A DNA stretch of 64,000 nucleotides from Bdellovibrionota bacterium (GTDB taxonomy: Bacteria; Bdellovibrionota_C; UBA2361; JAAYZI01): assembly GCA_050950765.1 (NCBI GenBank), contig JBMNIF010000002.1:1056001-1120000 (forward strand), written 5' to 3'. Positions within the stretch are counted from its first letter, which is position 1, and the number at the start of each line of letters is the position of its first letter. Positions 1-64,000 of this stretch are shown piece after piece. The notes beneath the pieces are model-generated. The model had not been told where the DNA came from. It saw only the letters and a list, made by a program, of their open reading frames with translations, and ran no database searches. The translations under genes and the position numbers were made by a program.

Positions 1-1515
1 TCACTCTCGATGACGATGAAATATGAGGATGGCTTGGTGGTTAAAGCACCTGGTACTGTGGCGATCTCAGCTATGGCAGAGTGCGAAGATCTTAGAAAAG
101 GTGTTACTCCAGATTTAAAAGGGGTCGAAGGATCTGTTTTAATCTATGTTGACCTCTCTGGAATCGATGATGCTCCTTTAGGTGGAAGTAGCTTTGCACA
201 AACACTCGGCAAGATCGGTGATAAGGCTCCAACGGTTGTTAGTGTCGAAAAATTTAAAGCGGGATTCTCTTACATTCAAGAGCTTATAAAAAATGAGAAG
301 GTTTTAGCAGGACACGATGTCTCTGCCGGTGGTTTACTTGTGGCTGCTTGTGAGATGGCGTTTACGGGCGATCTCGGATTTAAACTTGTACTTAACGGTT
401 CTGCTGAAGAGATCGTCAAAGAGGCTTTCTCTGAAAAGCCTGCTGTAATTATGCAAATTGGAAAAGAGAGCGCTGCTGAGGTCTTGGCACGTTTTAGTGC
501 TCTCGGTATTGCAGCTAAATCGCTAGCTATTGTGGGTGGTGATGAGATCTCTGTTGAGGCTGATAAACTTAGCTTTGATGTATCAGTTGATTCTTTACGG
601 CGAGTTTGGTTTGCACCCTCTGCACTACTTGAGCAATATCAAACTAGGAAAGATAAAGCAGAAGAACGGTATAAGACGTGTGGCACAACGCCGTTACACT
701 ATGAATTCCCCAATAAATTTAGTGGCAAGGCGGCTGATTACGGTGTGGATCTATCGCGAATGAGCACAGGACAACTTAAGGCTGCCATCATTCGAGAAGA
801 GGGGACTAACGGTGATAGAGAGATGGCATTTTCAATGCACGCTGCTGGATTTTGTGTGAAAGATATTATGATGACGGATCTCCTTAGTGGTCGAGAAGAT
901 CTATCAGATCTTTCGTTTATCGTATTCCCTGGAGGTTTTACAAATAGCGATGTGCTAGGTGCGGGAAGGGGTTGGGCAGGTGCTTTTAAATTTAATGATA
1001 GAGCTGCTGAAGCGTTACAACGGTTCTATCAAAGAGAGAATACGTTATCTCTCGGTGTTTGTAATGGTTGTCAATTGATGGTTGCACTAGGGGTCTTGTA
1101 TCCCGAACACAAAAAACAGCCGGAGATGAAGCATAATGATTCGCAGAAGTTTGAAACAGGCTTTGTTAATGTTGTTGTTGAAGAATCAAACTCAGTGCTG
1201 CTGGCGGGTTTGCAAGGGGCTAGGTTAGGAGTTTGGGTAGCGCACGGAGAGGGGAAATTCTATCTTCCGGAAGAGGAGTCTGCTTATAATATCCCGTTAA
1301 AATACGCTTATAGTGAGTATCCTGCTAATCCGAACGGTGCTGGTTTTAGAGCGGCTGGTATCTGTTCCTTAGATGGTCGCCATTTAGCGATGATGCCACA
1401 TCTGGAGCGGAGTATTTTGCCGTGGCAGTGGCCGTACCTTACGAAAAATGATTGGGAAATTACACCTTGGATGTTAGCTTTTGTTAATGCCAGAAATTGG
1501 TTGCAGACACGTTAA
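1..1515 (+). CDS. purL: Phosphoribosylformylglycinamidine synthase (large PurL), C-terminal part; begins before the window
   Basis: HDVSAGG AIRS-C motif; glutaminase motifs PGGF, GVCNGCQ, AHGEG, MMPHLER; frame open to the window edge. Confidence 0.95.
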   Translation, partial: SLSMTMKYEDGLVVKAPGTVAISAMAECEDLRKGVTPDLKGVEGSVLIYVDLSGIDDAPLGGSSFAQTLGKIGDKAPTVVSVEKFKAGFSYIQELIKNEKVLAGHDVSAGGLLVAACEMAFTGDLGFKLVLNGSAEEIVKEAFSEKPAVIMQIGKESAAEVLARFSALGIAAKSLAIVGGDEISVEADKLSFDVSVDSLRRVWFAPSALLEQYQTRKDKAEERYKTCGTTPLHYEFPNKFSGKAADYGVDLSRMSTGQLKAAIIREEGTNGDREMAFSMHAAGFCVKDIMMTDLLSGREDLSDLSFIVFPGGFTNSDVLGAGRGWAGAFKFNDRAAEALQRFYQRENTLSLGVCNGCQLMVALGVLYPEHKKQPEMKHNDSQKFETGFVNVVVEESNSVLLAGLQGARLGVWVAHGEGKFYLPEEESAYNIPLKYAYSEYPANPNGAGFRAAGICSLDGRHLAMMPHLERSILPWQWPYLTKNDWEITPWMLAFVNARNWLQTR

Positions 1516-1586
1516 AGAGATCTCCGTTTCGTGTTTGTTGTCTTTAAATTATATGTACTTTCTTTTTACTCCTTTGTGGTGGTCTT

Positions 1587-3974
1587 ATGAAAAGATTACA
1601 ACTTCTTTTTTGTTTTGTTTTTCTCTTTCCGTCTCTACTTTTAGCGCAAGGTTTGGAAGAGGGCGTTGTAGCTACGCCAACAGTAGAGCCTCAAGTTGTC
1701 TCTAATGCTTCAGAGCTGGCACCGAAATTAAGTGAGTTGACTGATGAGTTCAACGCTTTAACGACGGAGCTCCTGACCTACAAAACTTTTTTAACTGAAT
1801 CGCAAGATAAATTTTTAAAACATAAAGAACATTTTAAAGCCTTAGTCGATCTATATCAGGAAACCTCTAATTTAAAATACATCAACATAGATCGGATTAG
1901 TGAAATAAATGCTAAATTGAAAGATCTTTCGGTGCGATCTGAACAGCAGATAGAGGAATTTACGACTATCATTACTAAATTAGCCACAACTCGAGATAAA
2001 TGGCAGGAAAACGGGGAGAATTGGCAACGTTGGAAGATGGAATTTAAAGCCGATTATAGTGTGGTTAAACAGACTTTTGATACCGTAGATAAACAGGTTA
2101 CGGAAGCGATTTCTGAAATAACAAAGATTGAAAAACCGCTCCTGCAAAAACAATCTGAATTGGTGGCTTTTCAATCAAAGATTAAAGACCTCTTAAAAAA
2201 GATCGCTGTTTTTTTATCAACATATAAAAAAGATATTCTTACTAAAACAGGCGCGTCTTTTTTTAGTTTTGATTTCTGGAAAAACTTTAATTCTGAACTT
2301 TGGCAGGAGAGTACCGATGCTTTTGTCTTGTTAGTGCCGCTAAAAGATAGCATAACGTCAAAACATACTTTAATGTTTGTCTTGCACCTCTTTTTAATAC
2401 TACTCATCTTTTTAACGTTAAAGTACTTACAAAATAAGAGATTAAAGACGGAGAGAGCTAACTTAGGAAAGCTTTTTTCGGTACCCATCTCTACCTCTGT
2501 TTTTGTTAGCACTATCCTAGTTGGTCCTTATTACGGCTTAGACTTACCACCGTTGTTTAAGATCGTATTACTGATTGCTGCTTCAATTTGTGGAGCGCGC
2601 TTAGTTACCGCCTTTATGCAGGTTAAAGAACGCAAAGTTTTTATCGATATTCTGGTAGTAACGTTCGTAATCTCTCAGCTCTGTGTAATTATCAACATCC
2701 CTGAGCCGCTGGTGCGAGTATATATTGCGCTAATTTCACTCTTTATTTTAACCGTTCTAGTGGCTCGCTTACGAGTTCTTGCTAAAGAAGGGGGCGCTTT
2801 CTGGGGGATGGCTTTCATCTCTCTGATGATAGTGCTGATGATAGCAACTCTTACCTCTGAAGCTTTCGGTTATACGCAACTCGCTTCAAAAATTTTCGAT
2901 TCCTCCGTGCGCAGTATCTTTAGTTGCGTTTTAGCTTGGCTACTGGGGGTGCTTATCAAAGAGGGGCTCTTCGTTTTTCTCTCTTATTCGATCTTTGCGC
3001 ACGTTATGATCTGTCGGAAATATTCCAAACATATCTTAAGTAAATTTAATTTATGGATAGATGTTTTCATCTCTTTTATGGCGATTGCTGTCATTCTATT
3101 GGGGTGGAAACTTTTCGATTCGTTAGAAGAAACCGTCTCATATCTATTAAATCTTGCCGTTACGATTAGTGGAGTTCAATTCTCCGTCGGACGAGTGCTC
3201 TTTGCGGTATTCTTATTTGATATGATTATCTTCGGTTCGTGGTTTTTGAGGAAGACCTTAAACGAAGAGGTCTATCCGAAAAAAAACGTACAGATCGGGG
3301 TGCGTGTTTCTATCAATAGAATTATTCAGTACTCCTGCATCTGTCTAGGTGTTGTACTAGGTCTCTCAATTCTCGGTTTTAATTTAAAAAACTTGGCTGT
3401 GGCTTTCGGTGTGCTCGGTGTTGGAATCGGATTCGGATTGCAGAACATAGTTAATAATTTTGCCAGCGGAGTGATCCTTCTTTTTGAGCGTCCTATTAAG
3501 GTTGGTGATGTAGTTGAGGTGGGTGGTTATAAAGGTGAGGTAAAAAAGATAGGCTTAAGAGCTACTATTGTAGAGACGTATGAAAAAGCTGAAGTGATAG
3601 TGCCTAATAGTGATATCGCCTCTTCTAAAGTTGTAAATTGGACGTTGTCCACTCGCAAGGTGCGAACCGTGATTAATGTTGGAGTCTCTTATGATTCTGA
3701 TGTGGAGGAGGTTTCACGCTTATTGTGTGAGATCGCACAAAAGCAACCTGCAGTTGCCACAGATCCGGAGCCTGCCGCTTTCTTCATCTCCTTTGGAGAG
3801 GGCTCCTTAAATTTTGAGCTCCGTTTTTGGTCAAGTATTGATGATGCCTTCGGTTTGCGTAATATAATTAACCGCGAGATCACTAAAACATTTAAGGAAG
3901 CTAAGATTGAGATACCTTTTCCGAAACGTGATGTTAATATTGCGGGGCTACAAGAGTTTTTAAATAAAAAGTAG
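1587..3974 (+). CDS. Large MscS-family mechanosensitive channel (MscK-like architecture)
   Basis: Signal peptide, coiled-coil periplasmic region, many TM helices, GIGFGLQNIVNNFASG...ERPIKVGD...IPFP. Confidence 0.92.
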   Translation: MKRLQLLFCFVFLFPSLLLAQGLEEGVVATPTVEPQVVSNASELAPKLSELTDEFNALTTELLTYKTFLTESQDKFLKHKEHFKALVDLYQETSNLKYINIDRISEINAKLKDLSVRSEQQIEEFTTIITKLATTRDKWQENGENWQRWKMEFKADYSVVKQTFDTVDKQVTEAISEITKIEKPLLQKQSELVAFQSKIKDLLKKIAVFLSTYKKDILTKTGASFFSFDFWKNFNSELWQESTDAFVLLVPLKDSITSKHTLMFVLHLFLILLIFLTLKYLQNKRLKTERANLGKLFSVPISTSVFVSTILVGPYYGLDLPPLFKIVLLIAASICGARLVTAFMQVKERKVFIDILVVTFVISQLCVIINIPEPLVRVYIALISLFILTVLVARLRVLAKEGGAFWGMAFISLMIVLMIATLTSEAFGYTQLASKIFDSSVRSIFSCVLAWLLGVLIKEGLFVFLSYSIFAHVMICRKYSKHILSKFNLWIDVFISFMAIAVILLGWKLFDSLEETVSYLLNLAVTISGVQFSVGRVLFAVFLFDMIIFGSWFLRKTLNEEVYPKKNVQIGVRVSINRIIQYSCICLGVVLGLSILGFNLKNLAVAFGVLGVGIGFGLQNIVNNFASGVILLFERPIKVGDVVEVGGYKGEVKKIGLRATIVETYEKAEVIVPNSDIASSKVVNWTLSTRKVRTVINVGVSYDSDVEEVSRLLCEIAQKQPAVATDPEPAAFFISFGEGSLNFELRFWSSIDDAFGLRNIINREITKTFKEAKIEIPFPKRDVNIAGLQEFLNKK

Positions 3975-4089
3975 CAGGTACAGATGGTAAACTTAAAAAA
4001 ATATTGTGATCTATAAATGGTTGGATTACTGTCTTTCTGATAAATGCGTTGCTAGTAGATCGTTTTTAACGGTGCTTTAGCAGATATAA

Positions 4090-5442
<1,353 letters not shown>

Positions 5443-5457
5443 TTTCTTACATTAAAT

Positions 5458-5499
5458 AAAGCGGGTTCGTGTAAAATAAAAGATACGGATCCGCTTTTT
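5458..5499. terminator. Intrinsic terminator between convergent gdhA and SprT-like gene
   Basis: AAAGCGGGTTCGTGT...ATACGGATCCGCTTTTT hairpin with T tract. Confidence 0.7.
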
Positions 5500-5521
5500 A
5501 TATATTGTTGCCGTGTTATTG

Positions 5522-5629
5522 CCGAATAAAATCAAAAACCAGTTGCATAAAATTACTTTTTCCTTCGTAACAAAAGTGTAGATCCACTTCTAAACATTAC
5601 TACCGAATAAAATCAAAAACCAGTTGCAT
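5522..5629. repeat. 27 bp exact direct repeat (5522-5548 and 5603-5629)
   Basis: CCGAATAAAATCAAAAACCAGTTGCAT occurs twice, 81 bp apart. Confidence 0.9.
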
Positions 5630-6163
5630 TAGGTTAACTTTTCTTTTCTGCTTCCGTTTTGTGTTGTGTTGTTTAAGTAGAAAAACTTGATCTGAATATA
5701 CTCCTTCTCGTTTTAGGCGGAGACGTGCTTGAACCTGTCTAGATCTGTCGCTACGCACAGCGCTTCTCCACCCCCCTTTTTTTATCCACTCTTTTAAGTA
5801 CGGTGTTTGCGGATGTCTCTCTTCCAACTCTTTAAATTCACGACCGTGATATCTGGAAACAGATCTACCTAAGTAGGCGTGACACATCTCATGATAAAGG
5901 AGTGGAGGAAGTAGGTGTTGCAGAGCGGGAGTATTCAGCTCTTTTGCAACCCTGACCTTATTTCGATTAAGGCTACATGAAGCTAGTGTTCGCTTTTGGT
6001 CTCTAGTGCTCCAAACGATCTGATATCCATCAATATCGCTTCTTTCGGGGAAATATTCTTTACGGAGTGTAAGCCAAAGATCGTATAGTAAAGGATCACT
6101 ATTTTTTGCTGCAGTAGATTGAGAGCCGTATGAGTTTGAGGAATTTTTAATTGTATTGACCAT
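5600..6163 (-). CDS. SprT-like zinc metalloprotease domain protein
   Basis: LLYHEMCH (HExxH) followed by HGREF. Confidence 0.75.
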   Translation of the reverse strand: MVNTIKNSSNSYGSQSTAAKNSDPLLYDLWLTLRKEYFPERSDIDGYQIVWSTRDQKRTLASCSLNRNKVRVAKELNTPALQHLLPPLLYHEMCHAYLGRSVSRYHGREFKELEERHPQTPYLKEWIKKGGWRSAVRSDRSRQVQARLRLKREGVYSDQVFLLKQHNTKRKQKRKVNLMQLVFDFIR

Positions 6164-6302
6164 ATTCTTAAGGAGAATAACTGATCTCTTGCAAAGTCGC
6201 TATCTGAAAGTATGTAGTTAACGGTGAGAAAAAATTATTTTTTTGAATTGATTGACTTTTTTATCGGCTTTTATTAGATAGTGCCAATGGTTAAACCGCT
6301 CT

Positions 6303-6378
6303 GCGGGTGTAGCTCAGTTGGTAGAGCGCTTGCTTGCCAAGCAAGAGGTCACGGGTTCGAATCCCGTTACCCGCTCCA
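6303..6378 (+). tRNA. tRNA-Gly(GCC)
   Basis: Cloverleaf, anticodon arm CTTGC-TTGCCAA-GCAAG, GGTTCGAATC, encoded CCA. Confidence 0.97.
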
Positions 6379-6427
6379 TTTTTTTGGGTGTGGTGTTTTA
6401 ACTTCTTCTTCGTATCCGTCAAAACGT

Positions 6428-6503
6428 GCGGGTGTAGCTCAGTTGGTAGAGCACTTGCTTCCCAAGCAAGGGGTCTCGGGTTCGAATCCCGTTACCCGCT
6501 CCA
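6428..6503 (+). tRNA. tRNA-Gly(CCC)
   Basis: Cloverleaf, anticodon arm CTTGC-TTCCCAA-GCAAG, encoded CCA. Confidence 0.97.
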
Positions 6504-6553
6504 AGTTTTCCTTTTATCTATTTTAATATTCAAACTCGTTGTAGTGCGTGGGG

Positions 6554-7714
6554 CTACTTGTAATTTAAATTCTTGGCTGGACTCTGTTCGATGGTGTAAC
6601 GACGTTTATCGTATATTTCTACCATCTGAATGCTGGAGTGGCGTGAAAACTCCTGAACTTCACGGTGACCAATTCCATCTGATAAAAGTTTGGTTATAGC
6701 TGTGGCACGGGCGGAGTGTGGTGTAATAAACATACCCGCTCCTGCTTTGATGCAGTATTTTTTAAAAACTTTATAAAGCCCGTTAGGTGTAAGTTGATTT
6801 TTATCTCCACGTTTTGTGGTACGACCGCGATAACTGATAAATAACGGGTCTGCTGCTTCAGCACCCTCTGCTAGCCGTTGTTCAAGTAGGGCAAAGAGCG
6901 CCTCTGCTGCCCAGTCAGGGATAGTTTGGTCAGCGTCTTTTCTATTTTTTGTTGCTCTGAGACGTAGATAAGTAGTGCCACTCGGTGACTTGCAGATGTC
7001 ACAAAGCTTAAGTGCTGTAACTTCACTTCTACGTAATCCGCCACCAAATAAAAGAGATAAGGCAGCTTTATCTCTAATGCCCTTAGGGGTGTTTAGATCG
7101 GGTTGGTCTAACACGGTCTCCACTAATGAAAAATCTAACATCTCAGTAGGTCGCTTTTGCCCAGATTTAGCAGATGGTGCAGGAACTCTATCTGAATCAA
7201 AAGGATTTATTCTTATCCCTAGTTCTGCTGCAATTAACATCCTGTAAAGGCGGCGTAGAACAGTAAACTTTTTGGCGATAGTGGCGTTTGCTTGTGTTGA
7301 TTGTAGACCATCACGACGTTGCTTAACCTCTTTTATAAGTTGAAGTGCTTTATCTTTGCTTTGAGAGGCGTGATGGCGTGGGCTCTGTCCAGGTTGACGC
7401 TCTAGCCATTTTCTATAAGCCATAGCGTGTAGATCTGAAGCGTTTAAAAAGGCTGTGGCGGCGGCGTTACTCCCAGCAGGTGCGCCAAGAAACTCACACC
7501 ACTCCTTAATGATTCCGATATAAGTGCGTTGAGTGTTTTTTGATTTTAGATCTAAAAAAGCATTGATGCGGATCCAGACAGGGCTAATATCAGAATCGTT
7601 ACTTGAAAGGTGCTCTATGGGGAGTAAGAGAGCTCTATCCGAGTCCTTCTCTTTTGATGAAGACTTGGTGAAGTTGCTTAATGCTTCAGTGTGTAATGAA
7701 TCCCGCATTTTCAT
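6554..7714 (-). CDS. Tyrosine recombinase/integrase (XerC/D-like); start uncertain, ORF open to 7825
   Basis: Catalytic set GLRRSE, K, HSAR, SRHSS, EIYD. Confidence 0.9.
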   Translation of the reverse strand: MKMRDSLHTEALSNFTKSSSKEKDSDRALLLPIEHLSSNDSDISPVWIRINAFLDLKSKNTQRTYIGIIKEWCEFLGAPAGSNAAATAFLNASDLHAMAYRKWLERQPGQSPRHHASQSKDKALQLIKEVKQRRDGLQSTQANATIAKKFTVLRRLYRMLIAAELGIRINPFDSDRVPAPSAKSGQKRPTEMLDFSLVETVLDQPDLNTPKGIRDKAALSLLFGGGLRRSEVTALKLCDICKSPSGTTYLRLRATKNRKDADQTIPDWAAEALFALLEQRLAEGAEAADPLFISYRGRTTKRGDKNQLTPNGLYKVFKKYCIKAGAGMFITPHSARATAITKLLSDGIGHREVQEFSRHSSIQMVEIYDKRRYTIEQSPAKNLNYK

Positions 7715-7754
7715 GGAGATAATTGTAAGAGTGTTGTCGCTCTTGAACAAGTAA

Positions 7755-8357
7755 CTAATTTTTAATCTCAAAAAACACTTCAGACACCCTTTTGCGTAGA
7801 TCCTCAAGCGAGCCGTTATTTTCAATAACGATATCGGCTAGAGCTTCTTTTTCAGAAGAGGGTAGTTGTGAATTAAAACGTGCTAACGCCTCTTCTTGTG
7901 TAGATTTATCACGTTCCTGTATCCGTTTAAGGCAAACTTCTTTTGTTGCTGTAACTACAATAATCTTATCAAAATCTTTTTTTGAATAGCCGACTTCAAA
8001 TAAGAGCGGTGCTACGTAAATTATCGGAACTTTTTTGGAATGAGCTTGAGGAAACGTTGCTAATAATTTTTCCTGATAAAGTCGAGATATTTCAGGGTGA
8101 ATGATGCTCTCAAACCGTTTTAAAAGTAGAGGATCGTTAAAAACTTTTTGAGCAACCGCTTTTCTGTTTAATAATCCTTCAGCATCAAAGACCTCATTAC
8201 CCAGTAAAGCTTTAAGGTCTGGTAAGATTGGGGAGGCGGGGGCTACTGCATCTCTGGCAAGTAGGTCTGCATCTATAATTATACACCCTAAGCTCTCCAA
8301 AATACGAGCGACTACTGATTTTCCCGAACCGATGGTTCCTGTTAGTCCGATTAACAT
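7755..8357 (-). CDS. coaE: Dephospho-CoA kinase
   Basis: IGLTGTIGSGKS, IIDADLLAR, IIHP, PLLFE. Confidence 0.96.
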   Translation of the reverse strand: MLIGLTGTIGSGKSVVARILESLGCIIIDADLLARDAVAPASPILPDLKALLGNEVFDAEGLLNRKAVAQKVFNDPLLLKRFESIIHPEISRLYQEKLLATFPQAHSKKVPIIYVAPLLFEVGYSKKDFDKIIVVTATKEVCLKRIQERDKSTQEEALARFNSQLPSSEKEALADIVIENNGSLEDLRKRVSEVFFEIKN

Positions 8358-8491
8358 TTTTTTTCTCCAGCTATAAGTGTATACTTAGTAGATAGTTTTT
8401 TATAGATATCTGTTACATATAAAAATATTTCATTATTATCTAATTTTGTTTAAAGTGCTAAAGATATCGTAATACATTATGGAGTCTAATC

Positions 8492-9082
8492 ATGGAAGAA
8501 GATCCTAAAAAAAACGGAGATAAGGTTGAAAAGGCAACAGCCGTGCAGGTAGAGAGTGCAGCACCGGCTAAATCAGTACAACAAAAGGTCACGACGAATG
8601 ATAGTAAGCCGCAAAAAGAAGATAGTGAGCCGCTTGTAGATAAAAAAGAGACACCCCCTGTTGCTGATAGTGCAAAGAGTGAGGCTAGTGCCGCTGCGAA
8701 TTCCTCTCAAAAGCGGGCAAAAACGGTGAGTCAGCCCAAAGAGGTTGCAAAAAAGGGTACTAATAGTGTTACTCGTCTTTTACAGGATGCCGTTTCAAAA
8801 AACGGAACGCGAGATAATCTTAGGTTAAAAACTCATTTAACGGGGCGTATTCAGTTGATTGTTTCAGGTGTCGGGAGTTATCTCTTTGATTGGAGAGGAG
8901 ATGATATGGTGCTAACTGAAGCTCAAGATAGTAGTGCGGATTGCACTATTGAGATGAGTGAAGCGGATCTCTTGGCTGCCGCTAACGGAGACTTGAATAT
9001 CCAAATTGCGATGTTGTCGGATAAGGTTAAGCTCTCTGGACAAACAGGAATGGCATTATATCTATTTAATATATTTAGTTAA
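8492..9082 (+). CDS. SCP2 sterol/lipid-binding domain protein with low-complexity N-terminus
   Basis: C-terminal ADCTIEMSEADL...GDLNIQIAMLSDKVKLSG is typical of SCP2. Confidence 0.75.
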   Translation: MEEDPKKNGDKVEKATAVQVESAAPAKSVQQKVTTNDSKPQKEDSEPLVDKKETPPVADSAKSEASAAANSSQKRAKTVSQPKEVAKKGTNSVTRLLQDAVSKNGTRDNLRLKTHLTGRIQLIVSGVGSYLFDWRGDDMVLTEAQDSSADCTIEMSEADLLAAANGDLNIQIAMLSDKVKLSGQTGMALYLFNIFS

Positions 9083-9548
9083 TTTTAGCAGAAATGGTTT
9101 TGAGTGAGCTTCCTGCATAATATTTTTTAAAAACGCACAAAAAAGGGTGGCTTTTAAGTAAAATCAGCAAGTTATTTTACGTTTTTGCTAAAGATAAAAT
9201 ATAGAGAAGTAGCTAAAGGCGACCATTCTTTAGTATCTTGCTATTGAAGAAAATAAGTCTAAATGCTAAAGTCCAGAGCTGTTCTGGGCGGTGTTCGTGG
9301 CATCGCTATGGTCTTCGCGCCTGAAGACAGAGTGCATCTATTCTGTTGGATTCCCATTACATCAGGCTGGTTTTTGGTTGTTTGTTCGTGTTGTCAAAGC
9401 AACAAGGACGACGTGATGGTGTGTGCGCTGATTGAGCATTAGTCGGTAAAAGAAGGGGCGGTTGTAAGAGATTTTTTACAATCTTTTTTATTTAAAACTT
9501 TTCTTCTACTGCCTTTGGAATAAAGATAAGCTGGATATAGAGATAAAG

Positions 9549-10016
9549 ATGTTAAACGCTAACGAGCTGTGGAAAGAATTGAGTCCTATCGTGGGATCAA
9601 TGGGGATGATGTTGTTTGATATCGATATGCCGTCCCCACGTGCTGGGGTGTTGCGTATCTACATCGCGCAAGCAGACGGCTCCGGATCTGGTGTTACTGT
9701 TGATATGTGTGAGGCTGTCAGTAGGAAGATTACATCAGATCGAAAGTTTTCTTGGATTACGGATCAATTTGCGTTCGAAGTCTCTAGCCCCGGTATCAAT
9801 AGGCGATTGCATAGACCGGAACACTTTGAACACGCGGTTGGCGAACGTGTTAAGTTGACCGTAAGTGAGTTTGGAAGATCTGATCAGACCATCACCGGTA
9901 AGATTGTAAAGTGTTGTGATGGTGTATTGGATTTAGTTGTTGAAGGGAGTACGGACGTTAGGTCTATTGCGCTAGACGATGTTCGTAAAGCACATGTTGA
10001 TTTTATATTTGGGTGA
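9549..10016 (+). CDS. rimP: Ribosome maturation factor RimP
   Basis: LRIYI, EVSSPGINRRL; upstream of nusA. Confidence 0.93.
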   Translation: MLNANELWKELSPIVGSMGMMLFDIDMPSPRAGVLRIYIAQADGSGSGVTVDMCEAVSRKITSDRKFSWITDQFAFEVSSPGINRRLHRPEHFEHAVGERVKLTVSEFGRSDQTITGKIVKCCDGVLDLVVEGSTDVRSIALDDVRKAHVDFIFG

Positions 10017-10027
10017 GGTTCTCAGAT

Positions 10028-11521
10028 ATGGCGATTGATTTAAACGCATTACTGGGTCAGATCGGAAGGGATAAAGGTATCGATAAACGTTTGTTGATTG
10101 AAGCCGTTGAGTCCGCAATGCTTTCTGCAGCTAGAAAACATTATGGGCACAACCTCAATCTGGAGGCGCAGTACGATGAGGAGTCTGGAACTATTGAGGT
10201 TCTGCAATTTAAGACAGTCGTTGATCGGGTGGAAGATCCAGGTTTGGAGATCTTGATAGATGATGCGCGTGAGAAATACGATCCCGAGGCGATGATCGGT
10301 GATGAATTCGGAGAGAAGCTTGATACTAATGTGCTTGGCAGGATCGCTGCACAAACAGCCAAACAGGTTATTATTCAAAAAGTTAGAGATGCAGAGCGTG
10401 GAGTGATCTTTGAAGAGTTTAAGAATTCAAAGGGCGAACTGATTAACGGTATCGTTCAACGTTACGATCGTGGCAATGTCTTGGTTAATCTGGGAAGGAC
10501 TGAAGCTATCTTACCGAAGCGGGAGCAGATCCTGAAGGAGCGTTACCGTCAAGGAGATAGGGTGCGTGCCATCATTATTGATATAGATCGTTCTGCAAGG
10601 GGACCGCAGATAGTTTTGTCGCGTAGCCATCCAGATCTTTTAAGGAGGCTTTTTGAGTTAGAAGTTCCGGAGATATCGGAAGGTGTTATTGAATTAAAAG
10701 GTGTTGCTAGAGAGCCTGGAGAGCGTGCCAAGATCGCAGTTTATTCCAGTGATTCAAATATTGATCCTGTCGGAGCTTGTGTTGGTGTAAAGGGTTCTCG
10801 TGTGCATGCGGTTGTGCAGGAATTACGTGGAGAAAAGATAGATATTATTCCGTGGACACCTGATGAACCTTCTTTTGTAGCCAGAGCGCTTTCTCCTGCA
10901 GAGGTGGCGCGCGTGGTTTTGGATGAAGATGAACACTCGATGGAAGTGATCGTTGCTGACGATCAACTCTCTTATGCTATCGGACGTAACGGACAAAATG
11001 TGAAGTTGGCGAGTCGTTTGACCGGCTGGAAGATCGATGTTCGGAGTGTCTCCGTTGCTGAAGAAGAGGCTAAACGGGTTCGTGCCGCTTTGGAAGCTAT
11101 CCCAGGGATTCAGTTTACTCATGCAGAACAACTTTATCAGGAGGGGTATGGTAGTGCTGCTGAAGTTGCGGAAACCAGTGTTGAGGATCTGATGGAGATA
11201 GAGGGCATCTCTCAAACAGTAGCTGAAGATATTATTGAAAAAGCTAAGCAACACGTGGCTGCCATTAGAGAAAGTGGTGGGTCTACTGATCTTGAAGAAA
11301 CGGTTGTTACGGATTTAGATAAGTTGTTTATCAGTTCAGATCTAAAAGCTAAATTATTAGCAGGAGGCTATTCGACTATACAATCGGTGGCTATTGCGAG
11401 TGATGACGATCTGTTCTGTATTGATAGTTTTGATGTTGACGATCTTGAGATGGTAAAGAGTGCAATTGCGACGTTCTTTAATACTCAGGCACCGTTAGGA
11501 GATAAAGACGCAGGAGAGTAG
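10028..11521 (+). CDS. nusA: Transcription factor NusA
   Basis: GRIAAQTAKQVI, AREPGERAKIAV, DPVGACVG, AIGRNGQNVKLA; acidic C-terminal repeats. Confidence 0.98.
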   Translation: MAIDLNALLGQIGRDKGIDKRLLIEAVESAMLSAARKHYGHNLNLEAQYDEESGTIEVLQFKTVVDRVEDPGLEILIDDAREKYDPEAMIGDEFGEKLDTNVLGRIAAQTAKQVIIQKVRDAERGVIFEEFKNSKGELINGIVQRYDRGNVLVNLGRTEAILPKREQILKERYRQGDRVRAIIIDIDRSARGPQIVLSRSHPDLLRRLFELEVPEISEGVIELKGVAREPGERAKIAVYSSDSNIDPVGACVGVKGSRVHAVVQELRGEKIDIIPWTPDEPSFVARALSPAEVARVVLDEDEHSMEVIVADDQLSYAIGRNGQNVKLASRLTGWKIDVRSVSVAEEEAKRVRAALEAIPGIQFTHAEQLYQEGYGSAAEVAETSVEDLMEIEGISQTVAEDIIEKAKQHVAAIRESGGSTDLEETVVTDLDKLFISSDLKAKLLAGGYSTIQSVAIASDDDLFCIDSFDVDDLEMVKSAIATFFNTQAPLGDKDAGE

Positions 11522-11541
11522 TTTTTTATACGCAACGTGTT

Positions 11542-11856
11542 ATGCAGGAAGTGACGACTACTAAAGTTGTTAAAAAACCGAAGCGAAGGTGTATCGGTTG
11601 TTTGCAACGCGATTTAAAGTCAAATCTTGCTCGTGTTGTATGGAGTGGTGAGGAGTTGCTTTTTGATGAAAAGCAGACCTTTCAGGCGCGTGCTGCTTAC
11701 ATTCATCGGAGTGAAAGTTGTTTGCAAAAAGCTAAAAGCTGTGCCTGTTGGGAAAAGGCTTTAAAGCTGTCATCAGGTACATTAAAGGCGTTGCTTTTGC
11801 CGCAAGAGTTACAGAGAGAAAAGTCGGCGGCTTTGTTGAAACGGGTTAGGTTGTAA
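11542..11856 (+). CDS. ylxR: YlxR/DUF448 family RNA-binding protein
   Basis: PKRRCIGC...ARAAYI; conserved position between nusA and infB. Confidence 0.8.
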   Translation: MQEVTTTKVVKKPKRRCIGCLQRDLKSNLARVVWSGEELLFDEKQTFQARAAYIHRSESCLQKAKSCACWEKALKLSSGTLKALLLPQELQREKSAALLKRVRL

Positions 11857-11933
11857 GGTTGGCGAAACGTTCATCTATACTGGATGATACGAGATCGGTT
11901 TCCGGATTTGTGTAAAATAAAGAGAAGTTGAGA

Positions 11934-14690
11934 ATGGCGAAAATCAGGATATATGAACTTGCTAGAGAGCTAGGCGTCGACAATAAAGCCGTTATCCTTA
12001 AAGCTCAAGAACTTGGGATGCCGGGTAAATTATCGCATTCCAATTCTCTTGAAGAGAGTGAAGCTGAACAGTTACGTCGAGCATTTATACGAGCGGCGGT
12101 TAGTCCTGCTCCGCAAAGCACCACTAGAGTTGTCAAAAAACAGGTTGATGTTTCAACCGGAGAGACGAGAACTATTATCGAGAGTAGGAAAGGGAACGTT
12201 GTTAGACGTAGGCGGCAAAGTGAACCGGAAGTGCAGGTTAAGCAAGAAGTAGAGCAACGTGAAGAAGAGGAGATAAAAGAGTCAACCGTCGAAGTCGCAC
12301 TTGAATCTCGTGAAGATACGACAGAAAAGGATCAGGTCTTATCAAGTGGTGTGGTACCTACTGAAGTCGTGGTGGGGGAAGAAGTTTCTGAATCTATTGC
12401 GCAAGATGAAGAAGGTTCATCTGAAGCTCTTCTTGAAGAAGAGGTGGCTTCTGCAGCAGAGAAAGTTATTTCAGAATCTGAAGTGGTAGAAGATCTTCAG
12501 GAAGAGGACTCCTCTGCAGAAGATGAGGCTGCGGAAGAAGAACAAGAGGTAAGTAAAGTTGAAGATGTTATAAAGAGAGGGGTCAAGAAAGTAATTGTAG
12601 GGCCGAAAATTTTAGGAAAGATAGAGCTACCGCAGAAAAAGAAAAAAGGTGAAAAGAGTGAAAGGGGTGAGCGTACCTTTGAAAAAGGAGGTCCCGTCGC
12701 TTCTCAATACGATGAAAGTATTGAGGATGATGAGGATGAAGAGGGCGGTCGTCGTCAAGGTGGAGGTAAAAAACGTTCTCGCAAGCGAGAGTTCACACGT
12801 GGGCAGTTAGTCGATTACGATGGCAGACCAGGGAGACGACGGGGGCCTAAAGATGCTAAAGGCAAAGGCGAGCAAGTTGAAAAAGAGGAAGCCGTTGTGG
12901 AGACGCAACCCCAAAGAGCTTCGAAACGGGTAGTCAAGATGGCTACTGATGTGATTACGGTTGGTGAACTTGCCAGACAGATGAGTTTAAAAGTTGCAGA
13001 GGTTATTTCAAAGTTAATGCAGCTCGGTGTAATGGCAACGATAAATCAAGCGGTGGACTCTGATACTGCTGCGATAGTTGCTGATGAGTTCGGCTTTACC
13101 ATTGAGTTTACCGGTTTTGATGAAGAAGAGATCTTGATGATTGAGCCGGATACTGCTGATGTCCGTATGGAGTTAAGATCTCCTGTTGTGACAGTGATGG
13201 GGCACGTTGATCACGGTAAAACTTCATTACTTGATGCAATTAGAAAAACTTCCGTAGCGGCGCGTGAACACGGAGGAATTACACAACACGTTGGAGCGTA
13301 CAAGGTAAAGCTACCAAGTAATCGTAGCGTTGTGTTTATTGATACACCTGGCCACGCTGCTTTCACTCAGATGCGTGCACGTGGTGCTGAGGTAACTGAT
13401 ATTGTGATTATCGTTGTTGCGGCAGATGACGGTGTGATGCCTCAAACAATAGAGGCTATTAACCATGCTAAAGCTGCAAATGTTAGTATCTGTGTTGCAA
13501 TTAACAAGATGGATAAGCCTGAAGCGAATCCTGATAAAGTTAAACAACAGTTAGCAGAGCGAGGGCTGCAACCGGAAGATTGGGGTGGTGATGTGATGAT
13601 GTTCCCCGTTTCTGCAGCAACTCGTGAGGGAATACCAGAGTTGTTAGAAGGCCTTTTATTGCTGGCTGAAATTAAAGAATTAAAGGCTAATGTAACGGGG
13701 CGTGCTAAGGGAACTATTATTGAATCAAGGCAGGAGCGTGGACGTGGTACCGTCGTAACATTACTGGTTCAGTCCGGATGCTTAAAGATCGGTGATATCT
13801 ATGTTTGTGGAGCTGAATACGGAAGAGTCAGGGCTCTTTACGATGATAGACAAAATAGAATTGAGGAAGCAGGCCCGTCAGATCCTGTTGAGCTCTCCGG
13901 TCTATACGGCGTACCTATGGCTGGTGATGATTTCATCGTGGTTGAAAATGAGCAGCAAGCAAAACAGGTAGCGACCAATCGTAAACAACGTAAGATGGCA
14001 AAAGATCAACTCTCCTTAGCTGGTGGTCCGATCAGCTTAGAGGAGTTTGCACGACGAGCCGGTCAGGAACAGGCTTTAGAGTTAAATATTATCATTAAAA
14101 CGGATGTGCACGGAACGTTGGAAGCGATTACGGAGTCCGTAGAGAAGCTTTCAACTCAGAAGGTCAAGGTGCGAGTCTTACACGGTGGTGTTGGTGCCAT
14201 CACTGAATCTGATGTGCAGTTGGCGTTAGCATCAAAAGCCATTATCGTTGGCTTCGGGGTGCGCGCTGAGCCTAGGACGATTAACGAAGCTGAAAGTGTT
14301 GGTGTAGAATTACGCTTTTATAGGGTAATTTACGAGTTATTGGATGATGTAAAGTTGGCGATGGCGGGGTTACTTGATCCGATTAAGAAAGAGGTTTCTT
14401 TAGCCAGAGCTGAAGTGCGAGATACCTTTGTGGTGCCTAAAACAGGTACTGTCGCAGGGTGTTATGTTTTGAACGGAACTGTTAAACGTGGTGCGCGCTT
14501 ACGATTGTTGCGGGATAATAATGTTATTCATGAAGGAAAGATGCTTTCATTGCGTCGTTTTAAGGATGATGTAAAGGAAGTGGCTGCTGGATATGAATGC
14601 GGTATCTCATTTGTCGGTTATAATGATATTAAAGTTTCCGACATTATCGAAGTTTATGAAATTGAAGAAGTTGCAGCAACGTTGGAGTAA
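11934..14690 (+). CDS. infB: Translation initiation factor IF-2
   Basis: [36 protein letters not shown]. Confidence 0.98.
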   Translation: MAKIRIYELARELGVDNKAVILKAQELGMPGKLSHSNSLEESEAEQLRRAFIRAAVSPAPQSTTRVVKKQVDVSTGETRTIIESRKGNVVRRRRQSEPEVQVKQEVEQREEEEIKESTVEVALESREDTTEKDQVLSSGVVPTEVVVGEEVSESIAQDEEGSSEALLEEEVASAAEKVISESEVVEDLQEEDSSAEDEAAEEEQEVSKVEDVIKRGVKKVIVGPKILGKIELPQKKKKGEKSERGERTFEKGGPVASQYDESIEDDEDEEGGRRQGGGKKRSRKREFTRGQLVDYDGRPGRRRGPKDAKGKGEQVEKEEAVVETQPQRASKRVVKMATDVITVGELARQMSLKVAEVISKLMQLGVMATINQAVDSDTAAIVADEFGFTIEFTGFDEEEILMIEPDTADVRMELRSPVVTVMGHVDHGKTSLLDAIRKTSVAAREHGGITQHVGAYKVKLPSNRSVVFIDTPGHAAFTQMRARGAEVTDIVIIVVAADDGVMPQTIEAINHAKAANVSICVAINKMDKPEANPDKVKQQLAERGLQPEDWGGDVMMFPVSAATREGIPELLEGLLLLAEIKELKANVTGRAKGTIIESRQERGRGTVVTLLVQSGCLKIGDIYVCGAEYGRVRALYDDRQNRIEEAGPSDPVELSGLYGVPMAGDDFIVVENEQQAKQVATNRKQRKMAKDQLSLAGGPISLEEFARRAGQEQALELNIIIKTDVHGTLEAITESVEKLSTQKVKVRVLHGGVGAITESDVQLALASKAIIVGFGVRAEPRTINEAESVGVELRFYRVIYELLDDVKLAMAGLLDPIKKEVSLARAEVRDTFVVPKTGTVAGCYVLNGTVKRGARLRLLRDNNVIHEGKMLSLRRFKDDVKEVAAGYECGISFVGYNDIKVSDIIEVYEIEEVAATLE

Positions 14691-14696
14691 TTTCTT

Positions 14697-15104
14697 GTGG
14701 CAGAAAGACGGCGTGTTTTTAAGGTTTCTGAGAGGATTCGTGAAATAGTAGCGGGAGTGTTGCCACGCGCTGCGGATCCGAGATTTTCTATGGTCACTAT
14801 AACAGGGGTGGTGGTTAGTCCTGATTTAAGAGAGGCTAAGCTTTATTGGTCTGCTCCAGATGCAAAAGATAATCTGCTTGAGATGGAAAAAGCTTTTCGT
14901 AATGCGACAGGTTTTTTTAGACGTGCCGTTGGAGATAACTTAGATCTGCGCTTTGTTCCGAATTTACGTTTTATTTATGATGATACGTTGGATGTATATG
15001 CGCAGGTGCAGGAATTGATTGCAAAGATTCCACCTGAAGATCTTGCTCCGAAGGATGCCGTTACACACTCTGAAGAACAGGATGCAGAAGATGGCGATGA
15101 CTGA
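14697..15104 (+). CDS. rbfA: Ribosome-binding factor A
   Basis: DPR..VTIT.V.VSPDL, LRFVPNLRFIYD; follows infB. Confidence 0.93.
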   Translation: MAERRRVFKVSERIREIVAGVLPRAADPRFSMVTITGVVVSPDLREAKLYWSAPDAKDNLLEMEKAFRNATGFFRRAVGDNLDLRFVPNLRFIYDDTLDVYAQVQELIAKIPPEDLAPKDAVTHSEEQDAEDGDD

Positions 15105-16146
15105 AGATCGTTCAAAAGGTGTTGAGCAAAACAGAGAGCACCACTCTGACGACTCTTTTAAAGAGAGTAAGAGAGAGGTTTGGGCTAAAATAATTGAACA
15201 GATCAGATCCGCCGAAAATATCTTGGTTGTTGCACATCAAAGTCCAGATCCGGATGCTTTCGGTTCTAGTTGTGGCATGACTTTAGCTTTAAAGTATTTT
15301 GGGAAAAATGCACTCTGCCTTAATCAAGATGGGGCTGCACCACACCTGCAATACATCCCTGACGCTTTTGCTGTTACGGATACCGTCCCTGCAGGAGAGT
15401 GGGATCTGATAATCGTTTGCGATTGTGGTGAGAAGGAAAGGATTGGATCTGAACTCCTTAATCAACTTCCGCAAGGTGTTCCGATCGTGAACCTCGATCA
15501 CCATTATTCAAATGATAATTTTGGAGATTTAAATCTCGTTCTTCCAAATGCTAGCTCCGCTTCTGAAATCGTTTTTGAAGTGGTTAGTGATCTCCTCGGA
15601 ACGTTAACTCCAGAGATTGCAGAGTGTTTATTAACTGGAATAATTGCAGACACAGGCGGGTTTCGTTATTCATCAGCTACGGCATATACCTTTATTGTAG
15701 CTGAAAAATTAATTAAAGCCGGTGCTAATCTTGAACGTGTAAATCGTAATCTATTTAGTAATCGCTCTCTAGCAGCAGTACGTTTAGCGGCGGCGGCGAT
15801 CTCTGCAATGAAGATTCACGCTGCGGGAAAGGTCGTAGAGATCTTAGTAACGGAAGAGATGATGCAGCGTTTCTCGGCGCAACCGACAGATTGCGAAGGT
15901 TTGGTTGATGCAGGACGTGATATTGAGGGGGTTTGTGTTTCAATTTTAATTCGTAAAGATGGAGATCTTTGGAAGGTTAGTTTAAGGTCTAAATATTCAG
16001 AGTGTAATGTTTCAGAGGTGGCAGCCACTTTTAATGGTGGTGGGCATGTGCAAGCAGCTGCCTGTCGTTGGAGCGGAGAGTTAGAAGATCTTAGAAGTTC
16101 ATTATTGGCTAAAGTAATTCAAGTTGTTAATGATTCAGGAAAATGA
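15097..16146 (+). CDS. nrnA: DHH/DHHA1 oligoribonuclease/pAp phosphatase
   Basis: HQSPDPDA, LDHH, DTGGF, SLRS, GGGH; start approximate. Confidence 0.9.
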   Translation: MTEDRSKGVEQNREHHSDDSFKESKREVWAKIIEQIRSAENILVVAHQSPDPDAFGSSCGMTLALKYFGKNALCLNQDGAAPHLQYIPDAFAVTDTVPAGEWDLIIVCDCGEKERIGSELLNQLPQGVPIVNLDHHYSNDNFGDLNLVLPNASSASEIVFEVVSDLLGTLTPEIAECLLTGIIADTGGFRYSSATAYTFIVAEKLIKAGANLERVNRNLFSNRSLAAVRLAAAAISAMKIHAAGKVVEILVTEEMMQRFSAQPTDCEGLVDAGRDIEGVCVSILIRKDGDLWKVSLRSKYSECNVSEVAATFNGGGHVQAAACRWSGELEDLRSSLLAKVIQVVNDSGK

Positions 16147-17014
16147 ACACCGATCAGGGATCGTTTTATTAGATAAGCCTGCCGGAATTACTTCGGCGAA
16201 GGCGATCGCTATCTTAAAACGGAGATTACGGTGTAAAAAGATAGGGCATGCTGGAACCTTAGATCCTATGGCAACAGGGTTGCTTGTTTGCTTAATCAAT
16301 GGTGCTACTAAATTAGCGGCGTTGGCGGTAGCAGGTGATAAAGTTTATTCAGGAACCTTTCTATTTGGTGTTGTTACCGATACGGATGACATTGAAGGAA
16401 AAGTCATCTCGCACTCTCTTGATTTGCCGACATTTGATCAGGTGCAAGAGCACCTTAAGAGCTTTCTTGGAACAATAGAGCAGGTGCCTCCGCAAGTCAG
16501 TGCAATAAAGGTCGATGGAGAGCCTCTTTATAAACGTGTCAGGCGGGGCGAGGAGGTAGTTATAACGCCACGTTCTGTAACGATTCACTCCTTTGAGATC
16601 TTTCCGACGGAGGTGCCTGAAAAGTTTGATTTTAGAATACACTGCTCTAAGGGGACGTATATCAGATCTATTGCAAGAGATTTAGGCGTTGCTGTGGGGT
16701 GTGGAGCTTGCTTGGCGAAGCTACGTCGTGAGAAGTCTTATCCTTTTGACACTATCAACGGAAAAAAAATTGAAGAAATTGATGCTTCTGACATCTTGGA
16801 TTGGTGGACTTTGCTCCCTGATGTTGGGATGATAGAGCTGGAAGATGGTGCTGCGCAACGTCTTAAAAATGGGGATCAATCTCTACTAACGAAGATATCC
16901 GAGTCTTTCCCTGATGTTAACAGTGTGATTTATGGGGATAGTCGTTACCGTTACGGGGTCTTGGTTAGGGAAACGCTTGACGGTGCTTGGAAGATAGCCG
17001 TTAATGTGGTGTAG
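16130..17014 (+). CDS. truB: tRNA pseudouridine(55) synthase
   Basis: DKP, GHAGTLDPMATG, SKGTYIRS. Confidence 0.97.
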   Translation: MIQENEHRSGIVLLDKPAGITSAKAIAILKRRLRCKKIGHAGTLDPMATGLLVCLINGATKLAALAVAGDKVYSGTFLFGVVTDTDDIEGKVISHSLDLPTFDQVQEHLKSFLGTIEQVPPQVSAIKVDGEPLYKRVRRGEEVVITPRSVTIHSFEIFPTEVPEKFDFRIHCSKGTYIRSIARDLGVAVGCGACLAKLRREKSYPFDTINGKKIEEIDASDILDWWTLLPDVGMIELEDGAAQRLKNGDQSLLTKISESFPDVNSVIYGDSRYRYGVLVRETLDGAWKIAVNVV

Positions 17015-17054
17015 TGAGATGTTATATGTTTTTTAATCTTACAGGAGAAGATAG

Positions 17055-18362
17055 ATGCCATCTTTAGTATTAGTCGGTGCCCAATGGGGTGACGAAGGCA
17101 AGGGGAAACTCGTTGATTATTTAGCGCCGAAGGCGAATTGGGTTGTCCGTTTTCAAGGCGGAAATAATGCGGGTCACACCGTTATTGTCGGAGAAAAAAC
17201 ATATAAATTAAGCCTTATACCATCAGGAATTTTACATACCGAAACGTGTTGTGCATTAGGAGCGGGGGTCGTGATTGATCCGGAAGTGCTATTAAGTGAG
17301 ATGGCAAAGCTTAATGAAGATGGTGTTAGTACTTCGCCAGAGCGTTTGATTGTAGATAGAGATGCTCATCTGATCCTTGAATATCATAAATTGATTGATG
17401 TCGCACGTGAGCACTCTATGGGTGCTGCTAAGATCGGCACAACGGGGCGAGGTATTGGGCCAGCCTACGAAGATAGAGCAGCTAGAATGGGTGTGCGGAT
17501 GGCTGATCTCTTTGATCTGGGGGCGTTAAAGAAGAGGTTACGAGAGATTACAGATCAGAAGAATCTTTATTTATCAGGTGTTTTGGGGAGTGCAACGGTG
17601 GCTGATTTTGATCAAATTTGGCAGGTCGTAGAGCGAGCTGCTGAAAAGTTGTGTCCTCATGTGCGTAACGTCAGTTTGTTGATCGATCAAGCGCTGCAAA
17701 ACGGTAAGAAGGTGCTTTTTGAAGGTGCACAAGGAACGTTGCTGGATCAGATGCACGGAACAGTTCCGTTTGTAACTTCTTCAAATACAGTGGCGGGTGC
17801 TGCTGCTACCGGTACGGGGATCGGACCTAATAAGATAGATTACGTTTTAGGTATTGTAAAAGCTTATACGACCCGTGTGGGGAGTGGGCCATTCCCAACT
17901 GAATTGAATGATAAGGATGGCGATCACCTTTGCGAGAAAGGGCGGGAGTTCGGCACCGTCACGGGTAGAAAAAGACGGTGCGGTTGGTTTGATGGTGTGG
18001 CGATGCGACGGGCTGTCAGATTAAACGGTATAAATTCTTTTGCCATCACTAAATTGGATGTTCTTTCAGGTTTAGATACTTTAAAAATTTGCACTAAATA
18101 TAAACTTGATGGGGAGTATATTGATGATGTGCCACCTCTCGCTAGTGAGAGTGCTAGGGTGCAGCCTGAGTATATTGAATTAGCTGGCTGGAAAGAAGAT
18201 ATCTCAACGGTAAAGTCGTGGCAGGAGTTGCCAGAGGCTGCTAAAAGATATCTTTCGACTATTTCGGACGTTACAGGTTGTCAGATCTCTGTTTTGAGTA
18301 TAGGACCAGATCGAGATTCAACGATCTTTTCAGATTGTTCACAGTTTATCCGTAACTTTTAA
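17055..18362 (+). CDS. purA: Adenylosuccinate synthase
   Basis: GAQWGDEGKGK, GGNNAGHT, GIGPAY, GRKRRCGW. Confidence 0.98.
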   Translation: MPSLVLVGAQWGDEGKGKLVDYLAPKANWVVRFQGGNNAGHTVIVGEKTYKLSLIPSGILHTETCCALGAGVVIDPEVLLSEMAKLNEDGVSTSPERLIVDRDAHLILEYHKLIDVAREHSMGAAKIGTTGRGIGPAYEDRAARMGVRMADLFDLGALKKRLREITDQKNLYLSGVLGSATVADFDQIWQVVERAAEKLCPHVRNVSLLIDQALQNGKKVLFEGAQGTLLDQMHGTVPFVTSSNTVAGAAATGTGIGPNKIDYVLGIVKAYTTRVGSGPFPTELNDKDGDHLCEKGREFGTVTGRKRRCGWFDGVAMRRAVRLNGINSFAITKLDVLSGLDTLKICTKYKLDGEYIDDVPPLASESARVQPEYIELAGWKEDISTVKSWQELPEAAKRYLSTISDVTGCQISVLSIGPDRDSTIFSDCSQFIRNF

Positions 18363-18384
18363 AGGTGATGAGGAGTTGAAAGTC

Positions 18385-19716
18385 ATGCAGAATGAGGTGC
18401 CGCAAAAAATTCTTATAATTGATGATGAAGAGAGTATCTGCCGTACATTAACTGCTATCTTTAAGGATGAAGGCTTTGCGCCGATCTCTGCACAAGATGG
18501 AGAAACGGGGTTGCAACTTATTCGAGAATCATCACCAGCTCTAGTGTTGCTGGATATCTGGATGCCGAGTATGGATGGGATTGAGGTCTTACAAAAGATT
18601 AAAGAGATAGATCACGATATCCCTGTTGTGATGATTAGTGGGCACGCTACTATTTCGACTGCGTTGCAGGCGACTCGGATGGGTGCTGCGGATTTTATTG
18701 AAAAGCCTCTGGAATTGGAAGCTACTATGCGCGTTGTTAGGCGTGTGCTCGGGATAACAGATCTTGAAAACGAAGTTGAAGCAGGGCAGGTCTCAGAAGA
18801 AAAAGCGACAGCGGAGTGGGTTATCAATGGTGGGAGCGAAGGGGTAGCCATTAACAGAGTTGTTTTTGAAGATCAGAAATGGCGCGGGCGTAAAGTAACA
18901 CAAAAGACCTTAAAACACAGCGCAATCTTATACGGGCACGGTGTGCATAGTGGAAAGAAATCAGGTTTGCTACTTGAGCCGTTAGGTGCAAATTGTGGGA
19001 TCCATTTTACAGCTGTTGCTTCAACACAAGCTGTACCAGCACATCTGAATTACGTTCATTCAACAGGGTATGCCACAACGATTAGAGAGGGTGAAAATAG
19101 CGTTGCTACTGTGGAGCATTTAATGTCTGCTTTACATGCCTATGGCATAACTAATCTACTGATAAAGTGTAACGGTGAAGTGCCTGTTATGGATGGTTCG
19201 GCGCTAGAGTTTTGTAACCTCTTTGATCAAGTTGGTCTTGAGGAACAGGTAGGAGATTTTTATGAAATCGAAGTAAAGCACGCCGTTCGGATCGGAAATG
19301 AGAAGGAGTATATCTTACTTGAGCCTGCCGATGAATTTTCAATTGAATATACCTTGCAATATCCAGAACCGATTGGGCGACAGTATATGCAGTTTACTTT
19401 AGAGAGCCCTGCGACATTTGTAGATTTTGTGGCACCAGCTAGAACTTTCGGATTTGTAAGGGATATCGGTGCACTGCAGAAGCAAGGTTTAGCGCAAGGC
19501 GGACGCTTTGATAATTTTGTGCTTGTTGGAGAAGATGGGATTATTAACGCAGATTTGCGTTATCCTGATGAGCCCGTGCGGCATAAAATTCTAGATATGA
19601 TTGGAGACCTTTACCTTTTAGGACGACCGATCCGTGGAAAGATTACTGCTTGTATGACGGGTCATTCTGATAATATTGCGTTATTGAGGGCGTTGCAAAA
19701 GGAGATGAATAAATAA
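18385..19716 (+). CDS. lpxC: Response-regulator receiver domain fused to UDP-3-O-acyl-GlcNAc deacetylase LpxC
   Basis: REC: IIDDE, LLDIWMP.MDG, ISGH, FIEKP; LpxC: TVEHLMSAL, EVPVMDGSA, ARTFGF, HKILDMIGDL, GH; AGGAG RBS before ATG 18385. Confidence 0.92.
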   Translation: MQNEVPQKILIIDDEESICRTLTAIFKDEGFAPISAQDGETGLQLIRESSPALVLLDIWMPSMDGIEVLQKIKEIDHDIPVVMISGHATISTALQATRMGAADFIEKPLELEATMRVVRRVLGITDLENEVEAGQVSEEKATAEWVINGGSEGVAINRVVFEDQKWRGRKVTQKTLKHSAILYGHGVHSGKKSGLLLEPLGANCGIHFTAVASTQAVPAHLNYVHSTGYATTIREGENSVATVEHLMSALHAYGITNLLIKCNGEVPVMDGSALEFCNLFDQVGLEEQVGDFYEIEVKHAVRIGNEKEYILLEPADEFSIEYTLQYPEPIGRQYMQFTLESPATFVDFVAPARTFGFVRDIGALQKQGLAQGGRFDNFVLVGEDGIINADLRYPDEPVRHKILDMIGDLYLLGRPIRGKITACMTGHSDNIALLRALQKEMNK

Positions 19717-19815
19717 AGGTAGATTATTTAGCCTCCAATCTGAGATAATCTTTTATTTTTAAGTTTTTTCTCGGTACTATACTGTATTGTTGCGGCTTTG
19801 ATTTGAGGGGTATTT

Positions 19816-20814
19816 ATGTTTTGTATTTCAGGACGTGATCTAGCGGTAGATTTGGGAACCTCCAATACACTGGTGTATATAAAAGGTAAGGGGGTCGTGC
19901 TTAATGAGCCTAGTGTTGTAGCTTTAAAGCAGCGTGGTAAGCGTCGAACTCCGATCGCGTTTGGAGCTGAAGCTAAAAATATCTTGGGGAAAGCTCCAGA
20001 AGGAGTGGTGGTGGTGCGCCCTGTTAGAGCAGGCGTTATCTCTGATTTTGAATCAGCTGGGATAATGCTAAATCAATTTTTAAGAACAGCTTTAAAGGCG
20101 CGTAGCTTTATAAAACCGCAAGTTGTAGTTACGGTTCCAAATACGATCTCAGAAGTTGAGAAGAGAGCTATTCGAGATTCTATTGAAGGAAGTGCTTCGA
20201 TTAAATTAATAGATCAAGCTATGGCTGCTGCTATCGGATCTGATCTGCCTGTGAAAGAACCTTCTGCTAGTATGATCGTTGATATCGGGGGTGGTACAAC
20301 GGACGTTGCTGTAATCAGTATGGGACAACTTGTTTGTTGTCAATCGGCGAGACAGGGAGGGGAGGCGGTTGATGATGCTATTATAAATTACCTTAGACGC
20401 CATCATCAGTTTATTATTGGAGAGACGACGGCCGAAAATATCAAAAAAACGTTAGGCTCTGCGCAGGCAGAGTACGATGATGAAGAGATGGAGGTGCGGG
20501 GGCGCAGTGTGACTAAAGGCACCCCTGCTACTACGGTCGTAACAAGTGGAGAGATAAGAGCTGCTATTGCAGAGCCTCTTAGTGGGATAATTTCAACGAT
20601 ACGTCACACCTTAGAGGTGACTCCGCCTGAGTTGGCAGGGGATATTATGTCAATCGGGTTAGTGCTGGTTGGAGGTGGTGCGCTCTTGCGTGGTTTAGAT
20701 CGCTTGATCTCTGATGAATTGCAAGTCGCTGTAAGAATTGCCGAAGATCCGCTAGGGGCGATCGTGGCAGGGGCTGGGAAGTGTTTGGAAAAAAATATCT
20801 CTGATGAGATTTAA
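19816..20814 (+). CDS. mreB: MreB/Mbl-family actin-like protein
   Basis: DLGTSNT, VDIGGGTTD, GGGALLRG; no mreC/mreD adjacent. Confidence 0.9.
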   Translation: MFCISGRDLAVDLGTSNTLVYIKGKGVVLNEPSVVALKQRGKRRTPIAFGAEAKNILGKAPEGVVVVRPVRAGVISDFESAGIMLNQFLRTALKARSFIKPQVVVTVPNTISEVEKRAIRDSIEGSASIKLIDQAMAAAIGSDLPVKEPSASMIVDIGGGTTDVAVISMGQLVCCQSARQGGEAVDDAIINYLRRHHQFIIGETTAENIKKTLGSAQAEYDDEEMEVRGRSVTKGTPATTVVTSGEIRAAIAEPLSGIISTIRHTLEVTPPELAGDIMSIGLVLVGGGALLRGLDRLISDELQVAVRIAEDPLGAIVAGAGKCLEKNISDEI

Positions 20815-21131
20815 GGGTCAAATAGTGGCTCTGTAAGCCTTAAAACCGTTAGGTAAAACTCTAAAATCGGTTACAACTTTTTAAAAAGTGCGCTTCTTCT
20901 CTTATGGCGCAGATCGTTGCCACGCATCTACCGAGTATGCTCGGTAGATGTTAATTGAAAGGTTTGCTGTTGTAAAAAGTTTGTAAAATTTAAAAAATCT
21001 TATATAATCCCCGTGTAAAATTCTTCTTGACAGGAAGAACTTAATCGAGGGAGCGTGGCACTGATTAAGGGTCATAAAAACGAGAAAAATACAATTTTTT
21101 TTATTTATTTTATCTTTTTTATCTGATTTCA

Positions 21132-21159
21132 TTGACATAATCGCTCCATAGATGATAAC
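21132..21159 (+). promoter_or_regulatory. Putative sigma70 promoter of the str operon
   Basis: TTGACA-16 bp-GATAAC with AT-rich upstream region. Confidence 0.45.
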
Positions 21160-21438
21160 AAAGCGCGTCGTTTCAAGACTGCAAGCTTTTAGTTCGCTGT
21201 TTTGAGGAGATGCAAGGCTTCCACCTCGGGGAAGTAACCATCTCATGACGTTTTGCTGCCAGATTCAACCTCTACGGTTGCCAATCTTAACCGAGGATAA
21301 GCAGCGAAATAGTATAAACGTGTTGAGATAGAGAAGTTGTCTTTTGTTCCCTTCTCTCTCTGATCTGATGCGTGTTGCGTCGTGCGATGTGTGTCGGATT
21401 TTGTAAGTTCGAATAATTGGATCGATGGAGCGGCTGGT

Positions 21439-21810
21439 ATGCCAACTATTAATCAGTTAGTACGTAATCGTAGGCAGGATAAGAGATACAAGAGTAAAAG
21501 TCCTGCCCTTAAAGAGTGTCCACAAAGACGTGGAGTTTGCACCCGTGTTTACACGCAAACTCCGAAGAAGCCTAACTCAGCTTTGCGTAAGGTAGCAAAG
21601 GTTAGACTTACGACAGGGGTGGAGGTTGCTTCTTATATCCCTGGAATTGGGCATAATCTGCAGGAGCACTCAGTTGTGTTAATTCGTGGTGGTCGTGTTA
21701 GAGACCTCCCAGGTGTTAGGTACCATATTATCCGTGGTAAGCTTGAAGCGCAGGGAGTACAGGGACGTCAGCAGAGTCGTTCTAAGTACGGTGCTAAGAG
21801 ACCTAAGTAA
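21439..21810 (+). CDS. rpsL: 30S ribosomal protein S12
   Basis: [27 protein letters not shown]. Confidence 0.99.
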
Positions 21811-21852
21811 CGTTTGTGTGTTGATTTTTAATCGTCCCGTTTGGGGGGTGTT

Positions 21853-22323
21853 ATGACAAGAAAGAAAAGAGATTTTTCCCGTCCGATTCTTCCGGATCCT
21901 AAGTATGGCGACACTGTTTTAGCTAAGGCTATGAATGTTATTATGCGTGATGGCAAGAAAAGTGTTGCTGAGAAAGCGCTCTATAATGCGTTAGAGATTA
22001 TGCAGAGTAAGTTAAAAGCGGATCCGTTGGAGAGTTTTAGAAAGGCGCTCTCTAATATTGAGCCTGTGGTTGAGGTGCGCTCTCGTCGTGTTGGTGGTGC
22101 TACTTATCAGGTGCCGACGGAGGTTAGCGCAAAACGTGGGCAGGCTTTAGCTTTGAGGTGGCTTGTTAAATATGCCAATGCTCGTAGTGAGCGTACCCTC
22201 GCAGAGAGACTTTCTGGAGAGTTAATGGACGCTTTGCAAGGACGTGGTGCTTGTGTGAAGAAGAGGGAGGATACCCATAGAATGGCAGAAGCCAACAAGG
22301 CGTTTGCACATTTCCGTTGGTAA
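21853..22323 (+). CDS. rpsG: 30S ribosomal protein S7
   Basis: [23 protein letters not shown]. Confidence 0.99.
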
Positions 22324-22470
22324 TTTTTTTACTCAGCTCGATTTCCTTTTTTTGTTGATAACGTTGCAAAGTGTGGAAATGTGATTGCTGTGATGTTTTG
22401 AATGGCAGATCTTAATGGTGGAGATCTGTAAAATGACACTGAATTATATCTTTCAGTGGGTGAGGTAAAA

Positions 22471-24570
22471 GTGGCGAAAGTAAACCTTGAAAGGGTACGA
22501 AATATCGGAATTATGGCGCATATTGATGCGGGTAAGACAACTACGACCGAGCGTATCCTTTTTTATACCGGTGTTAATTACAAAGTTGGCGAAACCCATG
22601 AGGGTGCGGCTACTATGGATTTCATGGAGTTGGAGCAGGAGAGGGGGATTACTATCGCTTCTGCTGCTACTACGTGTGAGTGGAGAGGCTCTTATGCTGA
22701 CCGTCCTGCGCATAAGATTAATATTATTGATACACCAGGTCACGTTGATTTTACGATTGAAGTTGAAAGAAGCCTTAGAGTCCTAGATGGTGCTGTGGCT
22801 GTCTTTGATGCTGTTTCTGGAGTTGAGCCCCAGTCTGAAACGGTCTGGAGGCAAGCTAATAAGTTTAATGTTCCTAGGATCTGTTTTATCAATAAGATGG
22901 ATCGTGTCGGGGCTGATTTTGATAAGTGTTATGAGTCGATCTGTTCAAGGCTACATGCAGAGGCTCTACCAATTCAAATTCCGATCGGTGCTGAAGCCAA
23001 CTTCCAAGGGGTTATCGATCTAGTTCAGATGAAGGCCATCGTTTTTGTTGAAGGGACGATGGGATCGAAGTTTAATGTGGAAGATATTCCAGCTGATTTA
23101 AAAGAGAAGGCTGAAAAGGCTAGAGAGCATATGCTGGAGGGCTTGGCTGATACTGATGAAGGTATCATGGAGAAGTATCTGCAAGGTGATGAACTTTCCA
23201 GTGCCGAGATAATTGCTGCTATTCGTAAAGCCACTGTGGAGATGAAGATCTTCCCGATGCTTTGTGGAACTGCTTTTAAGAACAAGGGTGTGCAACCTTT
23301 GTTGGATGCTATTATAGATTTTCTTCCATCCCCGTTAGATGTTCCAGCGGTGAAGGGTTATCCGATGGATAGCAAGGAGGGTGAAGAGCCTTCTATTGAG
23401 AGAAAAGCCAGTGATAGTGAGCCGTTTTCTGCCTTAGCGTTTAAGATAGTTACAGATCCGTACGTCGGTGTTCTGACCTTCTTCCGTGTTTATTCTGGAA
23501 AAATTGCAGCTGGTGCCACTGTTTTGAACTCTACTAGAGATAGTAAAGAGCGTTTCGGTCGTATCCTTAGGATACATGCGGATAAACGTGAAGAGATTAA
23601 AGAGCTCTCTACCGGTGATATCGGTGCGGCAGTGGGCTTAAAGGAAGTTGTGACAGGTGATACCTTGTGTGATCCTGCGAATCCTGTTGTCTTTGAAAGT
23701 ATATTTGCTCCGGAGCCTGTTATTAGTGTGGCGATGGAAGCTAAAACGAAATCTGACGCAGATAAACTTACAACTGCCCTGTTAAAGTTAACTAAGGAAG
23801 ATCCGTCATTAAAATTTAAGTCCGATGAAGAGACAGGGCAACTCGTGGTTTCTGGCATGGGTGAGCTGCATCTCGATATTATTAGACAACGTCTACTACG
23901 TGAGTTTGGTGTTGATTGTACCGTAGGCAAGCCGCAGGTAGCTTACAGAGAAACTGTTAAAACTAAGATTGAACATCAACTTAAATACGCCAAACAATCT
24001 GGTGGTCGTGGACAATATGCTGAGGTTTATTTACGTGTTGAGCCGCTGGGACGTGGTGGTGGATTCGAGTTTGTTGATGAGATTAAAGGTGGGGTGGTTC
24101 CTAAAGAGTATATCGGACCTACGAAGGCCGGTGTTGAGGACGCTTTGAAGAGCGGTGCTCTTGCAGGATTCCCCGTAATTGATGTAAAAGTGACGCTTTA
24201 TTTCGGTAGTTTTCATGAAGTTGACTCTAGCGAGATGGCGTTTAGGATTTGTGGTTCTATGTGCTTCAAGGAAGCGTGTCGTAAGGCTGGTATGGAGCTA
24301 CTTGAACCGATTATGTCGTTGGAAGTTGTTTCTCCTGATGAATTCGTTAGTAACGTTGTCGGAGATCTCAATAGAAGGCGTGCAAGAATTTTAGGCATGT
24401 CAGCACGTGGAGGTGCACAGGCTATCAAGGCAAGTGTTCCACTGTCTGAGATGTTCGGTTATGCCACGGACTTGCGCTCGAGCTCTCAAGGTCGAGCAAT
24501 GTTTACCATGGAGTATGACCATTACGATGTGGTGCCTGCGCAGATTGCTGAAGGGATTACTACTAAGTAG
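22471..24570 (+). CDS. fusA: Elongation factor G
   Basis: [30 protein letters not shown]. Confidence 0.99.
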
Positions 24571-24663
24571 TAACCTTCCATTCCTGTGTTGGCTATCAGT
24601 TGAAAGGAGTTAATTTTACTATCTCGGATTTTTTTGTCCGAGTTACACAAAACGGAGCGTATT

Positions 24664-25860
24664 ATGGGTAAGCAAAAGTTTGAGCGTACAAAAGCTCATG
24701 TAAACGTCGGTACTATTGGCCACGTCGATCATGGTAAAACCACATTGACGGCAGCTATTCTTCAAGTGCAAGCAAAGAAAGGGCTTGCTACCGTGAAGAG
24801 CTATGCAGATATTGCAAAAGGCGGAACAGTACGTGACGATTCTAAAACAGTAACAATTCACAGTGCACACGTTGAGTATGAGACTCAAGCTCGTCACTAT
24901 GCACACGTTGACTGCCCAGGTCATGCTGACTACGTCAAAAACATGATTACCGGTGCAGCACAGATGGATGGTGCTATTCTTGTTGTTAGTGCAGCTGATG
25001 GTCCTATGCCACAGACTCGTGAGCACATCCTTCTCGCCAGACAGGTTAATGTACCTAAGATCGTAGTCTTCCTTAATAAGGTTGATATCGTTGACGATCC
25101 TGAATTACTTGATCTCGTTGAAATGGAAGTCATTGAGCTCCTTAATGAGTATGACTATCCAGGTGATGAGACTCCTATTATTCGTGGTAGTGCCTTGAAG
25201 GCATTGCAAGGAGAGGATAGTGAGGTTGGCGTTCAATCTATCGGAAAATTGATGGATGCTATTGATACCTATATTCCAGAGCCGACTCGCGATATCGATA
25301 AACCTTTCCTTTGCCCGATTGAAGATGTGTTCTCAATCGAAGGTCGTGGTACCGTTGCAACAGGTCGTATCGAGCGCGGTATTGTGAAGGTTGGTGATGA
25401 GATCGAGATCGTTGGTATTAAAGATACCACCAAGACGGTTGTAACGGGTGTAGAGATGTTTAATAAGACCCTTGATCAAGGTCAAGCTGGTGATAACGTT
25501 GGTCTTCTTCTCCGTGGTGTTAAGAGACAAGAGGTCGAGCGTGGTCAAGTTATTGCTAAGAAGGGTTCTATTATGCCTCATAAGAAATTCAAAGGTGAGG
25601 CTTACGTCTTGAAGAAAGAAGAGGGTGGTCGTCACAAACCTTTCTTCCCAGGATACCGTCCGCAGTTCTATTTCAGAACAACTGACGTAACCGGTTCTAT
25701 TAAGCTTCCAGAGGGTGTGGAGATGGCTATGCCAGGTGATCACGTTAATTTGGAAGTTGAACTTCATCAGCCGATCGCTCTTGAGCAAGGTGTGAGGTTC
25801 GCTGTTCGTGAAGGTGGCAAAACAGTAGGTTCTGGTATTGTTACCGAGATAATTGAATAG
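24664..25860 (+). CDS. tuf: Elongation factor Tu (divergent switch I)
   Basis: [32 protein letters not shown]. Confidence 0.99.
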
Positions 25861-25869
25861 TTCGAGTAA

Positions 25870-25901
25870 ATGGGGGCGTGTTCTTGGGGATACGCCCCCA
25901 T
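25870..25901 (+). other. GC-rich hairpin between tuf and rpsJ (no U tract; possible mRNA stabiliser or pause site)
   Basis: ATGGGGGCGTGTTC-TTGG-GGATACGCCCCCAT. Confidence 0.55.
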
Positions 25902-25923
25902 ATTGAGATAAGGAAAAATATCG

Positions 25924-26241
25924 ATGATAGGCGGCGGGCAGTTAATTCGTATTCGGTTAAGGGGTTATGATCATAAGCTGCTGGACTCTGCGGTGGCAGA
26001 GATAATTTTGGCAGTGCGTCGTACTGGTGGTAAGGTGGCAGGACCTATTCCGCTACCCACTAGAACCGAAAGGTATACAGTAAATCGTTCAACCTTTGTT
26101 GATAAAAAATCGCGCGAGCAGTTTGAGATGAGGACGCATAAACGTCTTTTGGATATTCTCGAGCCAACGCAGCAAACCATCGATGAACTTGGTAAGCTTG
26201 AGCTTTCCACCGGCGTTGATGTTGAGATTAAGCTGGAATAG
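25924..26241 (+). CDS. rpsJ: 30S ribosomal protein S10
   Basis: [21 protein letters not shown]. Confidence 0.98.
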
Positions 26242-26291
26242 TATCGATTTCTTGACAATGAGAAATTGATGTTCATGGAGCATTTTGAGGC

Positions 26292-26969
26292 ATGAGTTCA
26301 AAAAGACTATATCCCGAGGGTCTCTTAGGGAAAAAATTAGGAATGACGCACGTCACTGACGATGAAGGTAAGTGCATCCCTGTCACAGTAGTGGAGGTCG
26401 GTCCATGTTACGTTCTCGCTGTGCGTAGTCAAGAGAGCAATGGATATTCTGCTGTTCAATTAGGTTTTGGCAGCAAGAAACAGCAACGTGTAAATAAAGC
26501 TGCAATGGGGCATTTTGCGAAAGCAGGAAGGGGTGCCTTCTACCACGTTAATGAGATCCGTTGTGATGTTGAGAAGCTTGGCTGGAAGGATCTTGGGCAA
26601 GAGATTCGCGTTGCTGAGGTGTTTAACGAAGGTGAGTTAGTTGATATCACAGGTACCAGTATCGGACGAGGCTTCGCTGGTGTTGTGAAGAGACACGGTA
26701 TGAAAGGACAACCTGCCACTAGAGGTACCCATGAGTATCGTAGACATTCGGGTGCTGTTGGTTGTAGAAAAGATCCAGGTCGTGTGATTCCAGGGCATCC
26801 TATGGCTGGACAGAAAGGTAATGAGACCGTGACAGTTCAAAACCTTAAGGTCATTGCAGTTAGACCTGAAGAGAACCTTATATTGGTTCGTGGAGGAATT
26901 CCAGGATCCAAAGGTGGTCTTGTGACGGTTCGTAAGGCCGTTAAAGGTTATGGAGTTAAGGCGGCGTAG
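26292..26969 (+). CDS. rplC: 50S ribosomal protein L3
   Basis: [25 protein letters not shown]. Confidence 0.98.
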
Positions 26970-27000
26970 TTGGTTGCCATATAGGAAGGAGATTTAAGAC

Positions 27001-27642
27001 GTGAGTGAGTTAAATTATCAGATACTGGATGCTAAAGGACAGGATGTCGGCTCCCTTGAGCTTAATCCTGATGTGTTCGGAGCTCCTATCCATCAAGATT
27101 CTGTGCATTTTGTTGTGCGTCAACAGTTGGCAGCACGGAGAGCGGGGACACACTCTGCTCTGGCGCGTTCTGATATGAAGGGAGGCGGAAAAAAACCTTT
27201 TAAACAGAAAGGAACAGGGCATGCTAGACAAGGCTCTAGGATATCTCCATTGAATCCAGGTGGCGCTATATTGTTTGGACCTTCTCCCCGTGATTATACC
27301 TTTAAGGTTCCTAGAAATGTCAGAAGAAAGGCTTTAGCGGCTGCGCTTTCTGATAAAGTTTTACAAGGGAACTTGAGGATAGTATCAGAGCTTCAGATCG
27401 AGTCTGGTAAGACTAAGGATATGAAAGCTTTTCTTGAAACAATAGGTGTGCAGGGGAAGGTCTTGGTTGTGCTTTCTAAAGAAGAGGCTGGAGCTGAGAA
27501 AGTTCGTCGGGCGGCTAATAATCTGCCGAACGTTGTAACATTACCGCCGGAGGGAGTTAATGTTTATGATCTTCTGAAAGCTAAGTTCTTGGTTGGAACG
27601 AAGACAGCTATTGAGGCTATTGAAGCTAGATTCCAAGCTTAG
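27001..27642 (+). CDS. rplD: 50S ribosomal protein L4
   Basis: GGGKKPFKQKGTGHARQGS. Confidence 0.98.
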   Translation: MSELNYQILDAKGQDVGSLELNPDVFGAPIHQDSVHFVVRQQLAARRAGTHSALARSDMKGGGKKPFKQKGTGHARQGSRISPLNPGGAILFGPSPRDYTFKVPRNVRRKALAAALSDKVLQGNLRIVSELQIESGKTKDMKAFLETIGVQGKVLVVLSKEEAGAEKVRRAANNLPNVVTLPPEGVNVYDLLKAKFLVGTKTAIEAIEARFQA

Positions 27643-27726
27643 TTATTCACCTGTTATTTTTGTTAGCTGGTGATGATTGTTTATTGTAAGGTGTGGTAAT
27701 TTTTGCGGCATCTAGGGATAAAAGTT

Positions 27727-28092
27727 ATGAGACAGAGAAGATTTTTTAAGAGAAAGAAATTGCAGGGGCAGCAGGAGGCGGTCAGCAGAAAGGTTTCGCT
27801 TTCGGATTATGCGTGCATTCTTTCTCCTGTTGTTACAGAGAAGAGCTCTATACTTCAGGGGGCTGAGGGTGGATCCGTAGTGACGTTTTTTGTGGATCGT
27901 CGGGCGGATAAGTTCAAAATAAAAGGTGCCATTGAGCGCATTTTTGAAGTTGAAGTCGCAGCGGTACGAACCTGTAACAGAATGGGTAAGTTAAAACGTA
28001 CTACACGCGCGGTTGGGCGTACAAAGCAGTATAAGAAAGCTTATGTGACGTTAAAACCAGGGTTCTCTATTGGAATAATTGAGGGAGTTTGA
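27727..28092 (+). CDS. rplW: 50S ribosomal protein L23 (basic N-terminal extension)
   Basis: PVVTEKS, KKAYVTL; operon position. Confidence 0.93.
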
Positions 28093-28094
28093 TC

Positions 28095-28922
28095 ATGAGT
28101 CTTAGAAAGTATAAGCCGACGACTTCCAGTCGTAGATTTTATTCTGTTTCTGATTTTAAAGAGATTACCACTGATCGCCCTTGTAAGGCTTTAGTGATCG
28201 GAAGGGGTAAGGCCGGTGGGCGTAATAATCAGGGACGGGAGACGAATATAAATGTTGGTGGTGGGCATAAAAAACGGTATCGTGTTATCGATTTCCGACG
28301 TAATAAATTAAATATCCCAGGAGTTGTGGCGACGATTGAATATGATCCTAATAGGACGGCTCGTATCGCTTTGATTAACTATGCCGATGGAGAGAAGAGA
28401 TATATCGTTGCGCCGCAAGGTCTTGAGGTCGGTCAGACAATTATGGCCGGTGAGTCTGCTGAGATTAAGCCAGGTAACTGTTTGCCATTAAGAGCGATCC
28501 CCTTAGGTGAAGATGTGCACAATATCGAGTTAAAGCTTGGTAAAGGTGGACAACTGGTTCGTTCTGCTGGTGGATCTGCTCGTGTCGCTGCTAAGGAAGG
28601 TCGTTATGTTTTAGTGAGATTACCTTCCGGTGAGATGAGAAAGGTTTTGGCAGAGTGTAGTGCAACCATAGGTGTTGTCGGTAATGCAGAACACTCCAAT
28701 CTTGATTTAGGAAAGGCGGGACGTAGTCGTTGGAAAAATCGTCGTCCTCATGTTAGGGGTGTGGCGAAGAATCCTGTTGACCATCCGATGGGTGGTGGAG
28801 AAGGAAAAACTTCTGGTGGTGGACATCCGATGTCTCCTACTGGGATTAAGGCTAAAGGGTTTAAAACTAGACACAATAAACGTACAGATCGTTTTATTGT
28901 GAGAAGAAGAGGTAAAAAATAA
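28095..28922 (+). CDS. rplB: 50S ribosomal protein L2
   Basis: [24 protein letters not shown]. Confidence 0.99.
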
Positions 28923-28940
28923 TTGATAGGAGATTAGGCT

Positions 28941-29216
28941 ATGCCTAGGTCAGTTAAAAAAGGTCCTTTCGTTGATGATCACCTACTTAAGTGGGTTGAG
29001 AGAGCAAGGAGTGGAAAACATAAAGGTGTTATAAAGACTTGGTCGCGTAGATCAATGGTGATACCTGAGATGGTGGGGCTTACGTTTGCAGTTCATAACG
29101 GCAAGAAATTTAATGCTGTTTTTGTAACTGATAATATGGTTGGGCATAAGTTAGGGGAGTTTTCTCCAACTCGTACTTACTACGGTCACACCTCGAAGGG
29201 TTCTAAGAAGAAATAG
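28941..29216 (+). CDS. rpsS: 30S ribosomal protein S19
   Basis: KTWSRRS, GHKLGEF. Confidence 0.99.
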
Positions 29217-29228
29217 GTAGGGGATGTA

Positions 29229-29594
29229 ATGGCAAGGCAAAGAGTAAATGATCAAGAGATAGTTGCACGCGCCGTTGCACGGAAGGCTCGTGTTTCAACA
29301 CAGAAGGTGCGTTTGATACTGGATTTGGTTCGTGGAAAGTTAGTCAGTGATGCGTTTAATATCCTTAAGGGTAATCCTCGAAAGGGAGCAGAGATCGTAG
29401 TTAAATTACTGGAATCTGCTGTTGCTAATGCAAAGGAGAGCTCTTCTTTGGTGGATATTGATAATCTTTGGATTGCGGAAGCGAAGGCTGATATGGGGAA
29501 AACGATGCGTCGTTGGTTACCTAGGGCTCACGGTAGGGCTACTCCGCTTAAAAAAAGAACGTCACATATTACAGTATCTTTATCAGAACGTTAG
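29229..29594 (+). CDS. rplV: 50S ribosomal protein L22
   Basis: SAVANA, PRAHGRA, TSHITV. Confidence 0.97.
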   Translation: MARQRVNDQEIVARAVARKARVSTQKVRLILDLVRGKLVSDAFNILKGNPRKGAEIVVKLLESAVANAKESSSLVDIDNLWIAEAKADMGKTMRRWLPRAHGRATPLKKRTSHITVSLSER

Positions 29595-29727
29595 GGCTGG
29601 GATTGATTTGTTTATGCTTTTTATGTAGTATCGCCGCCGTTTTTGAGAAGGGCGTTAGTTGTTCTTAAAAATAGGTGATAGATAAAGTTGCGGTGAATAA
29701 TTACAATGAATTGGGATAGATAGGTTT

Positions 29728-30390
29728 ATGGGACAGAAAGTAAATCCGCGAGGGTTGCGGATAGGAATAACTGAGACTTGGAGATCTAAATGGTTCTTTC
29801 GTCATGATATGGCGAAGTTTATCGGAGAGGATCTGAAGATTCGTGAGTTCGTTAAGAAGAAATTGCATACCGTTGGGGTGTCCCAGATAGAGATTGAGAG
29901 AGCTCCTGCTAGGGTGAAGATAAATATCTATTCTGCCAAGCCAGGTTTGATTATTGGTAAGAAGGGAAAGGATATTGAAGAGTTGCGTGCTAGTTTACGC
30001 AAACTTGTTTCGGCTGATGTTAGCTTGAACATTATAGAGGCTCGTAAGGCTGATACTAACGCTCAACTTATCGCTGAGAATATCGCGTTTCAACTTGAAA
30101 AACGTGTTAATTACAGAAGAGCTGCTAAAGAGGCTGTTACTAGAGCGATGAGGATGGGGGCTGAAGGGATTAAGGTGGTAGTTGGCGGTCGTCTGAATGG
30201 GGCTGAAATTGCTCGTACTGAGCAATACAAGGATGGACGTATTCCACTGCACACCTTGAGAGCTGATATTGATTACGGTTTCGCCGAAGCAAATACAACG
30301 TACGGAATTATTGGTATTAAAACGTGGGTCTTTAAAGGTGAGCGTTTTGGAGCTGATGAGCCTGTTTCACTTGAATCGGTACAGCTTTAA
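29728..30390 (+). CDS. rpsC: 30S ribosomal protein S3
   Basis: MGQKVNP, GRLNGAEIAR, PLHTLRADIDY. Confidence 0.99.
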   Translation: MGQKVNPRGLRIGITETWRSKWFFRHDMAKFIGEDLKIREFVKKKLHTVGVSQIEIERAPARVKINIYSAKPGLIIGKKGKDIEELRASLRKLVSADVSLNIIEARKADTNAQLIAENIAFQLEKRVNYRRAAKEAVTRAMRMGAEGIKVVVGGRLNGAEIARTEQYKDGRIPLHTLRADIDYGFAEANTTYGIIGIKTWVFKGERFGADEPVSLESVQL

Positions 30391-30415
30391 GATTTGGTTT
30401 TAGGAGAGTATTGCA

Positions 30416-30841
30416 ATGTTGCAACCAAAGAGGACGAAATATAGAAGACAGATGAAGCGCGCTGCTCATACTAAGGGCACGGAGACGCGTGGGGTTGATT
30501 TACATTTTGGTGATTACGCTTTGCGTGCTTTAGAGCCGGAGTGGGTTACAGATCGTCATATCGAAGCTGGTAGGGTTGCTATCTCTCGTAAGGCTAGAAG
30601 AGGCGCTTTGATCTATATTAGAATTTTTCCAGACAAACCCCTTACTTCAAAACCTGCTGAGGTTCGTATGGGAAAAGGAAAAGGCGCTCCTGAAAAGTGG
30701 GTTGCTGAGGTTAAAGCTGGGCGTATCTTGTATGAGATCTCCGGTGTTAGTGGTGATGTGGCAAAGGAAGCATTAAGGCTTGCTATGTCTAAAATGCCGA
30801 TGCGGTGTGAAATTGTCTCTCGCAGTAAGTGTCTTTTGTAG
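30416..30841 (+). CDS. rplP: 50S ribosomal protein L16
   Basis: [19 protein letters not shown]. Confidence 0.98.
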
Positions 30842-30858
30842 TCGAGTGGAGGAGAAGG

Positions 30859-31086
30859 ATGAAGGATCGCGAGTTTATCAATGAATTACGAAATAAAAGT
30901 GATTCTGAATTAAAGGAAGAGGCTCGGCGTATTGCAGATGAGCTGATGAAGTTGGGTTTTAGAAGAGCTGTCGGAAGAGAGGAGAACGTCCATCAGGTAA
31001 AGGCTTTGCGCAGAAATTTAGCTAGGGTTCACACCATTCGTTCAGAAAAATGTTTAGAAAAAAAGAGGAATGCTGGTAGTAACTAA
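30859..31086 (+). CDS. rpmC: 50S ribosomal protein L29
   Basis: [17 protein letters not shown]; operon position. Confidence 0.92.
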
Positions 31087-31122
31087 TTGTTTTGGTGAAA
31101 AGTTTATTTAGGAAATAGTGGT

Positions 31123-31392
31123 ATGGATCAAGAGAATAAGACACGTGGGGCTGCTAAGGTTCGTGAAGGTGTTGTGGTTTCGAATAGTATGCAGAAGACG
31201 GTAGTTGTTGAAACTAAACGTCTTATGAAGCACAAAGTTTATGGAAAGTTTATCCGTAAGTCGAAGAAGTTTTATGCTCATGATGAGTTAGGCGCTTGTG
31301 CGGTTGGTGATACGGTTAGAATTGTTGAGACTCGTCCATTAAGCAAAATGAAGAGATGGAAGGTCAAAGAGATATTGGTGAAAGCCCAGTAA
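31123..31392 (+). CDS. rpsQ: 30S ribosomal protein S17
   Basis: [22 protein letters not shown]. Confidence 0.98.
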
Positions 31393-31434
31393 GTTCTCCC
31401 GTAAGTTTTAGAGTGATGATTTCGAGGTGATGTT

Positions 31435-31803
31435 ATGATTCAGGTGAACACGGTTCTTGGTGTGGCTGATAACTCAGGGGCTAAGAAACTTATTTGTGTT
31501 AAGGTGATCGGTGGTTCAAGGAGACGTTTTGCTACTGTTGGCGACATTATTGTTGTGGCTGTGAGAGAGACTGCTCCTAACTCTAAGATCGCTAAGGGAA
31601 CAGTACGTAAGGCAGTTATCGTTCGTACCGCTAAAGAGATTAAAAGAGTCGATGGCTCATATATTAAGTTTGATGATAACAGCGCTGTTTTAATTGATGC
31701 GAATAAAGAACCGATCGGAACTCGTATATTTGGACCTGTTGCGCGTGAGCTGCGTGCCAAGAGGTTTATGAAGATAATTTCACTTGCGTCAGAGGTGCTT
31801 TAA
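31435..31803 (+). CDS. rplN: 50S ribosomal protein L14
   Basis: [21 protein letters not shown]. Confidence 0.99.
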
Positions 31804-31849
31804 TTTATTAAGCTCTGATTTTTAGTTGATATTTATGGAGGGCTAAAAG

Positions 31850-32251
31850 ATGCCGTCTAAACGATTAGCCAAGAGGGCTGTGGTAAAGAAGGTTAATGTT
31901 GCCAGAAGATCTGCTTTAAAAAAGGGAGATCTTGTGATGGTGATCGCTGGTGGTAACAAAGATACTCGTCCTATTAAGGGGCAGGTTGGGAGGATTCTCG
32001 GTTTTACAGGAAAGGATCGTAGCCGTGTGCTTGTTGAAGGCATCAATATGGTGACGAGACATCAGCGCCAAACAGCTCCAGGTCGTTCTTCCGGTAAAAT
32101 TCAAAAGGAAGCACCAATTCATATTTCAAATGTGATGTATTACGTTGAAAAATTGAAAAGACCGATGCGCTTGCGCCATAGCTTTCTTGAGGATGGAACT
32201 AAGGTTCGCGGTTATCTGGATCCAGAGTCGAAGAGTTTTGTTCAAATTTAG
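31850..32251 (+). CDS. rplX: 50S ribosomal protein L24
   Basis: KKGDLVMVIAG, VEGIN, EAPIHISNV. Confidence 0.96.
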   Translation: MPSKRLAKRAVVKKVNVARRSALKKGDLVMVIAGGNKDTRPIKGQVGRILGFTGKDRSRVLVEGINMVTRHQRQTAPGRSSGKIQKEAPIHISNVMYYVEKLKRPMRLRHSFLEDGTKVRGYLDPESKSFVQI

Positions 32252-32294
32252 GTGTGCTGAAGAAGAGTAAAGAGGAATAAAGTAAAGAATAGGT

Positions 32295-32840
32295 GTGGTA
32301 ATGGAAAGATTTTCTGAAAGGTATCGTACAAAAGCGATTCCAGCTCTTACAAAAGAGTTTAATTACACTAATCCGATGCAGGTTCCACGATTGAAGAAGA
32401 TCGTTTTGAATTGTGGTGTTGGTGAGGCGACGCAAAATGCGAAGGCGATAGAGTATGCTGTTTATGCCTTGACGCAGATCGCTGGGCAGAAGCCTATTGT
32501 TACGAAGGCTCGGAAGTCGATAGCGAACTTTAAGTTGCGTGCAGGGGTTCCGATCGGTTGTTGTGTGACGTTACGTCGTTCTCAGATGGAAGATTTCTTC
32601 GATAAACTCATCTGGGTGGCTCTTCCAAGGGTAAAAGACTTTAGAGGTATGCCACGTAGAGGGTTCGACGGGAGAGGAAGTTATACTGTGGGTCTTAAGG
32701 AGCAGATAGTCTTCCCTGAGATCGATATAGATCAACTTGATAAGATTCGTGGGATGGATATAACTTTTGTCACTAGTGCTAAAACTGATGAAGAAGGTCG
32801 TGCACTTTTGCGTGAGTTAGGCTTACCTTTTAGGAACTAG
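32295..32840 (+). CDS. rplE: 50S ribosomal protein L5
   Basis: [20 protein letters not shown]. Confidence 0.98.
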
Positions 32841-32868
32841 GGCTTTTTGTTGTAAAACGGAGGAACTT

Positions 32869-33054
32869 TTGGCTAAGAAGTCTTTAATTGTGAAATGTGC
32901 TCGGGAGCAGAAGTTTTCGACGCGCTCTTATACGAGATGTCAGTGTTGTGGCAGACCTCGTGGTGTTTATAAAAAGTTTATGTTGTGTCGCATTTGTTTC
33001 AGGGAGATGGTTCATCGTGGTCATATCCCAGGTATAACAAAGGCTAGTTGGTAA
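32869..33054 (+). CDS. rpsN: 30S ribosomal protein S14, zinc-binding type
   Basis: RCQCCGRPR...CRICFRE, KASW; TTG start after GGAGG. Confidence 0.97.
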
Positions 33055-33062
33055 GGGGTATT

Positions 33063-33464
33063 ATGATAACAGATCCTATTGCTGATGCCTTGACTAGAAT
33101 TCGTAATGCTCAGAGAGCTGGACATAAATCTGTCTCTGTTCGATGTTCTAAAATGAATTTACGTTTACTTCAGGTTTTACAAAGTGAGGGATTTATCTCT
33201 TATTTTGAGAAGAAGGACGGTGAAGTCGCAGGGCAATTTAATATCGAAGTTGGCTTAAAGTATTTTCCAACAGGTGAGCCTTTAATCAGTAAGATTAAAA
33301 GGGTGAGCAGACCTGGACGGAGGGTTTATGCAGGTGTTGGAGATCTGCCGAAAGTTGATGCTGGACTAGGTCTAACCATAGTTTCTACTTCTGAAGGGGT
33401 GGTTTCTGATCGTGTTGCGCGTCAACGTAAAATAGGCGGTGAAGTTTTGGCCTTAGTTGGTTAA
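33063..33464 (+). CDS. rpsH: 30S ribosomal protein S8
   Basis: DPIADALTRIRNA, SRPGRRVY, STSEG. Confidence 0.98.
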   Translation: MITDPIADALTRIRNAQRAGHKSVSVRCSKMNLRLLQVLQSEGFISYFEKKDGEVAGQFNIEVGLKYFPTGEPLISKIKRVSRPGRRVYAGVGDLPKVDAGLGLTIVSTSEGVVSDRVARQRKIGGEVLALVG

Positions 33465-33474
33465 GGAGTTAAGG

Positions 33475-34014
33475 ATGTCACGTATTGGAAAGCTTCCCAT
33501 AGATATACCGAGTGGTGTGAAGGCGAATATCACTAATGGCGTTACTACTATTGATGGACCACGTGGGAAATTGGAGTTTCGTCTTGGAGCTGGTGTAGAA
33601 GTGGTGCAAGAGGGGAATACCCTTGTTGTTAATCGCACTGACAACACTCCACAGAGCGTTGCTAATCACGGAACAACACGTTCAATGATAGCTAATATGG
33701 TTCACGGCGTTACGCAAGGTTGGAAAAGGTCTCTTGAATTAAATGGTGTTGGTTATGTTGCCAACTGTGCTGGGGATAAGCTCACTTTGAAAGTCGGGCT
33801 TTCTCATGATGTTGTTATGCCTCTACCTGCTGCTATCACGTGTAAAGTGGAGCGCAATGTCATTCAGTTGGAGTCCAATGATCGTCAAGCACTTGGTAAT
33901 TTTGCAGCGAAGATTAGGCGTGTTAGACCACCTGAGCCGTATTTAGGTAAAGGGATTAAATACGCAGAGGAAACGATCAAGCGCAAAGCTGGTAAGACAG
34001 CTAAAGCTAAGTAG
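33475..34014 (+). CDS. rplF: 50S ribosomal protein L6
   Basis: MSRIGKLP, RPPEPYLGKGI. Confidence 0.98.
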   Translation: MSRIGKLPIDIPSGVKANITNGVTTIDGPRGKLEFRLGAGVEVVQEGNTLVVNRTDNTPQSVANHGTTRSMIANMVHGVTQGWKRSLELNGVGYVANCAGDKLTLKVGLSHDVVMPLPAAITCKVERNVIQLESNDRQALGNFAAKIRRVRPPEPYLGKGIKYAEETIKRKAGKTAKAK

Positions 34015-34041
34015 CGGTTATTTGCTTGGAGATATGATAAG

Positions 34042-34452
34042 ATGGCTATAAAGTCAAAAAAGATTAAGTTAACATCAAGGGAGCGTACAAAGGCTCGTTT
34101 ACGTAAAAAATTAGTGGGTACTGATGCAAAACCACGCTTGAGTGTTTTTAAGAGTGAGAAACATACGTATGCGCAGTTGATCTCTGATGAAAGTGGTAAG
34201 ACGATCGTTTCTGCTAGCACTTTGGAAGGGGCTGTTGTCGAAAAAATCGCCAAAATAGAGAAGTCTGCCACTCAAAATGATTCTCGGAGCTGCAAAAGTG
34301 TAGCTGCCGCTATTGCGGTTGGCATTACTTTAGCTGAAAGAGCAAAGGCAGCTGGAATTGAGCACCTTGTTTTTGACAGAAATGGCTTTTTATATCATGG
34401 TCGTGTTAAGGCTGTTGCCGATGGCGCGCGTCAGGGTGGAATGGCTTTTTAA
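34042..34452 (+). CDS. rplR: 50S ribosomal protein L18
   Basis: PRLSVFKS, FDRNGFLYHGRV. Confidence 0.97.
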   Translation: MAIKSKKIKLTSRERTKARLRKKLVGTDAKPRLSVFKSEKHTYAQLISDESGKTIVSASTLEGAVVEKIAKIEKSATQNDSRSCKSVAAAIAVGITLAERAKAAGIEHLVFDRNGFLYHGRVKAVADGARQGGMAF

Positions 34453-34482
34453 TTTTGTAGTAATATCGTTGTAAATCGGGGA

Positions 34483-35028
34483 ATGATTTCTATGGATTTA
34501 AAAGAAAAGATACGGATATTGAGGGTTCCTCCTCAGGAGTGCGGTGAGTTAACAGATCACACCGTCTTCATAAATCGTGTTGCTAAAGTAGTAAAGGGCG
34601 GACGGCGCTTTAGTTTCAGTGCTCTAATAGTTTCCGGTGATGGACAGGGGCATGTCGGTTTTGGGATGGGAAAAGCAGGTGAAGTTCCTGAGGCGATCCG
34701 TAAGGGATCTGAGAGAGCCCACGGGAATATGGTTGCGATTCCGATGAGAGGAACAACGGTTCCACACGATGTTCATGCTACTTTTGGACCAACAAAGGTT
34801 GTTATTAAAGCGGCTCCTCCAGGAACGGGAGTTATTGCAGGTTCTGCTATGCGTGCGGTTGCTAACGCCATCGGTATTGCGGATGTTCGTATGAAGTGTA
34901 TCGGTTCGAATAATCCTCAAAATGTTGTCCAAGCTACTTTGATGGCTCTCTTGTCACTCAAGCAGCCCGATCAGATCGCTTCTATGCGTGGGATTTCGTT
35001 GGAAGAGCTGGGGTATAGTCCTTTTTAA
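34483..35028 (+). CDS. rpsE: 30S ribosomal protein S5
   Basis: RVAKVVKGGRRFSF, GTGVIAG. Confidence 0.98.
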   Translation: MISMDLKEKIRILRVPPQECGELTDHTVFINRVAKVVKGGRRFSFSALIVSGDGQGHVGFGMGKAGEVPEAIRKGSERAHGNMVAIPMRGTTVPHDVHATFGPTKVVIKAAPPGTGVIAGSAMRAVANAIGIADVRMKCIGSNNPQNVVQATLMALLSLKQPDQIASMRGISLEELGYSPF

Positions 35029-35046
35029 TTTTATTTGGTGTGTGTG

Positions 35047-35253
35047 ATGAAATTTGATCAAGATCTGCAAGACGAAAAGGTGCTGGTCGTTCAGGTTCGT
35101 AGTGCTATCACGGGAACTTCTGATGTTCGTGGGACTTTGAAAGCATTAGGGCTGGGACGGATCGGTAAGAAAAAAGAACATCTGTTGAATCCGTGTATTT
35201 GGGGCATGCTGCGTAAGGTACATCATTTAGTGCAAGTTACGAAGGTTGCATAA
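35047..35253 (+). CDS. rpmD: 50S ribosomal protein L30
   Basis: QVRSAI, TLKALGL, GMLRKVHHLV; operon position. Confidence 0.93.
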   Translation: MKFDQDLQDEKVLVVQVRSAITGTSDVRGTLKALGLGRIGKKKEHLLNPCIWGMLRKVHHLVQVTKVA

Positions 35254-35273
35254 TTTTATTAAGGTAGATTGAA

Positions 35274-35750
35274 ATGGAGCTGCATACATTAGAGCCGAGT
35301 TTTGGTGCGAACAAAGCTAGAAAAAGGGTGGGACGTGGAAACGCTTCCGGCTCTGGAAGAACGAGTGGTCGTGGTGAGAAGGGACAAAAAGCCAGATCTG
35401 GTGGGAAAATTCGTGCCGGATTTGAAGGCGGGCAGATGCCGTTATATCGTCGCATTCCTAAGACCGGTTTCGTCTCAAAAAAGAAGTTGGCTGGAGTTAA
35501 TATCTACAACGTTGTTAATCTATCTGTCCTTGAAAGTTTTGATGATGGATCTGTTGTGGATCCAGAAGCTTTAATGCTTAGAGGGTACGGTACGAAGTTT
35601 TCTCGTCGTGCTGGCATAAAGATCCTTGGAGCAGGTAAATTAACAAAGAAATTAACAGTCAAGGCAGATGCTTTCTCTGCAGCAGCTAAGGCAAAAATTG
35701 AAGCTTTAGGCGGAACTGCAACTGTAATTGAAGAAGAAGTGGGAAAGTAA
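35274..35750 (+). CDS. rplO: 50S ribosomal protein L15
   Basis: [20 protein letters not shown]. Confidence 0.98.
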
Positions 35751-35833
35751 GAGCTTTTTGCGTCGCGGGCGTTTTTATTAATCGAGCGGGGTTGATGTGT
35801 TTCTCTCCTGCGAGCGTGAGGTGAGGGAGATTT

Positions 35834-37202
35834 ATGATTGGTGGACTTGGTAACGTTGGAAAGGTGCCTGAGCTTCGTAATAGGATCCTCTTCACGTTGT
35901 TGATGTTGGCTGTATATAGATTAGGAATCTTTGTTCCTACACCAGGGATTAATGCTGCAGAATTAGCGGCTAGATTTAGTAGAGCAGCAGAAGGTCTCTT
36001 TGGTATGGTCAACCTATTTTCAGGTGGTGCTTTGGAGGACTTCTCCATCTTTACCCTCGGGATCATGCCGTATATTAGCATGTCCATCATTATTCAGTTT
36101 CTTACTCCTGTGATTCCGAGTTTGGAAGCTTTAAAAAAGGAAGGCGCATCCGGACAGAAGATCTTAATGCGTTATACTCGGCAGGGAACGATGATCTTAG
36201 CGTTGCTTCAAGGCTTTATGATCGCTAAAGGGTTGGAGTCTCAATCTGGTTTAGTTTATCCAGGGGTCGGAGGGGTGAAGTTCTATATAACGACGATGCT
36301 CACCCTTACTGCAGGAACGGCGTTTATAATGTGGCTCGGAGAGCAGATTACAGAGCGCGGTATCGGTAACGGTATGAGTATAATTATCTTTGCTGGTATT
36401 GTTGCTAGGATGCCTAGGGCATTTTTTGAAATTATTTCGCGTGCTGCGGATCCAGCTTCCTCCGATGTTACATGGTTTACAGTTTTAATATTATTAGTTT
36501 TTTGTACAGCTACGATTGCAGCTATCGTTTATGTAGAGAGGTCTCAACGGAGGATCCCATTACAATATCCCAGATCTGAGCGGATGTTAGCTAAAGAGAT
36601 CGGTCCAACGCCGTACCTTCCGTTAAAAGTTAACTCTGCTGGTGTTATTCCGCCGATCTTTTGCCTCTGCTATTATGGTTCTTCCTGTTACTATTGGAGC
36701 TCTCTTTATTGGTAGTGAGAGTACTGTCATTCAAGATATTATGTCGTACGTCGCACCAGGGACCGCTACCTATACCGTAATTTACGTTATTTTGATCTTT
36801 ATATTCGCTTATTACTATGTCTCTGTTCAGATGAGCCCTAAAGATATGGCTGATAATCTGAAAAAACAGGGTGCTTTTATCCCCACTGTGAGACCAGGTA
36901 CTCAGACTGCTGATTACCTGTATGGAGTTTTGAATAGATTGACCTTTTGGGGAGCAATTTATATCGCGCTTGTTTGTGTCGTACCTAATTATATCTACAA
37001 GCAGCTCGGTGCTGAGTCTTTGGGATATGTCTTTGGTGGTACTGCTGTTTTGATCGCTGTCGGTGTGACTCTTGATACTGCTTCTCAGATCCAGTCAATA
37101 TTAACTGCTAGGCATTATGAAGCTTTTATGACTAAGAGCGCTAAGGGGAAGATGGGGATGGGTCCATTTAGAGGAACAAAAACAAGGATCTTGAAGCGTT
37201 AG
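35834..37202 (+). CDS. secY: Preprotein translocase SecY, split by one extra T at 36659-36662 (probable sequencing error)
   Basis: SIFTLGIMPYI and GIGNGMS in ORF 35834..36715; FASAI, FIPTVRPG, FGGT in ORF 36642..37202; removing one T restores GVIPPIFASAI. Confidence 0.96.
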
Positions 37203-37243
37203 TGTTTTGATAAGTTTCAGGTTATATAATAAGGTAGACAATA

Positions 37244-37810
37244 ATGAGAGTTATTTTATTAGGTCCTCCGGCTGTTGGAAAGGGAACACAGGCTGCGCTT
37301 TTGGCAAAAAAGTGTGGAGTGCCGCATATCTCTACGGGTGAAATGATGCGCGCTGCAGTGGCTAATCAAACCGAACTAGGGATGCAGTGTAAAGCTTGTA
37401 TGGATAAGGGGGAGTTGGTTCCTGATACTATTGTAGTTGGTATCGTTAAAGATAGGCTTTCGGAGAGAGATTGTGAGAAGGGCTTCATTTTAGATGGCTT
37501 CCCGAGGACGGTTCCGCAGGCAGAGGCGTTAGAGCAGGTTTTAAATGAAATCGGTGTAACAGATCTTAAAGTTGTTGAATTGACAGTAGTCGATGAGATC
37601 TTATTTGAAAGAATTAGAAAACGCCAAGCTTCAGGCGAGGGGCGTTCAGACGACAGTGAAGAAACTTTAAGGCATAGACTTGAAGTTTATAGGGAAGAAA
37701 CTGCCCCTGTAACCGATTTTTATCAGAAAAAGTGTGGTGTAAGACCTGTATCAAGCTTGGGAACTATCGATGAAGTTCATGCTGATATTATGAAGGCTTT
37801 ACAGAAATAG
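37244..37810 (+). CDS. adk: Adenylate kinase (short LID)
   Basis: GPPAVGKGTQ, HISTG, LDGFPR, RSDD. Confidence 0.97.
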   Translation: MRVILLGPPAVGKGTQAALLAKKCGVPHISTGEMMRAAVANQTELGMQCKACMDKGELVPDTIVVGIVKDRLSERDCEKGFILDGFPRTVPQAEALEQVLNEIGVTDLKVVELTVVDEILFERIRKRQASGEGRSDDSEETLRHRLEVYREETAPVTDFYQKKCGVRPVSSLGTIDEVHADIMKALQK

Positions 37811-38097
37811 CTTGAGAGTTTTTATACTGTTTTTATGCGTTGTTTGAGATATTTGTGGAATAATCACCACTTTATTGCGATTTTGTGAGTTTTTTTCTCA
37901 CGGGCTGTTGTGATTATTTTTGAAGACGTGTATTATCCGCCAGCTTGTGTGTGGAGGGTGTCAAGGTAAGAGCCATAGATGTTGGTTCTCGCTTTTTTTA
38001 GATTCCCTTGCGAGATGGCGTGTTTATCGTAAAGTATGAAGTGTTTTGTTCGAGCCAATTCCGAGTTTTCGTGTTTTGGATGTGGTTGGAGGAGATT

Positions 38098-38214
38098 GTG
38101 AAAGTTAGAGCATCGATTAAGCCGATTTGCGAATATTGCAAGGTGATCCGTCGCAGGGGGCGTCTGTTTGTTGTTTGTAGTAGAACAAAAAAACATAAAC
38201 AACGACAAGGATAG
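38098..38214 (+). CDS. rpmJ: 50S ribosomal protein L36
   Basis: GTG start after [23 protein letters not shown]...HKQRQG. Confidence 0.97.
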
Positions 38215-38250
38215 TGATTTTTTTCTTAAGTTTTGTAGTGGAGATATAGA

Positions 38251-38637
38251 ATGGCACGTATAGCTGGAGTTGATTTGCCGAGAAATAAACGTATATTGCG
38301 GGCGTTGACGTATATCTATGGAATCGGAATAACTCGTTCACATGAGATCTTAAAAGAAGCTGAAGTGGATGAGGCTCGTCGTTCTGATGAGTTAACCTCT
38401 GATGAGATCGCGCGTATTCGTAGCGTAATAGAGGGTAGTGAGCATAAGGTTGAAGGTGATTTAAGACGTGATGTTCAGATGGCTGTTAAGCGTCTAATGG
38501 ATCTCGGATGTTATCGCGGTTTGCGTCACCGTAAGAAATTGCCAGTTCGTGGACAGAGGACTCGTACAAATGCACGTACAAGGAAGGGACCGCGCAGACA
38601 AGCTATCGCTGGCAAAAAGGCAGCTACGAAGAAATAG
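38251..38637 (+). CDS. rpsM: 30S ribosomal protein S13
   Basis: [27 protein letters not shown]. Confidence 0.99.
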
Positions 38638-38724
38638 TTGCAGATTAGAGTAGAGTTTCTTTTATCTTATTAAAAGAGATATGGTGTGTGTTTGCAAAAT
38701 TAAAGAACATAAGGAGAAATAACT

Positions 38725-39120
38725 TTGGCAGAAGTAAAGACCACAGCAGGTCGTAAGAAAAAAGTTAAAAAGAATATTCCTGTTGGAGTTGCGCATATTT
38801 GTGCTACTTTCAACAATACCATTGTTGCTATTACTGATCCGGTTGGAAACTTAGTTTCATGGGCTAGTGCTGGTTCAAGTGGCTTTAAGGGGTCTAGAAA
38901 GTCGACTCCGTTTGCTGCTCAGGTTGCGGGTGAGACTGCAGCTCAAAAGGCGAAGGAAGTTGGGATGCGTTCAGTTTCAGTGTTGGTTAAAGGACCAGGA
39001 TCTGGTCGTGAGTCAGCATTAAGGGCAATTCATACATCTGGTATTGCCGTTACTTTAATTAAGGATATTACGCCGGTGCCACATAATGGTTGTCGGCCAC
39101 GTAAGAGCAGGAGAGTATAA
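38725..39120 (+). CDS. rpsK: 30S ribosomal protein S11
   Basis: FNNTIV, KSTPFAA, PHNGCRP. Confidence 0.99.
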
Positions 39121-39125
39121 GTCGA

Positions 39126-39752
39126 ATGGCTAGGTACATTGGTTCAGTTTGTCGTTTGTGTCGTCGAGAGGGTGAAAAGCTCTTTTTAAAAGGGGAGCGT
39201 TGCTTTACCAGTAAGTGTGCAATTGAGCGTAGAGATGGTGCTCCAGGTCAGCACGGTCATGCTCGTCAATCTCGTTCAGATTATAGGATGCAGCTTAGAG
39301 AGAAGCAGAAAGTTAAACGTATCTACGGTATGCTTGAGAAACAGTTCCGTTCCTATTTTAAGAAGGCTGCTTCTCAAAAAGGTGTGACGGGTACGTTGCT
39401 TTTGCAGAGGTTAGAGTCTCGTCTTGATAGTGTTGCTTTTAAACTTGGCTTTGGATCGTCGCGTAGTCAAGCTCGTCAAAGAGTCTTGCATGGTCACGTC
39501 TTGGTAAATGGTAAGAAGGTGGATATCCCATCTTATCTCGTGTCGGTTGGAGATGTGGTGGAGCTTGTTCCTGAGCTTAAAAAGAATATTGAGGTTGTTG
39601 CTTCTGTTGAGTCTGCTGCAGCACGCTTGGTGTCTGACTGGTTGACCCTTGATAAAGATGCAATGCGCGGAACGGTTAATGCTATACCTACTAGGGAAGC
39701 GCTTTCGCAGTCTATTCAAGAACATTTGATTGTTGAGCTTTACTCTAAGTAA
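39126..39752 (+). CDS. rpsD: 30S ribosomal protein S4 (zinc-binding type)
   Basis: CRLCRRE...C...C, PGQHG, LESRLD, IVELYSK. Confidence 0.99.
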   Translation: MARYIGSVCRLCRREGEKLFLKGERCFTSKCAIERRDGAPGQHGHARQSRSDYRMQLREKQKVKRIYGMLEKQFRSYFKKAASQKGVTGTLLLQRLESRLDSVAFKLGFGSSRSQARQRVLHGHVLVNGKKVDIPSYLVSVGDVVELVPELKKNIEVVASVESAAARLVSDWLTLDKDAMRGTVNAIPTREALSQSIQEHLIVELYSK

Positions 39753-39812
39753 GAGTTTAGAGTAATGGGGGTTTGCGTTAAGAGCAATTTTGAGTGACAA
39801 GAGGAAGGTAAA

Positions 39813-40823
39813 ATGAAGGTAACTCTGCGAGATTTGATGAAACCTAAGAAGATAGAGGTTGATGGAAAAGCTGATGAACATTACGCTAAATTCGTAATTG
39901 AACCGTTGGAGCGTGGATATGGCGTAACGATCGGTAACGCTTTAAGGCGTGTACTTTTATCCTCTCTGCAGGGTGCTGCTATCACTGCTATTAAGATAGA
40001 CGGAGTCTCTCATGAGTTTTCTACGGTACCAGGTGTTGTTGAGGATGTTACGGAAGTAATTCTTAATCTGAAAGAAGTCGTTCCCTATATTGAAGATAAG
40101 GCAGAGACCCATTTAACAATTGATGTGGATGGTCCGTGTAACATCACTGCAGGAATGATTAACTGTGAGATGGGAACGAAGATAATCAATCCTAACAAGC
40201 ATATCGCTACATTGGGGGAAGGATTCCATCTTTCAATTGATATTACGGTTAAAGTCGGAAGAGGCTATGCTATCGCTGATAAAAACCGTGTAGAGGGTGT
40301 TCCAGAGGGAACGATTTTTATTGATTCTGTTTTCTCTCCGGTTAGACGAGTTAATACCGTAGTTTCTAACGCTCGTGTTGGACAACGTACTGATTACGAT
40401 AAACTTGTTTTAGAAGTTTGGACTGACGGTAGTGTAGATCCTCGTGCTGCTGTTGCTCAAGCTGCTCATATCTTAATCGATCAATTAAATCTCTTTATGG
40501 GAGAAGGCTTAATCGTTGAAGAGGAGGAGCCTAAAGAGATAGAGCCGCGTCGTAAATTAAATGAGAACCTTTTCCGTCGTGTTGAAGAGATTGAGCTTAG
40601 TGTACGTAGCGCCAACTGTCTTGAGAATTCTGATATTAAGTATATTGGTGAGCTCGTTCAGAGAACGGAAGGTGAAATGCTTCGTACAAAGAACTTTGGA
40701 CGTAAATCTTTGAATGAGGTTAAAGAGATTCTTGCAGAGATGGGGTTGAGCTTAGGGATGAAGCTTCAGGATTTCCCTTCTCGTGAAGAGCTGGATAAGA
40801 TGAAAGAACCTGTTGAACATTAG
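39813..40823 (+). CDS. rpoA: RNA polymerase alpha subunit
   Basis: [39 protein letters not shown]. Confidence 0.99.
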
Positions 40824-40832
40824 GAGTTTGTG

Positions 40833-41252
40833 ATGCGTCATAGTAAAGCGTTTCGTAAATTTAATCGTACTCCGTCACATCGTCGTGCGATGTTACGTAA
40901 CTTAGCCACTTCGTTTTTAAAGCACGGAAAGATTAAGACCACTCTACAGAAGGCTAAAGATCTTCGTGGAGTCGTTGAAAAATATATAACTTTGGCCGGT
41001 GAAGATAATTTGCACAATAGAAGGCTTGCTTACAGTTATCTGACGGACAAGGCTGTGGTGCACAAATTGTTTGCTGAGATCGGTCCTAAATATAAGACCC
41101 GTCCAGGTGGGTACACCCGTATCTTAAAACTTGATAGACGTGCGGGGGATGCTGCAAAGATGGCTTTTATTATGTTGGTAGAAGAAGATTATCAACCTAA
41201 AGTTAAGAGAGAGCGTAATATCTCTGAAACTGCTCCAGAAGCGGTTGCTTAA
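40833..41252 (+). CDS. rplQ: 50S ribosomal protein L17
   Basis: MRH, HRRAMLRN, RPGGYTRI. Confidence 0.99.
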   Translation: MRHSKAFRKFNRTPSHRRAMLRNLATSFLKHGKIKTTLQKAKDLRGVVEKYITLAGEDNLHNRRLAYSYLTDKAVVHKLFAEIGPKYKTRPGGYTRILKLDRRAGDAAKMAFIMLVEEDYQPKVKRERNISETAPEAVA

Positions 41253-41277
41253 TTTTATTGCTTGCAATTTTTATCTT

Positions 41278-41305
41278 AACAAACGCGGCTTCTGCCGCGT
41301 TTGTT
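41278..41305 (+). terminator. Terminator hairpin at the end of the alpha operon
   Basis: AACAAACGCGGC-TTCT-GCCGCGTTTGTT perfect inverted repeat. Confidence 0.8.
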
Positions 41306-41377
41306 GATCTTAGTCGTGTGATTTTTTATCTTTTTATATTGTTATAAACGGTATAAGTTAAAGTCGTTGATTGATAA

Positions 41378-41731
41378 TTGGCGATCGTTTTTATGGATCT
41401 TATTGAACTATTAGAGTTTGCTAGGAGTATTATCACCTCGGATCTCTCTTCGACTGATGATCTATTGCCGGTGATAGAAAAGTATTCACTTGAAATTGAT
41501 AATTGGGTGGTAAAAAATAGTGAGAGATTGCAAGGTGGGATAGATCCGAAAGAGAAGGAGCTTCTTGCACAGTTATTCGCCATGCACGAGGAGATAGTAG
41601 ATCAGACTGCACTTTTAATGGGGGAGACCTCTGAAGCTATAAAAAAATTTAAAGAACGTTCAAAAGCTATCAAAGCTTACGCTGGAGTAACTTCTGAGAG
41701 GATTAGTGTTTATAGACCTAAAAAGGGATAA
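41378..41731 (+). CDS. Hypothetical helical protein
   Basis: 117 aa ORF directly upstream of lptE; no motif recognised. Confidence 0.6.
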   Translation: MAIVFMDLIELLEFARSIITSDLSSTDDLLPVIEKYSLEIDNWVVKNSERLQGGIDPKEKELLAQLFAMHEEIVDQTALLMGETSEAIKKFKERSKAIKAYAGVTSERISVYRPKKG

Positions 41732-41737
41732 TTGATC

Positions 41738-42331
41738 ATGAAAAGAGTTCTGTTTGCTTTACTGTGCGCTTTAATGTGTTTTACCTCTGCTTGCGGATAT
41801 ACTTTCGTAGGTGGCGGTAGTGTTTTGCCTGCTGATGTGAAACGTATCTACATCCCCCTTACAGAAAATGAAACAACAGAAGCGAATCTTGCTAGAATAG
41901 TTACGGAAGCTTTACAAGATAGGTTTGAAAGGTATGGGGTTGTTGAAGTTGTTGATAAAATGACAGAGGCTGATGCCGTTCTGAAAACTAAAATTATTTC
42001 TGTAACTAAAGATACAAAAACCAGCACTTCCGGTACGGATACAGCGTTGCAGTACGATATAAAGATGGTTATTTCGGCAGAGTTGCAGAGAGTGACAGGG
42101 CAGATCTTGTGGAGTAATCGTGCGATCTCGGCAGCTCAAACTTATGGTGCCACCGGCTCTGTGGTTGTAACAAGTTCTGCTGATTTCGCTTTAAGTTCAT
42201 TAAGTGCGTCTGACCTTTCTGGGATGAGTAGCCGTGAAGTTGCGCGTAGTCAAGAATCTGAAGCGTTGGATGCTATGGCAGAGAAAGTTGCTCGTGCTGT
42301 ATACGATCAAGCAGTGGCTCCTGAGTTTTAA
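41738..42331 (+). CDS. lptE: LptE-family LPS assembly lipoprotein
   Basis: Lipobox TSAC-GY; LP.DVKRIYIP..EN.T.E, ADAVL pattern. Confidence 0.75.
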   Translation: MKRVLFALLCALMCFTSACGYTFVGGGSVLPADVKRIYIPLTENETTEANLARIVTEALQDRFERYGVVEVVDKMTEADAVLKTKIISVTKDTKTSTSGTDTALQYDIKMVISAELQRVTGQILWSNRAISAAQTYGATGSVVVTSSADFALSSLSASDLSGMSSREVARSQESEALDAMAEKVARAVYDQAVAPEF

Positions 42332-42393
42332 AAAAGCAGATACGAGAGGAGATAAATTAAAAAGTGTGTGAACAAAAATTCATTCACTACTGT

Positions 42394-42422
42394 TTGTTAT
42401 GTTGAAATTGTTGTGTTATACT
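42394..42422 (+). promoter_or_regulatory. Putative rRNA operon promoter P1
   Basis: TTGTTA-17 bp-TATACT with TG extended -10. Confidence 0.45.
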
Positions 42423-42481
42423 AGCACATCTTGTGAGATAAAGTTTTTCGCATAAAAATCTTATAAAGTATCTCTATGCGC

Positions 42482-42509
42482 TTGACTTTGAAGTGTAAAT
42501 ACATATTAT
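42482..42509 (+). promoter_or_regulatory. Putative rRNA operon promoter P2
   Basis: TTGACT-16 bp-TATTAT. Confidence 0.55.
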
Positions 42510-42844
42510 ACACCAACCTTAATTGAGACGAGCTTAAGAGGCTTATTAGAGAGAGTTTAGGAACCTGAGGGCGTAAGCCTTGAGGGTTTTTGCGCTCTGC
42601 GACTGGTTTTTTGAGTAGTTTTGAGTTAGGGTTTTAAGACAATACGGATATGGGTAGAAGCTGTAATGATTACTGTTTAGGAAAAACGGTAGTGTACAAT
42701 GAGTAGATCAAAGAGATTTCTTTGAGTAGCGCTTTGTGGGTAAAGCTAGTTGGTATGAAAGTACTAACTGATAAGAGCGACGAATTGAATTTAGGGTTAA
42801 GAGTTTACGAATTGGTGTACGACCAAGAGTAGCAGATTTTTAAT

Positions 42845-44365
<1,521 letters not shown>

Positions 44366-45051
44366 TAAGGAGAGATGCGAAGATGTATTGACGAGAGTCG
44401 ATGTATTTTTGCACGCCCTAAGATATGCAAGAGGTTCAATTTGTGAATGACGATGGAGTCAATTTACTCTGAAGTGTGAATGAAGAGATCTCTTTGATCA
44501 CCTGCTACGCGAGTTGGCACGAGAGTTTTTGTTTAGATGGTGAGAGTTACAGTTTCTATCGATATCCGTTAGGGGGTATAACAATTAGGTAAGAGTAGAA
44601 GTGGTGATACTGCGTGTTGACCTTGTGGGAGTCGATGAGTCGGCTTTAGCGAGAGTTAACAACGAGGGCGAAAACACTATCAAGGTATTTTTTCGACCTG
44701 ATTCGGAATTTTTTCGAATAGTGCTTTAAGAAAAAAGTGCTTTAGGAAAAGTACATGATTTGGAGCTGTAAAAAGTTTTTCCGAGTCGGTATTTTTTCGA
44801 CGGGTGCATAAGGAAAAAAGTACGTAAGGAAAAAAATGTCTGATAGAGTTTTTAAGAAATGTAAAAAAGTTAAATGTAAACTAAATAATTGAAAGCCTGT
44901 TTATATGTTTTTTTTAGAACGTATGAACGGAGAAAGATTTCATTGAACCAATAGTAGAGTTTTTGCCGTTAATTATTTAGCGGTGAAGATTATGAATTTT
45001 CTCGAGCGCGACGAGTTCAGAGTAATCTGGAATCGGAGCTCATAAGATATC

Positions 45052-48175
<3,124 letters not shown>

Positions 48176-48581
48176 TTTCTTTTCTTTTTTTAATTTAATT
48201 TAAAGAGGGAAGAATGAGTAAGATAATATAATGAGCGAAGATTGGTATTATGACTGATGATACCGTGCTGTGTTAATGTTTCACCTTTTAGAGGTTGGAA
48301 CGAGAGTAGCAAACGCAGTCACGTTATCAGCAGACATGTACTGCTAATCGCGTTCGAGAAAGTTTATAATGTAATGATGCTATTGGTAATGTTATTACGA
48401 GATAGTTTATGAAAGATAGTTTATGAAATATTTTATAGGATAATTTATTTATAAGATAATTATAAGGTACGTTTCTTAAGAGAGAGTTTTTGTTTTTGTT
48501 AGCAGTATCACAACTTTTACCTTGTTGTTTATTATTAGGTTATTTAAGGGGCTAGTTAGTTAGAGGCTAATTAAGCTAGGT

Positions 48582-49050
48582 AGAAAGTCACTGCGAAAGT
48601 AAGTGCACAGGAACTAGATACGTAGAGTGTGTATTTACTTTCTTGGTGACTATAGTGGAGAGGCGTTCCCATCCCGCAGGTTGTCTGCTATGTCAACTTG
48701 GCAGAGCCAAGATTGACATGACGCGCAAGGTGTTCGGGATGAGGTTTTGGTAGTTGGCAGGTTAGTTAAGAAAGTCACTGCGAAAGTAAGTGCACAAACT
48801 AGATACATAGAGGTGTATTTACTTTCTTGGTGACTATAGTGGAGAGGCGTTCCCATCCCGCAGGTTGTCTGCTATGTCAACTTGGCAGAGGCCAAGATTG
48901 ACATGACGCGCAGGTGTTCGGGATGAGGTTTTGGTAGTTGGCAGGTTAGTAAGAAAGTCACTGCGAAAGTAAGTGCACAAACTAGATACATAGAGGTGTA
49001 TTTACTTTCATGGTGACTATAGTGGAGAGGTTCCACCCGTTCCCATCCCG
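48582..49050 (+). repeat. ~185 bp tandem repeat (2.5 copies) containing 5S rRNA 5' fragments
   Basis: Units start at 48582, 48769 and 48952 (AGAAAGTCACTGCG); the third runs into the intact 5S. Confidence 0.92.
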
Positions 49051-49118
49051 AACACGGTCGTTAAGCTCTCCTACGCCGATGATACTGGAACTACCGGGAA
49101 AGTAGGAAATTGCCAAGA
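49008..49118 (+). rRNA. rrf: 5S rRNA
   Basis: CCCATCCCGAACACGG, GCCGATGATAC, GGAAAGTAGG; ends pair as helix I. Confidence 0.96.
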
Positions 49119-49123
49119 TTTAT

Positions 49124-49159
49124 GGGTTTCTAAGCAGAGATGTTTAGAAACCCTTTTTT
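49124..49159 (+). terminator. rRNA operon terminator
   Basis: GGGTTTCTAAGCA-GAGA-TGTTTAGAAACCC followed by TTTTTT. Confidence 0.85.
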
Positions 49160-49204
49160 CATCTCCGTTCTTCAGGAGCTTTATCATTAGGGGGCTGTGC
49201 TTTA

Positions 49205-50338
49205 TTAAAAGTACACCATGTTCATCGCTGCTCGAACTTCATTTAATGTTTTAGCACCTTCTTCTCGAGCTTTTTCATTCCCAATTTTAAGATAATCCGC
49301 AACAGTTGTAAGATCTTTTGCAAACTCGGCACGACGTTGCCTAATAGGTTCAAGGTAGGCGTTAAGCGCATCTGTTAAGTATTGCTTAAGTTTTCCAGCC
49401 CCTCCATCACCAATTTTATCTGCAATATTTTGAGGTGTTTCATTAGAACATAACGCTGCTAGCCTAAGAAGGTTCGATACTTCAGGACGCTTTTCCGGAT
49501 CGTAAGTGATTAAACGCTCACTATCAGTCTTGGCTTTCTTAATCGCCGCTTTGGTAACGTCCGCTGTGTCTGAAATAAAGATAGCATTCCCTCTACTTTT
49601 GCTCATCTTCTGTTCACCGTCTAATCCCAAGACGACAGGAAAGTCGCTTAAAAGGGCATCTGGTGCCGGAAAAATAGGTTTTTTAGGAGAGAAGCGTTCA
49701 TTAAAACGGCGAGCGATCTTTCTTGTTACTTCAAGGTGTGGCAGTTGATCTTTTCCTACCGGCACGAGATTCGCTTTGCAAAAAAGGATATCGGCAGCTT
49801 GATGTACTGGGTATGTGTACATTGAAGCGGGAATTGTACGTAATTTAGCAGATCGGATCTCCTCCTTAACAGTAGGGTTCTTATCAAGCTCTGCAATGGA
49901 AATTAAAGGGAAAAATGATAGTAGTAACTGATTTAACTCTGGCACTTGACTGTGACAAAAAATAAAAGTCTTAGCGGTATTCGGAGTTAATCCAACAGCA
50001 AGATAGTCGAGGATCAACTCTTTGACTGTTTCAGGAAGGTTTTTAGCAGTTTCTCTATCCGTAAAAACTTGATAGTCAGCTATTAAAATAAAAGTTGTAA
50101 CCCCCATGTTCTGAATGCGGACTCTATTTTGTAACGAACCAAAAAGGTGCCCTATATGTAAAGATCCGGTCGGACGATCCCCTGTTAAAACTTTATACTT
50201 TGAAGGGGCAAGGGGTAGTTCTTTATAAATTTCGTTGCTACGTCGTTTGGCTGCTTCAAAAGTTTTTAAACTAATAACGTAGTCTTGCGCAGTATTCGTT
50301 TCTTCCTGCTGATTATTTAAACTTAACTCTTTTTCCAT
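49205..50338 (-). CDS. trpS: Tryptophan--tRNA ligase
   Basis: TGDRPTG.LHIGH, YPVHQAADIL, VPVGKDQ, KMSKS. Confidence 0.97.
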   Translation of the reverse strand: MEKELSLNNQQEETNTAQDYVISLKTFEAAKRRSNEIYKELPLAPSKYKVLTGDRPTGSLHIGHLFGSLQNRVRIQNMGVTTFILIADYQVFTDRETAKNLPETVKELILDYLAVGLTPNTAKTFIFCHSQVPELNQLLLSFFPLISIAELDKNPTVKEEIRSAKLRTIPASMYTYPVHQAADILFCKANLVPVGKDQLPHLEVTRKIARRFNERFSPKKPIFPAPDALLSDFPVVLGLDGEQKMSKSRGNAIFISDTADVTKAAIKKAKTDSERLITYDPEKRPEVSNLLRLAALCSNETPQNIADKIGDGGAGKLKQYLTDALNAYLEPIRQRRAEFAKDLTTVADYLKIGNEKAREEGAKTLNEVRAAMNMVYF

Positions 50339-50492
50339 GACACCTTCCTTAGGTTTATCTTTCACACACACTAGAAGATAGCAAAATATAAATAAATCAG
50401 AAATTATAGTTTTCCGTGATAGCGCGATAATAATATTTTTGCAACGAGAGTTTAGTCTCTCATCCTGTTGTTAACTTGCCAAATGGTAATTA

Positions 50493-52694
50493 CTAGAATG
50501 TATAATGTTCCATAACTGCTCTTTTTGTTCCTCGATCTGGAAAAACAGCCATATATGCTAAACAAAATGGCGGAATATTTAGATACAAAACTTCATTTTC
50601 TTCCGAGAAAAACGGCTGTTTCGCGTTAGTTCCTTGATTCGAATTAAAGATCAATTCATAATATTCTTCTTTTTCATGAAAACCAGTCCAAGGGAGGTGT
50701 ACTCTATAATTTTTCTCAGTAATGTTTGCAAACGCCACAATATTAACATCTGAAGTGTTAACATCTGGTATATCTTTGAACTTCATACCGTAGAAATGAA
50801 GAACATAATCTCTTGAGTTGTGTGGGTCGAGGGGAAAGACACCAGTTCTCTGGGTGATAGATCTTGAAAATTTTACGATAGCATCAAAAGAATCTCTCCA
50901 TTCCCTACTAATATCACTGTTTAAATCACTATCCTTTATCTTTGCACATTTAAAAGTTTCGGGATTGCTTGGATCATATTCAGTTAGCGCATTATAAGTT
51001 TCCTCTGTGATTTTGCCTTCATTATAATATTCTTCTAGCTTCTCAATAGTACCGTCCCAGATGCAGTTATCTCTCGGAAAACTAGGCCCGACTTGGAGAA
51101 ATCCACGATCTTTTTCGTTGTGAACATGAGCAAAATGTAATTCGGTAAGGCGATTACGCCTTATTTCAGCCGTAACATCACTTCCATCCTTCTTAGGGAG
51201 TCGTTGCTGAAAAAACGGGAAAGGAGAGGATAGAACGCCCTCTTCATCGCCATTAAAAATAACAAAATTTCCAGGGGTAAGCATACCGATACTTAAATAT
51301 AGTCTAGCTGCTGACATGCCGATCTCTCTACCGGTCTTTTCGTCGTTGTATCCCTTAATGTATTTTTCAGTCCAAATATCAAGTAGCTCTTGAGGAAATC
51401 TTTTGTGAGGATATCTATTCCCAGGACAATCATGATTGTAGCCAAAGTGTGACTGAGGATCAAATTTCAGCAGCTCCCAAACTCTATAAGCCAGATCTAC
51501 CTTATTTGCCTCTTGAAGATACCCTTCTCTATATTCCTCGGGAATAAGAGTGGCATAAAAATGAGTAAGCCAAGAGCCGTTATCAAAACATTTATTGTGT
51601 GGGTTATTGAAATAACCTCTATCTCTGAGACCTTGCAACCTACCAGAATTAGATCCTGGCCCTTCATAGATAATTATAGTATTCGGATTGATCTCCCTGC
51701 AGCGAGAGATTAGTTCCCACACAAAGTCATCTGGCAGAAGGTGCGCAGCATCAAGTCGTAAACCATCTACATGGTAAGTTCTTATAAGGAACTCAGCATT
51801 GCGGATCATAAATTCGCGAAACCCAGGGTTATCAAAGTTGATGTTGTTACCCCAGTCGTTTTTGGTGTCTTTCAGGACATCATCACCAAAAAGGAGATCC
51901 TGACTTCTGATATCACCACTAAAGTGGTTATAAACCACGTCTAAAATAACACGTAACCCAAGTCCGTGCGCAGTATCTACTAGTGCCATCAGATCATCTG
52001 GGGTGCCATAGTTTTGAGATACCGCATAGGGGTTTGTAACTCCATCATAGCCCCAGTTAAATTCTCCTGGGTAAGGAGATAACGGTGAAAGCTTTACGGC
52101 ATCAAAACCTCTTTTACGTATATCCTTTAAGCGTTCGGTTAAGGCTTTAAATGTGCCGTCTTCCGTTCTGGTTCCAACATGGCATTGTGAAATTACTAGC
52201 TTCGATCCTTCCTCAAGCGATCCTTCCTCAAGTGATTCAAGTTTGGGGTATTTGAATTGATAAGCATCGAGATCCCTGATCTGACCATACGCCAAAGGAT
52301 CGTCATGATGTCTGACACCGTTTGGTAGATACCGTGCAGCAGGGTCAACAAATTCCGTAACTGTTCCATCCTTTTTTTTAGTCCGTAGACGGTAGAATGA
52401 GCCTACCGGAATATCAACGATATCGACAAATCCATTACCTTCATCATCTCTTGAAAGTGGGATGCAGCGTTGTTCTTCCCCTTTAGCATTAACCACAATA
52501 ACAGAGAGCTCTTCTATTTGAGGGCTTACTTTTGGATAACAAAAAATAATACGTCCATCTGGTAATACTGTTGGACCGTAAGGCATCTTGGAATCGGATA
52601 TGTTTAATGCGTTTAGTTCTTCGGAAACAGTATTATTTTGAGATGCATGGTTGGCAGCATCTTCTTTAGATACATGGTGGGCAGTAAACGACAT
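50493..52694 (-). CDS. GH13 alpha-amylase family enzyme, TreZ/branching-enzyme-like
   Basis: WGYDG, LDVVYNH, GLRLDAAH, IIYE, NHD, PFPFF. Confidence 0.85.
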   Translation of the reverse strand: MSFTAHHVSKEDAANHASQNNTVSEELNALNISDSKMPYGPTVLPDGRIIFCYPKVSPQIEELSVIVVNAKGEEQRCIPLSRDDEGNGFVDIVDIPVGSFYRLRTKKKDGTVTEFVDPAARYLPNGVRHHDDPLAYGQIRDLDAYQFKYPKLESLEEGSLEEGSKLVISQCHVGTRTEDGTFKALTERLKDIRKRGFDAVKLSPLSPYPGEFNWGYDGVTNPYAVSQNYGTPDDLMALVDTAHGLGLRVILDVVYNHFSGDIRSQDLLFGDDVLKDTKNDWGNNINFDNPGFREFMIRNAEFLIRTYHVDGLRLDAAHLLPDDFVWELISRCREINPNTIIIYEGPGSNSGRLQGLRDRGYFNNPHNKCFDNGSWLTHFYATLIPEEYREGYLQEANKVDLAYRVWELLKFDPQSHFGYNHDCPGNRYPHKRFPQELLDIWTEKYIKGYNDEKTGREIGMSAARLYLSIGMLTPGNFVIFNGDEEGVLSSPFPFFQQRLPKKDGSDVTAEIRRNRLTELHFAHVHNEKDRGFLQVGPSFPRDNCIWDGTIEKLEEYYNEGKITEETYNALTEYDPSNPETFKCAKIKDSDLNSDISREWRDSFDAIVKFSRSITQRTGVFPLDPHNSRDYVLHFYGMKFKDIPDVNTSDVNIVAFANITEKNYRVHLPWTGFHEKEEYYELIFNSNQGTNAKQPFFSEENEVLYLNIPPFCLAYMAVFPDRGTKRAVMEHYTF

Positions 52695-52983
52695 AACCTG
52701 CTTTAACTACAAAAACTACACATAAAACTACACGATAAAAAATCGTATAGATCACAGCTACAAGGTGGCGTGTCTTTTTAAAAATTAAAAAATACACCTT
52801 CACCTAATAATTGCTCTCTGCTCCGTTTTATACGTTATAAAAACATATTATTCAAGCAGCTGCGCTCGTATAACATACCAGAATCGTTATTGATAGAGGT
52901 TATTGATACTTTTTATTGAATGTTTTAATTGGGTTATACAATAGTGAAAGATTAGAATAAATTTAATCCTAATAGATCTCAAA

Positions 52984-54294
52984 ATGAAAATTTTATTAGT
53001 AAATCCTCCTGTTTATGATTTTTCTGCTTACGATTTCTGGTTAAAACCTTACGGCTTGTTGCGGATCGGTGGCTACTTACGGAGTTGTGCCGAGGTGACT
53101 TTGTTCGATTTTATGGATAGACGGAGCCGTTTTTTAAGCGAATCACAAAAAATCACTGATAGAGACGCCTTCGGTAGGGGCGGATATTACTGGCAGCCTG
53201 CACAAAAGCCTCCTGAATATAAAGATGTGAAAGGTTCTTATAAACGTTTTGGAGTTCCTGAAGGTGCTTTTATTAACGTATTGCAAGGAGATAGGTTCAA
53301 TGCCGTCTTTATTACTTCTGCGATGACGTATTGGTATCTCGGGATTAAGGAGGTGATACAAAATGTAAGGAAGTATCAACCGCACGCCACTATTTTTTTA
53401 GGTGGTATTTATGCCACCCTCTGCGCTGCGCATGCAGAAAAACTTGGTGCTGATTATGTATTAAGTGGAAATCTCACAGAAGAAAAAAATCTTTCGTGCG
53501 TTAAAGATCTTTTCGGTGCAGATCTAAATTTTGCAGCGTTACCGTATTGGGAGGGGTATTCTGAATTACTTTACGGGATATTAAAACTTAATGATGGCTG
53601 CCCATTAAATTGCAGCTACTGTTCCGTTAAACAGTTTTATCCGAAGTTTTGTCATCGTGATTTAAAAAATATTTTGGAAGAGTATGATTTTTTGTTAAAA
53701 AAAGGTGCGAAAAATATAGCTTTTTATGATGATGCACTCCTAGTAGATCCTGAAAAGGTGTTCCTTCCTTTTTTGGAGAAAGCGCATGCAAAAGAACCGA
53801 ATATGCTTTTTCATGTGCCTAATGCTGTGCATGTTAATCTGATTACTGCGGAGATGTCAGCAAAACTAAAATACTTTGGGTTTAAAAAAATCTTTCTCGG
53901 GTTTGAAAGCACCTCCTTCAGGTGGCAGAAAGAGACGGGAGGGATTACAGGGAATAAGACTGATGTTGAAAATTTTAAAAAAGCGGTCTTCAACTTAAAA
54001 AATGCAGGTTTCTCCGCTAAAGATTTAACTGCTTATCTGATGGTCGGACATCCGCAGCAGTTAGAGCAAGAGATAATAGATTCTGTTGAATTCGTAGCGA
54101 GTTGTGGCATTCGTTCTATGTTAGCAGAGTTCTCGCCGATTCCAGGAACTCCCGACGGGGAAGCCTGCGCAGATATCGTTGATCTGACAGAGCCGCTCTA
54201 TCATAACAGCTCTGTTTTTCCGTTATTTTCCTTAGGGCAAGAAAAGGTGCAACGGATAAAAGATCTCGTGCGAGAGCGTAATGCCGCTTTGTAG
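52984..54294 (+). CDS. B12-binding domain radical SAM protein
   Basis: GCPLNCSYC (CxxxCxxC); N-terminal ILLVNP...LGGIYATL; FYDD. Confidence 0.9.
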   Translation: MKILLVNPPVYDFSAYDFWLKPYGLLRIGGYLRSCAEVTLFDFMDRRSRFLSESQKITDRDAFGRGGYYWQPAQKPPEYKDVKGSYKRFGVPEGAFINVLQGDRFNAVFITSAMTYWYLGIKEVIQNVRKYQPHATIFLGGIYATLCAAHAEKLGADYVLSGNLTEEKNLSCVKDLFGADLNFAALPYWEGYSELLYGILKLNDGCPLNCSYCSVKQFYPKFCHRDLKNILEEYDFLLKKGAKNIAFYDDALLVDPEKVFLPFLEKAHAKEPNMLFHVPNAVHVNLITAEMSAKLKYFGFKKIFLGFESTSFRWQKETGGITGNKTDVENFKKAVFNLKNAGFSAKDLTAYLMVGHPQQLEQEIIDSVEFVASCGIRSMLAEFSPIPGTPDGEACADIVDLTEPLYHNSSVFPLFSLGQEKVQRIKDLVRERNAAL

Positions 54295-54404
54295 CGGGTA
54301 GAATAACGGTATGTAAAGACCGCTACGAGATAATTTAAAAAATCAGGTAAGGCAGGAAGGAGGTAAAAAAGATACAAAAGAAAAGAAAGAAAGGTGAAAA
54401 AGAG

Positions 54405-54478
54405 TGGCTCCACCTGGGCTCGAACCAGGGACCCACCGGTTATGAGCCGGTTGCTCTGACCAACTGAGCTATAGAGCC
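54405..54478 (-). tRNA. tRNA with CAT anticodon, probably tRNA-Ile2 (lysidine); CCA not encoded
   Basis: GGCTCTATAGCTCAG...ACCGG-CTCATAA-CCGGT...GGTTCGAGCCCAGGTGGAGCCA; G1-C72 is paired, so not an initiator. Confidence 0.9.
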
Positions 54479-54855
54479 ATTTTATTACGGCGTATCACTG
54501 CACCATATCATCACGTTCATATCATTATGATAGGGCGTTATTTTAATTCAAGCACTTTCGAAGTGACACGAATCCTTAGGTGTTTATAGTAACATCTAAA
54601 AGATGTCGTATAATAAATAATCTCCAGTAGTTGTCAAGGATAGTAGTAGCTTTTGCTGGGAAAAGTCTTGAAAATTTTAATGATTTCCATCAGGAAAAAT
54701 TAAAAAGCTAATATTGAAAAAATTGTGCTATATGCTTTTTTCAGTAAATATGGTGTAATGACAACGGTTAGATTGGTTTGTAATAGAGACAGCGGGTAGA
54801 GGACGGTTCCTGTTACTTTGTGAGAATATGAAGATATGATTATGGGTGCGATCTG

Positions 54856-55581
54856 ATGAGTACACAACTTACAGAAACGATAAAAAAATTATTGGCAATA
54901 AGTAAAATAGATTCTTCCCTAGCAGGGATTGCTGCTCAAAAGAAGGGGCTTGAAGTACAATTAAAAGAGAAAAAAGAGGCACTTAATAGTGCCTCTTTTG
55001 ATCACGGTAAAAAATTATCTGAGTTTGAAAGTAAGCGTGATACTTACGCTAAAGAGGAGAAACGTTTAAAAGAACAACAGCAGAAACTTGTTGATAGACG
55101 CAAAGCACTAATTACTCTTGGGAGTTATAAATTGCAGATGGCAGCAGAACGGGAGATAGAGGCTTCTGCCAAACAGCTAGGTGCTCAAGAGGATCTCTTA
55201 TTAAAAGGGTTAGAGTCGTTGAGTGAGTTAGAGAGTGCTGCTAATGCCGCTCAGGAATTTTACAACACCGTAAAGAAAGATTTTGACGAATTCACAAAAG
55301 AGTGCCGAGCGACACTCGAAAATATGAAAAAACGCACTGCGGAATATGCTACCGAAAAAGCTGCTCTCATTCCTGATATTGAAGCACGAGATCTGGAAAC
55401 TTATAACAGAATTGCACAGAGGTATCCTATGGATCCTATTGTACCGTTAAAACAACTTTCTTGTGGTGGTTGTTGTCTTGAGCTGGGCCCTCAAGCGATG
55501 GTTGAACTATCACGCGCAAATTCCTTAGTCCGTTGCCGTGCTTGCGGTAGAATTTTATATATGGAAGAAGGTGAAGAGTAG
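54856..55581 (+). CDS. Coiled-coil protein with C-terminal C4 zinc ribbon (CT398/DUF164-like)
   Basis: Long coiled coil, then CGGC...CRACGRILY. Confidence 0.88.
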   Translation: MSTQLTETIKKLLAISKIDSSLAGIAAQKKGLEVQLKEKKEALNSASFDHGKKLSEFESKRDTYAKEEKRLKEQQQKLVDRRKALITLGSYKLQMAAEREIEASAKQLGAQEDLLLKGLESLSELESAANAAQEFYNTVKKDFDEFTKECRATLENMKKRTAEYATEKAALIPDIEARDLETYNRIAQRYPMDPIVPLKQLSCGGCCLELGPQAMVELSRANSLVRCRACGRILYMEEGEE

Positions 55582-55636
55582 CTAGCGCTACCCACCAGCG
55601 CTAAAGCCAGTGCAAAAAACTCTAAAATTACGATAT

Positions 55637-56654
55637 CTAATAATATCAATATATTAGCAAAAGTTCAGAATTCGGCAGTTTTGGTGCCACCCACCAAGAA
55701 CAACTGAACGGGCTGCAACTGCAAAACGAAGTAGCTAGATCTGTACGGAAAAATTTGGTGCCACCCTTCAGTTAAAGGCGGGCAAAATTTGGTGCCACCC
55801 TTCTTTTTTTACCGCTTTGACGACTTAGGGTAAAAAATTTGGTGCCACCCTTTAGTAAAAGTGGGTGTCCTAATTGGCACCTAATAATATCAATATATTA
55901 GCAGAAGCTTAGAATTCGGTAGATCTGGTGCCACCCTTCAAGGACGATCGAACGGGCTGCAATGGAAACAGATCGGTTAGGTCTGTACGGAGGTCAAAAA
56001 TCTGAAAATCTGGTGCCACCCACCAGTGACGATCGAACGGGCTGCAATGGAAACAGATCGGTTAGGTCTGTACGGAGGTCAAAAATTTGGTGCCACCCTT
56101 CTTTTTTACCGCTTTGACGACTTGGGTGACTGGTAAATTTGGGGTAGATCTGGTGCCACCCACCAGTAAGACGGGTTCTGCTGACTTTGGCAGGGCTTGG
56201 ATCTGGCTTGGATCTGGTGCCACCCTTCTTTTTTACCGCTTTGACGACTTAGGCGACTGGACGAATTTGGTGCCACCCACTAAGAACAACTGAACGGGCT
56301 GCAACTGCAAAACGAAGTAGCTAGGTCTGTACGGAGGTCAAAAATTTGGTGCCACCCACTAAGAACAACTGAACGGGCTGCAACTGCAAAACGAAGTAGC
56401 TAGGTCTGTACGGAGGTCAAAAATTTGGTGCCACCCACTAAGAACAACTGAACGGGCTGCGACTGCAAAACGAAGTAGCTAGTTTTCTACGGAGGTCAAA
56501 AATTTGGTGCCACCCACTAAGAACAACTGAACGGGCTGCAACTGCAAAACGAAGTAGCTAGATCTGTACGGAGGTAAAAAATCTGGTGCCACCCTTCAAG
56601 GACGATCGAACGGGCTGAAACACTACGGAGGTCAAAAGTGGGTGTCCTAATTGG
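55637..56654. repeat. Mosaic intergenic repeat array with 14 TGGTGCCACCC cores
   Basis: Cores at 55682, 55756, 55790, 55840, 55926, 56011, 56088, 56151, 56215, 56268, 56347, 56426, 56505, 56584. Confidence 0.95.
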
Positions 56655-56667
56655 AAATTTGGTTTTT

Positions 56668-57750
56668 TTAGCGGATAAAGAGTAAATTTATTATAAAAAG
56701 TGCGATTACACCGATTGCAGCGGGGATTATAATATCCCAAGGGATCTTGTTTTTCTGTTTTTTTCTCCGCCTTTTACCTTTCTTTGTAGTGCTATTGTCG
56801 TCAGTTACTTGCAGCGGTGTTTCTGAAACTTGCGCTTCTAACTTCTTACCCTGAACATCTTTCTGAAGTGAGGATGCGTTTTTTAAAGTCAGTGCTTTTG
56901 CCACCCCCTCTGTGCTTGGTTTAGCTGGAGCTTCATCTTGTAGTCTCAAACTCTCTATCTCAAGATCCTTTTTTTCCTCAAAATCTAGGTGCTCCTCCTC
57001 TATCTCAAAATTCTTTTTCCCCTTAAAATCTAAGTGACCATCTTCCACCAATCCAAGATCTTCTGTCTCCTCGAAACTTAAGCGATCCTCTTCCACCAAT
57101 CCAAGTTCTTCTCTCTCTTTGAAATCCAAAAGATCCTTTTCGGAGGTTGTTTCAGAAACTGTGTCTTCTGAAATTTTATCAGACTCTTCCTTAATACCCT
57201 GTTCCGCATCCAAGAACTCAAACATCAGATCTGGCTCAGTAGAAGATGGTTCTAAGCTCTTCTCAGAGATGACATCCTCTTCTATCGGTTCATTTTTTAT
57301 GGCTTCTTCTAATAATTTACTTAAATCCTCTTCTTCTAACCAATGTGATAAACACGACGTTTTTGCTTGACTCTCTACCTCTGTGTTTGGTGTGACTGGT
57401 GTTAAAGGTTCATCTTTTTCTTCTTCAAATTCAAATGAGATCTCTTCCATCTCTTCCGTTAGAAGATCTTCTTTAAGATCTTCTTGTAAATTACCAATCT
57501 CCTCATTTTGCTCAAAGTAGCGCAGGTCAGTAATGGCTCCCGCCGCATTTAATAGCGCTTGAGCTGTAAAAATCTCCGTTTCTGACTCTGATTGGATGAT
57601 TTTTGAGGGGGGAGCCTCTAAAATTTGCAAAATATTGTCAACAGATAGCCCCAAATCTGCGATAAAGACAGACTTAACCTTTCTTAAGGTGTCTGCGTCA
57701 TCGTTTTGTAGCCCTGAGAATATAAGTTCGATCTTTGTTGCGTTTGTCAT
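56668..57750 (-). CDS. Hypothetical acidic protein with C-terminal TM anchor and internal repeats
   Basis: Glu/Asp-rich linker, LGLVE repeats, basic patch then hydrophobic C-terminus. Confidence 0.75.
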   Translation of the reverse strand: MTNATKIELIFSGLQNDDADTLRKVKSVFIADLGLSVDNILQILEAPPSKIIQSESETEIFTAQALLNAAGAITDLRYFEQNEEIGNLQEDLKEDLLTEEMEEISFEFEEEKDEPLTPVTPNTEVESQAKTSCLSHWLEEEDLSKLLEEAIKNEPIEEDVISEKSLEPSSTEPDLMFEFLDAEQGIKEESDKISEDTVSETTSEKDLLDFKEREELGLVEEDRLSFEETEDLGLVEDGHLDFKGKKNFEIEEEHLDFEEKKDLEIESLRLQDEAPAKPSTEGVAKALTLKNASSLQKDVQGKKLEAQVSETPLQVTDDNSTTKKGKRRRKKQKNKIPWDIIIPAAIGVIALFIINLLFIR

Positions 57751-57886
57751 AAGTAGCGTTCATTTCAATAGTATTATTGATTACTGTCGTTAGAGAGATA
57801 GATGCTAATTTTTGTCAGAGAGGTACATAAAAAAGACGGACACCTTAATATATAACTATTTTTTTGTTTAATAGGTTGCTTTTACT

Positions 57887-58990
57887 ATGAATAATATTGA
57901 AATTGACGAAGCGGTTGTGGCTGTTTTAGCGTTGGATCTCTCCTCTTCCGAAAGAGAACATTATCGGGAATTGTTAAAAGATCTCTCAAGTCCAGCTGAA
58001 CTCTTAACTAAAAAAGATCTCAGTGAAACTTTATCGAAGTTACAACATAATCTTAACTCATCAGAAATTATAACAAAAACGAGAGAGGATATCTTACGGT
58101 GGCAAAGAGAAGGGATAAATATTGTCGCTCTTGGAACTCCTGCCTATCCGAGAAAGTTATCATTTATCCATGATGCGCCACTTGCGCTCTTTTATAAGGG
58201 GGAGCTCCCCAAAAGCCTTAATGAAGGCTCCACTTTGGCTGTGGTCGGATCTAGAAAGGCTGACTTAACCATCTGTAAATACGCTTACGATCTGGCAAGA
58301 AGCGCAGCAGAGATCGGTCTGTGCGTTATTAGTGGACTCGCTTACGGAATCGATGCGCGCGCTCATCACGGGGCTTTAGATTCAAAGGTAGCAGCCGCAA
58401 CCGTAGCGGTACTTGGTAGCGGTTTAAAACACCTCTATCCTGCCATTCATAGAGATCTGGCAAAGCGGATTATCGATAATGGCGGTGCACTTATTAGCCA
58501 ATTCTTGCCGGATGTTTCTCCATTACCTCCTAACTTTCTCAATAGAAATAGGATCATCGCGGGACTCTCTGATGGTGTTTTAGTGATTCAAGCCGGTGAA
58601 AGGTCAGGCTCTCTCTCAACGGCACGCTATGCTATGGAAGAGGGGAGAGATGTTCTGGTTTGCCCTGGTGCTTACGGGGATAAACGGTTTGCTGGATCTC
58701 ACCGTTTGATTAAACAGGGAGCTTACTTGGTTTCTGAGTTTGATGATATCGCTGCTATCTTCCCTGAAATGGCGAAAAATGTAGCCGCACTTAATGAGGA
58801 GGTAGGTAGTGCAGAGGGAGTCTCTAGTGATACAGCGGAGATCCTTGCTCTACTAAAAGACGGCCCCCTCGAGATAGAGTATCTACTTGATAAATTACCA
58901 GATTTATTAAACCCGCAACAAAAACTCTTAGAGTTAGAATTATCTGAAAAAATTATCTGTTTACCGGGTAATAAAATCGCTAAAGCGTAA
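57887..58990 (+). CDS. dprA: DNA-protecting protein DprA
   Basis: AVVGSR, SGLAYGID..AH, RNRIIAGLS, SGSLSTA. Confidence 0.96.
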   Translation: MNNIEIDEAVVAVLALDLSSSEREHYRELLKDLSSPAELLTKKDLSETLSKLQHNLNSSEIITKTREDILRWQREGINIVALGTPAYPRKLSFIHDAPLALFYKGELPKSLNEGSTLAVVGSRKADLTICKYAYDLARSAAEIGLCVISGLAYGIDARAHHGALDSKVAAATVAVLGSGLKHLYPAIHRDLAKRIIDNGGALISQFLPDVSPLPPNFLNRNRIIAGLSDGVLVIQAGERSGSLSTARYAMEEGRDVLVCPGAYGDKRFAGSHRLIKQGAYLVSEFDDIAAIFPEMAKNVAALNEEVGSAEGVSSDTAEILALLKDGPLEIEYLLDKLPDLLNPQQKLLELELSEKIICLPGNKIAKA

Positions 58991-58996
58991 AGCTTA

Positions 58997-60220
58997 TTAA
59001 AATGTACTGAACCCACTTGAAGTTTGCGGATTTTTTCTTTGCAGCTTCATCCGTTCAATATCAAGAGCTTTCTTTTTGTTGCGCCAACTTGTGACGCAAG
59101 CCGGAGTAAAGTCTCCATAGCGGGCACAAGTTGCAGCAGGAATTTGCTTTGAAAAACTCTTGGCATCATCAATAGCTTTTTGGCATGTGGTGGTAAGTAA
59201 TCTGATGCGCCAAGTCGGTCGTTGCTCCTTCTTAGAAGCTACTTCCGTTTGCTTCCTATTTTTGGTGTTAAACGGATCGTGCCCTTTGTAACGATCTAAT
59301 CTGGTTGGTGTCGGGGTTGGGGATGGTTGCGGTGTGCGAACTGTCAATTCTTTAAGAAGATTATTTAACTTCGGATCTTTTAACTTGTTAGATTTTTTGT
59401 AAGCTATATTTTTTTCTGGCGCTGGTTCCTGATGCACAATTTTTGTTAGTGAAGTATTGCACTGGAGTGCAATAAGATCGGAGTGTTGTTTCTCTATCTG
59501 GCGGCGTACCTTGATAAGCTCATTAAACCCTGCTTTGTTCGCTTTTAATTCTCGATATTGCTTTATTGAGTCTATAATCTGGTTGTTTAGCGTGGGGATG
59601 TCCTGTTCTAACATCTGTGCTTTGATCTTGGTTGTAAGAGCTAAATCTTCCGGATCTATCTTCTCTAAATCAAGTACATCAATATATTGGTTGCTATAAG
59701 CACTTTTACACTCTTCCGAATCTATGCCGTGTTTCGCACATGGGATAATAGGGGAGCCTTGAAAGATCTCTTCAAGTTTAGAGAGGTATTCTAAACATTT
59801 GGGATGTGTCGGATTCCCCTCATATTGAAGCGTTTTGAAAAGATACGGCATGCAATACAGTTCAGAAAGTTTTTCGTAGATGACAGTTAATTTATCATCA
59901 ATAAGCTCTTGATCTGTTGTGGAGCCGAGACCTCTTCTCGAAAGAAGCATATCTGCCATAAGTTGATAATAATCAACTCGCATCTTTTGTCTTTGTGAAA
60001 AATTGATCGTTTCAACAACAGGGGACGGCGTAACGGTAGGAGACGGCGTAACGGTAACGGTAGGAAGTTGCGCTTCTGATAAAAGAACCCTCGTCGGAAA
60101 TATCGCAGCTAAAAACGAAACGATAAAAAAACTCTTTTTCAGATTAAAAAAAGTGGCAGCACTCTTATTGCAAGACAACAGATCGGCTAAAAATGAGATG
60201 ATGAAGAAGTTCTTTTTCAT
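58997..60220 (-). CDS. Hypothetical secreted Cys-containing protein with Pro/Thr linkers
   Basis: Signal-like N-terminus present twice, TPSPT linkers, multiple cysteines. Confidence 0.7.
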   Translation of the reverse strand: MKKNFFIISFLADLLSCNKSAATFFNLKKSFFIVSFLAAIFPTRVLLSEAQLPTVTVTPSPTVTPSPVVETINFSQRQKMRVDYYQLMADMLLSRRGLGSTTDQELIDDKLTVIYEKLSELYCMPYLFKTLQYEGNPTHPKCLEYLSKLEEIFQGSPIIPCAKHGIDSEECKSAYSNQYIDVLDLEKIDPEDLALTTKIKAQMLEQDIPTLNNQIIDSIKQYRELKANKAGFNELIKVRRQIEKQHSDLIALQCNTSLTKIVHQEPAPEKNIAYKKSNKLKDPKLNNLLKELTVRTPQPSPTPTPTRLDRYKGHDPFNTKNRKQTEVASKKEQRPTWRIRLLTTTCQKAIDDAKSFSKQIPAATCARYGDFTPACVTSWRNKKKALDIERMKLQRKNPQTSSGFSTF

Positions 60221-60466
60221 AAGCGTAAATTAAAAGATACCGTTCACTTGGTACAAACGAGAGAGAAACCTGCATATACTAAAGATTCTCACAGATGAGG
60301 TAAAGTTTCGTCAATCTGCAGTTTTTATCAATAATTTTGGTCAATTAATAATTAAAAAATTGGACTAAGAAAATTTACTACATTGAAAGAGTATAAATAT
60401 TTGAAGCAGTTATTACTTCTTAAGAGATTGTCTATTAACAGCAACTAGTTTTTTGGGGAGGCTGTT

Positions 60467-61441
60467 ATGTTTAAAAAACTTGGCATAGTACATAAATGGA
60501 TTAAAACATGGGGGGCTCTTCCAGTTTGGAGCTGGGTTAGAGCAGCCGAGTACTATGAGAAAAAAGATTTTAGACACGCTTCTGAACTTTATAAAAAAGG
60601 GTTAGAAACTCATTTAAACCACCCTGCCGGAGTGTGTGCGGCAATCGATCTGGCGAATTGTTTTTTAAAATTAAATAGGTTGGAAGATGCTGAAAGTATC
60701 TTGGTTGAGACACTTTCTAAAAATCCGAATCAGAAAGAGGTCGCTTTAAGGTTAATAAAAATTTATGACCGAAGTGGTAATTATGTTAAATCCTCTTTAA
60801 TCTGGCGTGATATAGTTAAACGATATCCTAATAACCCTGACTATGTGGCACGCTTTATCTTAGGTGTACTTGAAAATGGTGGCCCGTCCGCTCTTTTGCA
60901 AGAGGCGGTTTTAGCGTTGTTAGCGCTAGATCCTAAGCTACTTAGTTGCCCGTTAATAGAGGTTGCTAGAGCAGCTCTGATTGTTCAAAAGAGAGATCCG
61001 AAAAGGGGGCGTGCCGTTCTAGCGGTTATTGCAGGGCGCGAAAACGCACCATTCGAAAGCTATCTTTGGTTTGCTCGAGCTTTATTGAAAGAGGGTAGCG
61101 CTAGGCAGGCGCGTGAGTGGCTTACTAAAGCCTTAGAGTTAAAAAGCAATCATCCAGAAGTGTTGAGTTTATTGGCACAGACCTACCTTTTTACCAGTAA
61201 AGAATATGAACCTGAGTTTGCAGTTCAATTGGCTACAAGCGCTTGTCAAAATTCAAATTGGTTAAATCCGTTACAGATGCACACATTGGCGCAAGCTTTT
61301 TATCAGGTAGGGGATAGGATGTCGGCACTCTTAGTTGCCAGCAAGGCCAAAGAGGTAGGGAGACGGCGCTTCGGTGTATTTAAAGATGCAGATAATATTG
61401 ATCGCTTGATAGAGGAGCTCTCATCCGGAACTTTAGCATAA
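60467..61441 (+). CDS. Tetratricopeptide repeat protein
   Basis: Repeated helical A/L...A...P patterns; GGAGG RBS. Confidence 0.8.
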   Translation: MFKKLGIVHKWIKTWGALPVWSWVRAAEYYEKKDFRHASELYKKGLETHLNHPAGVCAAIDLANCFLKLNRLEDAESILVETLSKNPNQKEVALRLIKIYDRSGNYVKSSLIWRDIVKRYPNNPDYVARFILGVLENGGPSALLQEAVLALLALDPKLLSCPLIEVARAALIVQKRDPKRGRAVLAVIAGRENAPFESYLWFARALLKEGSARQAREWLTKALELKSNHPEVLSLLAQTYLFTSKEYEPEFAVQLATSACQNSNWLNPLQMHTLAQAFYQVGDRMSALLVASKAKEVGRRRFGVFKDADNIDRLIEELSSGTLA

Positions 61442-61469
61442 GGTTCGAGCTCTACTTAATCGTGTGTAG

Positions 61470-61817
61470 CTACAAGCTTAAAAACCTATCAAGAGCGTTT
61501 TCAACTTTTGCTTCCGTTAGTGGTTGGGTTAAAAAGATCCCATCTCTGTTTTGGGGGATCTGAGATGAAATCACTAAACAACGTTGCTTAGCTTCTTGAG
61601 AAAGGTGTTTATAATACTGTAATTCTGTAATAATCTTCTCTGATTCTGTTAACTGTTCAATTCGTTCGATCGTATTTGTTTCAACTTCGCGAGTTTGTAA
61701 AAGTTGAGAGAATAGAAAAGTAACCGTCTTATCTGAAAAAAGGATTGCTACCTTCTGATAATTACTACTCTTCACTGCAAGGGATAATAAAGTTTTGTCA
61801 GACATCTTTTTTTTCAT
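61470..61817 (-). CDS. Hypothetical protein
   Basis: 115 aa ORF filling the gap between two genes. Confidence 0.5.
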   Translation of the reverse strand: MKKKMSDKTLLSLAVKSSNYQKVAILFSDKTVTFLFSQLLQTREVETNTIERIEQLTESEKIITELQYYKHLSQEAKQRCLVISSQIPQNRDGIFLTQPLTEAKVENALDRFLSL

Positions 61818-62040
61818 GACTTCATTAGATGTTGCGTTTTTTAGATTAGATCTAAAAAGATGGTTCTTTTTTTGTTAGTATTATTGAGATGTTATTCATT
61901 TTTTAGGTATAATCTGCGGGATTGTGCGCAGATAAATCAGGTTCAGAAAGGTATTGGATGAATTAGTACGTAATTCTGCTTTTATGTGGTATGTTTTTCT
62001 GCAGGTGTGGAAGGGCGTACGGTAAAGAAGAGGGCGGCGC

Positions 62041-63534
62041 ATGCTAAAGAAAAGTTGGAAATTGATATCTCAATTGGAGAAGATCGGTGATTTTTTAATC
62101 GCCATTATAGCGTTTTTCTTGGCGTATTATGGACGTGCCTCTTTTGTATTTTGGAATGAGGTGTGTGAGTGGGGGCTCCCTTTTGCTGGAGAATCTTTGG
62201 CACCTATTAGCGATTATGTACTTGTTATCTTAATCGCGCTTTTTACCCAAACTGTTGTGCTGAATATCATGGGTGCATACAGCAGTATGCGTCTTAGAAG
62301 TTCGCTGCAAGTACTGTGGATGTTTGTTGTTAATTCAATAGCGGTTTTTTTTACACTGGCTGCTGCGTCGTTTTTACTAAAATTGGATTTTAGCCGTAGC
62401 TTTATTGCTTTATTCGCTATCCTCTTGCTTCTGATGTTGGCTGCTGAACGGTATGTGGTCTTATGGCTATTAAGGTTTTTCAGAAGGCGGGGCTTTAATT
62501 ATAGGAATGTTGTAATTTGCGGAACGGGTAAACAAGCTCTGATCTTAACTGCTAGAATTACAGCGAAACCGGAGTTGGGGTTAATGATTCGTTCTTATGC
62601 TGATTTAAGTATCGATGCTGAGCAGCGATCTAAAAACATTCACCGCTTTAAGCAGGAGCTAAAGCTTATACCTAAAACAAGAACGGTACGCGTGGTCGAG
62701 GGTGTGGCTGATTTAGAGAAAGTCCTCTCTGATTGCGCTATTGATGAAGTTATCTTTACCGATACCTTGTACGTGATGCCGCAAGTTAGAGATGTTGTAC
62801 AACTTTGCGCAGAGCAAGGTATTCGTACCACGATCGCCGCAGATCTCTTTAGTACAGGGCTGGTGAAGTCAGGGCTCAGTTACTTTGAAGGGATCCCATT
62901 AGTTCACTTTGTAACCCCTCCAGGAGATATGTGGGAGTTAACACTTAAGCGTTGTCTCGATATCGTTGTTTCAGCGCTACTCTTGGTGCTTCTGATGCCG
63001 TTCCTTATCCTTGTGGGGATCATAATTAAGTTAACCTCACCTGGTCCGATCTTGTATGTGCAAAAGAGGGTAGGTTTGAACGGGCACCAATTCGATCTTT
63101 ATAAATTCAGATCGATGTATGTTGATGCTGATAAACGCCTTCCCGACTTAATGGCACAAAATGAGATGTCGGGACCTGCCTTTAAGATGAAGAACGATCC
63201 ACGTGTTACCCCTGTTGGGAAGTGGCTTAGACGGTACAGCATCGACGAGTTGCCGCAGCTGTGGAACGTTCTGATAGGTGATATGAGTTTAGTTGGACCC
63301 CGTCCACCCGTTCCAGGGGAGGTGCGTGCTTATGAAAGACGGTACCGCCGCAGACTTTCAATGCGACCAGGGATGACGTGTACGTGGCAAGTTAGTGGGC
63401 GTAACGACATCACTGATTTCAGTAAGTGGGTTCAGTTGGATCTCGAATATATAGATAATTGGTCGTTAACGAAGGATCTCTCCCTACTTTTTCGCACGAT
63501 CCCTGCCGTTCTCTTTGGGCAAGGGGCGCATTAA
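62041..63534 (+). CDS. Polyprenyl-phosphate glycosylphosphotransferase (WcaJ/CpsE-like priming sugar transferase)
   Basis: N-terminal TMs, [38 protein letters not shown]. Confidence 0.94.
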
Positions 63535-63667
63535 GGTGCGGCTAACTGAAGGGTAGGAATATCATATAGTTATGAAACGGTAAAAAAATGCTCAACTTCG
63601 GCAGATCTACTGTCGATAACTGTATTCAAGTAGCTATGTGTGTGGGCAATTAAGGAAGGTTGCCAAG

Positions 63668-63985
63668 ATGACTATTCGTGTAATTCATGAATCCGTGAGG
63701 GGGAGCCCTCAAGTTGATATCGTCAAGAAAAATATATCGAGAGAACAGCCTAAGGTTCAATCTCAAAGTGGTGCTGTATCTACGCAGCCACCGTTGGAGA
63801 GTGGCTCTCGTTCAGGTGTTGTTGCATTAGCGGCATCATCTACTCCGCATAATTCCGGCAGTGTAAAAACTTATAAAGAAGCAAAAGAAACTGCCAAAGA
63901 TATTGCAGAGAGGGTCTTGTATGAAGGTGAAGGCTTGAACGCACACAGAGATGTTTTAACTTCAGCAAAAGAGTATATCGTATAG
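63668..63985 (+). CDS. Hypothetical protein
   Basis: ORF with ATG downstream of AAGGAAGG; no motif recognised. Confidence 0.55.
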   Translation: MTIRVIHESVRGSPQVDIVKKNISREQPKVQSQSGAVSTQPPLESGSRSGVVALAASSTPHNSGSVKTYKEAKETAKDIAERVLYEGEGLNAHRDVLTSAKEYIV

Positions 63986-64000
63986 TAAGGCACGGGAGTC

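Follow-up and report, generated by a model that had tools for sequence, protein, structure and literature searches.

The window analysed here is a stretch of 64,000 nucleotides from a Bdellovibrionota bacterium, and it carries a gene in which a response-regulator receiver (REC) domain and the lipid A enzyme LpxC are encoded as a single protein (Table 1). The preliminary description had placed one uninterrupted ORF, with a complete REC and a full LpxC, between purA and mreB, and this picture stands. The frame is open without a stop from the ATG at 18385 (the listed ORF, 18376..19716 on the forward strand, is in the same frame), Pfam matches both domains in its 443 aa, and both neighbours were recognised from their translations, with homologues recurring beside the gene in relatives. 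The ATG at 18385 is the likelier start because the GAGGAG box lies 9 nt before it but directly abuts an alternative TTG.

Table 1. Features of the REC-LpxC locus (positions in the window)
Feature	Position	Strand	Remarks
purA (adenylosuccinate synthetase)	17055..18362	+	upstream neighbour; recognised from translation
GAGGAG ribosome-binding-like box	18370..18375	+	9 nt before ATG 18385; read from sequence
REC-LpxC gene	18385..19716	+	443 aa plus stop; sole LpxC found in genome
Receiver (REC) domain, residues 9-116	18409..18732	+	Pfam PF00072; NtrX/NtrC type (ISGHATI...DFIEKP)
Codon of predicted phospho-acceptor Asp57 (LLDIWMP)	18553..18555	+	D57 in 142/142 family members
Linker, residues 117-172	18733..18900	+	poorly conserved, length variable
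LpxC deacetylase domain, residues 173-438	18901..19698	+	PF03331, TIGR00325
mreB	19816..20814	+	downstream neighbour; recognised from translation

The gap between the purA stop (18360-18362) and the fusion gene is only 22 nt, and the two genes are probably co-transcribed. No promoter-like or terminator-like site was found between them in a scan of 16900-21000; the 7 promoter-like and 2 terminator-like sites of the whole scan are no more than shuffled sequences gave (means 7.8 and 3.1). Synteny is conserved in the phylum, as a purA homologue lies directly upstream of REC-LpxC in 15 of 24 own-phylum loci, and mreB lies downstream in 4 of the 24. An RNA-library run (X20) contains one 206-nt contig over 18810-19015, which is no demonstration of transcription.

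The C-terminal domain is a full-length LpxC. PF03331 matches with 280.5 bits (cut-off 27) over profile positions 1-267 of 268, and NCBIfam TIGR00325 with 243.6 bits (cut-off 187.25). The motifs previously named, E244-H245, H400-K401..D404 and G426-H427, are all in place. We take H245, H400 and D404 to be the zinc ligands and E244 and H427 to be the catalytic Glu/His pair; T354, K401 and D408 are further candidate catalytic residues. All of these are kept in 142/142 family members except H427 (141/142), and the five zinc and catalytic residues, which align with those of solved LpxCs, are present in at least 97% of the LpxC domains compared (102, fused and unfused). The predicted structure has the LpxC fold: a Foldseek search of the PDB matched LpxC of P. 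aeruginosa, E. coli and A. aeolicus with E about 1e-30, and the chains shown have TM scores of 0.82-0.95 (normalised to the target chain) and rmsd values of 1.5-2.6, with one at 4.3. Identity is 36-39% to the Pseudomonas, E. coli and Yersinia chains and 33% to Aquifex. To the question whether this is the genome's only lpxC, the answer is a single PF03331 match in 2.64 Mb (94% complete). LpxB and LpxK are also encoded, so a lipid A pathway exists in this genome, and REC-LpxC is its essential-looking, putatively active deacetylase. LpxC catalyses the committed step in the synthesis of lipid A, is the point at which lipopolysaccharide synthesis is controlled and is a leading antibiotic target.

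The receiver is likewise complete. PF00072 (Response_reg) matches residues 9-116 with 99.3 bits (cut-off 30.2), and the model shows the (beta-alpha)5 fold as five strand-helix units at residues 8-122 with pLDDT 82-97. The motifs expected from the first reading of the sequence are present: D13-D14-E15, D57 in LLDIWMP, S85 in ISGH and K107 in EKP. Such a domain might still be a pseudo-receiver, a permanent structural or localisation module beside a constitutively active LpxC. Domains of this kind exist in other families, and no kinase is adjacent to the gene in its own phylum. Pseudo-receivers have typically lost some of the phosphorylation or switch residues, whereas here D57, S85, K107 and also W59 are invariant (142/142), D13 and D14 are found in 140/142 and the switch aromatic F104 in 137/142, in sequences with identities down to 34%. 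A receiver with no signalling role is thus very improbable.

Between the two domains lies a tether, as the preliminary description had said, although it is longer than the roughly 45 aa given there, measuring 56 aa between the Pfam boundaries. Its mean column identity is 0.53, compared to 0.81 for REC and 0.84 for LpxC. About 25 residues (127-151) are predicted to be disordered, with pLDDT below 50, and the last 15 or so (VF..Q..RGR) are conserved within the phylum family. Despite the disordered tether, the AF2 model of the full protein reaches pTM 0.83 and pLDDT 87, which is compatible with a defined packing of REC against LpxC; the Atlas model has a lower pTM of 0.67. A complex prediction of the LpxC part (152-443) with the receiver (1-126), run without controls on 40-row alignments of each, gave a score of 0.00 and a mark of 0.32, and speaks neither for nor against docking.

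A poorly conserved linker is also what would be seen if misassembly, or a sequencing error within it, had joined two neighbouring genes, and the gene is broken in 8 of 124 genomes of the phylum. Such an artefact is not supported, its likelihood being close to nil. Both domains lie in one frame in 112 of the 124 genomes, which are separate assemblies; the 8 broken genes are cut at contig ends, as is the case for every one examined (G114, G115, G054 and G059); the remaining 4 genomes have no LpxC, and separate REC and LpxC genes were found in none of the 124. All 120 of the best homologues listed carry both domains. The junction itself is covered by a contig of 10,545 nt from an independent public run (X7), which spans 18300-19800 with 7 substitutions and no indel, and a 972-nt contig from another independent public run (X6) spans 18300-19250 without indels or joints. 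The fusion is real and intact, is the sole LpxC found, and is fixed across the phylum. One genome (G073, a single contig of 2.3 Mb, 82% complete) has LpxB and lacks both LpxC and NtrY, the kinase discussed below; it is too incomplete to be counted as a co-loss of the two.

The REC-LpxC architecture is widespread in public data rather than rare. Even so, neither a description of the fusion nor LpxC as the output domain of a response regulator was found in the openly accessible literature searched; one paper touching on LpxC domain architecture mentions only an LpxC-FabA fusion (PF03331-PF04977). Phylogeny sets the fused enzymes apart. A branch with 100% SH-aLRT support separates the 53 REC-bearing LpxC domains from the 49 unfused ones, and six residues (G194, K261, C277, R374, L380 and T425) are a signature of the REC-bearing clade. 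The other known LpxC fusion, LpxC-FabZ (NCBIfam NF009667), occurs in 7 of 80 loci surveyed and belongs to the unfused clade. It differs in kind, as it joins two enzymes of competing pathways at the LpxC C-terminus and has no signalling domain.

The receiver is NtrX-like. Its best-scoring family is NtrX (NF051870), with 123 bits over the receiver only, below the curated cut-off of 600, and the best solved receiver structures matched, 4d6x and 5m7n, are both NtrX. NtrX, which pairs with the kinase NtrY in a two-component family, is the ancestor of the REC-LpxC receiver, while the AAA+ and HTH_8 DNA-binding domains of NtrX are absent from the 443-aa protein by Pfam. Longer relatives retain more. 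Four of them (L027, L038, L046 and L051) consist of REC, a decayed sigma-54 AAA+ domain, AAA_lid and LpxC, with HTH_8 in L038 as well, and L041 is also a long form by motif search. For the first 420 aa of L038 the best match is again NtrX, at 251 bits (also below the cut-off of 600), compared to 193 for AtoC. Regular-expression searches of the long forms found no GAFTGA, ESELFGH or Walker B motif. The long forms are 49% identical to the 443-aa protein in REC and 48% in LpxC, and a comparison of the short linker with the AAA+/HTH part of the long forms gave no residual homology beyond chance.

NtrX suggests a partner, and the genomic neighbourhoods point to the same one. In other phyla, 17 loci were scanned for kinases (covering 61 of 119 called ORFs), and in five of them (L029, L032, L037, L038 and L042) a kinase of NtrY_N-HAMP-PAS-HisKA-HATPase_c architecture lies directly upstream of the fusion. 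Two of these five loci have the order ruvA-ruvB-ntrY-fusion. The genome studied here has exactly one NtrY_N match, elsewhere in the genome (G000, contig C3:223395-225635), with the same architecture. This protein is the genome's best match to all five adjacent kinases, with E values of 1e-116 to 1e-146 against 1e-21 for the next kinase, and it is orthologous to them. Its gene lies in the context yebC-ruvA-ruvB-DUF4390-ntrY, with no regulator adjacent. The preliminary description had stated that no kinase is adjacent to REC-LpxC. That part holds, and extends to the whole of 14000-24000 in the window, where none was found; it needs amending in that the genome encodes, at another locus, a conserved NtrY-like kinase with no regulator beside it.

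This kinase is conserved in the phylum. Its sensor region was found in 117 of 124 genomes and in all 73 of high quality, and in 15/15 further phylum genomes the gene follows ruvB, with no receiver ORF within the 12-16 kb around it. REC-LpxC is not adjacent to ntrY in our genome or in the 15 others, and the two genes lie 37 to 280 kb apart where they share a contig. The His-box/DHp helix, AHEIKNPLTPIQLSA, hardly varies among the 16 kinases that have no regulator beside them and the 5 encoded next to a fusion, and differs in the two other kinases of the genome found by pattern. The most diverged family members, G031 and G032, keep the fusion in genomes that are 80-85% complete, and no NtrY was found in them. 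The NtrY-like kinase is our candidate phosphodonor of REC-LpxC.

Home-built profiles counted 15 kinase ORFs and 34 receiver ORFs in the genome, so the pairing has competitors. Another kinase without a neighbouring regulator, or acetyl phosphate, could phosphorylate the receiver, with the NtrY-like kinase serving an orphan NtrC-type regulator instead. Non-hybrid kinases of this sort exist at C2:200515, C2:1162748 and C5:50124, orphan NtrC-type regulators at C2:293019 and C1:213627, and REC-LpxC is unlinked to ntrY throughout the phylum. We consider this arrangement unlikely, as both orphan regulators are better matches to AtoC or NtrC than to NtrX, and the fusion receiver is closest to NtrX. 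In addition, the fusion fills the NtrX slot behind NtrY-type kinases in the five loci from other phyla, and those five kinases share a nearly identical DHp helix with our own. Counting against the NtrY-like kinase as partner are this lack of linkage in the phylum and the fact that an NtrY-type kinase adjoins the fusion in only 5 of the 17 loci scanned.

There are several ways a receiver might act on LpxC. The preliminary description had proposed a phosphorylation switch on the enzyme, and this is supported as far as sequence evidence goes, because the receiver quintet is conserved (140-142/142), the protein is the sole LpxC, the fusion is phylum-wide, and an NtrY-type kinase adjoins the fusion elsewhere. 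The data suggest direct control of lipid A synthesis by a sensor kinase, via an NtrX-derived receiver on the only LpxC. Our best overall explanation, to which we give a probability of about 0.65, combines an NtrX-derived receiver, the NtrY-like kinase and phosphorylation-dependent control of the tethered LpxC. First, the single NtrY-like membrane histidine kinase would sense an envelope-related signal. Second, it would set the phosphorylation state of Asp57. Third, phosphorylation would change the receiver on its Ser85/Phe104 face, altering its seating on LpxC or its oligomeric state. Finally, lipid A flux would be changed after translation. We infer that phosphorylation changes LpxC activity, and the likeliest form of the third step would be CheB-like, one receiver state restraining LpxC and the other releasing it. 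In CheB, a hydrolase that is a monomer is held back by its receiver in the unphosphorylated state. LpxC is monomeric as well, and how dimerisation of the receiver could affect it is not obvious.

The receiver could instead control the amount of LpxC, if phosphorylation exposed or hid a degradation signal or recruited a protease, replacing the FtsH/LapB route. E. coli LpxC is under proteolytic control by FtsH, LapB and YejM, the C-terminal tail of the enzyme being the FtsH degron, and receivers coupled to proteolysis are known from RssB and CpdR. REC-LpxC ends at residue 443, 5 residues past the Pfam domain, and because its alignment with E. coli LpxC ends at chain residue 276 of 305, an E. coli-type tail is absent. 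RssB is also among the receiver family matches (93.8 bits). According to a recent review (PMC12444477), control by proteolysis is the rule for LpxC where it has been studied. The LapB zinc ribbon (PF18073) had no match in the genome (94% complete), an absence that says little because this 28-position model matched 10 of the 14 genomes used as controls, Gram-positives among them. None of the loci scanned links the fusion to a gene for a protease or adaptor, and no degron is identifiable in the sequence. Control of LpxC amount by the receiver is a doubtful alternative to control of activity.

In architecture, REC-LpxC resembles CheB, PleD and WspR (REC-GGDEF) and RpfG (REC-HD-GYP), which likewise join a receiver through a flexible linker to a catalytic domain in one chain; it differs from them in its output domain, LpxC. 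Compared to stand-alone LpxC, it adds an N-terminal receiver and linker and belongs to a separate clade. The likeness to NtrYX lies in the receiver, in the decayed NtrX-like AAA+ domain of the long relatives and in their position behind NtrY-type kinases, while in its own phylum the gene is unlinked to the kinase and its NtrX score is far below the family cut-off. NtrX binds DNA and acts on the transcription of many genes; REC-LpxC has neither AAA+ nor HTH, and its output domain is an enzyme. The DUF4390 gene that precedes our NtrY-like kinase is PlrP-like, recalling Bordetella PlrS/PlrR/PlrP, and plrP homologues are reported always to colocalise with ntrYX homologues (PMC13001219).

Links between two-component systems and lpxC are known from other bacteria. 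NtrYX has been linked to lpxC and LPS levels in Rhodobacter and Caulobacter (PMC7240162, PMC12444477), and loss of NtrYX in Rhodobacter sphaeroides raised lpxC mRNA 8.8-fold and increased LPS (PMC7240162). Desulfovibrio vulgaris offers another two-component system dedicated to lipid A synthesis, DVU2931/DVU2934, in which lpxC is the single target mapped for the sigma-54-type regulator DVU2934 (PMC3333781). Control there is transcriptional, and regulator and LpxC are separate proteins.

The words "receiver", "fusion" and "response regulator" do not occur in the 2025 review of lipid A regulation (PMC12444477). New here are the NtrX-like identity of the receiver and the finding that, in other phyla, a gene for an NtrY-type kinase immediately precedes the same fusion or a longer form, REC-AAA+-LpxC. 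With a receiver on the only LpxC across a whole phylum, the committed step would come under direct two-component control, exerted after translation. The fusion would physically tie NtrYX signalling to LpxC, and so bear on the role of a poorly understood sensor family. It is tempting to go further and speculate that this control replaces E. coli-type proteolytic control in at least one whole phylum, and that the long NtrX-LpxC forms are evolutionary intermediates, a proposal that we put forward only tentatively. If it were true, the ancestral job of NtrYX would be control of the outer membrane and not of nitrogen, and alphaproteobacteria would keep a vestige of this logic in their transcriptional link between NtrYX and lpxC.

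The REC-LpxC gene of the window reads as it was first described: from ATG 18385, in frame with the surrounding ORF, the receiver domain (REC) and LpxC are encoded together as 443 residues without a stop, and each of the REC and LpxC motifs listed in the preliminary description is present in the product, P0001. There is no break in base composition along the gene. P0001 scores 243.6 bits against NCBIfam TIGR00325 (lpxC), above the cut-off of 187.25, and its sequence matches solved LpxC structures at E 3e-50 to 4e-43. Because the GAGGAG box is suitably placed before the ATG but abuts the alternative TTG, 18385 is the likelier start. The position of this box and that of the purA stop suggest that the gene is probably co-transcribed with purA.

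Coordinates of the REC-LpxC gene, its product and related loci (window positions unless a locus, contig or residue is named; C3, contig of the genome assembly; L105, own-genome kinase locus; L040, locus of an Acidobacteria MAG)
Feature	Position	Strand	Remarks
purA stop	18360-18362		upstream of the REC-LpxC gene
GAGGAG box	18370-18375		9 nt 5' of ATG 18385, directly adjoining TTG
REC-LpxC gene ORF	18376..19716	+	single ORF in list
Response_reg (Pfam)	P0001 residues 9-116		99.3 bits
LpxC (Pfam)	P0001 residues 173-438		280.5 bits, profile positions 1-267 of 268
NtrY-like kinase gene	C3:223395-225635 = L105:6393-8612	minus (L105)	738 aa
Repeat-rich stretch	L105:5367-6330 (C3 about 222366-223329)		outside the window, about 1 kb, no long ORFs, just downstream of the kinase
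NtrC-type regulator	L040:2679-4076	same as REC-LpxC	complete, Sigma54_activat 242 bits

An assembly or annotation artefact, a further rival reading, is made very unlikely by the one-frame fusion in 112 genomes of the phylum and by spanning contigs in two public sequencing runs. In one run (X7) a single, independent contig of 10,545 nt covers 18300-19800 with 7 substitutions and no indels, crossing the whole gene; in the other (X6) a 972-nt contig covers the receiver and linker and extends into the LpxC domain, so the junction questioned earlier is spanned. The stretch 18300-19800 occurs nearly letter for letter in public runs of 15 studies of anaerobic digester, bioreactor, biogas (fermenter) and landfill metagenomes, contigs of four such runs having been compared with it. 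The organism thus seems to live regularly in engineered anaerobic systems.

The fusion is also the only LpxC of its genome, a point the preliminary description had left to be checked: the assembly (2.64 Mb, 5 contigs, 94% complete) gave one PF03331 match in a profile search, the REC-LpxC gene itself. LpxB and LpxK were found, so the lipid A pathway exists in this organism. Both Pfam domains occur in all 120 of the best database homologues listed (57-99% identity, 423-468 aa). Searches over the class and over the phylum returned an identical set of 124 genomes, 120 of which have a match at E <= 1e-30. By a count from the match table, with frames checked at the level of loci, both domains lie in one frame in 112 genomes and only a part or two halves are seen in 8. 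Four of these partial genes were checked and all stop at contig ends; the others start at base 2-11 of a contig or are partial. LpxC was absent from four genomes (G072, 90% complete; G073, 82%; G033, 66%; G056, 77%). Relatives with separate receiver and LpxC genes, which would have spoken against the fusion, numbered none of 124, and at E <= 1e-30 no phylum genome encodes an additional stand-alone LpxC alongside the fusion. G073, a single 2.3 Mb contig, lacks both LpxC and the NtrY-like kinase and has LpxB, which may reflect joint loss or a gap in the assembled genome.

Conservation was assessed in 142 aligned sequences: P0001, 21 phylum loci (down to 34% identity) and 120 database matches that are mutually close kin. 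In the receiver, D57, S85, K107 and W59 are invariant, D13 and D14 are kept in 140 rows, and the aromatic switch F104 in 137. A rival explanation is that the domain is a pseudo-receiver. In LpxC, E244, H245, T354, F355, H400, K401, D404 and D408 are invariant and H427 is kept in 141 rows; all of these except F355 are kept in at least 97% of 102 fused and unfused LpxC domains. Mean column identity in the 142-row alignment is 0.84 for LpxC, 0.81 for the receiver and 0.53 for the linker. An AlphaFold2 model from a 40-row alignment (pLDDT 87.3, pTM 0.83) has residues 127-151 disordered, and its C-terminal part superimposes on solved LpxCs with TM 0.82-0.95. Judged by sequence, both halves of P0001 look functional. 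Unlike E. coli LpxC, P0001 has no E. coli-type C-terminal tail, since the alignment of the two ends at chain residue 276 of 305 and P0001 ends 5 residues past the LpxC domain. A second rival is that the receiver controls the stability of LpxC and not its activity.

The taxonomic spread of the architecture, raised in the preliminary description, extends well outside the phylum. A scan of one genome per species gave at least 80 loci, sorted with home-built profiles, all counts being lower bounds: at least 25 REC-LpxC (2 of them from the own phylum), at least 5 long forms of about 705-765 aa with a further segment between the domains, at least one apparently frameshifted (L047), at least 42 plain LpxC, and at least 7 assigned from length as LpxC with a FabZ-like C-terminal extension. 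By record title, the REC-LpxC loci belong to Thermoanaerobaculia, Holophagae, Terriglobia, Aminicenantes, Binataceae, Syntrophobacteraceae, Syntrophorhabdus, Desulfocapsaceae, a Myxococcota MAG and the isolate Desulfopila sp. IMCC35006. Among the nearest 30 ESM Atlas clusters, 17 have REC+LpxC (for example with 128, 500 and 55 members), and a 730-aa Sigma54_activat+AAA_lid+LpxC cluster has 381 members. The fusion is the sole LpxC in two of five genomes of other phyla; Desulfopila and a Terriglobia MAG have a plain LpxC besides, and a Holophagae MAG has a partial second match.

The long forms (L027, L038, L041, L046 and L051) carry a sigma-54-type AAA+ domain, with weak scores, and AAA_lid_14; L038 also has HTH_8 (four of the five scanned). 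Walker A is kept in all five, and a regex search found GAFTGA, ESELFGH or a canonical Walker B in none. By comparison, these motifs occur in the three ordinary NtrC-type regulators of the own genome, with GAFTGA missing from one of them. A long form is best described as a whole NtrX-like regulator joined to LpxC, with its AAA+ domain predicted to be decayed. P0001 shares 49% (receiver) and 48% (LpxC) identity with L038 and lacks the middle part. L027 lies in a record titled Promethearchaeota archaeon; as its contig is so short (3.2 kb) and thin (coverage 0.34 in its name), the presence of this bacterial-type gene under an archaeal name looks more like misbinning than like a true archaeal LpxC.

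When 102 LpxC domains were placed in an unrooted maximum-likelihood tree (quick search, support by SH-aLRT only), one branch of length 0.52 with 100% support parts all 49 unfused from all 53 receiver-bearing domains, and we infer that the fused domains have one origin. The fused clade is distinguished by six residues (G194, K261, C277, R374, L380, T425); 36 of 49 unfused domains have Glu at K261 and 46 have Ser at R374. The own phylum forms a 24-row clade (98% support), and the long forms fall in three places among short ones. Repeated AAA+ loss seems simpler than repeated gain on this unrooted tree, in which starred branches force only two changes. The REC-LpxC proteins of G031 and G032 (family f22, 1.2-1.8 Mb) are by far the most diverged of the phylum (34-36% identity) and share a branch of length 1.77. 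In these genomes, 80-85% complete, no NtrY-like kinase was found; LpxB was found in G032 and not in G031.

By profile, the receiver of P0001 is NtrX-like. Its best NCBIfam receiver match is NtrX (123 bits; AtoC 102.5); among solved receivers it is closest to 4d6x and to 5m7n, whose title is 'Nitrogen assimilation regulatory protein'. L038 residues 1-420 match the whole NtrX profile with 251 bits (AtoC 193); NtrC-type regulators of the own genome match AtoC/NtrC best. When 61 of 119 called neighbour ORFs at 17 loci of other phyla were scanned against Pfam, a kinase of 748-794 aa was found immediately upstream of the fusion, in the same orientation, in five (L029, L032, L037, L038, L042), and in none of the remaining 12. 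HAMP, PAS, HisKA and HATPase_c are present in all five kinases, NtrY_N in all except that of L032. Gene order is ruvA-ruvB-kinase-fusion in L029 and L032 and mutS-DUF4390-kinase-long fusion in L038. In L040 the NtrC-type regulator lies about 1.7 kb upstream of REC-LpxC, and the scanned part has no adjacent NtrY-type kinase. A phosphodonor other than the NtrY-like kinase is a third rival.

The own genome has exactly one NtrY_N (PF19312) match; a control matched only Caulobacter. This kinase has the five-domain architecture of the NtrY_N-bearing adjacent kinases and follows yebC-ruvA-ruvB-DUF4390; downstream come 1.6 kb without a long ORF and an aminotransferase, with no regulator gene adjacent to the kinase. 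The repeat-rich stretch there holds seven direct-repeat families, including at least seven copies of a 41-mer containing GGGTGGCACCA and three 127-nt copies, with no Rfam match and no inverted repeats. The five fusion-adjacent kinases all match the own kinase along their entire lengths, at 32-36% identity and with E 1e-116 to 1e-146; no other own kinase is matched better than 1e-21. Hardly any difference is seen between 16 phylum kinases and the five fusion-adjacent ones in the His-box and first DHp helix (AHEIKNPLTPIQLSA), which differ in two other own kinases picked up by pattern. The sensor region (residues 1-320) recurs, mostly in single copy, in 117 of 124 phylum genomes and in all 73 of high quality. 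In 15 of 15 further phylum genomes the kinase follows ruvB, with a DUF4390-like gene between them in 7, and the 12-16 kb surrounding it contain no receiver ORF matched by a home-built profile. The own kinase is the conserved orthologue, without a regulator beside it, of the kinase that partners the fusion in other phyla. Where both are on one contig, fusion and kinase are 37 to 280 kb apart. purA directly precedes the fusion at 15 of 24 own-phylum loci versus 0 of 78 from elsewhere; by gene order, the fusion has settled within the phylum behind purA, away from the kinase, which stays behind ruvAB.

Links between NtrYX and lpxC have been published. Rhodobacter sphaeroides lacking NtrYX has 8.8-fold more lpxC transcript and increased LPS, with no NtrX site reported at lpxC (PMC7240162). 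The 2025 review 'The regulation of lipid A biosynthesis' describes NtrYX as an inhibitor of lpxC transcription in R. sphaeroides and Caulobacter that does 'not specifically modulate LpxC activity'; the text of the review has no mention of 'receiver', 'fusion' or 'response regulator' (PMC12444477). lpxC is the sole mapped target of the Desulfovibrio vulgaris regulator DVU2934 (PMC3333781). PlrP (DUF4390) is a proposed third component of PlrSR, an NtrYX-family system of Bordetella, and plrP homologues are described as always colocalised with ntrYX homologues (PMC13001219), which, with DUF4390 before the own kinase, supports the name NtrY-like. Literature on LpxC domain architecture with Response_reg yielded only the LpxC-FabA (PF03331-PF04977) fusion, and no published description of a receiver-LpxC fusion was found in the literature covered, which lies outside subscription journals.

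What the sequences and model show is an intact, phosphorylatable-looking NtrX-type receiver on a flexible, variable linker to an intact LpxC, the only one in the cell. We propose that the NtrY-like kinase, with its DUF4390 partner, would set Asp57 phosphorylation, and that the Ser85/Phe104 switch would alter the receiver-LpxC contact or the oligomeric state of the receiver, changing LpxC activity. LpxC is a monomeric hydrolase, which favors a CheB-like restraint and release of LpxC; so would the linker, predicted to be disordered and not a conserved coiled coil, and the modeled pTM, high for two domains on a disordered tether. As this is the sole LpxC of the genome, at least one receiver state must permit activity.

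The fusion would be a response regulator whose enzymatic output is new, and would control LpxC in a new way; it is present in databases and apparently undescribed in print. The window adds a whole phylum with the fusion as its only LpxC, in which the kinase, with no regulator beside it, has been left behind ruvAB and the fusion has relocated behind purA.

Follow-up and report, generated by a model that had tools for sequence, protein, structure and literature searches.

Background

EF-Tu serves in textbooks as an example of a protein whose conservation and connectedness are considered to preclude remodelling or exchange. Within it, the switch I loop links the hydrolysis of GTP to the delivery of tRNA. 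One departure from the canonical sequence comes from the planctomycetes, for which Jenkins and Fuerst in 2001 (J Mol Evol 52:405) reportedly described a unique 11-residue motif in EF-Tu. Homologous recombination within tuf is established as well, in the form of the homogenisation of tufA and tufB by gene conversion (described in an excerpt of PMC4342817), and the loop is a known target of phage exclusion, the Lit/Gol system cleaving EF-Tu at Gly59-Ile60, within RGITI (excerpt of PMC3014915).

We analysed a tuf gene from a stretch of 64,000 nucleotides (the window) of a bacterial genome labelled Bdellovibrionota. It shares with the canonical bacterial EF-Tu (TIGR00485; solved as 1dg1/1efc and 1b23/1ttt) the same full-length equivalog match, the three Pfam domains, the motifs and the gene order fusA-tuf-rpsJ, but its switch I loop differs nearly throughout and carries Thr in place of the switch I Gly. 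With the planctomycete EF-Tu it has the same short loop in common, which we read in 20 of 26 Planctomycetota tuf genes. If the motif is as reported, its description as unique to planctomycetes no longer holds, for the loop is fixed in the order to which the window belongs and its pattern is found in 122 of 201 Verrucomicrobiota-labelled genomes. The case also differs from the known gene conversion of tuf, which homogenises whole paralogs within one genome, whereas in the present case a short stretch within the gene seems to have passed between phyla, the rest of the gene remaining native. What seems to be new is this apparent decoupling of the history of the loop from that of the rest of tuf. 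In the searchable library, no paper was found that contains either of the loop strings searched for (including ASESQGRRD), and a search on planctomycete EF-Tu signatures and on transfer or recombination of the tuf switch I region returned nothing describing the loop outside the planctomycetes.

The tuf gene and its genomic context

The gene (24664..25860, forward strand) runs from the ATG at 24664 to the stop codon that ends at 25860 and encodes a protein of 398 residues. This ATG was taken as the start instead of the TTG at 24634 given in the list of open reading frames, because alignments to solved EF-Tus begin at the ATG-start protein. Upstream lie rpsG (encoding S7, 21841..22323) and fusA (encoding EF-G, 22456..24570) and downstream rpsJ (encoding S10, 25924..26241), all on the forward strand, followed by rplC (26292-26969) and rplD (27001-27642), so that tuf occupies the str operon as a sole copy in the order rpsG-fusA-tuf-rpsJ-rplC-rplD. 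The genome (2,644,825 bases in five contigs, 94% complete) contains only this one EF-Tu gene; the second, canonical tuf that the earlier note had suggested looking for was not found in it, and five further matches to EF-Tu proved to be other translational GTPases (29-36% identity).

Against the EF-Tu equivalog TIGR00485 the window protein reaches 691.1 bits, above the cut-off of 522.4; the next non-EF-Tu family is EF-1 alpha with 228 bits, under its own cut-off. It has the GTPase domain, domain 2 and domain 3 (PF00009, PF03144 and PF03143, respectively), and the nucleotide-binding motifs G1 (P-loop), G3 (DCPGH), G4 (NKVD) and G5 (SAL) are all present. EF-Ts is also encoded in the genome, as a short form of 218 residues. 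The EF-G encoded by the adjacent fusA, which served as a control for vertical descent, has a canonical switch I (EQERGITI), and E[RK]GITI is kept in EF-G, LepA and TypA of the same genome, from which it follows that the change in switch I is specific to EF-Tu. Since this is the sole tuf gene, with intact nucleotide-binding motifs and with T64 and the hydrophobic V63 retained, the protein should, judged from its sequence, deliver aminoacyl-tRNA through the normal EF-Tu cycle. The gene is an ordinary housekeeping EF-Tu gene, and its interest lies in the alternative loop and in the patchy, body-independent distribution of that loop.

The closest named relative (82% identity) is a MAG labelled Bdellovibrionota (L007), and proteins sharing the loop carry labels like 'Oligoflexia bacterium' and 'Pseudomonadota/Proteobacteria bacterium' in a large protein database. 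The order of the window has the NCBI labels Bdellovibrionota/Oligoflexia; its phylum in the GTDB-based kinship scheme is small, with 124 species genomes that all belong to one class. The observation in the earlier note that the neighbouring genes do not look planctomycete-like holds.

An alternative switch I loop

The non-canonical switch I segment is located at 24802..24858 on the forward strand (frame 1; residues 47-65 of the protein). The translation on which the earlier note was based proved exact, and the opposite strand of the same positions translates to unrelated sequence. At this site the canonical EF-Tus of the same GTDB class (the class-mates) read DQIDNAPEERERGITI. In full-length matches 61 residues of the window protein align with 59 of the solved EF-Tus, which makes the window loop 2 residues longer, and it differs from the canonical one at almost every position: the acidic stretch APEE is missing, as is the Arg-Gly of the canonical RGITI, in whose place stands KTVTI (24844..24858, forward strand, residues 61-65), of which the final Thr-Ile (T64, I65) is what is kept. 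In this replacement Gly-Ile becomes Thr-Val, T64 aligns with the canonical switch I Thr, and V63 provides a hydrophobic residue before it. The canonical G2/switch I consensus (D-x-A-P-E-E-[KR]-x-R-G-I-T-I) is not present in the window EF-Tu, and the family score is unaffected. The loop follows a short design, [DE]-[IV]-[AT]-K-G-G-x-x-R-[DSG]-x-x-K-x-x-T-I, that exceeds the canonical one by 2 residues and that we also read in Planctomycetota and Verrucomicrobiota-labelled genomes. A long design, AKASESQGRRDxTKILTI, is 5 residues longer.

In 32 loop-sharing proteins twelve residues of the loop are invariant (A51, K52, G53, G54, T55, V56, R57, D58, K61, T62, T64 and I65). The same holds for G19, H20, D22, H23, G24, K25 and T26 of the P-loop GHVDHGKT (24718..24741, forward strand, residues 19-26), which is canonical and forms the conserved upstream flank of the altered region. 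On the downstream side lies a near-invariant flank (24868..24987, forward strand, residues 69-108) that could plausibly have served as an anchor for recombination.

Among the solved EF-Tus, 58 sequences match the loop segment; every one of them is canonical (three of the alignments were inspected), and the alternative loop was not found in any solved structure among them. An AlphaFold2 model based on the 32 loop-sharing sequences gave a confident fold (mean pLDDT 83.8, pTM 0.81), with pLDDT below 50 for loop residues 47-67, so that the conformation of the loop cannot be read from the model.

Distribution of the loop

A degenerate DNA pattern for the core of the loop (R-D-x-x-K-x-x-T-[IV]-x-x-x-H-x-E-Y) matched all of the 73 non-canonical loci in hand at that stage and none of the canonical ones, and a reversed control pattern gave zero matches across all genomes scanned. 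Because the pattern separates the two kinds of loci and the control is empty, the non-canonical loop is not a chance finding. Within the phylum of the window the pattern was found in 80 of 124 genomes, in many of them on contigs above 100 kb. Rather than being special to the window genome, the loop is fixed throughout its order (families f1-f21), with the pattern in 77 of 91 genomes and no detectable tuf or a tuf cut at the N-terminus in the remaining 14, and in family f22 of another order (2 of 2 genomes); the pattern was also found in one of the two genomes of family f30 and in none of the 29 other genomes of the class.

We read 27 of 29 loci of relatives by script and obtained 26 short forms and one long form; the remaining two were a locus that is non-canonical by the pattern (L097) and a truncated one (L115). 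Nine tuf genes from eight genomes of the same class (families f27, f28, f33, f34 and f36) have the canonical DQIDNAPEE[RK]ERGITI or a close variant of it. With the pattern fixed in the order and in f22 while the class-mates are canonical, the loop is an old, lineage-wide trait of the order that is derived within the class. Both alternative designs occur in family f21, where genus g28 has the short form and genus g22 the long form (KVAAADETAGRRDATKIITI), the latter in tuf genes on contigs of 183 and 92 kb. The long loop of f30 (G050) rests on a contig of 4.7 kb in a MAG that is 71% complete.

Outside this phylum the counts refer to samples of genomes that were searched. The Planctomycetota sample covers 121 genomes from the phylum to which a Planctomycetaceae-labelled genome belongs; 113 of them have tuf, and the pattern was found in 57. 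Among the best 30 loci, 26 were read, giving 20 short forms, five long forms (AKASE.QGRRD.TKI.TI) and one canonical form, and the other four match the DNA pattern; the resemblance between planctomycete EF-Tu and the window segment, to which the earlier note had pointed, is thereby confirmed. The Planctomycetota are themselves mixed: 13 of 20 pattern-negative tuf genes that were read are canonical, and the other seven are further subtypes in which RS or RG replaces RD. Over residues 30-90 the window EF-Tu shares 82% identity with a protein named after Thermostilla marina, a planctomycete in culture.

The pattern was also found in 122 of 201 sampled genomes of the Verrucomicrobiota-labelled phylum (that of L060), in long and short forms. 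It is the short forms of Verrucomicrobiota that come closest to the window loop (81%), and loops from the order of the window reach up to 88% with them. The term planctomycete-like is therefore correct as far as the match with planctomycete EF-Tu goes, but the loop is better called PVC-like (PVC being used here for Planctomycetota and Verrucomicrobiota). Elsewhere the pattern is rare and always in the long form: it was found in 4 of 201 genomes in the order of a Hyphomicrobium-labelled genome (G128), two of them with two copies, and in 2 of 201 genomes of Bdellovibrionota proper (the phylum of a canonical Bdellovibrionales genome, L064). No intermediate between the canonical and the alternative loops was found among the approximately 225 tuf loci read. 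The alternative loop is a widespread but patchy trait of the PVC bacteria with a few outposts elsewhere, of which the order of the window is the largest that we found.

Similarity of the loop and of the rest of the protein

Outside residues 30-68 the window protein is nearest to its canonical class-mates (77-78% identity versus 71-72% to PVC proteins). For the window's order as a whole and with the loop excluded, identity is 77.8% to the class-mates, 73.6% to other canonical EF-Tus, 72.1% to Verrucomicrobiota and 71.1% to Planctomycetota, comparisons that may be biased by faster evolution in PVC; any canonical EF-Tu has 70.8-72.2% body identity to PVC, and the window's order is no higher. The loop gives the reverse order: here the class-mates reach 41% identity, Planctomycetota 60% (at most 84%) and Verrucomicrobiota 60.5% (at most 88%). 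Over the whole protein the window EF-Tu is 57-73% identical to Planctomycetota and 67-73% to canonical proteobacterial EF-Tus.

In six taxon-matched pairs of a non-canonical and a canonical EF-Tu, residues 1-29 are 79-93%, residues 30-68 only 28-40% and residues 69-398 again 76-84% identical, which delimits a minimal mosaic patch of residues 30-68 (24751..24867, forward strand) with a history different from that of the rest of the gene. An exchanged tract reaching as far as residue 111 was considered and rejected, since the pairs show no consistent pattern there. Outside the loop 44 of 355 columns differ in at least five of seven non-canonical/canonical pairs; apart from a change of S to A at residue 176, no consistently co-varying substitution was found in these 355 columns. 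The signature sites that qualified (two planctomycete-specific, six class-specific and four canonical-versus-planctomycete) are too few to decide the matter, the window's order having the canonical state at three of the last four. Synteny was also compared: loci of the window's class keep rpsG-fusA-tuf-rpsJ, and in four PVC-labelled loci with wide flanks neither fusA nor rpsJ adjoins tuf.

Phylogeny of EF-Tu and EF-G

As a reference for the species tree we used the GTDB kinship codes and EF-G as one neighbouring gene. In the EF-G tree (37 sequences, without PVC taxa) the sequences of the window's class are on one side of a branch with support 100 that separates them from the other phyla, f30 nests inside the canonical class-mates (100) and L063, an alphaproteobacterial genome with a long loop in its EF-Tu, nests inside the Alphaproteobacteria.

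For EF-Tu, a quick tree on all columns split the canonical from the non-canonical proteins (SH-aLRT 97), and this split vanished when 47 loop columns were dropped. The quick loop-free maximum-likelihood tree was discarded as a poor optimum, a tree constrained to join the window's order with the Planctomycetota being 22 lnL better. With 47 sequences (LG+F+G4, loop removed) the grouping of the window's order with Planctomycetota and that with the class-mates (lnL -12033.8 versus -12030.6) were 3.2 lnL apart, a difference too small to reject either of them (p-AU 0.42 and 0.47). Deep phylogenetic signal is scarce in the body of EF-Tu.

In a tree of 60 sequences (LG+C20+F+G4 with PMSF, loop columns removed, canonical Planctomycetota included) the class of the window forms one clade (UFBoot 87, SH-aLRT 71; 90% of 200 bootstrap trees). 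The long-loop L063 falls inside the Alphaproteobacteria (100/98), the body of the long-loop EF-Tu of f30 groups with canonical class-mates (91/86), the short and long loops of family f21 share one body lineage, and the Planctomycetota clade (100/98) intermixes six canonical and 15 non-canonical sequences. A tree of 76 sequences, in which 14 sequences from the Verrucomicrobiota sample, one more from the Alphaproteobacteria and two from Bdellovibrionota were added and the loop columns were again removed, unites the window's order with the canonical class-mates, f30 and one myxobacterium (94/94); two clades of Verrucomicrobiota (100/99, 100/100) and one of Planctomycetota (91/86) lie apart from this group. 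The long-loop bodies of L063 and ALF_197 are again inside the Alphaproteobacteria (100/99), and the class of the window is an exact clade in 18% of the bootstrap trees, with the myxobacterial sequence intruding; the bootstraps are to be read as not fully settled (correlation 0.966-0.969).

The earlier note had set against a horizontal origin an EF-Tu tree congruent with the species tree and a motif shared with sister phyla. The loop-free EF-Tu tree indeed agrees with taxonomy, but the motif is not common to the nearest outgroup orders. On the 76-sequence tree the state of the loop requires at least 11 changes. Each set of columns rejects the tree of the other, with delta lnL 665 (p-AU 0.0008) for the body tree on the loop columns and 1550 (p-AU 0.0002) for the loop tree on the body columns; the loop tree was built from the loop columns, which favours it. 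A per-site likelihood profile of the two rival topologies gave no breakpoint signal but scattered differences (e.g. -32 in columns 151-205 and +13 in columns 251-300), and breakpoints cannot be mapped at the DNA level because the event is too old.

Origin of the loop

The distribution, the mosaic similarity and the incongruence between the trees described above are best read as an ancient replacement of the switch I patch in an otherwise vertically inherited, native single-copy tuf gene, a reading to which we give a probability of about 0.55. A short design of the PVC type would have taken the place of the original loop no later than the base of the window's order. The most likely route would be homologous recombination of a short tract, comprising at least codons 30-68 (about 117 bases) and probably anchored in the near-invariant flanks, i.e. 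the P-loop upstream and HVEY...DCPGHADY downstream, which rank among the best-conserved coding sequences known. The donor reservoir would be the PVC bacteria, prevalence being the one thing that points to this direction. The outcome would be a mosaic gene that keeps the P-loop, DCPGH, NKVD, SAL, T64 and V63. Independent, parallel events would have taken place in a small group of genomes of the alphaproteobacterial order, in f30, within f21 and inside the PVC phyla. That the loop can move without the body follows from L063/ALF_197 and f30, which carry the long loop on proteins whose bodies or EF-G group natively.

The earlier note had proposed a horizontal replacement of the core gene as a whole, at its native position in the str operon. 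A non-canonical loop matching planctomycete EF-Tu, in a native position, is indeed what we observed. For the rest of the protein, this proposal implies that the ancestor of the order exchanged its entire tuf gene in situ for a short-loop tuf of the PVC type and that later divergence erased the donor signal outside the loop. AU tests leave room for it, for neither the grouping of the window's order with 21 Planctomycetota (13.0 lnL worse, p 0.245) nor that with eight short-loop Verrucomicrobiota (24.7 lnL worse, p 0.143) was rejected, and the gain of the constrained tree in the early quick analysis and the all-column tree, with the non-canonical EF-Tus on one side of the strongly supported branch, point in the same direction. 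That branch, however, is lost with the loop columns, the constrained trees remain worse than the best careful trees, in which the body joins the class-mates, and the body is no more similar to PVC proteins than that of any canonical EF-Tu and less so than to the class-mates. The canonical state at most of the sites separating canonical from planctomycete EF-Tus, and a native operon position without counterpart in the sampled PVC loci, also argue against it, and the clear mosaics in the Alphaproteobacteria and in f30 make it unneeded. We regard exchange of the whole gene as possible but rather unlikely. The same loop might also have arisen separately in the window's lineage and in the PVC bacteria under a shared functional constraint, the convergence that the earlier note had offered as its alternative. 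The invariance of twelve loop residues bears witness to a strong constraint within each lineage, and a donor tract cannot be shown at the DNA level. However, about 11 non-canonical residues and an identical length change of 2 residues are common to different phyla, and the long design recurs near letter-for-letter in Planctomycetota, Verrucomicrobiota, four genomes of the alphaproteobacterial order, two Bdellovibrionota and two lineages of the window's class, with no intermediates among the loci read. The recurrence across phyla of two multi-residue designs that also have different length changes makes convergence improbable.

Two homogenised copies of tuf are present in many bacteria (excerpt of PMC4342817), and a second copy is also present in the Hyphomicrobium-labelled genome and in several Planctomycetota of the sample, which raises the question whether two ancestral copies with different loops existed, of which the bodies were homogenised by gene conversion and of which each lineage kept one or the other. 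In no sampled genome, however, did a canonical and a non-canonical tuf occur together on well-assembled contigs: in the mixed cases (G124, G219 and G001) the canonical copy is on contigs of 2-3 kb and probably represents contamination, and the duplicates examined (G128, G231, G198, G183 and G069) share one loop type. Moreover, such a polymorphism would need to have been maintained since before several phyla diverged, and we hold such a paralogy to be as improbable as convergence. Finally, chimeric joins at tuf are well known from assembled metagenomes and the f30 case is on a short contig of an incomplete MAG, but the window genome consists of five contigs only, the loop recurs in most genomes of the phylum, many times on long contigs, and native-like sequence is present on both sides of the loop, unlike in a single chimeric join; an assembly chimera or contamination of the bin is thus very improbable indeed. 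Replacement of the patch remains our preferred reading.

Implications for EF-Tu

If true, the fixation of a completely different loop in entire orders and across much of two phyla would mean that the canonical loop is not the sole workable solution. If the loop moves as a patch, EF-Tu phylogenies based on this single gene would be locally chimeric and arguments based on signature indels in this region, for instance on the 'planctomycete-specific' motif, would be unsafe. The region would also be a candidate case of selection acting on an effector loop within a central translation factor, e.g. for escape from proteases that cut RGITI.

A bolder and in our view doubtful extension is that switch I, which ranks with the best-conserved segments of any protein, exists in bacteria as at least three interchangeable cassettes (canonical, short and long) that have repeatedly crossed phyla by recombination between invariant flanking codons and whose diversity would be maintained by selection from agents directed against the canonical loop, like Lit-type proteases cutting Gly59-Ile60, kinases and other modifying toxins, i.e. 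an arms-race polymorphism. Lit serves here only as an example of a selective agent on this loop, and nothing ties the window organism to a Lit-type protease. The dipeptide Gly-Ile that is cleaved by Lit is Thr-Val in the window EF-Tu.

The switch I Gly has also been described as a ligand of the monovalent cation in translational GTPases (in an excerpt of PMC4342817); the corresponding residue is Thr in the window EF-Tu.

Switch I type and the G5 motif

The identity of the serine in the G5 motif 'SAL' (residue 176, encoded at 25189-25191 of the window) differed between the loop designs of EF-Tu. In the alignment tuf90 this position was serine in all 31 EF-Tus with a canonical loop and was substituted, mostly by alanine, in 19 of the 60 with an alternative loop, the substituted sequences including all four long-loop EF-Tus of alphaproteobacteria. 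The EF-Tu of the window retains the serine. Judged from these alignment counts, switch I and G5 may be coupled in EF-Tu, although the compared sequences are related and hence not independent.

Conflicting placements in the EF-Tu trees

We also found that the EF-Tus of f22, a family of the window's phylum (L116 and L117), have the loop EIAKGG[IV]ERDPTKTLTV, with a C-terminal TV instead of TI, and fall within the window's order, beside family f10, in the maximum-likelihood EF-Tu trees built without the switch I columns (UFBoot/SH-aLRT support 97/96 and 98/96). This nesting is at odds with the taxonomy, in which f22 represents a GTDB order separate from that of the window, and was not seen in the tree of EF-G (the product of the fusA gene adjoining tuf; 37 sequences). 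The f22 genomes are small (1.2-1.8 Mb). The conflict points either to transfer of EF-Tu between the two orders or to one placement being skewed by fast evolution in these small genomes. The canonical EF-Tu of the myxobacterium Archangium gephyra (L052) fell among the EF-Tus of the window's class (within a clade supported at 94/94 in the 76-sequence tree without switch I) and had been sister to a sequence of family f27 in an earlier quick tree (support 94).

Additional tuf copies in other genomes

In the Planctomycetota sample, three genomes (G183, G207 and G198) have a second, far more divergent tuf paralog (L188, L191 and L192, respectively; 57-66% identity) that bears a degenerate alternative loop, e.g. 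AGRHGVIRSDSKIITV and TAGGVRRDKNKTVTIHLSHAEY; these copies may be specialised or decaying. Canonical tuf copies on contigs of 2-3 kb in MAGs of which the main tuf has an alternative loop (L128 on G001:C214, L189 on G124:C424 and L190 on G219:C67) are most likely bin contamination, a warning for counts of 'second copies' in MAGs. The genome search also returned a tuf match in the Planctomycetota sample that contains one in-frame TAG (L139, G219:C33).

EF-Ts and the surroundings of the ribosomal-protein gene cluster

The EF-Ts of the window's genome (L227, G000:C1:204249-204893) is a short form of 218 amino acids that aligns to the tsf model only at positions 1-94 and 175-291, some 80 central positions being absent.

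Immediately 3' of the ribosomal-protein gene cluster, and on the same strand, lies a complete rRNA operon (42845-49118 of the window; 16S at 42845-44365, 23S at 45053-48176 and 5S at 49009-49118). The GC skew of the + strand is very strongly positive (0.22-0.32 in 4-kb windows) over 8001-48000, matching the run of highly expressed genes that share one orientation, and drops to 0.02-0.17 beyond approximately 48 kb.
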